A stretch of 64,000 nt of DNA from Flaccisagitta enflata (lineage: Eukaryota), in assembly GCA_965153355.1 (NCBI GenBank), contig OZ231126.1:26970001-27034000 (forward strand), written 5' to 3'. This document shows, one piece after another, positions 1-64,000 of this stretch (its first letter is position 1; every line of letters starts with the position of its first letter). Below the pieces are notes generated by a model that saw only the letters and a list, made by a program, of their open reading frames with translations, made no database searches and was not told the DNA's origin. The position numbers and the translations under genes are program-made.

Positions 1-3000
1 CTGTCTTCATTTTTACTGTCCCATTTTAGCCGCTTTATAAAATTTACTTAACATGAGGGTGTCTGTTTCTAGAAAGAATGATATACTTTCAATTTGTGTC
101 TTCGTATTATTGTCCCTGCCTCGGTGATGACTACTTCGCGCGGGCCATATCCGGCCTTGTTTACTTTTCTTCCATCTGGTCTCGGCAGTGGCTCTTGTGC
201 GGCTGATGTCCCAGACCACAGGGAATGAGACGCCTGGTCCGTCCTTTTCCATCCGCCCGTCCACCCGTCCGCCCATCCGCTGTCCCGTCCCTGGCCATCA
301 AATTCCCAACTTGTTCTTTTAGGCCTGATTTGGCCTCTCTCTTATTTACTACTAGGCTGGAAATACTTTAAATCAGCTTCCAGACATCATATCTGCCCTC
401 CAGACCTCACCAGCTCTTCATACCTCTTCTAATCCACCTCCAGGCCTCATATCAGCTTCTTAGACCAACTCTGTCCCCCTGGCCCCAAGCTGCCCTCAAA
501 TCCTCAAAACCTACTTTAGAACTCACTCAGTTCTCAGGTGTTTGGGGCAAACTGCCTTTTGACATCTTATCCACTTCACCTAATATACTCTCAGACGTTC
601 AATTTCTCAGGTCTGGTCACACACGTCCCAAATGCCCCCGCTTCTCCACTACATCACTTAATCACCAGCAGGGCATCAAGTACGCTGACCATAGTGACTG
701 GCTGGGATGACTAGTTCTCTTTTTGACTTCCTCTCCCCACTCATTATCCTCAAGCATTTATTTGCTTCAAGTTTTTCATCTTCCTTCGTCCTAAACCATG
801 CTGGCTATCACAAAATAAAACGGCTCGTAAGCTTTCACTGTAAATAAAACACCAATATTCAAATAGCATTAATAATGCTCACAGACATTGTCTTGTGATT
901 TAATTGAGATTGCAGATAATTATCTCTGTACCTGAAAATCGACTGTGCACAGAAAACAGGTAGCTGGTTATGTTCATGTAAAACAGAGAAGAATTTGGGA
1001 CCGTCACACAGCTTTCTGCTGACTGTTTAAAGCCAGGACACGCACCTATAAGAGTGTCTGTCCGTCCGTCCGTCCGTAAGCATAATGAGTTCGCAAGAGG
1101 AACAAAATGCGCATTTCCGCCCCTGCCCACCCGTCCGCAACTGGTGGCCGTGTATCCGGCCTTGCTGTTATGCAACTGCATCTTACTCAGTACTTCCACA
1201 TCAACTTATAACATTCTGTATGAGACCAAACATGAAGAATCTATGGGACTTTGTCCCGAATTTTCCATGTCCCAAATAGCCCCACTTCCCGTTTGATTTT
1301 AATTGTTAAATTGTTTTGTACTAGATGAAACTTATAATAGGTTTTAAAATATTATTACAATTTTTTCTATTATATGCGTTATTGTCTGTAGTGGGTTCGT
1401 CTGCTGTGCAGTTACTCTTTTTCAAGTCTCACAAATAATTCCCAATCATTTTCACATGCATCCTCAATCCTCATGTCTCTTACATCATGGACAACTTGTT
1501 TTGGCCCCCATCCCACTTGCCTTCAATTTCTCATTTAATAAAATCTTTGATACATCAAGAATGAAGTGCTCTTTGTAGTGTTAACAAGTGATGTGGGGTC
1601 ATAACATTGTGGCGGACAGGTGGGCAAGGGTAATTAACCTCTATCCGACAACCCCCCCCCCACAAACACTCACACAGCCATTTACAATGGCGAAATCATA
1701 TATGCGTGTTTTTGCATTTTCCAACCTTAATTCTCTATTTGATGTACCTCAACTTTGTTTTTTTATCATATCAGGCGAATAGCAAAGTTCTTCCTATGTC
1801 AGTCTACCTCTTATCCATTTGGAGAATACTAATATTGCGCAGCTTTGAAAATTCGATACCAAAAAAGTTATATGAATCTAAATTAAATTTTTGATAAAGT
1901 TTTTTTTTAATTTAAATACACTTTTTATAAGAACGTCATTTTTTGGCCAAAGCCTTCAAAACAGATAGATATAGCTATTAATGAAATAACTACGATGTTC
2001 TTAATTTTGAGGCAGTTTCAAGCCTTGATGTTCTTATAAACTAGGTTCTTATAAAAAATAAAAAGTGTATTCTACAAAGTCAACAAAAATCCAACTTTCA
2101 CCAGATAAAACGAGACCTGCAAATTCATAATTCTGGTAAAATTCTGACAAGTTTGATATCTCACAACATATACTTTTATATGAAAATAATTTTTTTTTTA
2201 TTAATGTTCAATAAAGTTCTGATGTAATGGTTAAAGATTATTTTTTAAAAAAATTGTTCAGTGTGACTTGTCAAATGTTTCAGAATTTTATTAAGAACTG
2301 TAAAAAACTTTGTTAAACAAAGAACAAGATAAATAATTGATAACACCTCAATTATCATTTAAAGTATTGTCGAAAATATTCATCATTTAGTATTTTTTAA
2401 TCTAATTTACTACGTTAAAACTTACATTACATTCTCTAAATTCGATGCTCAGCATGTTTCCCAAGACAGTTTATTGCCGTCCGAGATGATGTTCTTATAA
2501 CAGTGTTTTATAAAAAGAAACATGTGTATGTTATATGTACTGAATCTCTTTTGGGGTGATTGATAGCATTTTGGCCCGACGTACTGTAAGCCCAAAGTTG
2601 ATAAGGATCGTCCTGCCCTGAAACCGAGAGGCAAGAATAGTGAGCTCAAATCATTTAAAACACTAAGGCTCATAAAAGACTTGTGTGGTTGGGAACGTTT
2701 TGTTTTTTCACCATTTCAAAATCCTCATAGGTGAAGTAAGACGAGATTAGATATGGGATCAACTATGTAAAGGTTGAGAATTGAGGGATGAGACTTTTGA
2801 GGGTGAAAATAATTTTAAAAATGTGAGACTTACCACATCAACCCAATTTTTTTCAGCATTGAACTGAGGCTTTTACACATTATTAAATACAATAAGAGGA
2901 ACTGCTTCTAATGCTTCTAATCTTTTGGTTTATCTTCCCACGCGCCAGAAGACTGTCGTTGCGGCTGGTTTCGCGACTATTTCTCCAATCGTCGAGCTGC

Positions 3001-4934
3001 CGAAACCCCAGCGCCGCCGCACCCCACTTCTTCTTTGCTTTCCTTTATTACCTGAGCTAGCTCGCTGTTTTTTTCCAACAGATCGTCCTAGAAGACTGAA
3101 GTGCGGCCGATTCAACTCAAAGGAAAGCTTCCTCAAATTGCTCCACCTTCTGCCTCCTTGTGTTTTGAATTCAAACTGTCTGTGACTGTTCATCATGTCT
3201 GTACAGGTTCCTTGGTTACAGGCTGATATCGCTTGATGAATAGCCGTAGCCCCGATCACAACGAGAATCGAGATGCCTTGTTTGATGATGCCTTTGGCAA
3301 AAGTACGGCGCTCGCTCGGAAGGCGCCCGCACGCCGACGTTCACATGACCGTTCGCAAACGGCATAATCCCTTATCGAAACGCTTCGAGCTTTATGCTGA
3401 TGTCACCTGGTCCACAGCTGCAACATCTTCTCCACTCAGTGAGGACATTTAGACTCTGGACAGAGTGAAATCTCTATGACTGATTGCCCATGTGGCAATA
3501 CACCAGGAAGTCTAGAGGGTTTTGGGAAATCACTGAGGACAGATGTAACTTACGTGAAGAAAATAGATTTGTGTTGTGGCGGAAAGAAGGTATTTAATTT
3601 CTACAATACTGCTGGCGATATTTTTAAAAGCGACAGCACCTCTATAACTGGCTGTGTCCGTTGGTCGGTCGGTCGGGTAACGCATTCGTTCGACGATCCT
3701 CACGTCGCACCTTATTGGACTACTTGGCCTTGTTCATTGAAATCCAAACATCATTTATGTACCATGTATGAAAATCAATGTTTGACAGTTGGAGGGACCG
3801 GGCAGATGGGAGGGGGACCGGGCAGATGGGGGAGGTGGTCAAAGGCCACTCAGCCACGTTTTTTTTCATGAATATTTTGTACTCATTTCAAATCATAAGA
3901 TTTTACACTCAACTTGACCAACTAATTTCAAAGTAGTATTTTCATTTATCTACATTTTATAAATCAAGTGTATTCGGCGGTTCACTTAGGAAGCTGAGGA
4001 TGTCAAAAGCTTTTTTTTGTTAACTTCCATTTTATTGGTATCCATTTTTCATTTTACTGTCTTATTCCTTGTAGATTGAACTTTTACATTTTTGTCAATC
4101 CAATTCCTTTTGACCATTTTTTCATCTCTTGCCTGGAAACATTTTTTTACGATTTACACGTTTTATTTCTATCCTTGGTAAGATTTCAACTCTCCTCTTT
4201 CAATTACATACCATCTTATTTCTTTCGTGGTTTTCATTTTTCATTTCTCATATGATTTTGATTGTTGTCACTGTAAATTTTCAAATCCATGCATTTACCT
4301 CATTTTTCATCTTGTCATCTTGCCACTTCTGCTAATCATTTTTTGACCTCCAATTTTTTTTCAGTTCCACTACTGTTATTATTTCAAGTTTCTCTTTTGC
4401 ACTGTGGTATTCCTCTTTTATTTGCACGGCTCATTTAGCATTGTTTCTACCACTTGTTTCTCATCTCCTTTTTTTCTTTTTCTCATGGGATATGTACCCA
4501 CAGTTCAACAGTATCACGCGGTTTCCACTTTTTGTTTGTCAAGTGATATTGTATTATCATTTTTTCAAGTTTTCGTTTTGAGGTCGCGGACACAAATTTC
4601 CTTGTCGGTCGGTTGGTCTTTCTGTCGGTCCGTCTGTAACTTTTGCGAAATTTGGGCGGCTGTTTGCTTCACTGCCCCTGCCCTGGGGAAGTCTAAACTG
4701 CCTTGTTTGAAAACTGTGATACTCGATTTCGCGATTTCTCTCGATTTCTCTCTCGTGATCACTTTGTGGCCGCCTTTATTTTATACGTATACATGTAGTT
4801 TCTAGTGACTAATGAATTCATTTCTGAACGAGGTATAGTCCGCTAGAACGAGTTTAACCTTAAACCTTACCGTTCGTTATTTGTAAATTGGCATCTTGAC
4901 CATCTCTTTTACGTTTTGCATTATCTCTTTCAAG

Positions 4935-5978
4935 GACCACGCCGCCGCCGCCATCGCCGCGGCCGGCGTCCCTGTCTACGCGTGGAAGGGAATGACGGAC
5001 GAGGAGTACCTTTGGTGCATCGAGCAAACCATCTTCTTCCCAGACGGGCAACCCCTCAACATGATCCTCGACGACGGCGGCGACTTGACCAACCTCATCC
5101 ACACCAAATACCCCCACTTGCTCGATGGCATCTACGGCTGCTCCGAGGAGACCACCACGGGCGTCCACAATCTCTACAAGCTCCACAAGAAGGGACTTCT
5201 CAAGATCCCCGCCATCAACGTCAACGACTCCGTCACCAAATCCAAGTTTGACAACCTCTACGGCTGCCGGGAGTCGCTCGTCGATGGCATCAAGCGCGCC
5301 ACCGACATTATGATCGCCGGCAAGGTCGCCGTCGTCGCCGGATACGGTGACGTCGGCAAAGGCAGCGCTCAGGCTCTCCGCGCTTTCGGCGCCCGCGTCT
5401 TGGTCACGGAAATCGATCCCATCAACGCCCTGCAAGCCGCCATGGAAGGCTTCGAGGTTACCACCATGGACGAGGCCTGCAAGGAAGCTCGCATCTTTGT
5501 CACCACCACGGGCTGCTCCGGCATCATCGAGGGCCGCCATTTCGAACAAATGTTGGAAGACGCCATCGTCTGCAACATCGGACATTTCGACTGCGAGATC
5601 GACGCCGCCTGGCTGAACGACAACGCCGTCAAGAGTAACGTGAAGCCCCAAGTCGATCGCTACACCCTCAAAGACGGCAAACACATCATCCTCCTCGCCG
5701 AGGGCCGTCTGGTCAATCTCGGATGCGCCATGGGTCATCCCTCATTCGTCATGAGCAATTCCTTCGCCAATCAAGTCCTCGCCCAAATCGAACTCTGGAC
5801 CCGTCACGCCGAATACAAGGTCGGCGTCTACATGCTCCCCAAGAAGCTCGACGAGGAGGTCGCAGAAGCTCATTTGGAGCATCTCGGCGTCAAGATCACT
5901 ACTCTCACCAAGGACCAATCCGATTACTTGGGCATCCCGCAATTCGGACCTTACAAGCCCGACCACTACAGATATTAA
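4935..5978 (+). CDS. AHCY: S-adenosylhomocysteine hydrolase (adenosylhomocysteinase), long terminal exon; 5' exon(s) not found in the window
   Basis: Acceptor tttcaag|GAC at 4935, then 348 codons to TAA at 5976-5978. Family motifs present: [58 protein letters not shown] (NAD binding), [21 protein letters not shown] and C-terminal [12 protein letters not shown]-rich codon usage against an AT-rich background. Confidence 0.97.
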
Positions 5979-6751
5979 ACTGGAGTCGCGCAGGTCGTGA
6001 AATAAACGGAGAAGTGACTCATGAAAAAAAAAAACACAAGACAAAAAAAAAAAAACAAAAAACAAAATAAACTTAAAACCGCGCGTTTCTGCGTGCCTTT
6101 CCATGTATAACGAGTGATAGATAGTCTTTAATACCGAAATCAGTATTTTAAACGAGGAGAAAATTGAGTCAATTTGAGATTTTGTCACGTTATTTTCAAG
6201 CATCGTCAACGCAACTTCTGTGAATGTCGTTTGTATTTCCATTTTGTCGTTTACATTTACATCCGTTACCTCGCTTCATTTGCTCCAATGTATTGCCCTG
6301 GATTCTTACATTTTTTTTTCTGTGTCAAGATCAAAGTTTCCAGTCAGAATATTTTCGAAAATATTTTTACTGTGCAAAGAAACCGGATATATATACTTAT
6401 TATTCAATCCCGCATGCGTCATTCTAACGTCACCACGGAATGCCTTACATGATCGGTTTAATCATGGCAGACCTAGTCTTTGTACTTCTTACTCGGAACG
6501 TTTATAGTCAGTCATTTCTTTCTATATCCATCGTTTCTTTTGAATCTTTTAAAACTTTTTACACAAAACATTCTTTTTTTCCTGTTACTGTTAAGATTAT
6601 TAACTTTTGGAAACGCGATCCGCGGATCATCGTGCCAAAAAAAAACACTAATTGTAAACAAAAACAAGAGAATTCTCAAAAGAAAAACTTGCTAACACTA
6701 TCTCTTATCGTCTTAAAACCTTCCGACGAATAAAAAACCTTACAATCAAAA

Positions 6752-6957
6752 ATGGCAGATTTCGACTCTTGCAACAAAGTTGGACAACAAGACATTGAGT
6801 CTTTCCTCTTCACCTCCGAATCCGTTGGAGAAGGTTAGTTCAATATAGATTCATTTTGTCTGTCCCTTTGTCTGTTATCCGACTAATCTAGCGACTGTGT
6901 TAAATACACTGTTAGTCTGCTGTTTTCTGTCATGCGGTCTGACAAATGACGATGTTT

Positions 6958-7014
<57 letters not shown>

Positions 7015-10000
7015 CTTTCCTTCCCTACTTCCTTCCTTTCTTCCTTTCTTCGTTCCCTCCTTCACTCACTCACTGCCACTCAATTTCATCCTCTTTCTCA
7101 CTCGCTTACTCATTCTCTCACTGCCATTCAATTTCATCTTCCGTATTTACTTCGTTCCCCTTCACAGGTCATCCCGACAAGATCTGCGATCAAGTGTCTG
7201 ATGCCATCCTCGATGCTCACCTCAAACAAGACCCCAACGCCAAAGTCGCCTGCGAAACGGTCAGTTTTCTTCCTACCTTTTTTGCTTTTGAAACTTGAAA
7301 GAGGGGATTAGCTAGATCCTTTCAAAGTTGGTTTGATTCTTCGTTTTTGAAAACAAAATTTCCTCGCCTGGACAGTTTTTTTTTTGTTCCTTCAGAACCG
7401 ATAATCTAATCCCCTTACAGGTTTTGGCCGCAAAATACCTTGGTTTGAAAAAGAAAACTTCTGCGAAACCTTTTTGTTTATCAAAATATCAGTATAATTT
7501 GGCCTTAAAAGGATTTTATCTTCGTCCTTGAGGCCACTCACCCAGTTACAGTATACAATCCCTTGTCAGTGCACTTGGGGAGTAGAGAGAAGACGTACGT
7601 GAGTTTCATCGTTCCCAAAAAATTTTCCATCCTCGTTCTCTAATTTATCTAGACCTCAAGCCCTTGGACATGAAACAGTTGGCAGTTTTGAACTTTCTTC
7701 AGAATTTGTGAGACCATTAATAACCCTCGGGCGCTGCCAAAAGATCTCTGGTCGAACATTGATGAGTTTATACAACTACGCAAAAGACCTTGATATTCAT
7801 TCGGTTTGTCAGTCTGTCTGTTCCTATCCATTTTTATTCTTCAGCTGTTAGTCTGCCCAGTGTGCCTTTGGGTCTGTGCATGTCTTTTCGAATTTTATGG
7901 CGTTTATCTTTAAACTTGAGAGAAAAGTTCATCTTGGCAGAGTTCACCGTCTTTGACGTGGCAAAGTGGTAATTGTTTCAAGAATGCTCGAAGGTTGAGG
8001 ACAAAGTATGAGAGAGAATGAGAAAGGGTGAAAATGGAAAGCGCAAAAAGGAAGAATTGAGTATTTGACAGATTGAAAAGATGAACTTGTTAAAATGGCT
8101 GATCCTTCTTTGAATCTATGTTTCAACAAGGCCGGATACACGGCCAATACCAGTCGCGGACGGGTGGGCAGGGGCGGAAATGAGGTGCTGACGCTCCACT
8201 CGATCAGACACGTGATCAACCTGCCTGACTGTACTCGAATCCAATCTGACCAAATTAACGACGGACGGACAAAGTCTGTTAAAATGGCTGATCCTTCTTT
8301 GAATCTTTGTTTCAAAAAGTGGCATTATTATTACCTAATTAACAGTATACACAAGAAAAAAATCGCGTTTCATGCCCATTTTCGTTCCTCTGACGGTTCT
8401 GTCAACCCGAGATAATGAACTAAAGTCAAATCCAATTATCCCCAATTTGCATATCGCTAATTTCTTGTCCATGATGGCCTGGGGCCATCGAGGCTGCTAC
8501 TTAGTATGAGCTTTGTGTGCCGACTTATTTGATACTTATTTCGATATCCTTCTTTTCCCTTCTGATGCTCTCAGGTCGCCAAGACTGGTATGATCCTCGT
8601 CTGCGGAGAAATCACCTCCAAAGCCGTCGTCGACTATCAAAAAGTCATCCGCGACACCATCGAACATATCGGCTACGACGACTCCTCTAAAGGATTCGAC
8701 CATAAGACCTGCAACGTCTTGGTCGCCCTCGAACAACAGTCCCCCGATATCGCTCAAGGTGAGAGAAAAAGGCCTCTAGTCTAGTAGAAGATTTGAAATA
8801 CATAATCATCCTCTTGATCCTCATTATCGTCGTCGTTTTCATCATGTCACTCATCCTCTTCATCATCGTCCATATCCATTACTCATCATTATCCTCTTGT
8901 ATTTCATCATCTTCTTCATCATCATCATCGTCATCATCATCATTCTCTTTTCCTCATCCTCTTTTCCTCATCCTCTTCATCATCTTCCTCTTTATTATCC
9001 TCTTCATTATTGTCATCCTCTTCATTATCATAAACATCTTCGTCATCCTTTTCCTCCTTCATCGTCATCCTCCTCTGTCGTCTTCCTCCAATTACCGAAG
9101 CATTTTCATCTCTTTGCCATTTTACCTGATCATCATCATCATCATCATTATCTTCATCATTATCCCTCTCATAATCTTCCTCCTTTTTCCTTTCCATGAT
9201 AAACACCATCTTTTTCTCCTCTGTCGATTCACTTTTGGGGGTAGTCAACACTTGGGGGGTAATGGACACTTGCAGGGGGCAGTCAACACTTGTAGGGGAA
9301 AGTTGACAGTTGCCGGGGGCAGTCAAAATTTGTGGAAGGTAGTTGATACTTGCCGGGGGTAGTTGACTCAGGGGGTAGTGGGGGTGGTAGTTAACACTTT
9401 TGGGGGTAGTTAACACTTTTGGGGGTAGTCAACACTTGGGGGGTAGTGGACACTTGCAGGGGGTAGTCAACATTTCAGGGAGGTAGTCAAAACCTTATGA
9501 AGGTAGTTGACAATTGGGGGAAGACATTTATGTAGTTTACACTTTGGGGTAGACAGCAATTTGCAAGGGTAGGACGAAGTGGGGGTATTCGGCACTTTTG
9601 GGGGTAGTTGATATTTTCAGGGGTAATAAATATTTGTAGGGGGTAGTCAATATATGAGGGGGGTAGATAACACTTGCCGGGGGTAGTTGGCACTTGCAGG
9701 GGGTAGTCAACACTTGTGGGGGGTAGTCAAGGTTTGCGGGGGGTAGTGGACACTTAGGGGGGGTGGTAATCAACACTTGCAGGGGGTAGTTGACACTTGT
9801 GAGCGAGACTCTATACCAACATATACTTTCAATTTATAAAAAGTTCATTTCAGCAATTTACATGGCCTCCCTGTAGTAATTGAACTTCCTTTAGTTTGCT
9901 TCAGTCCTTAGTAATTTTCTACCTAGCAGTTTGTAAGCCTGCATTTTGAAAAAAATCACACCTTAGCATCCTATCAGTGATTAGCAAAAGTTGCGATTGT

Positions 10001-12174
10001 CGTTTTGTCCATAGACTGTTCTCTTTGAACATCTTTTTGTCTTCCTCCCACTTCTCAGGCGTGCACGTTGGTCGTGATGAGGATGAGACCGGAGCCGGAG
10101 ATCAGGGACTCATGTTCGGCTACGCCACGGACGAGACCGAGGAAGCCATGCCCCTCACCGTCGTCCTCGCTCACAAACTCAACCAGAGAATGTCCGAACT
10201 CAGACGCAACGGAACCTGCAAGTGGCTCAGACCAGATTCCAAGACTCAGGTGAGTTGGATATCTCAATGATAGGTTGATTAGGTTTTGAAAGATTAGATG
10301 ACTGGGAGTGAAGGATTGATTGGTTGGATATGAATGAATGGCTCATTGGGGAACTGAAGATATGCTGATAAGCGACGAGGTCCTTGTTGATTTTGATTGA
10401 TTGACTTGGTTAGACTGGCTTTGATTGATTGACTTGGTTGGATTGATTAACTGGCTTTGATTGATTGACTTGGTTTCTGGTTAGATTGATTGTGTTTGAT
10501 CGTTTTACTGGGTTTTGTTTGACTAATAGGGTTTGTTTTGGGGACTGTTTGATTGGCTGACTGGTTTGGATTGACTTAGTATGACTGATTGACTTGGTAT
10601 GATTGATTGATTGACTGACTTAGTTTGATTGACTGACCGAGTTTGATTGAATGATTGACTGGATTTGAATGAAAGTTTGACTAGATCTGCATGGACTAAC
10701 CAATTACTTATTTGTCAACCCATCTCGTAAAACTTCGTCTTGCCTTTCCTTGCCACTCCAGGTCACCTGCGAATACTCTTTCAAGGATGGTGCTTGCATC
10801 CCAAAGCGCGTGCACACCGTCGTCATCTCCGTTCAACACGACGAACACATCCAATTGGAGAACATGAGAGAGATCTTGATGAGCAGCGTGATTGTCCCCG
10901 TCATCCCCGCCAAGTACTTGGATGAGAACACCATCTACCACTTGCAGGTAAATGAACTGGCAAAAAATGTGTTTTTCTCCCCTGAATGCTTATTTTCTGT
11001 CTGATACGATGATTCCTTAGGGACAAGGTTGCTATAAGTCTATCTTGTTACGTTGTTTGCAACCTTGCCAGTTTGCCGGTTTGCCAACTTGTCTATCATT
11101 TTTGTGCCACTCTGTTTGCCATGGCACTCGGTCTGCCGTGCCACATGGCCATATGGCCTCTTTGTTTGCATCTCTACCATCCCGATGTTTGTTTTCCTGA
11201 GATTCTCCCAAAGTTCTTGACATTTTTTATTCACTTTTCAATTCAGCCTTCCGGCAAATTCATCATCGGCGGTCCCATGGGAGACGCCGGTTTGACAGGC
11301 CGCAAGATCATCGTCGACACTTACGGAGGATGGGGCGCCCACGGTGGCGGCGCTTTCTCCGGCAAGGACTTCACCAAAGTGGATCGTTCCGCCGCCTACG
11401 CCGCCCGCTGGGTCGCCAAATCCCTCGTCAAGGCCGGACTCTGCAGACGCGTCTTGGTTCAAATCGCCTACGCTATCGGTATCGCCGAGCCACTCTCCAT
11501 CACCGTCTTCAGGTTGGTTTTGCAACTCGCGTAGTTGTGTCTTGCCTATGTTGTAAGCATTCTGATGGTTGGTGCGATGCTGGTTTTTGTCCGGAATTCT
11601 GAACAAAATGATCGATTCCAGATGATCGAATCTTGCGTCTGGTTTTACTTTTTCTGTTTCTTCTCTCGTTTCCTGCATTTTAACTTTTGTTTCTAAATTC
11701 GTTTTCATCTGAGCACTTCTTGCTCTTGACTCCTCTGGCTCAACTTCCAGTTTGCTTACTTCCGCCGTTTGTTCCTGTCTCTACCTTTGCTTTTCCTTCC
11801 TCTGCTTCTTTGCTACTTCTGCATCTCTGCTTTCTCTGCTTCCTCTGCTCCTTTGCATTCTGTGCTATTTCGCTTCTCATGCAACTTTGCTTCCTCTCGC
11901 TTTTCTTTTGACTTCGCTTCTGCGCCATTTTATTCATCTTAGCATCGATGCCAGTTAACAATCGCATTTTTCCTCTCCCTTTTGCAGCTACGGTACGTCG
12001 ACAAAGAGCGAGCAAGAGCTTCTGGATATTGTCAAGAAGAACTTCGACCTCCGCCCAGGCAGAATCGTCAAGGACCTCCAATTGAAGAACCCCATCTACC
12101 AGAAGACCTCCGCTTACGGTCATTTCGGTCGCGACGGCTTCACGTGGGAAAACGCCAAGAAGCTCGCGTTTTAA
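6752..12174 (+). CDS. MAT: S-adenosylmethionine synthetase (methionine adenosyltransferase), complete, 7 exons, 395 aa
   Basis: Exons 6752-6833, 7168-7259, 8575-8758, 10059-10249, 10762-10947, 11247-11512, 11988-12174. All introns are GT-AG, phases are consistent, and the total is 1188 nt. Motifs: [83 protein letters not shown]. Confidence 0.97.
7396..7598 (+). promoter_or_regulatory. Candidate alternatively spliced poison (NMD) cassette exon inside MAT intron 2
   Basis: Two acceptors: a long T tract + ccttcag| at 7395, and ctaatccccttacag| at 7420. Consensus donor AC|GTGAGT at 7599. Both acceptor choices give an in-frame stop. The sequence is non-repetitive and rich in hairpins. Confidence 0.45.
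9235..9800. repeat. G-rich minisatellite (about 20-nt unit, GGGGGTAGTCAACACTTGC-like) in MAT intron 3
   Basis: Degenerate tandem copies of gggggtagt...acactt are directly visible. Confidence 0.85.
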
Positions 12175-13746
12175 AGAGAACAAGAATGAGAAAGAGTCTA
12201 TTGTTAAGAAGAAAAAAAAGATCAGTTCTCTTTTTGTAGAAGTCCCGTCCATCGACCCGCTTAGTTGACAAGTTTTCTTCATTTTTTTTCAAACTCAAAG
12301 ATCTAGCTTCCATTAGTATTTACTTTGTATGGTGATAGGGGAAAGTTGCCTCTTCGATCTTTTTAGGGCATTTCTACGCGTATGTATACATATTGTATAT
12401 TCCTATGGTGTCTTTTAAGATCGTATGAAGTTGCATCTTTCCCAAAATCACTCTCCCGCCCCATCGCCCCTTTCACAACAGTTTTTCTTTTCTCTCTCTC
12501 TCTCTCTCTCCTCTTCCCCCACTCAACTCGTAGTATTATCATCATGTCGCATTTGTTTGCGTGTGGCGTGTGACATCTCTCTTTCTTTTTCGCGAAGTGG
12601 TGGAATGTGCTTTTATTTTATTTTTCCTCTTTCACCCACTCGGCGTTTGGCGAAGGAGAGATAATATCTAATTACAGGGAGAGTCGTCGTTGTCGGCCTT
12701 CGTCTTGTGCGTGTTCCTACTTGCTCGTGTGTGTGGACAGAGGATGAAGAGAGTTGGGGGAGATATGCACGCTCATTTCGCGTGCAGTTCGCCCTGTCTC
12801 TCTTATCTAGTCTTTCCATCACGTGCTTGTCGGGCGCGTCCGAACGAGACCTGTCGTCGCGAATTGGCTATTTGGCGGCTTTCGGGCCTATCTAGCCCAA
12901 TTCCGGCGGCATCGGAGGCGTTGGCTCACGCCATCGGTTCTCTTTGTTTGTTTACTGTTATTAGATATTCGTTCTCTGGAACCCCGATTCGAGTCTCTAT
13001 TTTTTAGAAACGGAGAAGCGAATCGGCGACGCAAAATATTAATGAATTCGTGTATACCGTTGTAGACCCGGAATTTTTCTTGCAGTTTGTGTATCCAATG
13101 CGTAGCGTGTTTTTAATTATTTTTTCCCTTCCAGATGTACACTTGTCCAATTTTTTTTCTTAGCAAAAAAGTATCATCGCGTTAGCGTTGTCTTTTAATT
13201 GGGATAAGAGGGCATTTATTTTCTTTTGTGGAGACTTTTGAATTTGCCCATCTTTCGCCGTCATGGTACGATGAAAAAAATGAAATTGTATCCGATGCGA
13301 AGATGGCGTGTTTACAACTTCGTAATCGCTCTTTAGGAATTAAATTAACCGCGCGTTAACACAATTGTATACATATTTAGGAAACTTATTATTTTATATA
13401 AAAAAAAACATTGTTTGGAATCGTGTGTGTGTATTATTTTTTTGATCCGTCATCGGAAAGTTGTCAACCGAATGGTTTTGTATGAAAATCATTCGATTTA
13501 TTACTAGTCAATGATGGGATGAAAAACGGGTAACAAGGAATGGCATTGTAACTTGTGTATGACTTGTTATGAATCACTCCATCTTCATAACTTGAATGAA
13601 ACAACATCGATGAATTTTGTGCACCTTCAATTCAAAATTATACTCAAATCCATTGATCACTTTCTTGATTTTTTGTGTAGTCCTGTGAAATCGTAAGACT
13701 GAAATGATGTTGGTGAAATATTCTAGATCTAGCATTCCTTGACATC

Positions 13747-14409
13747 GATCGGCGGACCTGCTAAAAAATCTCAGGATTATGTCAAAATTGGGGGATTTTA
13801 CCGTCCATCCCGTACTAGACCAATTTTGACCCAAGGAATCCAAATCTGCAGTCAGAAATGGTCTCAGGTCAATATTTCGATAGGCTACGGCTACATTTCT
13901 CAGGTCAAAATACTTTATAAGGTCAAATTTTCAAAATTGGAAATTTGTCAATCTGATTGCAGATTCAAAATCCTTGGAAAAAACTAATAACAGCAAGTAT
14001 CTTTCTTTTTTTGAAATTTTGATTTGGAACTTCGTCAAAATTAGCGTTAAACATCCAAAATAAAGTAAAATTGCTCTTTCATCTAAATTCGGCCTAATTT
14101 TGACGGATAATGGTAATTTTGACTATGTTCTAATCAAAATTTTGAAAAAAGAAAGACACTTTCTTCACACAGTTTTTTGCAAGGATTCTGAATCTGCAAT
14201 CAGATTGACAAATTTCCAATTTTGAAAATTTGACCTTATATGGTATTTTGACCTGAGAAATGTAGCTGTAGTCTATCGAAATATTGACCTGAGACCATTT
14301 TTGACTGCATATTTGGATTCCTGGGGTCAAAACTGGTCTAGAATGGGATGGACGGTAAAATCCCACAATTTTGACATAATCCTGAGATTTTTTAGCGAAC
14401 CTGCAGATC
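13747..14409. mobile_element. Fold-back MITE-like element with long inverted arms
   Basis: The left arm (gctaaaaaatctcaggattatgtcaaaattg...) is the reverse complement of the right arm (...caattttgacataatcctgagattttttagc) over about 290 bp. The ORF track shows near-identical peptides on opposite strands (13739+ and 14130-). Confidence 0.85.
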
Positions 14410-15456
14410 AAACTGGGTTTCAAACGGATTGGTTTACGACTGACTGTTTGGCTCACTGTCTGTCTCACTCATTGTCTATCTGACCCAATTTTAGATGCGA
14501 CTGTCAGGAACGCATCTCTATAAGAGGGTCCGTCCGTCCGTCGGTCCGTTACGCCTGTGCAAAAACCGCATTTCTCGGCTGTTTTTGGCCGCGGTGAGAT
14601 CCTACACTGAAACAAATGATCAACCAACATGTTTTGAGTCTTTTCACCCGTCTGTTCGTCCATCTGTCTCTCCATACATAAGTCACATGATCTGTACACG
14701 CTGAGACACAGCCCGGACGCATCGTTGCCCAGTCGGGCTTGTTACTGGCTTTCTGGCTGGTGTTTCTGACTGGAAAACTTGCTAGATTGATATCTAAATG
14801 ACTCTCGAACGTGACAGTTTCCATTACAAACTGATTAGCTTGTCTGTTGATTTGGGGGCCTGTATGACTTACTGACTGACTTTGGTCGCTCACTGACCGA
14901 CCATCTCTGTGATTATGAACGTTGTGATCTCCGGTCGTACTTCGGTTGTACTCTGTCTGACGAAATTCGAAGGGATGAATCGTTTGAAATGAACACGTGG
15001 GTTAGATGATCGTTTATCTCGTAATAGCAACGATCGCGTAGGTGCATTTACTCGTGGTTGCACTTTTGAGTTCTCTTTGCTCATAACAATTCCCCTCTCT
15101 CAACCTCATCGCGTGCATTTTACGAGGTATTACTTTCAGTTGCGCAAACGCAGCTTAGTACTCTGTCCGTTGTTGACAAGTCGGCGTTGGTCTTATTCTT
15201 TAGTCGCATACATGTGAAACGAAGTAGGCTGTGTAGCGTGTACCCGGTATGTAGTGTGTATCCTCGTCTATCCCACTCTTTAGACGCTTGCTAAACGACT
15301 AGATAAGATGGACGCAATGCTGTCTCACATAAGGATTGAGACAAGAATGATATAACTGTGCGGTTCTTTCATTTTTGCATAGGTAATGGGTGTACAGACC
15401 AGGAACGTTCATGTAGAAAATCTATCCTGGAGCGCTTTAAAAGAAAAAAATAAAGA

Positions 15457-17712
15457 TTTTTGTCCCCGACGAACAGTTTTCGTCGGTGACTATGAAGTAG
15501 CAGTGATGTGTAGTCTGTGTCTGTCTGTCGTCTGTCGTCTGTCTGTTTAAAACCTTCTCATATTTTTGGAACCAGACTTCAGAATTTTATGAAACTTTGC
15601 TGGTGTTGTTTATAGGTCAATAGGAGCTTGTGTACCAATTTTCAGAAAAATTCACTAACTTTTACTACCCTTTGCCTATTATTTTTGTAGTAATATTTAG
15701 CTGGGACTTATGTGGTTTATATAGGTAGAGGGTAGTAAAAGTTAATGAATTTTTTTTGAATTTGGTATACAAGTAGAGGGTACTAAATAAATAACCCCTG
15801 CAAAATTCGAATTAAATCTGAAGTCTGGTTTATGAGATATTAGCTTATTTATGTAGTAATATATTACTATGACTTAGACAGTTTACATAGGCAAAGGGTA
15901 GCAAAGTTATGTGAATTCTTTTTTAATTTGGTATACAAGTAAAAGATATTAATTGAACTGCCCCTGCATAATTTAAATTAAATCTGAAAGTCTGGTTTAT
16001 AAGATACAAGCATTAATGTATATATAACACGCTGCTCATAATTTGACTTTGGTTATTAATTATTTCATCAAACCTCAATTTATTGCTATTCTGATTTTCA
16101 GGTTGCCAACGTGGATTTGTGATTCATCTTCAACTACTGTCATCATCTTCAACATCATCATCATTCCTTTCAACACTGTCATCATTCTTCAACTACTGTC
16201 ATCTTCAACTACTGTCATCTTCAACTACTGTCATCATCTTCAACTACTGTCAATATCTTCAACTACTTCATCATCTTCAACTACTGTCATCATCTTCAAC
16301 TACTGTCATCATCTTCAACTACTATCATCATCTTCAACTACTGTCATCATCTTCAACTACTGTCATCATCTTCAACTACTGTCATCATCTTCAACTACTG
16401 TCATCATCTTCAACTACTGTCATCATCTTCAACTACTGTCATCATCTTCAACCACTGTCATCATCTTTGAACACTGTCATCATCTTCAACTACTGTCATC
16501 ATCTTCAACTACTGTCATCATCTTCAACTACTGTCATCATCTTCCAACTACTGTCATCATCTTCAACTACTGTCATCATCTTCACACTACCGTCAATTTC
16601 AACTACTGTCACCATCTTCAACTACTGTCATCATCTTCAACTACTGTCACACCTCTTAACTACTGTCATCATCCTCAACTACTGTCATCATCTTAACTAT
16701 TAAAAAATCCCCAACTACTGTCATCTCCTCACTAAATTTTCATTGAAGAAATTTTTTGAAAAATTTTTTTGAAAATTTTAAGAAAAATTTTTTTGAAAAT
16801 TATTTTAAAATTTTTTAATTTTTTTAACAAATTTTGAAATTTTTGAAATTTTTTGAAATTTTTTTGAAATTTTGAATTAAATTTTTCTGTCATTATCATT
16901 CACTGTTGTCATCATCATCATCATCCACTACACAATGTAACTTCCATGGCCAAGGCGGATTTTTCTCTTACTGTTACTCTTTTATTACTTTACTGTTATT
17001 CCAGTAAAAAACCTACAATTTATTTGCTTACTTTCAGTAATTTACTTTCTTACTCTGTTACTCTTTTGCTTTTTTACTCTCTTACTTTCATACTTTTTAC
17101 CTCCTCCATAATAGGCTTCCTTGCTTTCTTACTTTCTTACTCTTTTACTTTCATTTGGGTAAATTACTTTATTTTTTACGTTACTTTACCTAATCATCGG
17201 TAAAAGTTGCTATGCCAATGGTAAGTTACCAAGTTCTTACTTTTTAACCTCGGTAAATATGCCACTTTTCAGTAAATGAAAAATTCCTCTCCTCCAAATT
17301 TCCTCTTCCTCTCCAAAGTTCCTCTCTTCAGAATTCCTTCTCTCCAGAATTCCTTCTCTCCAAAATTCCTCTCCTCCAAAATTCCTCTTCTTCAAAATTC
17401 CCCAGTAAATAAAAAATTCCTCTCCTCCAAAATTCCTCTCCTACAAAATTCCTCTCCTCCAAAATACTTAGATGGAAGTGAAGAGGAAAATTCCCCCCTG
17501 GCCACAATTATACTACAAAGTTACAATGTGCACTATTGTTATCATTATTAAGTTTTTTCATCATTAAAACAATATTGAATATTGTATATTTTTTTTCTTT
17601 TTTTTTTTTAAATTGCTGTCTTGTCGTGTATCTCATCGAGTTGCGTTTACGCAACGAGAAAGCTTCAAAAATTACAGTCCCCAGTCGGGGACTGTAATTT
17701 TGAAGCTTTTTA
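15457..17712 (+). mobile_element. Helentron-associated (HINE/DINE-like) non-autonomous element nested in the element above
   Basis: 5' T run + gtccccgacgaac...ttcgtcggtgac hairpin followed by a (gtct) microsatellite. 3' palindrome aagcttcaaaaattacagtccccagtcggggactgtaattttgaagctt. Confidence 0.55.
16130..16720. repeat. 19-bp minisatellite (CAACTACTGTCATCATCTT)n
   Basis: Tandem copies are directly visible and explain the spurious ORFs at 16043 and 16119. Confidence 0.95.
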
Positions 17713-18118
17713 GCTTAATTTTACATAAGACTATTTTTCAGGTCGGTTTGACCTACTGTTTGATAGCTTAATATTAATCCTAATAGTACACCCTTTCATT
17801 TGATAGGTCGCGCTATATGGTTTTCATAAGAACATAAATTTTCATGTTTAAAGCCACCGTTATAAAAATACAACGGTAGCCTAGAATACCAATAAAGGCG
17901 GCTAATCGCTGTAGGAAAAAAGTCGTAAATGCTGGGAGAACAGGAGAGAGAGAGGGAGAGGGAGAGGGAGAAAGAGAATGAGAGAGAGAGAATGAGAGAG
18001 AGAATGAGAGAGAGAGGGAGAGAGAGAATGAGAGAGAGGGAGAGGGAGAGAGAGAATGAGAGACAAGAGAGAGAGACGAGAGAGATAGAGGGAAAGACAG
18101 AAAGACAGACAGAGAAAA

Positions 18119-18209
<91 letters not shown>

Positions 18210-19980
18210 AACATACATAGACAGACAGAGTATGAGCAAGCATGGTAAAATGCAAGTGATTTGAATGCTAGTGTCATTTTGACTCTTTTTTCATGTTACA
18301 TAGGGCCCAAAATTAGGATCAATAAAGAATATTGATCTTCGGGAAAAAAAGGAAAAATGCGAAAAAATAAAAAAAGATTTAAAAAATCATAGCTCCAAAA
18401 CTATCGATCGTACAGAATTCTGCTTGGTGTTATCTGAAAGAGGAGAATTACCTCTTTCTTAGCTATTAATTTCATACGTAATGGCGTTTGGGCTGAAAAG
18501 CAGATCAATTTTTTCAAACTCCCCACAAAAAAGGGAAAATCCAATTCCGCCGTAGGTCTCAAAAAGCCAAAGGTATTCTTTGACTTTTTTCCAAATGATA
18601 ATTTCATTTCTTACAAAAACTATATAGTGCGACCTATCAAATGAATTGAAATTTTATCAGGATTAATATTATGCTATCATACTATCATAAAATAGGTCAA
18701 ACTAACCTGAAAATTTGTCTATGGAAAATGGAGTAAAAACTTGAATTTTTTTTTTTTTTCAAAAAGCGCTCCAGGAAAGATTTTCTACTGGGTTCTTGAC
18801 CGATGCAAAAGTGCAAAAAACCATATAGTTATGTCATTCTTGTGTCAAAACTTAGGTGGGACAGCAGTGGATGGCAACGCTTTTTGGGCAGCGGCCCTCA
18901 GAGTGCTCAATGACCTATGCTCTGATGCAGAGGAAATTTTCTTTTAGTCATTTCTTGAAAAAAAATTAGTATTGGGCAGCGGCCCTGAAGGGGATTAAGT
19001 CCTGTAGAACACGGGGGGAATCTGTCTGTCCCTACCTTGGTCCCCCCTGCCTCATGCTTAAGGCTTTGTCTCCTTTTAGGTCTATTCTGACTCAAATTCT
19101 GCCAAATAGCCCAGAATCTAGGTATCGGAGGCCACAATATAGATTTAAGGGGCCAAAATAATAGAACCCAGGTTTTCTGGCTAGATTTGGGCTATTTTGC
19201 TATGATTTGGGTCATTATGCCCGGATTGAGCCATTTTGCTTAGATTTGGGCCATATTGCTTTGATTTGGGCTATTTGGCAGAATTTTGGTCCGAGTAGGC
19301 CACAAAGGAGATGCAGCTCTGAGGATGGGGTGGGGGGGGGGGATTAATGGATGGACGTAAGGATGGACAGTTTCCCCCTGTTCTACAGGACTTTGTCTCC
19401 TATGAGGTTGTTGCTCTGCTCCTTCTCTACTTAAATAACACACTATTCAAGCAGGGCACGGGTACCGCTGACCACTTACTGCCTTTGGGCTGCTTATTTG
19501 TTTCAGTTCCAAAATCCTGTTCCTAGCCTTGAGGGCCCCAAGTTCAGTTGATTTTTTGTAGTTGACTCTTCCACCGGAAATACATTAGAGATAAGGTTCT
19601 TACTTTTCGTTCTAAACTTTAGGAAGGTCAAATAAAGTTATAGCAGATGAGGTTTAAATATGTCATAAGGTACAGTAGATCTCGTCTAGACTTGAGATAA
19701 CGGGGGCAAGCATTGTAGAAAAACAAATAAAGCCAGAGGACTGATATTCGAAGTATAGACCCATAAAAGGAGGCTTTATTGTCTATGATAGCTGGTTGCT
19801 ATGGAAACACATTTCTATGTATTTTCGCTAAAATATCAATATTTTGAGAAATGTTTTGAGGGAAAATTATTTAAAATCAAATTTGGTACTACTTTCCTAC
19901 AGTATGTTCTATAAGAATGTCGTCAGTTTAGCGGCTGCTAGGGGTTGTCACACATGGATACGCTCCCTTGCAATGGCCAC

Positions 19981-20270
19981 CCCCCCCTACAGCCGCAACT
20001 GCCGAATAAAGAAAGGCACATAAGATAGAGAATGGAAGCTTACATCAATACAATTAGCCTCATCAGAGCGATTTCGGAATTTTTTGAATAACATTTTTTG
20101 AATAATATTAAAAATGCAATTTTTTACTGTTTTTTTTGCTATAATTCTTTACTGGGAGTGAAATTCCAAAATCGCTCTGATGAGGCTAATTGTAATGATA
20201 TAAACTTCCATCCCGCACCTTATATAGCTTTCTTCATTTGGCGGTTAAGGCTGTAGGGCCAGGGGGGGGG
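19981..20270. mobile_element. Palindromic MITE
   Basis: ccctacagcc...caattagcctcatcagagcgattt is mirrored by aaatcgctctgatgaggctaattg...ggctgtaggg. Confidence 0.75.
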
Positions 20271-20714
20271 GGTGCTACAGTTTTTGGGGGGTTAACTTAT
20301 TGTATTTCACTTTCGTCTGTATTGGCAGTCCATCTGGCCTTGTCTGACCCTCGCACCAATGATTTTGCCATCTATCCGGTTTAGTTGCAGATGAAGGGAA
20401 ACTAGGCTCATCGATCAGTGTAAAATTGACAGCTCTAGTTGCTGTGATTAAGAGTTGATTTATTACAAGACGCGTGTCAAACTGGTACGATATGACGCCT
20501 GTAGACCATACATATCGCTAAACAAGACGTATTTCTCTGCACCCTTCTTGAGCTGCGTACTGTGTTTAGAGCGGAAAGGCCAAGTCGTCGAGAAGGAAAT
20601 TTCCCTGTCGAATAAATTTCGTTTTTTTCTAAAGTCGTACGGAAAGGGAGAAAAGAGCTGCAGCCGTTCTAGGCAAGACGACTTTGATCGTCTCTTCATG
20701 GATCCGAGAAGAAA

Positions 20715-24997
<4,283 letters not shown>

Positions 24998-25201
24998 TCA
25001 ATCGATACGAAACGTGCAGCTTTCTCGATTGCGGCTTCGGGAAAATTTTGGATTGAAAAAGGACTGAATGGTGTCAATGAGACCACGTAAGAAAGACAAA
25101 GAATTTTGGCTGTTCGAATCTGAGGGAGAAAAAAGGAAAGAAAGAAAGAATCAGAGAAAGAAAGATGGAAGGAAGTGAAGAAAGGAAAAAAGGAAGAAAG
25201 T

Positions 25202-25261
<60 letters not shown>

Positions 25262-25641
25262 GATTTTGAGAATAGAATCAGAGATAAAATGGTAAACGGG
25301 ATGAGTTTTCAAGTGATTTAAAGCATTTTCTGCGATGTTTTTCTTTCAACTGACAAAGTGACGGACGGACGGATGGACAAAGCCTCTTATAGAGTTATGT
25401 GTCCGCATCTAAAAACCGGAGAAGACAAAAAAGTGAATAGAAAAAGAAAGAAAGATGAAAAAACAGTTCATTGCTGAAAAAGGGTAGGGGGAGAAGGGGG
25501 GGGGGTGTAGGCGAAAAGCGTGCTCTCACATATTTCAACTTGAGCGTTACGAAACAACAACTGTCAAACCAACGTGACGGACGGACAAGGCAGAGTTACT
25601 TGTCAGCAAAGAAAATCTAGAATCTGTCTTTGTCAAAATAG

Positions 25642-26621
25642 GCATCTTCAACTCAAATTGGACAAACCATGCGCGAGCGCTTTGCCAATATGCTTCGAAG
25701 AATAAAGAAGAAGAGACATTGGGAGAAAAACCGGCATGAAATCTTTCGCTTGAACATTTTTCCCAACGAATTTGAGGCAGAGCCGGAGAGCGTCATCATC
25801 GATTATGGGTTTGATCGTAACACAAAGACTCGGAATTTGCGCACTCAAATTGGCGATCTTCAGCGTGATTTACAGACCATGGAGCAGGAATTGAAGCAAG
25901 TTTCGGAAGATAAAGAGAATGCAATGAAAGCGAAGGAAAAGGAAAGTCGGAAAGCGCGCATTTGTGAACAGAAAAACAAAGCTCTGTCCAATCAGATTGT
26001 TACTTTGGAGTCGGAAGTGGCGGCAAAGGCTACGCAGATTACCAACAGCCTGCAAGAGAACCAACAACTTCGCCTCAGCAACCAGGAACTACAACAGCAA
26101 CAAAAACAGGCGTCAAAACCACTTGGATACAAACGCCTCTCTGAATGTGGACCAGACGCAGTAACGAAAACACGTCACGCCTACCGGGAGAAATATAAAG
26201 AAGACGTCAACAATTATGGACAAAATCGAGGGTTGACCCTCGACAAGTTGGTTCTAAAGAATACAGAAAATGGGGAGCCGTTCGTAGTCAACATGGAAAA
26301 GCCGCCAACATATGAAAATTTGGATGAGTACGGAAAGAAAATGGTTGAGGAACATTCTCGTTGGAAAGATGGCGAAGTTGTAAGCGATCGTTCCTATGCC
26401 AAATTAAGAAAGGTTGCAGATGTACCCGCCGCCTCGCATGTCAAGTCTTTTGAAAAAGAGACGAATCAAAAAATTGGGAATGCAACTATGGTAATTTCAA
26501 TACCGTAGTAGAAGTCAGTTTATCCCATTTGCACCAAAACCATTAGCATAGTGTCATTTGTTGACTATATAAACCATAGGAACAATACACAAACACACAC
26601 AAAAACACACACAAACACACA

Positions 26622-26666
<45 letters not shown>

Positions 26667-26714
26667 TCGACCGCGCAAACGAGCGCGCACGCACATGGAC
26701 ACACTTGGTTTCAT

Positions 26715-26798
<84 letters not shown>

Positions 26799-27223
26799 TA
26801 AGGTCGCCGGAGAAAGTCGTGGCGCTCGTGTCCCTCTAGACGTGGAGGCAAAGAAGATGATCAATCACCAGATCCGTATGGGTGAAATCAAACACGGCGA
26901 CACAGTGACGTTGAAGCTAGCGTCGGATGGAACTGCTCTCACGCGCAAAGACACAGCTACTCCAACTACCCTGACGCTTAGCAGTAGCACAAAGACTTTA
27001 CAGCTTGCAACGATTGCTATTGTGCTTGCAGATGAAACCTACGAAGTGAGTTTTAGTCGCAAAATTTTCAACATAGAAGCCTTAAGGTACAAAAAAACCT
27101 CAAAGGAAATTTGATCGTATTCAGCCAATAAGTAGTCAAGTGTTAGTGGGCAGGGGCAGCAATGCAGGTAGGCAGGGGCTCTAATCATCATTTTGCTACA
27201 TCCAAAATGTATTACCCACCATA

Positions 27224-27255
<32 letters not shown>

Positions 27256-30012
27256 CTTCCAACAATCCAACAAACACAGGCATATCTACATTTGTCAACT
27301 GTTATTGATCTTTGCTGTGTAAGCGGTCTAGTTATTTAATTTTGAATTTTGAGTCCATTTGCTGTTATTTTTGAATTGACGGCGACAACTGCACTGACCC
27401 GCATTGATTCATAGTTCACGTAAGAATGATATTCCGTCGCAAATGAAAACCTGAAATGCATTTTTTTCATTATTCTTGACTCTTTCAAATTATTATTTGA
27501 AACATGCCTGCTTGCTTGCAGGTGGGCAGTGCATTGATAGAAGAGTCTATTCAAGCATTTTGACTGGGGCAGTGATGCAAAAATTCTCCTATGATCAACC
27601 AACCTACCAACAGACATAGCAGGTTATAGAGTCGCTTACACACAGCAATAAACAATATTCCTTTGTACGTTTACACATCCATTCCTGCAGCACATGGAAG
27701 GAAGCCTAAAAACCACATTCGAGGAATTTCGGAAGTTTGCCGCGGAGAACCGGGAATATACTGACGAAGAAACAGGAGTCAAAATCAAGATCATCCCTCT
27801 CGTTGGTGGTGAGAAATCTTCGTGGTTTATCAGATAGTTGAGCCCCACTTAATAATAGATTTCAAGTAACCAGGCCCGGCCAGAGGGGAGGTCACCCCTG
27901 TCTAAGATGGGGAGGCCCCCTAAAATAAGAAAATAAAAAGAAAGAAGAAAAAAGATTGGAAAAAAAAAGAAAAAAAGAAAATAAGATAAAAAGTGAATAG
28001 ATAAAAAAGAGAAAAAAAAATGAACAAAAAAAATGAAGAAACAAAAAATACTATAAACAAGGCTGGAAACACAGTTACCCTAGTCACGTGTGTGTGGGCA
28101 GGGATAGTTATTGAGTTACTAGAGCATTTGGGCAGGTGCAATTAGGCCAAATACCACAAAAACATAAAACCAGTAAAATAGGAACCAACCAACGAACGGA
28201 CATAGCGGGGTGTAGAGTCGCGTATCATGGGACTAAAAACAAATAAAAGGAAAGTTAAGTGATTGATAGTCGCAAAAGTGTAAGATGGTCAGCGGTACCC
28301 GTTGCCCTTATGTGAGTATATGTGGGTGTGTGATGGTGAAAGGGGCAGTGGCCCCAAAGGGGCCAATGACCTATGCTTAGTAACTTTTGAATCTCTAGGC
28401 AGGAATTTTAGCATAAATAGTCGCAAAAGCGTTAGATGGTCAGCGGTACCCGTTGCCCCTATGTGAGTGTATGTGGGTATGAGATTGTTAGAGCGGCAGC
28501 GGCCCCGAAGGAGCCGATGACCTATGCTGTTTTTATTTGAGCCTCAAGGCTGGGATTAGGGCCTGTAGGCTGGAATTGGGGCCTCAAGGCTGGAATTGGG
28601 GCCTCAAGGCTGAGATTTGAGCCTCAAGGCTGGGATTTGAGCCTTGAGGCTGGGATTTGAGCCTCTAGACTAGGATTTGGGCCTCTAGACTAGGATTTGG
28701 GCCTCCAGACTAGGATTTGAGCCTCAAGGCTGGGATTTGAGCCTCAAGGCTGGGATTTGAGCCTCAAGGCTGGAATTTGGGCCTTGAGGCTGGGATTTGA
28801 GCCTTCAAGCTGGGATTAGAGCCTCCAGGGCCTAGAGGCTGATTTTGGGCGTGAAGGCCAGGGGGGTACGGAGAAGGAGGAGGAGGAGAAGGAGAACTTT
28901 CTCCTGTGTGAAAGCATAGGTCATCGGCCCCTTTGGGGCCGCTGCCCAAAAATGGGATTTGAGCCATGAGGCTGTAATTTGAGCCTTAAGGTGGTGATTT
29001 AAGCCTAAAGATGGTGATTTGAGCCTTAAGATGGTGATTTGGGCCTTGAAGCGGTGATTTGAGCCTTGAGGTGGTGATTTGAGTCTCAAGACTGTGCTCT
29101 GAGCCAAGATGCCAAGATTTAAGCCAAGATGCTGGGATTTGAGCCTCGAGGCTGGGATTTGAGGCTTTAAGCTGGGATTTGAGCCTCGAAGCTGGGATGT
29201 AAGCCTCGAGGCTAGGATATGAGCTTTGAGGGGGGTGGACAGAGGAGGAGAATAAGAAGAAAGAAAAGAAGGAGAAATTTCCCCTATGTGTGAAAGCATA
29301 GGTCATTGGCCCTTTTGGGGCCGCTGCCCAAAAAAGGAAGGTTTCGGTCGGTGTAAATAGTTTCATTCATAAGTGAATAACTTTTTTTTTCCCGCAACAT
29401 AACTCAGGCATAGATGTTTTTTATGTATTTTTTTATATCTTGTTACATGCGTCATCGCATCTCTATAAGAGGGTCTGTCCATCCGTCCATCCGTTGATCC
29501 GTCCGTCCATCCGTCGGTCTGTCCATCCATCTGTCAGTCCGTTACGCCTCTTCTAATATCACGCAGATGACGCATTGAGTTGCCCGCCTGGGCTTGTTAT
29601 GTGTAAAACATAAATACCAGGTTGCAAGTCCTGAAAAAGAAAAGCTGAAAACTGAAGATTTGTTTACATGTTGTATAAGTAAACAGCCCAGGTTCAATTG
29701 CCCCAATATACCGTGCAGGTGACTTGAAAGGATTGCTTCTAACGTATGGGCTCTCTCAAGCAACGGCTTCCTACCCTTGCATATTTTGTGAGGCCGACAA
29801 GGACGATTTCATATCAAGTAAGACAAGAATATGTGACAAAGAAGAGAGAGAGAGAGAGAGAGAGAGAAAGATAGAAAGAAAGAAAGAGCGAACAAGGCAA
29901 AATGACAGAAATGACTGCTATCTTACTGTCTGTCTGTGACTGTTTAGTCTATCCAAGTGTTTCTGTCTATTGCCATCTCATTGTATGTCATCGTCTTGTA
30001 TTTTCTCTTATT

Positions 30013-30093
<81 letters not shown>

Positions 30094-31221
30094 AATCCTA
30101 CAGTAATAAACAACGAGGACGACGCGTGGTTGAAGTACAACAGACTCAACAGCAAAATCAATGATGACGACAAAGTCGTGAGTGCAAGGACGCGCGGAAG
30201 CATCGGTCGAGAAGCCGGCAAGCTCACCGGAAAGATGAAATTCAGCGTCAAGCGTACGCCGATTCCTACGATTCCGCTTAACTCGGAAGTGCCACTGATC
30301 TACGGTGTGCCACCCGATACTCTTCATGCTCGTATGCGCGTAGGAGACAAATTGATCAATGAACTTACCACCGCCGTCGCTGAATACACAGGCGACAAAC
30401 TTGCTAAACCATTAGAAGGACTAATTCGGGGAATAAATGTACCTTTTACGACATACACGTCATGCAAGACGGGCAAGACCGAACACAGCTCCCTAACAGG
30501 AGTGGCTTGGAAACATCTGCTTCGTGGAATTGGACCAGCTTTGAGGAGATCAGATGGCGTTCTCCAAGAGGCGAAGAAAGTCAAGTTTGCAGAACTTTTT
30601 GAAGGCTTCTCAAACCTCTTAGAATTCGTTGCGGCTTGCGCACCTTCAGACGCCGACGCGGTGGCTGAAATGGCGCGTGAATGGGCACGGCGCTACACGA
30701 AGATGAACTTCTCCGTTACACCGTATGTTCATATGGTAGCAACGCATTTCCCAATGAGCGTAAAACTTTTTGGCGGCTTAAACAAATTAAACGGCGAATG
30801 GGTAGAAGCCGCCAATGACAGCATCAAAAGGTTGCATTTACAGCGTACAGCACGTAAGTGTCCTCGGCAGACTCTTATGATGCAACGTCGCAATGAGCAT
30901 CACATCATGAACAAGAAAGAAGAGGAGCATAATGCAGAAAAATCGAGGAAGCGGAAGATACCTGCGCCAAATCCGGAATGGAGTAGTCAAAGAAAGGAGC
31001 AAGAGAAACGACGGAGACAGCAGGAGGAAGATGAAAGAGTCGCAGCAACTTCTGCTCAGGCATCTCCCTACGACCATCTCTCCAGCAAAGAATTGCGTGA
31101 TGTCATTTATGAAAAGACGGGAAAGCGCACGCGGAAACAAAATGAACCAACACTTCGGGATGTACTGGTTTCCATCGATGTTTATGAAAATCCGACCAGA
31201 GGTAAAAACATTGCCAAATGA
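25642..31221 (+). CDS. RAG1/Transib/Chapaev-related DDE transposase, intact spliced ORF (799 aa from ATG 25669)
   Basis: Exons 25642 (ATG 25669)-26490, 26803-27045, 27691-27808, 29719-29817, 30104-31221. All introns are GT-AG, phases are consistent and there are no internal stops. Motifs are collinear with the RAG1 core: KLASDG (first D, 26926), GGDLK (second D, 29721), YPCIFC (Zn CxxC), PPDTLH, VTPYVHMVATH (Zn HxxxxH), GGLNKLNGEWVEAAN (E, 30805). N-terminal coiled coil and basic C-terminal tail. Confidence 0.88.
28540..29225. repeat. 20-bp minisatellite arrays (GAGCCTCAAGGCTGGGATTT)n within dispersed-repeat copies in the long transposase intron
   Basis: Two tandem arrays, flanked by a recurring gggcagcggcccc...gatgacctatgc motif also seen near 18885. 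Confidence 0.85.
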
Positions 31222-34067
31222 ATTTCACTCAGAAGCGACGGATCGTATTGATCATTTTTTGCTGGAGTTGATTGCTGACAATTTTTTTTTCTTCAGACCT
31301 GGTTCACTCTGAAGATGGGGAGTGAAGCGCTGACGCGCTAACGTGGAAACAAGTGACAATTTTCAAACTACAAAGTAATTGAGAAGAAAAAAATACTCAG
31401 CAGCTGCATCACCAATATCGCTTTGCAACTAAAGATATGATTCTATCCGTGGTGCATTAGTATAGGCTGGTTAATGTCTAAAATTAGATCACACGAAATG
31501 CGTTCTTTGATTCAAATGATTTGTTATCAGATGCTCGTTGTCGTTCTTTCAATGAATTAAAGAGAATATCATTTGTACTGATTTTGATTAATCAAAAGAA
31601 TTTTGGAGCTGTCACATGGGGCGCTTATGTATCGTATTCGAAATTGTACATCATGAGGTTGCTAAGAAATTGTAACTTATCGCCCCATATCTGAGCTTCA
31701 AGCTTCTTTGTTTCTGAGGCTAATTTGCATAATGCGGTTCATAATTACTACATCACAAGATAGAGTATAAATAGTAAAAACATATTTTTTACAACCCTGG
31801 CATTTGATTTAAGGTCGATGTTACCTATGAATTTTGGAATTGACTGAAAACTAGAAAAAATGGAGCACTAACTGGTTGTTCAGGGGCGAGTAAGGTGTTT
31901 GGCATGAGAAAGTTTAGAAAAAAAGACTAGTTTATCACGGTATACCAACATTGAGCGAGGGCAAAACCATTAGACTTTAATCCATATGCCATACAGTTAC
32001 TGGTAACATACTTTTTTTATGGTGCAAAGACGAAATATTGTGATGAAAATCATTCAAAGGGCATTGACAAACAAAAAGCATGAAATAGATGGCGGTTAAA
32101 TGATCCGATCCCAATCAATACTTCCAACAGAGCGTCGTTAATGGTGTCGACCGTTTTGAGAGAGTGTTGTCAACTAGACGAAAGCTAATCGGGGGTGCGT
32201 AAGCGGCACATGAAAGCTGAAGTCTTGAATTTGGTTGCGCATGTCCGTTTTGACGGCGTTTTGTCGATGCAAAAGCAAATTACGAGTCGGCAGTAAACCT
32301 CTTCAAATCGCGTCAGTGAGCTTCGATGAAATTCTTCCATCGCTCCATTTCGCCTCTTCTCTTCTTTTGCTTCTGCCGGGTTTCGATAGCCTGACCGATC
32401 CAACTGTATGAACCGGGATACCCCGCGGTACGCAACACTTCCCACACGCTCCAATCCTCAGGGCCTAAAATGCGTTGGAGGGGAACGTGGGTGATTGAGC
32501 GAAAACTGATTGGAAGAGTGACAAAGTGGGGATCAGGGTCCTGATGTAATTATTACTGCCATGACACGCGAACGACGCGACGGTCTGACAGCTGTTAGAG
32601 CGATTTTACACCAGATTCGTACGATCCATGGCGATGATGTTCATCAAAGCTAGCGTCTTCACTTTTTAGTTGCGGACACGCAACTCTATAAGAGGCTTTG
32701 TCCGTCCGTCGGTCCGTTGGTCCGTCTATCATGGTGATCGAGTTAGTAATTAGAAAAACATGCAATTTCGATACATTTTGTATATGTTTGAGTGTTGGGG
32801 GTGAGTTGGCGTGTGGATAGGGGTTGGAAGCCTCTGCCCACCTGTCCGCAATGATATTGCGACCCCGCGTCACTTGTTTTTAGATGCGTCCTCGCATCTC
32901 TATAAGAGGGTCTGTCCCTTGGTCGGTCTGTCTGTCTGAATGTCTGAGTGTCACGCGAAAATTTTAAAATGCGATTTTCGAGGTTTTCTCTTCATTTCTC
33001 TTCATGTATCTTCTTGTCTCTTATAGTTCTATTGTCTCTATCATCTCTTTTGTCTCTTTTGTCTCTTGTATGTCTCTTATGTCTCCTATATGTCTCTTAT
33101 ATCTCTTATGTCTGTTATTTCTCTCATGTATCTTAGGTCTGTTATGTCTCTTATTTTTCCTATGTATCTTAGGTCTCTTAGGTCTCTTATGTCTCTTTGT
33201 CTCTTTTGTCTCCCAAACATCTCCCATATGTCTCTTATGTCTCCTATATCTCTCATATGTCTCTTATGTCTCGTATATCTCTTATGTCTCTTATATCTCT
33301 TATATCTCTTATATCTCTTATATCTCTAATATCACTTAGGTCTCTTATGTCTCTTATGTCTCTTATGTCTCTTCATGTCTCTATATGTCTCTTATGTCTC
33401 CTCATGTTTCTTCATGTCTCTCCATATCTCTCCATGTCTCTCCAAGTCCCTTCATATCTCCACGTAAGGATGCGGCGGGGGGGGTGTGGGGATGCGTGGG
33501 GATAGGGGAGGGAGGCGTGGGGAGGTGTGGGGGGAGGCGTTGGGGGGAGGGGTGGGGAGGCGTGGGGCGAGGGGTGGGGAGGCGTGGGGGGAGGGGTGGG
33601 GAGGAGTGGGGGGGAGGCGTGGGGGGAGGGGTGGAGAGGCGTGGGGGGGAAGGGGGGGAAAGGGGGGGTGGAGAGGCGTGGGGGGAGCATGAAATCAGTT
33701 TATGTTTTTCTCTTTATCTCGATATCTCTGAATCTTTATATTTTCATATTATTGTATCTTAATATCTTTATATCTTAATAATTTGTATGATAATATCTTA
33801 CTTCTAAAGAGGACGCATCTATTGGACATCTCTTGGCCTTGTTCAATTATAGCCTCACGCACTGAGGGACCGAAGTACCAACAGCACTGTGCTTTTAAAA
33901 AAATTTTCAGTGGAAGGTCTTATAACTGTGGGTTTTTCTGCATTTTTGAGCAGTGTTGGGATGTAAGAGAATGTAACTAGCAAAAAAAAAAAAAATCATT
34001 CCCCGAGCGCTTTTTGAGTAATCTTCAAAATAGAAAAAAATTGAACCTATTTGTAATGCAGATTCTA

Positions 34068-35070
34068 CAGAAGGGACCCTAATAAGAGCGGAGGAGGGAC
34101 CCAATTGTTACATGCCCCCCCTACAGCTCACATGGTTCAATCAATTTTCTCATTTGCAGTGGTAGTTGACGCCTTAGGTGGATACAATTGGCGCCACCGT
34201 GGCGATTTTTCAATTTCCACCTTTAACCCCCTCAAAGGGTCAAATTTGGCTCAAAATTTGAGAAAAAAAATTATTCAATTTTCCGAGCTTTTGGAGTGGT
34301 TTGGGGGGTTCAAGGTGGAAATTGAAAAATCGCCACGGTGGCGCCATTTGTATTCACCCAAAGTGTGAACCGCCACTGCAAGTGTGGGAATTGATTGAAC
34401 CATGTGAGCTGTAGGGGGGGCATGTAACACTTTGGGTCAGCGGCGTAGGAGAGCTGGATTTTTTGGGATTTCCACCACCTAACTAGTGTCCGACAAATTT
34501 GGTGTCCCAACAGACAATAACTTAGTGTGAAATAGTGATTACTACTATACTCTTTTTTGCTACTATACTTTTGTTTGCAACTATACTCTTGTTTGCTAAT
34601 ATACTCTTGGATAAGTGGGATGAGGCCTAATCACGCTTGATATAGGATTGACAATTTTTTTTTTCTCACAGCCATTCTCATTCTGTGTCTAGATATTCAT
34701 TTCTTCTCTTACCCACCTCCCCTTTACCCCCCTGTATTTGCCTAAAACTGACATAAGCTCTGAATTTTGATTTCGTCATGAATTGTTCATTAAATTGCTA
34801 CCATGCAAGCACATTTATTGTTCAGTGTGTGTTGGTATGTTTTCCTCTCTTTCTTCCATTTTTTTTCTGAGAGAAAATGTATTAGCCTTTGCACTTTTAA
34901 GGTGCATGGAAGGAAATGATCTGTCAATTTCAATCTTTAATTATCCAGCAATCAGTCTGTCTGTCTTTCTGTCTGTTTTACTATCTTTTTTTTCTTTCTT
35001 TTTTTTTCTTTTGTTAAATCTTTTTTTCCTGCTTTTTAACTTTTCCTGTTTGTCTGTCCCTCTGTCTGTT

Positions 35071-35155
<85 letters not shown>

Positions 35156-35332
35156 GTTTCTCTCTTCTTTTTTTTCTTCTTCCTCTCTCTTTCCTCTCTT
35201 TCTTCCTTCCTTCATTGGTGTCCCGACAACTTTGGTGTCCCGACAGCAGGGACTTCCATGGAAGTCCCGGAAGTCCCTTCTCGTACGCCGCTGCTTTGGG
35301 TCCCTCCTCCGCTCTTATTAGGGTCCCGTCTG
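34068..35332. mobile_element. TA-flanked TIR element nested in 33885-36269, itself containing a palindromic MITE (34106-34429)
   Basis: ta|cagaagggaccctaataagagcggaggagggacccaa ... ttgggtccctcctccgctcttattagggtcccgtctg|ta. Inner element tgttacatgccccccctacagctcacatggttcaatc ... gattgaaccatgtgagctgtagggggggcatgtaaca. Confidence 0.8.
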
Positions 35333-35648
35333 TAATGAGTTGTATTGGCTCATTTCTTGATTTCATATTGTAATTCTATACAAAATTTCCTTTCAATTGA
35401 TAAGTCACACTATATGGTTTTATACAAGAATTAGGTTTTCATATTTTGAGCCACGGTTACTTTTTTGTAACGGTGACTAAATAAATAAAAATTTTAATTC
35501 TTTGCAAAGAGTCTTTGCATAGAGTGCGACCTATCAAATGAAAGGGAATTTCGCATAGATTAACAATATAGAATCAGAAATTTAGTCAATACATCCCAGA
35601 AGAATCTGCATTGAAATTAGGTCTATTTTTTCCTGATTTTGAAGGTTA

Positions 35649-36137
35649 CACGCACTTGGCTGAGTAACAACGGGTTATTTTTTTCTGAGGCTCATTGTTG
35701 TTATTTGAAAGACGATATGAGGCTCAAACCATTGCTAAACTGTTGTTATTTTTTTCTCATCAATCTTCTAATATAACGATTGATTAGGATGTCTGTACCA
35801 TCATTCCTTTCGCTGCTTTCTCTGGAATGAAAGGGATCCAGGGTAGGAATGAAATAAAGGAGATCAACCATTCAAAATCAAGAACAAAATATTGTTATAA
35901 CTAAAATACAGTAGAAAAAGCCATCTCTTCTATGAAACCGCCGCATGTTACAATTGAATGCAACGGAAATTATAGCAAATCTAAGAGAAAAGTTGTTATT
36001 GGTTGGACTTGAGGCTGAAATGTTGTTATATTTTTAATTTTCTGAGGCTGACGATGTTGCTAGAAATGTTCTTATTTTTTTGACATTTTGAGCCTCAACG
36101 TTGTTATAAAGAAGGTTGTTACTCAGCCAAGTGCGTG
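35649..36137. mobile_element. TA-flanked MITE nested in 33885-36269
   Basis: ta|cacgcacttggctgagtaacaac ... gttgttactcagccaagtgcgtg|ta. Confidence 0.82.
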
Positions 36138-37528
36138 TACTCAAAAAGCGCTCAGGAAATGATTTTGTTTTCGCTAGTTACATGCTATTACACCCCAATA
36201 CTGCTCAAAAATACAGAAAAACCCACAATTATATGACTTTTCACTCAGAATTGTTTTAAAAGCACAGTGACAGACAGTCTCCTAAAGGGTTAGCAGATTA
36301 CAGATTAAACGACCGATATCTTAGAATCCTGTGCCCAATTATCTTACTGCTGTTATTGAGTCTTTCGTCGTAAGGCGCGAATTGTGACATGACGTCGGCC
36401 CGATTTTGAAAAGTCGGCACCCAGAGCGGCTCTGACGCGTGCAAACGAGGCTCCGCGATCGTCCTGAAATATCAAGGCCAAAGCGCTTAACAGAATGTAT
36501 AAAACTCGTAAGAAAAAATATGATCTTAACGTATCGATCTCGATTAATTGCGATCTCCAAGTGACTGATTGCCCCAAAGAGGAATTGAACTTCGTCAATA
36601 TTCAACTTGAGTCGAAATTGGTTTGATTTTAAATAGGGGTGTTCCAAGGGTGATTTTTACCCTTGTACAAGGCTAAGCCGAAGTATATTTACCCTTGTAC
36701 GAATGTAAGCCGAATGTGAAGAATGTTCTTCTTCTCTATATATATCTATATATCTATATAATATATCTATATAATATATCTATATATATAATATATCTAT
36801 ATAATATATCTATATATTATGTAAACGTTATGCAATTTTCAATCTTTTTGCTCAAACATGTCCTTGATGAACTACAGGGCTAATACTAATGAATCTTGGC
36901 ATGAACATTTGTTGAATGATTGCTTATAACTTTATTGATAACTTTTTGAATCTTCACCCCTTAAAATATGGACGCTGATTGCCATCGCAACAAGCGCAGT
37001 GCCCAAATAATTTCACTCAGTGCGTCAATGCGGCAATCAAAATCTATTCCTGAATAATTCAGTGCTCAAAGTACATGCCACTGCAAGGTCAAGATGACAG
37101 CAAACAAGGTCGGATACACGGCTACCCAAGTTTTCCGAATTTGGGCAGGAGCAGTGTCAAAAACTAAAAATCATAAAAATGGTAAAATGTGACCAGCTAA
37201 CCAGCCAACCGACAGATTGATGGACAAAGCGGGGTGTTGAATAGCGCACACGCAACTAAAAACCGCGACCAAAACAACCAACAGACAGACAGACAGACAG
37301 GCATACAGATAGACCAATAGAAAAGGAGACATTGACAAACAGACCAACCGACAGAGATACCCAGTTTTATAGAGTAATGGGAATGCCTAAAAAGACAAGA
37401 TGGCTGAGATATGTATGTAGGCAAAGGAATGGTAACGTATGAAAATTACAGTATCAAAAGAGCGAATGCCATGGATGGCTAAAAAAAGTCCGAGAACTTT
37501 TTTCCATTGAGGTTCAAGAAAGATTAAA

Positions 37529-38076
37529 CAGTAGATTTCATCTAGACTTGAGATAACGGGGGCAAGCATTGTGGAAAGATAAATAAAGCTAAAAGAGTTA
37601 TATTTGGAATATAGATTAATAAAAGGATGTTTTATTCCCCATGATAGCTGGTTGCCATGGAAACACATTTTCATGAATTCTTGCAAAAATATTAATATTT
37701 TGAGAGATTTTTTCTTGGAACATTGCTTAAAAACAAATTTGCAACAACTTTCCCACAGTATGTTCCGTAAGAATATTGCTCCTTTTGCCGTCACACATAG
37801 ATACGCTCTCTAGCAACGGCCAAACAAGCGATGTTCTTACAGAACATACTGTAGGAAAATTGTTGCAAATTTGATTTTGAGCAATGTTCTCTAAAAAAAT
37901 TTCCCAAAATGTTCATATTTTTTCAAGAATACATATAAATGGATTTCTATGACAAACAGCTATCACAGGGAATAAAGCATCCTTTTATGAGTCTATTTCA
38001 AATATCACTCCCCTGGCTTTATTTGCCTTTCCACAATTCTTGCCCTCATTATCTCAAGTCTAGATGGAATCTACTG
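37529..38076. mobile_element. Tc1/mariner-type palindromic MITE (partial copies at about 19673-19975 and 52040-52519)
   Basis: cagtagatttcatctagacttgagataacgggggcaag ... cttgccctcattatctcaagtctagatggaatctactg|ta. Three copies occur in the window. Confidence 0.85.
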
Positions 38077-39445
38077 TACCGTAACAGAGAAATGACAAAA
38101 ACATATAAAATATAAAAGGGGTAAACTAATGATTCGGTTTTTCCAAATAGCGATGTCTATAAAAAGACTAAAGACAAAGTTTTAGTCTGCGCTTAAAAAC
38201 TCTCGATTGATTTCAGATCAGCAGGATGAATTCATGACTTAATCTACTGTGCCTGTTTAGGAGAAGGGGCACAAATATGAAATGTGCAACAAAAAGTATC
38301 TTACAAAAAACTTTAGAAAAATGTTATTGAAAAATAGACTTAAAATATAAAAGTAAAATAAAACATTCAAAAGCTACTCATTTCTGTAAAGTATATGCTT
38401 CCACTCATATACTTACATATCCAATTTTAGGTACAACCTAAGTTTAGTGGTTACTGAAATTCAAAACCTTTGGATAAGTAATTTTTATGCAGAAAACAAG
38501 TCTTTTGTCTTATCTCTCAAACAATTATAATTTTTCATTATAGCTATTTGGTTAAGGGATAGATGTTAGTGCTGACTTCTGGCATTGACAGGGATTGTCA
38601 ATTCAGCAAAGGTTAAATCCAATTGAAAAAAAGGAACTATGGGGATCCGACTCCCTAGCTGTTACCCCTCCTCTCAATTAAACTATGGGGGTGGGAATAT
38701 GGACAATTTATACTATTTTGTGTTAAAGAGAAATCTTAATGATTGGAGGAATGGGAATTCATCTTCAAGAAGATATATCATGGGATGATAGGTCACCATG
38801 AAGGGGTATAAAGTACTTTGCCATATTTAGAAAAGAATTTAGTTCTCCTTAGAATATTTTAACATATCCAATTTCTGGGCATCAGTTGGAGACCTACACC
38901 CTAGAGTGAGTTTTGGGCCTTTAACTCCAATACTCAGGTGCAGGCTGCCCCACCAAAAGGTGCCTCCATTGGATATATGATATACTAAAATCAATATTAG
39001 TTAATGTTAAGATTAGGTTTGAAAGACTGTCACAAGTCGAAAATTATTATGTTGCACAAAAAAATTATTATGTTGCACAAATGCGCTAACGGTTTACTGA
39101 CGAACCAAGAGCCTCATTGACATGTGATGGCGCTCTCAAAAAGTTGTAGGCTTAGGCCTTAAAATTATCCAACAAATATCCGTGTCAAAATCAATTTCAT
39201 ATGTTTAGGCACTGTAGTTTCTCCAAGGGACATGTGCAGTTCAAAGCGCATGCTACGCCGTCTCTACACTAGTTCGCCTGTTCCCTTTTAGGCTCTCACT
39301 TTTTGCGCACACTAAGCCTTTGCCTGGTGTACTCAAAGGTATAGGGGGTGGTGGCACCACATAATCTGTAATAGAACTAAGCCGATTACACGGCCAATAA
39401 GTAGTTGCTGGCGGGTGGGCAGGGGCAGTGTTGTGGTTGGGCAGG

Positions 39446-39516
<71 letters not shown>

Positions 39517-39875
39517 CGATCTTGCCCAATTCGCTTCACTTTACGCCAATAAAAAAAACCACGGATGGACCGACGGGCGGACAGACGGGCGGACAGACGG
39601 ACAGGCAGACAAAGCCTCTTTGGGAGTCGCTTAGCAAGGGACTAAAAACATGAGACTAATACCAGAGCTATACCCTAGCTATACCCAAGCTATACGCGAG
39701 TTATACCCAAGCTTGGGTATGCTCGAGTAAAGCTCGGGTATAAAAAAAAAGACAAGAAAAAAGACAAAAATGAAAGAAAAAAAAAGAAAGAAATAGAGAA
39801 AGGAAGAGAGAAAGAAAGAAAATTGCCGACATTTTCCTCAGGTTCTTTGAAAAAAAGTCGGTGACCCATTTTACC

Positions 39876-39979
<104 letters not shown>

Positions 39980-40261
39980 TTCAATTTTCTCTTGAATTTT
40001 TTTTTGAAGTGATTTCAGTAAAAAAAAACTTGGGAAATATACTTCGGCATTCAGCTGAAACATCTGTACAAACCGAAACAAAGGCTGAAACAAAAACATT
40101 TGTTGTTGTTTGCCCTCCAAGCCGAACCCTTGGAACGCCCCTAATTTTAAATGTGAGGCTGGACTAAGCTCCATGCACGGAAGGATTTTTTCTTTCTTGC
40201 TTTCTTTCTGTGTTTCTTTCTAGTTTCTTTTTACTTCCTTTTTGCTTCTTTTTCACTTTCT

Positions 40262-40357
<96 letters not shown>

Positions 40358-40852
40358 TCTTTCTTGACCCTTTATATAACTTTTTAGGTGCGACAAAGCA
40401 CCTCTATAACTGGCTATGTCCGTTGGTCGGTCGGTTGGTTGGTTGGTCTGTTGGGTATCGCATCATTCGACAATCCACACGTCGCCCCTCATTGGCCTCC
40501 TTGGCCTTGTTTCTCCTTTGTTAGTTTCTTTTTTTTTGTATGTATCTCTGTCTGTCGCTGCCGGGCTGCCCCTCTCATTCTTCTTCTTCTTCTTCTTCTT
40601 CTTCTTCTTCTTCTTCTTCTTCTTCTTCTTCTTCTTCTTCTTCTTCTTCCATTTTTTTTTCTCCTTTGTATTCCTAGAGCTAGTTCATATTTTTTCTTAC
40701 TTTCAGCAAGCAAGTTCCATGGGTCTTCCCCAGTGCTTGTTTTGTATCTCGCTCTTTCATCTTCCTTTCTGTCTTTGTTTCCGTCTAAATGTCGTTTTTC
40801 TCCCTCTTCTTTCTTTCTTCCCTTCTTTCTCTTTCGCACTCACGCATCTCAC

Positions 40853-43358
<2,506 letters not shown>

Positions 43359-44837
43359 TTGCTCGTTTTTACGCTTTGAAAAATCCGGCAATTGAAATGG
43401 AAACATGTCGAAAATCAGAAAAATTGATTAGTGAAATCAAAATTGTTCTTGAATAGCGTGCAGGTCGATCGTCGAGTGAAAATGGAATTGAATAGCTGCT
43501 TCTGAGTCGTGAGTTTCCTTGCTGTGGAAAATTGTCGCAATAGTAAACGTAACTTCGTAGATCGAATTCGATATCAAACTGAGCCAACTGGAACTTTGAG
43601 AGGTATCGAAGCGCGGAGGAAGTTGATAAAGCGAAAAGGTGTCAAACTCGTGTCTGTGAGGTTGGAAGTTTCAAGGTCGCAGGTGAAAAATTGTGTCAGA
43701 AACGTGAGCAGATTATCACAGATTATGTTGTCATGAAATGAAACCCGTTGATTTGTTGTTACAAACTTACTCGATTCTCACTAAGTTGAGATCACCAAAA
43801 TCATCATAAGCAAACAACTTAAACAACGATTATTTATTTGATGTTGCTGCTGATTATTGGATTAAGTGAATGGTTAATTTATTCGCTATCTATGAATTTA
43901 CTCTTTTTTAGCTTCAAATTTTGATCGATACATTTGCGTCTGATTTAGATGAATGCCAAACTTTGGACCTTACAACCAAACTACCTCAGTTGTTACTTTT
44001 CGTAGTTCGATCTTCTTACAATTCCTTTGAGCCAAAGGGGTGTGAGCACTTGAAAGTTTGAGTCAGAATGACAAAGGAATACCAAGTGTCGGTGCAGTGT
44101 GAGGAAAATAAAATTTGTACAGTGGACAGCAAATCTGTCCAAGGAACAATAACTGATAGTTACTATTACTTCACTGTTCTTTTGCCTGCTTTGTTTAACA
44201 AAAAAAAAACATAACGTTATTTAACGTCTCTTTATTAAAATACTGTAACAAAAGGGTTACTTAAGGGTAACAAACGTTTACGAATGATGGCAGCGATGGT
44301 TACTATGGTTAGCCAAATGGTTAAGACAGAACCTACCAGTCCCTAGCAAATTCAGATTTCTAACCATTGCAATCCCTACATGCCGAATCCAATAACTACA
44401 ATCAACGTGACTGAACATAGGAGAAATTTTCTTGAAAAGGCGCCATTGTAGTAATCTTTGTCTTTACATCAGCAGATGGTTCCAGATGCATTGACTGAAA
44501 TTGACGAATGACATGACAAATCAAAAAAACAAAAAAACAAGGCCAACACCTATAGGTTGCGTGCGAGACTCACAGAATGACTTAATATACTCTCATATGA
44601 CTTAAAATGACTAAAGGGAATAAAATTGATAAAAGAAAGTTTAAGTGTGATGGACCGACAGACAGACAGACCGACCAACGGACCGACAAAGCGGGGTGTA
44701 GTCGCATGCACACGACTAAAAAGATACAACTTCAGAAATTCCGAATGCATACGACAAGCTGCATTGCATAATCATTGTGATATACCATGCTTGTTCCAGC
44801 ACCTTCCCCGCCCCCATCACCTCTCGGTCTCACCGTC

Positions 44838-47800
44838 TCACAGTCCATTGAAGTTGAAGACAAATACGATGCTTAAAATCAACAGTCCAAAGCGATATTT
44901 TCTCGTTTCGGCTGTGTTACAGTAATCTTTATCGCTGCACGTACAGACTGTTACAGATTCAGCGCCTATGGTTATTGGTTGTAAAATGGTTATTAAATTG
45001 TTTGATCTGATCTGCGTTCTCTTCGGTCTTATCGGTCTTGGTTTGATCGAAAGATGCGTTCCCTCTATTTATATTTTCTTGAATTGGTTTGCAGTTTTCT
45101 GATTCCCACAAAGGATTTTATCATTCCTCCAAATAATCCATGTTTTGTAACTTCAGTGGGAACTTGATCGGGGAAAAAGTTGAAGTCAGTCTTCGACTTT
45201 TTGACATATTTTAGAGAAACATGGTTTTCATATTCCTGTGAGAAAGTTAAGTATCTCATACGGCTGATTAGGGCCTCCGATAAAATTAATGGGGTAAGTA
45301 AATTTAATGATTCTCTTTCATTTTGCGCCAAGCAGTGACTCCAGAACTCGCCATGTCGGTTGGTCGGTCCGTAACTAAAACAAAATGCGAGCATTTTTTG
45401 CTTTTCCGCCCCTGCCCACCCCTCCACGACTTAGGGGGAGTGTATACCGTAAACGGCTGTGTTTTAAATATATCTGGGGGTATGACAGTACAAAAGGCAA
45501 AATCAGACAGGGTGAATTTTTCTATCAGGGGGAAGTGGAAAAGAAACAAGGCCGGATACACGGGCCAAGACGGTGCGCCGGGCGTTATTAATTCTTAGAC
45601 CTATCCCTAGCTCCATCAGACCAATCCCTAGCTCCATCAGACCAATCCCTAGCTCTATCAGACCTATCCCGAGCTCTATCAGACCTATCCCGAGCTCTAT
45701 CAGACCTATCCCGAGCTCTATCAGACCTATCCGGAGCTCTGTCACACCTATCCCGAGCTCTATCAGATCTATCCCCATACCTATCCGACCTATCACCAGA
45801 CCTATCCGACCTATCCCCAGCTTGATCAAACCTCAACGTAGCTGATTATTTCAGTGAATGAAATGAATTTTTGTGAATGAAATGAATTTTAGTCAATGAA
45901 ATGAACCAAATGAGTTTTCAATTGATTTCAAACATTTTCAGCCAATGAAATGAAATTAATGAATGAATGATTGAATGAATGTATGAATGTATGAATGAAT
46001 GTATGTATGAATGTATGAATGAATGTATGAATGAATGAATGAAATGAATTTTAGTGAATGAAATGAATTTTAGTGAATGAAATGAGTTTTTGTGAATGAA
46101 ATGAATTTTAGTGAATGACCTCAACGTAGCTGATTATTTTAGTGAATAAAATGAATTTTAGTGAATGAAATGAATTTTAGTGAATGAAATGCATGAAATG
46201 AGTTTTCAATTGATTTCAAATATTTTCAGTGAATGAAATGAATGGATGAATGAATGAACGAATGAATCAACAAATGAATGAATTGTATGAATGAATTAAA
46301 TGAATGAATGAAATGAATGAATGAATGAATGAAATGAAGGAAATGAATGAATGAAATGAATGAATGAAATGGATAAATGAAATGAATGAATGAAATGAAT
46401 AAATGAAATGAATTAATGAATGAATGAATGAATGAATAGAATGAATGAATGAATGAATGAATGGAATAAATGGTCACGTTTGACGAGACGGGCCACCCTT
46501 TTGTCTTTTGTTTTTAGCGGTCAACCACTCGAAAGCGGGTAACGAGTTAGGGTTAGGGGTAGAGTTTGTTTTAGGGTTAGGGATAAGGTCAGGGATAGTC
46601 TTAGGGGTGAGGTTAGGGTTAGGGTTAGGGCTAGTGTTAGGGGTAGGGGTGTTTTAGGGCATAATATCTACTCGCCGATTGAAAATTTGCTCTGGCGGAA
46701 TTTTCGGGAAATTCAAGTGCGCCTTCATCTACAAAGGACGATTTCAGCAAGAGGCTCACATGTCCAATTTCCAAGACCAACGCAAGGCTAACAGGGCAAT
46801 TTCAGTACATGAGGGACTTGCAATTGGTACCATTGCTATCTAATGTCAGGGGAGGTATACTTTTTCAAAATTAGGCCGAAAAAAATGGGCAGATATTTCA
46901 TTATCACCAAAAAACACGTCCATCACACGGGGCTTTCGCTCTTCATTTTCATGTAACAAACTGTAACAGATCTTAATTATCCATTTTCATGAGGCCCATT
47001 TTGTTGTTTTAGCGACCATTAATATTCATTGTGGCCGTTTGGTCATATTTTATTGATATTGTCTCGCTGGAAACATGAACTGTCCGAAATTGGACTTTTT
47101 CAGCACCTGAAAGTGAACAAGGTAAAGGACGCAATTTTGGACAAATTTGAAGGGAACGGCAAATGACATTAATTCTAACCTCAGTAGGGGTGAGAAAGCA
47201 GACAAATTTGGGCTTGGGTAAGCCCCCATTTCACAAGGAAGACCGCCAAAAAAAATCGGGCGAAAAAATATAATGACGGAATAATTATGATAAAATCTTG
47301 AATTTCGGACAATTACTATTTTTCCACAATTTAATTGTCCCACTTAAGTTCACTTATGATACCTAACAGATATTTCTCAGAAAATGTGTTAACTTCAATA
47401 TTAATGACTCTAAAGTTGTTGGGTAAAACTAGTGAATTGCAATCCAGATAAATTTGGCTTGGTTTGTTCGAGTTTTCACACTCCAAGGGGAGAAAATTGA
47501 ATTTCGGACAATTACTATTTTTCCACAAATTACACGCGAACCGCCTAATTCTGTTCTCGTCCAATATTGGTAATGATATCTTGAGAACGCCTCACCCGAT
47601 TCTCATGAAATTTTGTGTGAAAACTCATTTAAGCAAAACCTAGTATACGCATGTGAATCATAAAGCATTCATTTAGGCGAGACCAGCCTAGGGGGCAGGG
47701 GACACCCGCTAGTCGCTAAGCTAACCCACATGTGCACGGACTTGTGGAAAGAAAAGTCAGAAGTGAAAAAAATGTCAATTTTTAGAACAGAAGATTATTA

Positions 47801-50800
47801 AATGTTTTATATAATTTTGAATCGATTGAGACTAACTTTTTTTTTCAAACAAAAAATTTCCCCGCTGACCCCCCCCCCCCGGGGGTGGCTGGGCGGGGGG
47901 GGGGGGAGAAAGGGGGGCCATTAAGCTTTGGCAATACCCAAATCCCATCCCTCGGACATCAAGGCTCACGATTCTCTCATGATCAACATGAAATATTTGA
48001 TTCTAAAAATGTGATTTTTTCAATACCAAGTGTGAGTCTGATGCTGATATCGTCCCAAAATTACCGAATAAATGAATGAATGGAATGAATGAAATGAATG
48101 AATGAAATGTATGAATGAAATGAATGAAATGAATGAATGAAATGAATGAATGAATGAATGAATGAATGAAATGAATGAATGAATGAAATGAATGATTGAA
48201 TGAATGAATGAATGAATGAAATGAATGAAATGAATGAAATGAATGAAATGAATGAATGAATGAATGAATGAAATGAAATTTAGTGAATGAAACGAATTTT
48301 AGTGAATAAAATGAATTTTAGTGATTGAAATGAACAAAATGAGTTTTCAATTGATTTCAAACATTTTCAGCGAGTTTTCATTCGAGCGTGACCGACGGAT
48401 GGACAGACGGACAGAACCTCTTATAGAGGTGCTGTGGCGCATCTGGAAATCATCCTAGCATATTTTTGAATCATTTCAAGTGATTTTTGCTTCTTTTCGA
48501 GATTTTCAACTCTAGCGTGACCGACCAACCTACCGACCGACCAACCGACAGACAGCTTGTTATAGAGGTGCTGTGGCGCACCTAAAAATCGTCAATTCTC
48601 AAACTGGAAAATCTACCATTTTTTCTGTTTGGGCAGGTAGTCCAACTTTCTGGCTGCACGTTTTGTGGGTCTGTTGACCTTAATGGGCTGGGGTTGGACT
48701 GGGGCAGGGGTACAAACCCCTAGAGGCAATTTTTTTGCAAAAAATTAAGATAGGCTCATTTTATTCCAAATTTTCTGAAATGTCTAAATGAAATGAACGA
48801 CATGAGTTTTCAATTGATTTCAAACATTTTCAGCCAATGAAATGAAATTAATGAATGAATGAATGAAATGAATGAAATGAATGTATGAATGAATGTATGC
48901 ATGAATGTATGTATGAATGTATGAATGAATGTATGAATGAATGAAATGAATTTTGGTGAATGAAATGAATTTTAGTGAATGAAATGAATTTTAGTGAATG
49001 AAATGAATTTTAGTGAATGAAATGGATTTTAGTGAATGACCTCAACGTAGCTGATTATTTTAGTGAACAAAATGAATTTTAGTGAATGAAATGAATTTTA
49101 GTGAATGAAATGCATGAAATGATTTTTCAATTGATTTCAAACATTTTCAGTGAATGAAATGAATGAATGAATGAATGAATGAATAAACGAATAAATGAAT
49201 GAATGAATGAAATGAAATTTAGTGAATGAAACAAATTCTAGTGAATAAAATGAATTTTAGTGATTGAAATGAACAAAATGAGTTTTCAATTGATTTCAAA
49301 CATTTTCAGCGAGTTTTCATTCGAGCGTGACCGACGGATGGACAGACGGACAGAACCTCTTATAGAGTAGGGTGGTCCGGAATTGGGTCAAATTTCATAT
49401 ATTGATATACTTGAGCCCTTTGCACAAATATCCAATAAAAGAAGGATTTCTCACAAGCTGGGGTGTGAAATAGGGTGACTGAAAATATGGTCATATTTGA
49501 ATCTGGTCTCCCTCGCGGGAGAAATGATACCATTTCCATCACAGATGATAACCCTAAAATCTGGGGGCAATCAAATGAAGTTTACTCATGGCCGCAACCC
49601 CCCCTCATTTCCCATAAAAAATGTACAGGAAGGATTTTGGCCTCTGCAGCTTCCTATCTTTTATAATGGGAATGTGGTGGGGTTGCGGCCATGAGTAAAC
49701 TTTTTCTGATCATCTCCAGATTTTAGAGTTACCATCTATGATGGAAATGGTCACATTTCTCCCGCAAGGAAGACGAGATTCGGATTTGACCATATTTTAA
49801 GTCACCCTAGTGTGAAATCAAACAAGAAACCTTGTCAGCAAAACCATAGGCTTGCTATGGGGACTTTTTTATTGCCATTGAAAGCCTAAAGTTTTGCCGC
49901 CATGGTTTAATCTTCAAATTCAGACCTCTACTTGTGGGAGAACCTTCTTATTTGGTACATTTATGCAAAAAACTAGAGTATATCATTTTTCTAAATTTGA
50001 TGCTCAAGGGAATTATCGCGGGAAATGTTGAAATCACTTTAAAACTCATCTCAATCATCATTCACATCACAGATTTCATTCATTATCATATTCAGCTACA
50101 GTTAGGTCTAGAGTTAGGGACAGTTCTGATACTATCAGTGATAGAGCTCGGGATAGGTCTAAGAATTATTAACGCGGGGCAAGCAAGATTAGCAAGATTA
50201 GTCATTTAGTGTTACCTGATACTTTTTTATTCGTAAATAGACGGTCAGACCGCATTTCAGGGTCCTTTTCAAGGAAATCTTTCATTGGAAGACATTTATC
50301 CGAGACTTCACTTGTAATATGTGGACAACCAGCCATGCGTGTGTGGGTGTGTCCTCCTTTTGTGTAGGTGATCCGTAGACAGTTGGGTTTCGGTTTCTGC
50401 AAAGGGGTCAGAAATACAAAACAAGCTACTGAGTACTGTACGATGGGAGCAATGGCGGTTTTCTACATTTTCACTGTTGAGATGCAGAACCTTGTTTTCA
50501 TTAGCAGACACGGGAAGGTAAGAGGTATTGTCCGTCGTCGGTCTATTGGTCAGTGATGATCGAGTAAAAAAGTGGAAAACCCAGTGTTCTAGAAACTTTG
50601 TGTATGTTTGTGTGTGGGTTGGGGTAGGGATGGGGGTTGGACAGCCCCGCCCACCCATCCACAACAATATTATGACCCCGCGTAACTTGTTCTGAAAGTT
50701 GATGGTCCCATTTTGTACCGCCAAAAGATTTATTTTCCCCAAATTTTCTTTTTTTCTCTTTATTCCCCCTTATTGGAAAAAAGTTGAATTACACAATTTA

Positions 50801-51060
50801 ACTTTTTGTTTGTAAAAAAACGAATTATGTAGCTAAGAAAGAGCTTATTTTTCTCCTTTAAATGGCGCCAACCAGAAGTCTCTACAATCAATAGTTTTGG
50901 CGCTATGAATTTTTGAATCTTTTTTTTTCGCATTTTTGCAAAAATCGATATTTTTCATTGATCCTATTTTTCGGCCCTATGTAATAAGAGAGAAGAGTCA
51001 AGATGTTACACAAATTGACCCTAACTTTTATGACTCTAGCTTTTGCATTTTACTCTGCTT

Positions 51061-51132
<72 letters not shown>

Positions 51133-53212
51133 AGTGGGGCATTCGTATTACTTTTACATGCTGCCATCCTCTTTAAAGCTTCACAGAGGAGTGTCTAAGG
51201 TAATCATATCAATTTCAATGAAATCGTAAAATAGTCTTTTTGGTTAATATATTTGTTTCTTGGAAAACAAGAGTGCAGACATATCATTAGATTTCGATCG
51301 CAAAAAAACAAGGCCAACACCTATAAGTCGCGTGCGAGACTTAAATATGTAATTACTTTATTACATAACTACATAACTAAAATGACTTTTATTGAATTTA
51401 ATTTATATAACATGACTTAAAATAATCTAAAACGACCTACAATGACTTAAAATGCCCTAATTTGACTTTAATTGACCTAAAATGACTAAAATAATTTAGT
51501 GACTAAAATAACTTAAATTGATTTAAATTGATATAAAATGACTTTAAATGACTTAAATTGACAAAAAATGACTTAAAATGACTTAAATTGACCTAGATTT
51601 ACTGAAATTTTATTCAACTGACCTAAATTGACTTAAACAGACCTAAAATCACTAAAATGATGAAAACTATTAAAATAACTCGAATGACTTAAATTGACTT
51701 AAACTGACTTAAAATGACTTAAAACGATCTAATTTGACTTTAAATGACCTATTTGACTTAAATTAAGCTAGTAGGAATAAAATGAATAAAAAAAGTAAAG
51801 TGTGACCGACCGACCGACCGACCGACCGACCGACCGACCGACGGACAAAGCGGGGTGTAGAGTCGCGTAGCACGCGACTAAAAACGGTTGCCGATAGAAT
51901 TCCGGAAAAAGAAAAACGGCGATCGTTCTAAAATCAACAGCCTCATCTTGTGTCAGCGTTATGGTCTTAAATTCAGTCATCACCCGTATTTGACACACCT
52001 GAACAGTGCGTCTTATGAAGAAACAGATGATGCTAGTGGGCTGATATTTGGAATATTAACTAATGAGATTAGTTTTAGTCAGTTGCCATGGAAACACGAG
52101 TATTCCTGCTAGCCTGCTATAATAACGATTTTTTGAGAGATTTGTTAAGGGAACATTGCTTTAAATTAAATTTGCTACTATTTTCCTACAATATGTTCTG
52201 TAAGAATATCACCTGTTTGGCTGTTGCTAGGGAGCGTAATTATGTATGACATCCCCTAGCAATGGTTAAACAAGCGACATTCTAACAGAACATATTATAG
52301 GAAAGTTGTAGCAAATCTAATTTTAAGCAATAATCTTTCAAAAAATATCTCAAAATATTGAATTTATTGTGGGAATACAGGAAATAAGTTTCTATGGCAA
52401 CCAACCATCATGTGCAATAAATCATCTTAATCAGTTTATATTCCAAATATCAGTCCCTTTACTTCATGTTTTTCCATAATGCTTGCCCCCATTATCTCAT
52501 GTTTAGACGAGATCTACTGTATCTTAATATCTTACGAGGACGCATCTATTGAACATCTCTTTGCCTCGTTTGATATTTAATTTGCTTGTCATTTACAATG
52601 TTGCTTTTGAAATGTATTTTTCCATCATTCTAAGGTGAGAACGTACATTCTCATACACGCTCACCTGTCGGCAATTCCAATCCGCTAGCCTGCATTCATG
52701 TCGTTCGGTGTTCCCATCGCTATCGATCTCTTCTGTGGTTACGGTAACAGTCTGTCCTTTGAAAGGCTCCTGGGAAAAAAAAAGTAATTCCCACCCTTTA
52801 TCTATTCTGGCCAGAAGATCATCAGTTGGCATTGGAATTTGGATCCAAAAAAGCAGGAATCGAAACAGAAATTTGGGTCCGCGACTGCATCGTTACAACT
52901 TGCTTTACATGTCTAGAACAAAAAGCTTTTAAGCATTTGCTTCCAGTCTACCGATGCGCCATTGATAACTCTCGCCTGCAAATGGGACTTTTGACCATAA
53001 ATATAGCGACCCCACTCCCTTACCCACCTACCAAACACCCACCGCCTCCCCACCCCCTATTGTAGCTTGCAAGCGACCAAATATACACTTTTAAGATGCG
53101 TCCTCGCATCTCTAAAATTGGCCGTGTCCGTCCGTCCGTCCGTCAGGCAGTTGGTTATGCATTCATCAATATCGCGAAATTCGTCATCATTTTGATAGAA
53201 AAGTGCATCATC

Positions 53213-53264
<52 letters not shown>

Positions 53265-54843
53265 ATTCATCATCATCATCATCGCCGTCATTATCATCGC
53301 CGTCAATTCCATCAACATCATCATAGGCTTTCATAGCCATAAAGGTCATCATCGACATCGTCGTTGTCGTCATCGTTGTCATCGTCGTTATCAGCCATGA
53401 TAGGACCCTTTACAGTATGACCATTTTGATTTCAATAGTCGGGAAAAAAGTCGAAGTCAGTCTTCGACTTTTTGACACATTTGAGAGAAACAGAGTTTTC
53501 ATTTTCTTATGAGAAAGTTGAGCATCTCCACCGACCGATTGCACCATCGGACAAAATTGATAGGGTAAGTGAATTTGATAATTCTCTTTCTTTTGGCGTC
53601 AAGCAGAATGCTCTAAAACAAATATTTTTTGTGCTATGATTTTTTAAAGATTTATGAAAAATTTGAATAAAATTTTTTTCAATTTTTTATGATTTTGTTT
53701 AGGATCAATAAAGGAGTGTATTTATTTTTATGTGAGCATGCAAATAAAAAAAAAAAGGTTTATGAGCACAGCTGCTCATCTGTGATGGCCTTTTTGAGCA
53801 TTTTAGCTCATTTAGCTCACTTAACTCAGTCGATTCTTTTTGATTTCGAATATGATAAATAACTAAATATGTTCATACTTGTTTAAGCAAGCAAATAAAA
53901 AAACATGTCGGTAAGCAGAGCTGCTCATCTGTGTGAGCATTTTTAAGTATTCTCATTTAGCTCATTTAGCTTGCTCTTTTTCTCTGATTTTGAATAGGAT
54001 AGATAAATTTTTGTTTTGATTTAAGCGTGTAAGTACAAGGAAGCATATCAGTGAGCAAAGCTGGTGTTCTGGTTTAGCTCATCAAGCTCATTTGGCTCAG
54101 TCCTATTTTTCTCTGATTTTCAGTGCAATCAAAATGTACAATTGCTTTTGATTTGATCAAATAAAAAAAAGATTTCAGTGACTAAAAAAAAAAACATGGT
54201 GAAAAGTGACCAATGCTTACGACTTTTTCCCTCACGGCGACAGCCGCCATAACTGGTATAAAGTATGAATTAAGACCATATAAAGCAAGACCACATAAAG
54301 CAAGACCACATAAAGCAAGACCATGTAAAGCAAGACCATGTAAAGCAAGACCATTTAAAGTAAGAGTCGCGTGCGGGTGGGCAGGGGCTGTATTTGTGGT
54401 CACTCAATCATTTGGGCAGGTGCAGTGAGGCAAAAAAAAGTAAAGTGTGACGGACGGACCAACGGACGGACAAACGGATCGAAGGACCGACAAAGCGGGT
54501 TGTAGAGTCGCGTAGCATGGCACGCGACTAAAAATGACGTTATTATAAAAAAAGTCTAACACATAAAAACATCACTCTGCAAGCCCAACGTTAACAAGGC
54601 CGGATACATGGCAATCCAGTCGCGGACGGTTGGGCAGGAGCAGTAATGCGAAAACCGCTCGGAATTCAAAAACGTGATGAACGGACGGACGGACCTACCG
54701 ACCGACACGGCAAGGTGTAGAGTCGCGTGTCCGCGACTAAAAAGAAACCGTTGAATACTCACCTTGCAATCCCAACATTTAAGAGAAACCGTTGAATGCA
54801 GAAAGCAAAGAAAAAAGAACAAAAACATGTTGGCGCGATTCAT
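44838..54843 (-). CDS. GPI-anchored Ly6/uPAR (LU, three-finger; quiver/sleepless-like) protein, 4 exons, 164 aa
   Basis: Exons 54843-54763, 52769-52665, 50396-50216, 44965-44838 (495 nt, phases consistent). Signal peptide followed by LKCWDC, ten cysteines in the mature part, terminal CTCSDKDYCN motif, and hydrophobic tail FGLLILSIVFVFNF. Confidence 0.88.
45596..45825. repeat. 21-bp minisatellite (CTATCCCGAGCTCTATCAGAC)n
   Basis: Tandem copies are visible and explain the IELGIGL-repeat pseudo-ORFs. Confidence 0.92.
45850..49365. repeat. (GAAT/GAAAT)n satellite blocks with local duplications
   Basis: Blocks at about 45850-46470, 48070-48370 and 48785-49310 share the unique junctions cctcaacgtagctgattattt and gagttttcaattgatttcaaacattttcag. 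Confidence 0.85.
46547..46659 (+). repeat. Degenerate interstitial (TTAGGG)n tract
   Basis: ttagggttagggg...ggttagggttagggttaggg with interspersed variants. Confidence 0.7.
49471..49809. mobile_element. hAT-type MITE with perfect 8-bp TSD GTGTGAAA
   Basis: gtgtgaaa|tagggtgactgaaaatatggtca ... tgaccatattttaagtcacccta|gtgtgaaa; palindromic throughout. Confidence 0.9.
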
Positions 54844-54983
54844 TTTTTTCTTTAAGACGAATCTATGAACGGTAAAGAGCAGTGACAACCTAGTAACCAA
54901 ATCTAAAAGGGTTAGTCTTTGGAGTGTTATTCTAATTCATCAGGCGTAGAAATCAACTTCCAGTCTTCATGACTCTTGATGTT

Positions 54984-55436
54984 TACACTTTTTTTTTTTT
55001 ATAAGAACCTTGTTTATAAGAACATCAAGGCTTCGAATGGCCTCAAAATTAAGAACATCTTAAGAACATACGAAGGCTTCAAATCTTGAAAATAATTTTC
55101 GCATAAGGTAATATTTGAAGAATATTATTAAAACACTCAAATTTTAGTAAAATTTAGATAATACTATATAATTTTTAGTATAAATAGCATAAAAATATCT
55201 GTAGATTTTAATTTTTGGCATTTGTTTTAACAACTTTAAAAAGAAATATATATGAAATAAATAAAAAATAGTATTTTATAAAGATTCCCTTAGTATTCCC
55301 TTAGTATTCCCTTAGTATTCCCTTAGTATTTTTAATTAAGAACCCAGTAAGAACGTTGAAGGCTTCATTTGGCCTCAAAAATAAGAACATGAAGCCTTCG
55401 AAAAAAAAATGACGTTCTTATAAAAAAAAAAAGTGT
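54984..55436. mobile_element. TA-flanked MITE (shorter relative at about 1918-2068)
   Basis: tacactttttt...ataagaac ... gttcttataaaaaaaaaaagtgta. Confidence 0.75.
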
Positions 55437-55797
55437 ATCTCTTCCTCGGTCGGTCCGTTAAGGTAGAGTGGGAAATAAGGAGCCAGGGGACGTGACAAAA
55501 ATTTGTTTCAGCAGTTTTCAATTCAAGTGAACGATACGCTTCCACCCTCGTATTTCAGCTCGTAAAGCAAGCACGATGCTTGATGATATCCATATTTATG
55601 ATGTACCATTCGCAACTGTCGTTCGTGTGCATCCTTGAATTAATAGTATTCTATAAATCCATTTTACAGATTACTCCATTTATGATTACTCCATTAAACA
55701 TGATCATTGTCACCGCGTAGGCCGTATCAAGTATCACTCGGAAATGGACGTGGACAAGGGGCATTAAAGTAAATAAAGGATTTTTTTCTTTTCATAA

Positions 55798-55884
<87 letters not shown>

Positions 55885-55963
55885 AAGAATAAAAACACAA
55901 TTTTGCCGAATTTTCGAAGGCCCATGCCCTCTTTATCATAGCCGTGAAACCTCTCTCTCTCTT

Positions 55964-56156
<193 letters not shown>

Positions 56157-56354
56157 CTCTCTCTCGGGAAAATCTCGTTATTCAGATTTTTCTAAGTCGC
56201 ATTACTTAGAATTTAGCACTTTTCTCATAACTCAGATTCTATGTTATGAGAATTTAAAATTTTTGTTATTTCTCATAACTCAGATTGTCTGTCTTTCTAT
56301 CTTTTTCTCATAACTCAGATTTTTCTTTAAATTCACTGTTTTTGTTGCTCTTTG

Positions 56355-56385
<31 letters not shown>

Positions 56386-56396
56386 TTTTCTTTCTT

Positions 56397-56517
<121 letters not shown>

Positions 56518-57578
56518 TTCTCTCTTTCTCTCAACCTCCACTCACATAAACAAAATGCATTTAAAACGCTCATTTTCACACTTATCGACTCGCGTTCACC
56601 GACTGACGGACCAACGGACAGACAAAGCCTCATATAGAGTTGCGTGTCCGCAACTAAAAAAGAATTATTTTCATCCTGAAACTACATCTGATTTCTGATA
56701 AAGTGCAACCAACCGCATTATAGGAACTCAATTTATTTAGAAATGATGGGCAAAACAAGATTGCGTCATCCTTTCTCAAAATATCTCTTCAAAAGCATAT
56801 GAAGATAATTTAGGCAGTTATGGTTGTTCACAAGATACATACAAAGAATCTTATGGATCAAATTGATGGCAAAGGTCACTGGGGTATTTGTACAGAAGCT
56901 GTGAGCTCAAAATGCCAAAAAAAAACCAAAAAAAACAAAAAGGGGACCGACCAACCAACCAACTAACCAATCAACCAACGGATAGACGGACAAAGCATAG
57001 CAAAGCATGGCACGCAACTATTACTATCTTCGCCAAAAGAAACGCAGCAGTTGTCCATAATAGTATCTACTTTGAAAGAGTGCTGCTCTTAAACAAATAA
57101 AGCTACAGACCCTAGATTAGACCCATTTTTAAGGTCTAACGCAAACCTTCAAAATGGGACCAATCTGGGCTCTGTAACTTTTTTTGATGCTATTTTCAAA
57201 AACTGCTGCATTTCTTTCGGCGAAGATGGTACATTCTTTCTCAATAAAAGCCAAAAGCAAACTGCATGCATGTATGCTTACAAAAAGTTGTGTTATAGTA
57301 GCGATGTCACTGCATTGCATCGGTCCATAGAATTTGGTGGAAAAAGTGATGTTATGTGTTCATTTCATGTACTCCACGATTATGAAATTGTGATTTTACC
57401 TGAGATGATAGAGCCAAGCTATTGGTTACAATAGGTCAATGAGCTAGTTGTTGTCTCCGGCAGAAATACTAATCAATTGACCAATAGGCAAGCAAAAGGG
57501 GATTCTTGTAAGACAGAATTCTAACTCCCAAAAAAAAATACAGAGAAGAGAATTAGAGAAAGAAAGAGAGAGCGAGAG

Positions 57579-57659
<81 letters not shown>

Positions 57660-57836
57660 AACAGGTAAAAAAAGAATGAATGAAATGATAAGAAAAATTC
57701 TTATAACTTAGATTCTGAGTAATGAGAAAAAGATAGAAAGATAGACAATCTGAGTTATGCGAATATAATTCTCATCACTAAGAATCTGAATGATGAGAAT
57801 TTCAAAATTCTCGCTACTCAGATTCTAAGTAACACG

Positions 57837-58012
<176 letters not shown>

Positions 58013-59534
58013 CAATAATTGCCAGTAGAACAATATTGTATATTTTCTTTTCAGTAAAAATATCAGCATCATTACACCACAAAAAAAACAAAGTTTTCTA
58101 AGGACTGTTGTGCCTAAGTTAGACTTAGACTCAAAAATTTTCATAGGTCAGTCAGTAGCTCAGTCTTTAGCATGGACCTGCTCAATGCTTTCAATATTGC
58201 AAGGTTCTGGCTGAAATACTTTAGAAGTTATGAACATTTGTTTGAACCATATCAAGCTGAAAAAATTCCAGGAGAATCTTTAAGTCATGGTGTACAGGAA
58301 CAGGAAAATTTGGTTTCATTCTACTTTTTGCTTGTGATATAGATTTACAATCAAAAAATATCATTTGGATTTCAATTAAGTATTTTTGATATACATATAA
58401 GATGTTTTAATAATGTTTTTAAACCCAGAATGCTGACTATGGTTTCATAACAATCAGAAATAGGAATTGAATATTTGAATTCCCTAGAAAAATAGTGAAC
58501 AAAATTTCAAAACGTTTTTGGGTGAAATTATATCACGGCCTCAGTAAAGAAAATTTTGCATTTCCAAGAACATGGCCTTTTTCTTATATGTTTTTAAAAA
58601 GAGGCCATGTTTTTGGAAATGCTAATTTCTTTATTTCTATACAATAATAAAATTTCACCTAACAGGAGTGAGATGACAAAATATAATTTTCTATAATAAA
58701 TCTTCTTTTTTCTCTATTTTTTCAATTCATTAAGTACATCAAATCTGTATTTCAGAGATTATCTATGCAAAATATTATTGTTCAACACTTAAAAAATATT
58801 TTTTCAAAAAATAAAATTATAGAAAAATGATATGAAAAATATCAAAAAAATTGTAATGACGCATGAAATTTCTTCTTCCCGTACACTGCGTCTTAAACTT
58901 TCTTTTAGAATATGGCTGACACAAAAATTTTCTTAGTTTTTTTTTAAAAGTGAAATTACAAGATTTTGGATCTAGGCGAATCAAGCAATTTCCTATTGAT
59001 TGACCCTCCCTTTTTTTTTCAAAAAAATATCCTCATAAAGGGCTTTTTTTGGGGGCCCCTAGGGGCCCCTAAGAAGTTCAAAATTTTGATCAATGAGATG
59101 AACAGAGTTATGTGCATACGCCAAGGTATCTTTCAGGACCAAATTCAAGCAGATTAGATCAAGCTAGAACCCATGCCTTTACTACCTTCGGACCGGCCGC
59201 ATATAAAAGAGAAATAGGAAAATTCACAAGGACTCAGATTTAGGATCTGAGGTCAATATCTTAGGCTAAGTTCTTGAGAGGCGGGGATTTTCCCGCGATC
59301 AGCCTAATGCACCGTGACGTGAGGTTTTCAAATCTGTTTTCAGCAACGCGGCGGGTCATTAAGTAGGAGGTAGTAGGTCAGTTAGAGTGAGGATTTGAAA
59401 GAACATGTGCAGCGCAGTAGCGTTAGAGCATAGCATTAGACACTTGCAAAAAACATGTCACATCCAATGTCTTCAGTTGCGGACACGCGACTCTACACCT
59501 TGCTGTGTTGGTCCGTCAGTCCATCCATCTGCTG

Positions 59535-60362
59535 CTGAGCCGGATCAAGGAGGCGCGGGGCCCTAAGCTTAGCTAGGGGCACGGGGCCCCCTTCCCATCA
59601 CTCATATATACATTTATGACCAGTATAACTATGTTGGCAGTAAATATATAAACAGCTGATAAAAAACATCAACTTTGGAGGGTTGCTTAAACTAAACAAA
59701 TTGAACTATTGACTTCATACTAATTGGATTTCAAAAAGTCTGGAAAATTTTTAAAAAATTAATATAGGTGACAGAGCTAAATTCAATAAAGAGGTTTTTT
59801 ATTCCAAAAAATAAAAGGTTTTTTTTTGTAAGCTGTCCAAAAATGTAAAGCAAAGATGGTATCTAAAAAAAAGCAAATTATCGATTTACAAGGTCATTAA
59901 GCTTTTCCATAAAAAAAAAAAGAAAAATATTTGTCAAAGATTCTTTTAATGAAATATAAACACTTTTTATGAAATATGAACTTTTTTTGTTTAAGTTGAA
60001 AAATGTCTATAAATATCTATGAAAATAGACCAGATTTAAAAATTCTGTTTCATTTTTAATTCTAAGATTAATCGATATAAACATTTAAAGATTATGCATC
60101 TTTTAATCTATCAATGATATATTTTTGATGATACTTATTTCTTATCAAATAATTGTTTTAGTCACAAATGCAATAATCATTGCGATATCATTTACTGTTA
60201 AATTTTGCTGAATTTTACTAATTTTACCATGTTTTTATTTTTTTTTCTCTAGATTTAAAAAAACAAATTTCTATTTTTTGTTTGTTCAAGGGGCGCGGGG
60301 CCCCCCTTAGGCGTGGGGCCCTAAGCTTAAGCTTTTTAAGCCTATTGGTTGATCCGGCATAG
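59535..60362. mobile_element. hAT-type non-autonomous element with near-perfect 8-bp TSD
   Basis: atctgctg|ctgagccggatcaa ... ttgatccggcatag|acctgctg, with subterminal ggggccc repeats. Confidence 0.8.
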
Positions 60363-62308
60363 ACCTGCTGGTTGTCCTTCCATAACATTACATTACAAAC
60401 AATTCTTACATTACTGGCCAACCATTCGTGACGGTGGAGCTGCGTATCCAACCTTGTTAACTGCTAACAATGAGCATTATTGCGCGAGGCCTTAGGCAGG
60501 GGCAGGGGCATGAGAAGAAAGGGAGGGGGCAGGTTTCAGTTCTTAGAAAGCGGATTTCATGTCTCACAGAAATGGATTGATATAAGGCTTTCTGGCCTGG
60601 GGTAATTGACATAGTTGGGTGCTTCACAACGGTTTTTGCATCAAATCAATTGAACACCCCAGCCTGCAGCTTTTTTAAACAGACTATGTCTATACTGTTG
60701 AAAACTACTCGCTATATGACTTTTCTCCGTGATTTAGAGGTGCCAGATTTGATATTTTGATCATAACTTGATGGTGGTTGTGGTAAAAATGTCAAATTTA
60801 GGTCATTTTGGCCGCCAAATTGGGCCACTTAGCCTTAGAAATCAAACCTAAACTCCATGAGATTATAAAACTACAGCTCAAGATCTCACTAGTGGTGCAA
60901 TCCGCATGTTTCTATCATTTTTTGTTTAGATTTGAGAGCATTTCAAAGATGAAAGGGTTTGAAGGGAAAATTGCGGCTTCAATTTCAGTGGCAATTTTGA
61001 CATTTTTCACAAATTTCAATATTTCGCGGCTTTGGATGGACCAATCTGCATAAAATTGGTGATCAAATTGAAGAGTTTTTCCTGTTCTAGCTGATGGTAA
61101 AAAAATTTTTGATCGATATTCCCCCCAAAAAATTTTAGAGACTGTAGAAGCAGGTGCAAAAAAATCGATTTTTTTGCAAATTGGTCAATTTTGGATGAAA
61201 AATTAGGCCACTTCCAATTCATAAAAAGACTTCAAATCCATGAGCAAAATAAAGTACTGCTCAGGAGCTAACCAGTGGTGCAATTGGCGTGTCGATATGT
61301 TTTTGCATTTAGATTTTATAGAACTTCAAAGATAAGAATACCCAAAAATTGTTAATTTGACATACCCTTAGATCTTTGAAGTTCTATAAAATCTAAATGT
61401 AAAAACATAGCAAAAGTTTGGAATTTCATCTCGTCCCGCTTACCCTATGCGGAGGGACTAATTTCAAAGCCCTGACCAATTTTCTTTTTCCAAAAATGGT
61501 CCATCTTCCGTTGGTTTAGCAGCATTCTTTTATGTCTTAATCTGCATAATGCAGTGAGAGATACCGTAAGCCTTCAGTTGGTTCAAGACTCTACAAACTT
61601 CTTCCTGTGTCATTTAGCATGCACATATGTATAACAAAAAACGCCCACAACATTTTCGTCTTTGTTTTGCGGATGATTTATTTTGATAGGTGATTATCTA
61701 AGGGGATTGTTAGTCTCTTTAGCAACAAAGGATCATTCTTAATTTTGCTTCCCCATTGAAATGAATGAATGAATGAATTTATTTTCAAAGTCAAACATAC
61801 AATGAAAAATTGTAAGAAAATGTTTGCTTTGGAGGATAGCCAGTAAAAGTCTAATGACTTTTTTCCAAGAGGGTCCTCACAAACGGAAAAGTAAAATCCA
61901 TAAAAGAGAAAAAAAAATGTAGTCCATAAAATCGTAAGAGGGAAAATACCGTAAGTTTCAATACCATAAAAATCAGTCATATTGCGCAATCAAAAACTGT
62001 TTAAGCTTTTGTTTAAAAACTCAAAATTCATGTACAGTTAAACTTTGCAATAACGGACCCAAGAGTAACGGAAACTCAGCAGTAGCGGAAAGATACCATT
62101 GGTCCCTGCCATTTCTTTTTTATTTCTTTGTAAGAAAAACTTGTTAGTATCGGCCTCTTCTGTATCGAAAAGTTCGTCTAATCCGCATGACCCCAGCGGT
62201 CCGAAGGATGTTACTCCCTAGGCCAGTAACGGAAAATCGGCATCCATCAATGGCAATCGCCGATAAGCTAGTGGTGAAATTGACGGCATCAATTGGATTT
62301 TACCGTCA

Positions 62309-62357
<49 letters not shown>

Positions 62358-63125
62358 ATGACTGACGCACAACTCATTAAATTCCTCCATCTCCAACGAT
62401 AGACATACGTATTGCATCTTACAAAAATGACTTCACCTAAGAATCGCCAAAAAAAGGAGATAATCGATCTTGTAAAAAAAAGGAAACCCGCGAACAGACA
62501 TTAGTCGCTTTTTTGCCATCGCCTCTAGTACACTCTTTGACTTCATCAAAAATGTCTTTCGGTCTGATTATCTTTTTAATTGCGGATACGCAACTCTTTA
62601 GGAGAGGCTTTGTCCGTCCGTCCGTTGGTCCATTGGTCTGTTGGTCCATCGGTCCTTAACGATCGAGTCTAAAAGTGTTGTAATGCGCATTTATGATGCT
62701 GCAGTCATGATTGTCTTTGTTTGCGAGTGAGCATGGGATGAGAGAGGGTATGTATGGGGGTTGTATGCCCCTGCCCACTGGTCCGCAATGGTATTGTAAA
62801 CCTGCGTCGCTTGTTATCAGCCTATGGGGATTCGTTTGAATGTCAGTCTTTCTTACTGTTTTTCTATCTGTCTTTCATCCTGTCTTTCTGTCAGTCTGTC
62901 ATTCTATCATTCTTTTCATTCTGTACTAAGTTATACCTATTTGTTTTTGTTGCTTCTCACATTATCTTTTTGTTAGAAGATGTGTGGTGTATTACTCCGT
63001 CAATACTTCGGTTATTCTTTGCTTAATCATGATCAAGAATAGTCAAATTGGCAACACCGGAATTTGGCACAACCGGAAAAAAAACAGTTAGTCCCTTGAG
63101 ATCCGTTATTGCGGGGTTCCACTGT

Positions 63126-63780
63126 ATATCTTTCAGAGTATTCGGTAGACTATTCCATTGCTTGATAGCCGTAAATGCGAAGCTACTAGGTGAAAGAGAT
63201 AGTTCCCGTGACAGTTGGAAATTGTGGTTACTACCGCTTGTATCGTGAGAGTGGATAGTAGAGATAGACCGAAAATTTGGGAGCAAATAAGTTGGAGCCA
63301 GATTACGCCAAATACGAAAGAAGTGCGACATTCTGAAATATTTTACACGATCAGAAATAGACAACCAGGACAATTCCTTCAAATGCTTCCCATCAACATG
63401 ACCCCGAAAATCCATGCCATAAATGAAACGTATCATCTTCCGCTGTATGACATTTAGTCGTTCCTTCAATGCTACAGTGAGCCTGCCATGCCAAGAACTA
63501 CAGTAATAATCAATACTAGGCTGGATAAGAGAAGGCACAAAGAGTCTTTCTTGACTTTGCATCCAAGAAACTCGAACAGCGATAGAGATTAGCAAGTTTT
63601 CCCGCACATGCTTTCATAAGACTACCTGCATGTGCCAATCCATCAAGATGAGAATCTAACATTGCACCAAGATATTTAACGCTAGAAGTGCGCACAACAA
63701 GTGTCCCATCGCAAAAGACCTGAAAATTTTCCACCCCCCTCAATTTTCTCTTTGAACCAAAGAGTAGGGAAGTCAACTTG
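63126..63780 (-). mobile_element. 5'-truncated, frameshifted non-LTR retrotransposon (CR1/L2-group) ORF2 C-terminal fragment
   Basis: Motifs VKYLGAMLDSHL, SLIQPSIDYYCSSW, LNVIQRKMIRFI, LKELSWLSISDR and QWNSLP, split across two frames (ORFs 63516- and 63023-). Confidence 0.88.
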
Positions 63781-64000
63781 GGTTGGTTCCTCGAAAGTGC
63801 GAGAGAAAAGGCTATGTCGGAATTTTTTCCATGCATAAGAATAGATCCCATGCAACAAATATGGAAGAATATTGTCCAAATGCACTGAATTTCATTCATT
63901 TTTGGCCAAAATCATGTCTGGGTGACTTTTTTCTTCAAAAAAATTGTGCGAAAAATCTAAGAAATAGGGAAGCTTAGAAGAAAGGGTTATTATGGCTCAA

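Follow-up and report, generated by a model that had tools for sequence, protein, structure and literature searches.

We analyzed a 64,000-nucleotide stretch of DNA from Flaccisagitta enflata contig OZ231126.1 (the window; positions are counted from its first letter). Its plus strand carries, at 25669 to 31221, an intact, real eukaryotic gene of five exons. All borders are of the GT..AG type, and the joined exons form 2,400 nt, corresponding to 799 codons and a TGA with no internal stops.

Exon structure and intron content

Exon 1 (25669 to 26490; plus strand, as are all features below) runs from the start codon, ATG 25669, to the GT at 26491 and encodes residues 1 to 274, comprising a coiled coil and a pre-core region. 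Measured from stop to stop, the first open reading frame (ORF) begins at position 25642. Exon 2 (26803 to 27045) encodes residues 275 to 355, including D316 (codon 26926 to 26928) in the motif ASDG, and exon 3 (27691 to 27808) encodes residues 356 to 394 and the first base of codon 395. Exon 4 (29719 to 29817; residues 395 to 427) contributes D396 (29721 to 29723) in GGDLK and the putative zinc cysteines C415 (29778 to 29780) and C418 (29787 to 29789) in PCIFC. Exon 5 (30104 to 31221) encodes residues 428 to 799 and the stop. Its key residues are H502 (30325 to 30327), H637 (30730 to 30732), H642 (30745 to 30747), and E662 (30805 to 30807).

The reading frame hangs on the exact junctions: shifting two borders by a single base introduced 20 stops. 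When the joined protein was aligned with uninterrupted relatives, to which exon 1 aligns from residue 57 on, junctions 1 to 3 were crossed without insertion or deletion, and junction 4 coincided with a 4-residue insertion. A tblastn search of the window with the joined protein recovered all five exons and no other match. The initial annotation, which had proposed five exons splicing into an uninterrupted 799-residue ORF, thus holds on its splice borders, its open frame, and its fit to these relatives. The six motifs that it listed (ASDG, GGDLK, PCIFC, DTLH, TPYVHMVATH, and WVEAAN) are all present in the order given.

The four introns carry later insertions, and the exons are clean. Intron 1 (26491 to 26802; 312 nt) holds (AC)40 and (TC)39, and intron 2 (27046 to 27690; 645 nt) has (AGAC)8 along with fragments of a SINE-like dispersed repeat. 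Intron 3 (27809 to 29718; 1,910 nt) contains A-rich arrays, two 20-nt minisatellite arrays, and inverted repeats of 34 to 36 nt. Intron 4 (29818 to 30103; 286 nt) contains (AG)n and (CT)39. The earlier observation that the introns had gathered microsatellites while the coding sequence stayed open was therefore correct, with minisatellites and short dispersed repeats to be added.

Relation of the encoded protein to RAG1

RAG1 is the recombinase of vertebrate immunity. Residues D316, D396, C415, C418, H502, H637, H642, and E662 are all kept in the window protein, which is identical to its family at 32 of the 39 columns conserved at 90% or more in 21 full-length relatives. All of the putative catalytic and zinc residues are among these 32. 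A profile built from the 21 relatives was searched against PDB sequences, and the best 16 of the 30 sequences listed were all RAG1 or RAG1-like (RAG1L) proteins (E values of 2.3e-9 to 2e-4); the Helicoverpa zea transposase HzTransib was absent at E<=10. With a profile of 148 rows, the best 16 of 21 were again RAG1/RAG1L (5.4e-11 to 2.5e-8), and HzTransib came 17th (0.078). The second aspartate, CxxC, D(2)H, HxxxxH, and glutamate of the family profile aligned with GYDEK, YICTLC, LDALH, YLHKTLAH, and GNES of RAG1. The printed alignment begins downstream of D316, which we assigned as the probable counterpart of the first RAG1 aspartate from its place on the first predicted RNase H strand and from its invariance (both D and G of ASDG are found in 21/21 relatives). 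The spacings in the window protein are 19 residues from D396 to C415 and 20 from H642 to E662, which we take to equal those of D708-C727 and H942-E962 in mouse RAG1.

Predicted structures agreed with the profiles. The model of a full-length relative, P0031 (pLDDT 88.8, pTM 0.67), found only RAG1, the amphioxus protein BbRAG1L of ProtoRAG, or HzTransib at ranks 1 to 48 of a structure search (best, 1.7e-12), with Hermes at rank 49 (9e-4). Residues 285 to 752 of this model superimposed on RAG1 residues 459 to 1008 (Z 26.0, rmsd 3.6 Å, 427 residues). BbRAG1L scored Z 22.4 and HzTransib 21.7, and Hermes, the next family, 9.4. The fold shared with mouse and zebrafish RAG1 and with BbRAG1L thus spans RAG1 459 to 1008, at an identity of just 12 to 16% in the structural alignments. 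Because the match begins at residue 459, it shows no nonamer-binding domain. Exon 5 of the window was modeled on its own (pLDDT 92.1) and matched RAG1 residues 737 to 1008 (Z 13.8, rmsd 3.5 Å, 236 residues); ranks 1 to 31 were all RAG1-type, and the next match scored 8.0. The window's own fold evidence covers exon 5, and the fold upstream of it is read from P0031. With exon 5 alone as the query, Foldseek found nothing at E<=0.001; its best match had 5.9e-3.

The window's own sequence had no Pfam match above threshold and no PDB match by phmmer, and an exon 5 profile of its own clade (8 sequences) gave three matches, none of RAG1 type. The sequence link to RAG1 consequently runs through the wider family, and the direct link of the window protein is one of predicted fold only. 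The Pfam RAG1 model (PF12940) matched none of the window exons at E<=10. It was nonetheless the commonest Pfam match among the relatives, at 10 of 56 (1 of 21, E 0.0063; 9 of 35, best 0.0079), all below threshold. The newer split RAG1 domain models, which language-model look-ups named, appeared among the matches of none of these Pfam scans.

Together, the profile searches and the fold support the 799-residue product as a DDE nuclease of the RAG1/Transib superfamily, at the level of fold. They bear out the D-D-E triad and CxxC...HxxxxH zinc site of the initial annotation, which had named structural comparison as the test of its family call; the RAG1/Transib fold was matched by both P0031 and exon 5. 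The call stands for the superfamily. It does not extend to membership of the RAG1/RAG1L family, given scores below the Pfam thresholds and the lack of an N-terminal zinc finger.

By homology, the core would span about residues 220 to 700 in the order of RAG1: a dimerization/DNA-binding domain, pre-RNase H and RNase H catalytic regions, a C2/H2 zinc module, and a C-terminal domain. D316, D396, and E662 would form the acidic triad, with C415, C418, H637, and H642 as candidate zinc ligands and H502 as the D(2)H histidine. A dimer would then bind DNA and cut it by two-metal RNase H-type chemistry, presumably with a nick followed by hairpin formation, in the manner of RAG1 and Transib.

The two ends of the protein differ from RAG1/RAG1L: the N-terminus has a coiled coil where a zinc finger or RING would be, and the C-terminus carries a SAP-like tail. 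No such finger, of RAG1 or Chapa type, and no RING was found by cysteine count in the first 300 residues, which hold only two cysteines, or by Pfam on exon 1, which gave nothing but sub-threshold coiled-coil-type matches. The coiled-coil segment (25816 to 26112; residues 50 to 148), about 100 residues long, would hold two subunits in parallel. It is predicted to form an in-register homodimer with its interface in a heptad pattern, in line with the earlier proposal that a coiled coil stands where the finger was expected. Two copies of exon 1 scored 0.48 in the dimer prediction, compared to 0.00 for the best of three controls; at least 73% of contacts were common to the runs, and the partner pLDDT was at least 56. 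The mark used was reached by 21 of 30 solved one-chain pairs and 0 of 23 solved single chains (eukaryotes, 17 of 29 and 0 of 30), and by only 1 of 7 eukaryotic pairs lacking an older solved relative. The model, made without a family alignment from this analysis, supports pairing without demonstrating it, and the exon 1 coiled coil probably pairs two subunits in parallel.

Beyond the core, a basic linker would lead to the putative DNA-binding tail of two helices (31069 to 31176; about residues 750 to 785), modeled at positions 327 to 338 and 347 to 361 of exon 5. The tail aligns over the SAP domain of the relative P0043. Pfam SAP (PF02037) had no match at E<=10 in the window tail or in six close relatives; it was matched in 2 of 21 and 4 of 35 members of the wider family (best, 5.5e-10).

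An unnamed family and its classification

The relatives of the window protein are uncharacterized. Counted as representative clusters at 50% identity, there are 133 at E<=1e-3, 37 at <=1e-10, and 13 at <=1e-30. Residues 57 to 762 of the joined protein aligned with residues 103 to 809 of P0031 (E 5.6e-38). Public metagenome contigs yielded seven loci, including five distinct, mostly uninterrupted copies that are 43 to 61% identical to P0031; four of these five share an assembly prefix. The family is unnamed and has its own architecture of coiled coil, RAG1-like core, and SAP. Its 133 clusters, this architecture, and scores below every Pfam threshold make the distinct lineage suggested by the initial annotation plausible.

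A tree built from 85 rows placed the window protein in a well-supported clade with 18 members (local support 97, stem 0.73), none of which reaches 400 residues; 32 of the other 67 rows reach at least 600. At least 12 clade fragments start within about 20 residues of the exon 5 start, and none reaches the CxxC some 10 residues upstream. The position of intron 4 thus appears common to the clade, although short contigs could account for part of the short ORFs. Among the rows covering each residue, H502 is retained in 15 of 15, H637 in 20 of 20, H642 in 21 of 21, and E662 in 19 of 20. As judged from these alignments, the window gene sits in a separate clade, apparently split by a shared intron, that has retained its putative catalytic and zinc residues. 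One fragment, P0001, is 91% identical to the window protein and could be a second copy.

HzTransib likewise has a single-gene RAG1-like core, matched over chain residues 21 to 483, and two sources describe Transib as having no RAG1-type N-terminal zinc finger (PMC4411706; 10.64898/2026.01.24.700457), like the window protein. However, the family profile was far closer to RAG1 than to HzTransib (5.4e-11 versus 0.078). The window gene also differs from canonical Transib in its four introns, its added coiled coil and SAP-like tail, and the lack of CAC-type inverted repeats with a 5-bp duplication in the range searched.

Classification as a Chapaev-type (CMC) lineage that has lost the Chapa zinc finger, instead of a branch nearer RAG1/Transib, is a reading that we hold to be rather unlikely. 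Chapaev and Chapaev3 are found in animals, with some families bearing introns, and the motifs that one report gives as characteristic of their transposases, C(2)C, LH, and H(4)H (PMC4079192), occur in the window protein as PCIFC, DTLH, and HMVATH. This triad does not discriminate, because RAG1 has the same motifs. A further paper draws Chapaev and Chapaev3 inside the Transib superfamily, each as a clade of it (PMC4411706). In another (PMC3985635), Pfam DUF1280 is said to match Chapaev transposases and is placed, together with RAG1, among the RNase H-like enzymes. A language-model look-up of P0031 returned as its first cluster one with DUF1280 on 51% of members (score 0.90, 192/256 features), but that family was shared by only 2 of the 10 best matches, and the tool rated it "probably wrong." The look-up of exon 5 gave RAG1 ZnH2, ZnC2, and C-terminal clusters, with 7 of the 10 best named matches in that clan. 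DUF1280 (PF06918) itself matched none of the window exons at E<=10 and was not among the matches listed for the 21 and 35 relatives, lists that give the first 25 families and could hide a lone match weaker than about E 0.06 to 0.08; PF12940 led those matches instead. The PDB matches included no Chapaev/CMC structure; a Chapaev-type protein, too, might therefore find its best match in RAG1. Against the assignment, the cysteine-poor N-terminus lacks the Chapa domain, and no CAC...GTG ends with a 3- to 4-bp duplication were found in the range searched around the gene or in the contigs of four relatives, the comparison with Chapaev being by description and not by sequence.

A resident gene or a mobile element

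Terminal inverted repeats of the gene were not found in the window, as the initial annotation had reported, nor were any found beside four relatives. An inverted pair at 25361 to 25415 and 32663 to 32717 was rejected as ends since it is part of a 55-nt repeat that occurs at least 12 times in the window. A search for CAC...GTG ends between 12.0 and 25.7 kb and between 31.2 and 45.0 kb left one candidate flanked by a 5-bp duplication (20981 and 39430). It was likewise discarded; its right arm lies within a SINE-like repeat found 14 times. No CAC...GTG candidate with a 3- to 5-bp duplication was found in the contigs of any of the four relatives, whose flanks measure only 0.4 to 3 kb.

The explanation that we favor, at a probability of about 0.55, is an intact RAG1/Transib-superfamily gene, long resident and kept by selection. 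Between a kept gene, whether domesticated or a stationary transposase, and a currently mobile element, we lean slightly (about 55:45) to the former. This is because members of the clade are seen only as exon-sized pieces that start at a shared intron and retain the key residues, the insertions have spared the exons, no transposon ends lie in the window or beside the four relatives, and housekeeping genes lie 14 to 20 kb upstream. The wider family is transposon-like in diversity, which weighs against this lean, as do the shared introns of true transposons, such as Chapaev3 families with two coding exons (PMC4079192), and P0001 as a potential second copy. These same points make a serious competitor, one that we consider somewhat less probable, of a cut-and-paste element that is mobile, or was until recently, and whose ends are short, diverged, distant, or unlike CAC...GTG. 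The size of the family and its distinct metagenome copies suit such an element, and its transposase would need just the catalytic residues that are kept. Set against it are the failed end candidates and introns loaded with later insertions around 2.4 kb of coding sequence that has nevertheless remained unbroken. That the gene is a dead relic, open by chance and without present function, seems very improbable: its neighborhood is rich in repeats, as might suit a relic, but 799 codons stay open across four canonical introns, and the family-conserved columns and the key residues are retained here and across the clade.

A bolder version of the kept-gene reading is that a RAG1-like transposase was domesticated a second time, independently, in the intron-bearing clade, in a host other than a jawed vertebrate and with neither a RAG2 partner nor the RAG1 zinc finger. 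We regard this as improbable. If true, it would mean a coiled-coil-dimerized, catalytically competent recombinase that the host retains to cut and rejoin its own DNA at defined sites. No RAG2-like neighbor (kelch and PHD) was seen by eye among 31 nonrepetitive ORFs of at least 85 residues between 12 and 46 kb, a survey that a split gene would escape, and three flanking ORFs had no Pfam matches. The flanking genes on one side encode an AdoHcy hydrolase and a SAM synthetase.

The gene model and its introns

The joined reading frame lies on the forward strand and comprises exon 1 (25669-26490), exon 2 (26803-27045), exon 3 (27691-27808), exon 4 (29719-29817) and exon 5 (30104-31221), which ends in TGA; all exon borders carry the GT/AG signals of their introns. 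The joined exons amount to 2400 nt, or 799 codons plus TGA, with 0 internal stops. The uninterrupted 799-aa ORF described in the initial annotation was thus recovered, open across four GT...AG introns. The open frame hangs on the exact junctions, since a one-base shift at two exon borders produced 20 stops in the joined frame. Using tblastn, we found the five exons to be the sole matches of the joined protein across the 64 kb. The longer N-termini of relatives hinted at an extra upstream coding exon; a tblastn search of 12-27 kb with the first 160 residues of relatives of at least 700 aa gave a best E value of 0.38, and this exon was rejected. At 21879-22792 (+), 3 kb upstream of the gene, overlapping frames of 233 and 293 aa are rich in Ser, Thr and Pro and run into a microsatellite; the 293-aa frame had no Pfam match.

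The four introns measure 312, 645, 1910 and 286 nt, all GT...AG. As the initial annotation had noted, they are laden with microsatellites and repeats, and arrays were listed in all of them: (AC)40, (TC)39, (AGAC)8, A-rich arrays, two 20-nt minisatellite arrays and (CT)39. In intron 3, inverted repeats of 34-36 nt, 88-94% complementary, flank the 20-nt minisatellite arrays, and this unit occurs twice (28343-29329). Its sequence suggests a small non-autonomous element that contains a tandem array.

A family with a RAG1-type core

The translations of the five exons gave no relevant Pfam match at E<=10, and a phmmer search of the Protein Data Bank (PDB) with exon 5 returned two chance-level matches only (E 0.6). 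Relatives were found by exhaustive HMMER search, in which 133 representative proteins matched the exon 5 core at E<=1e-3, 37 at <=1e-10 and 13 at <=1e-30. The nearer relatives (37-91% identical) were all short; 21 relatives span 714-863 aa and are about 30% identical. Residues 103-809 of P0031, a full-length relative, aligned with residues 57-762 of the window protein (E 5.6e-38). Given such near end-to-end alignment with the long relatives, the window protein and these relatives have a common architecture of N-terminal coiled coil, core, basic linker and short C-terminal helix pair. The only source names found among members were those of the sea urchin Lytechinus pictus, with an "uncharacterized protein", and of a sea cucumber, whose protein is mis-named.

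A word-indexed search yielded 0 longer relatives of exon 5 among 5410 candidates, and six unnamed fragments of near length. A metagenome scan with the window clade (the tree clade holding the window gene) gave 145 pattern matches and 0 relatives, and 0 relatives were found in the viral contigs scanned. Public metagenome contigs held five distinct family copies (L001-L005), 43-61% identical to P0031. Four of them are near full-length, and L001 at least is a single uninterrupted ORF. Four of the five contigs have one assembly prefix, and therefore one sample holds several old lineages. Word shares in runs labelled as marine or seawater metagenome were small (0.05-0.11); since the stretch is microsatellite-rich, no habitat or taxon was drawn from them.

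Across the 21 long relatives D-G, D-x-K, C-x-x-C, L-H and T-x-Y-x-H-x4-H are invariant, and E-K-x-N-D is nearly so. Of the 39 columns conserved at >=90% in these relatives, 32 hold the identical residue in the window protein, among them D316, D396, K398, C415, C418, H502, H637, H642 and E662. The six motifs that the initial annotation had placed in order along the protein were all found in that order in the joined protein. Within the window clade, H502 was kept in 15/15, H637 in 20/20, H642 in 21/21 and E662 in 19/20 of the rows covering each position.

We compared the family with solved structures by sequence profile. A profile built from the 21 long sequences matched 30 PDB sequences at E<=10, of which the best 16 were all RAG1 or amphioxus RAG1L (E 2.3e-9 to 2e-4). 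With the 148-row family profile, the best 16 of 21 matches were RAG1/RAG1L (E 5.4e-11 to 2.5e-8), and HzTransib ranked 17th (E 0.078). By profile score, the family is closer to RAG1/RAG1L than to the sole structurally solved Transib. The alignment places the second aspartate of the family on RAG1 GYDEK, the CxxC on YICTLC, the D(2)H on LDALH, the HxxxxH on YLHKTLAH and the glutamate on GNES, segments that hold mouse D708, C727, C730, H937, H942 and E962. A profile of exon 5 from the window clade itself (8 rows) did not reach RAG1 in the PDB. Because of this, the link of the window copy to RAG1 is transitive by sequence, and direct by fold.

The AlphaFold2 model of P0031 (148-row alignment) was confident, with a pLDDT of 88.8 and a pTM of 0.67. 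In a Foldseek search with this model, ranks 1-48 were RAG1, BbRAG1L or HzTransib (best E 1.7e-12), followed at rank 49 by Hermes (9e-4). A second aligner superposed residues 285-752 of the model on RAG1 459-1008 with a Z score of 26.0 (rmsd 3.6 A over 427 residues); BbRAG1L scored 22.4, HzTransib 21.7, and the next family, Hermes, 9.4. For the model of window exon 5 (pLDDT 92.1), ranks 1-31 were RAG1-type chains only. The E values from Foldseek were weak (best 5.9e-3, none at <=0.001). With the second aligner the exon 5 model matched RAG1 737-1008 at Z 13.8 (rmsd 3.5 A, 236 residues), the next unrelated chain scoring 8.0. The RAG1/Transib-type family call is therefore borne out by the fold comparison of both models (Z 26.0 and 13.8). 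At the level of predicted fold, we place the gene with high confidence, as a new form, among the DDE enzymes of the RAG1/Transib/Chapaev group.

Accessory parts and position among RAG1 relatives

Transib, RAG1-like/ProtoRAG and Chapaev are the usual groupings of known RAG1 relatives. The gene is not RAG1 or RAG1L proper: unlike these, the window protein lacks a cysteine-rich N-terminus and did not match Pfam RAG1, which was matched below threshold in 1/21 and 9/35 relatives. A shallow look at the flanking ORFs, mostly by eye, showed none that resembled RAG2. Nor does the gene have the features of a typical Transib copy, since no CAC-type ends or 5-bp duplication were found.

Passages of PMC4411706 and PMC3985635 describe Chapaev transposases as marked by a Chapa zinc finger and by matching DUF1280. 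The window protein has neither. A passage of PMC4079192 gives C(2)C, LH and H(4)H as a triad of motifs characteristic of Chapaev as well. These three, PMC7204232, PMC1131882 and PMC7642931 are the papers cited on the subject, with 10.64898/2026.01.24.700457, 10.64898/2026.08.26.747230 and 10.1101/2021.09.26.461848 in addition. A language-model look-up of P0031 returned a DUF1280-bearing cluster first (0.90), and that of window exon 5 returned RAG1 zinc-module clusters. The DUF1280/Chapaev lead had no Pfam confirmation among the matches listed for the 21 and 35 relatives.

The claim that a coiled coil stands in place of a RAG1/Chapaev-type zinc finger agrees with our results, the N-terminus not being cysteine-rich and a coiled coil being predicted there. 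For two copies of exon 1, modelled without the family alignment, the prediction was a parallel coiled coil, in register, spanning residues 50-148. The pairing score was 0.48 (best of 3 controls, 0.00), and the runs agreed on >=73% of contacts with pLDDT >=56. The mark used for pairing was reached by 21/30 solved one-chain pairs and 0/23 single chains; for eukaryotes it was reached by 17/29 pairs, and by 1/7 among those without an older solved relative. The model supports pairing of the exon 1 coiled coils. At the other end, Pfam SAP was matched in 6/56 relatives (best 5.5e-10) and was unmatched in the window tail and six close relatives. The window tail overlies the SAP of a relative in the alignment and was modelled as two helices. 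Literature searches pairing Transib with the SAP domain found nothing, and one on RAG1-like, echinoderm and coiled-coil found nothing relevant. The family is a sizeable, unannotated one, with a full RAG1 core but other accessory parts (coiled coil, SAP-type tail).

Host gene or transposon

RAG1 is the textbook transposase turned host recombinase, and the main interest of the gene is whether it is a host-kept recombinase. An intron-split clade that keeps every catalytic residue is a test case for repeated host uptake of RAG1-type enzymes, and the family also raises the question of which accessory domains can stand in for RAG2 and the N-terminal zinc finger. Should the family prove to be listed in Repbase already, the result would amount to no more than a known transposase in a well-preserved copy.

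We built a FastTree of the exon-5 region from the 85 of 149 rows with >=170 residues there. The window gene fell in a clade of 18 rows (local support 97, stem 0.73). Every member of this clade is <400 aa in length; 32 of the remaining 67 rows measure >=600 aa. At least 12 short relatives start within about 20 residues of the window exon-5 start, and none of these extends into the CxxC motif, which in the joined protein precedes the exon-5 start by about 10 residues. The simplest reading of this common start is that an intron would sit at one site throughout the window clade. In the wider family most members are uninterrupted, L001-L004 among them.

No terminal inverted repeats belonging to the gene were found in the window searches, as the initial annotation had stated. 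Long "inverted repeats" proved to be CT/GA microsatellites, and an inverted 55-nt pair around the gene (25361-25415 and 32663-32717) belongs to a dispersed repeat, of which the window holds at least 12 copies. The sole CAC...GTG pair with a 5-bp duplication (TTGTG), at 20981 and 39430, matches at 12/16 and at 25 of the first 40 bases; it was rejected as element ends, because its right arm falls within a SINE-like repeat that occurs 14 times. Around L001-L004, whose flanks are short, there were no convincing inverted repeats, and CAC...GTG candidates numbered 0 (on average 0.02-0.12 in shuffled sequence).

Upstream on the same strand lie a large exon of S-adenosylhomocysteine (AdoHcy) hydrolase (4887-5978, +; Pfam AdoHcyase, 6.3e-86) and exons of S-adenosylmethionine (SAM) synthetase (6849-7298 and 11013-11534, +; N-terminal domain 4.3e-16, C-terminal domain 9.5e-45). 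These methyl cycle enzymes adjoin each other 14-20 kb from the gene. An intron-bearing transposon is a possible explanation of the locus. The apparent clade intron, the kept residues, the lack of ends and the upstream AdoHcy hydrolase and SAM synthetase incline us slightly to the view that the gene is long resident and kept by selection.

At the window end, 63023-63911 (-) holds two overlapping, protein-like ORFs of 196 and 131 aa, with no Pfam match at E<=0.001. The repeat of about 55 nt occurs on both strands at 25361-25415, 32663-32717, 56604-56660, 62573-62625, 29461-29494 and elsewhere. It is rich in GACGGAC-type units, ends in CTAAAAA and apparently forms the tail of a SINE-like family; an internal motif of that family, GGGCAGGGGCAG, has 14 occurrences. 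The N-terminus of the ORF of P0005, another relative, DGQTDRPTDKQT, reads like a translated GACnGAC repeat of the type present in the window introns. The organism that P0005 comes from may have this repeat family beside the same exon.
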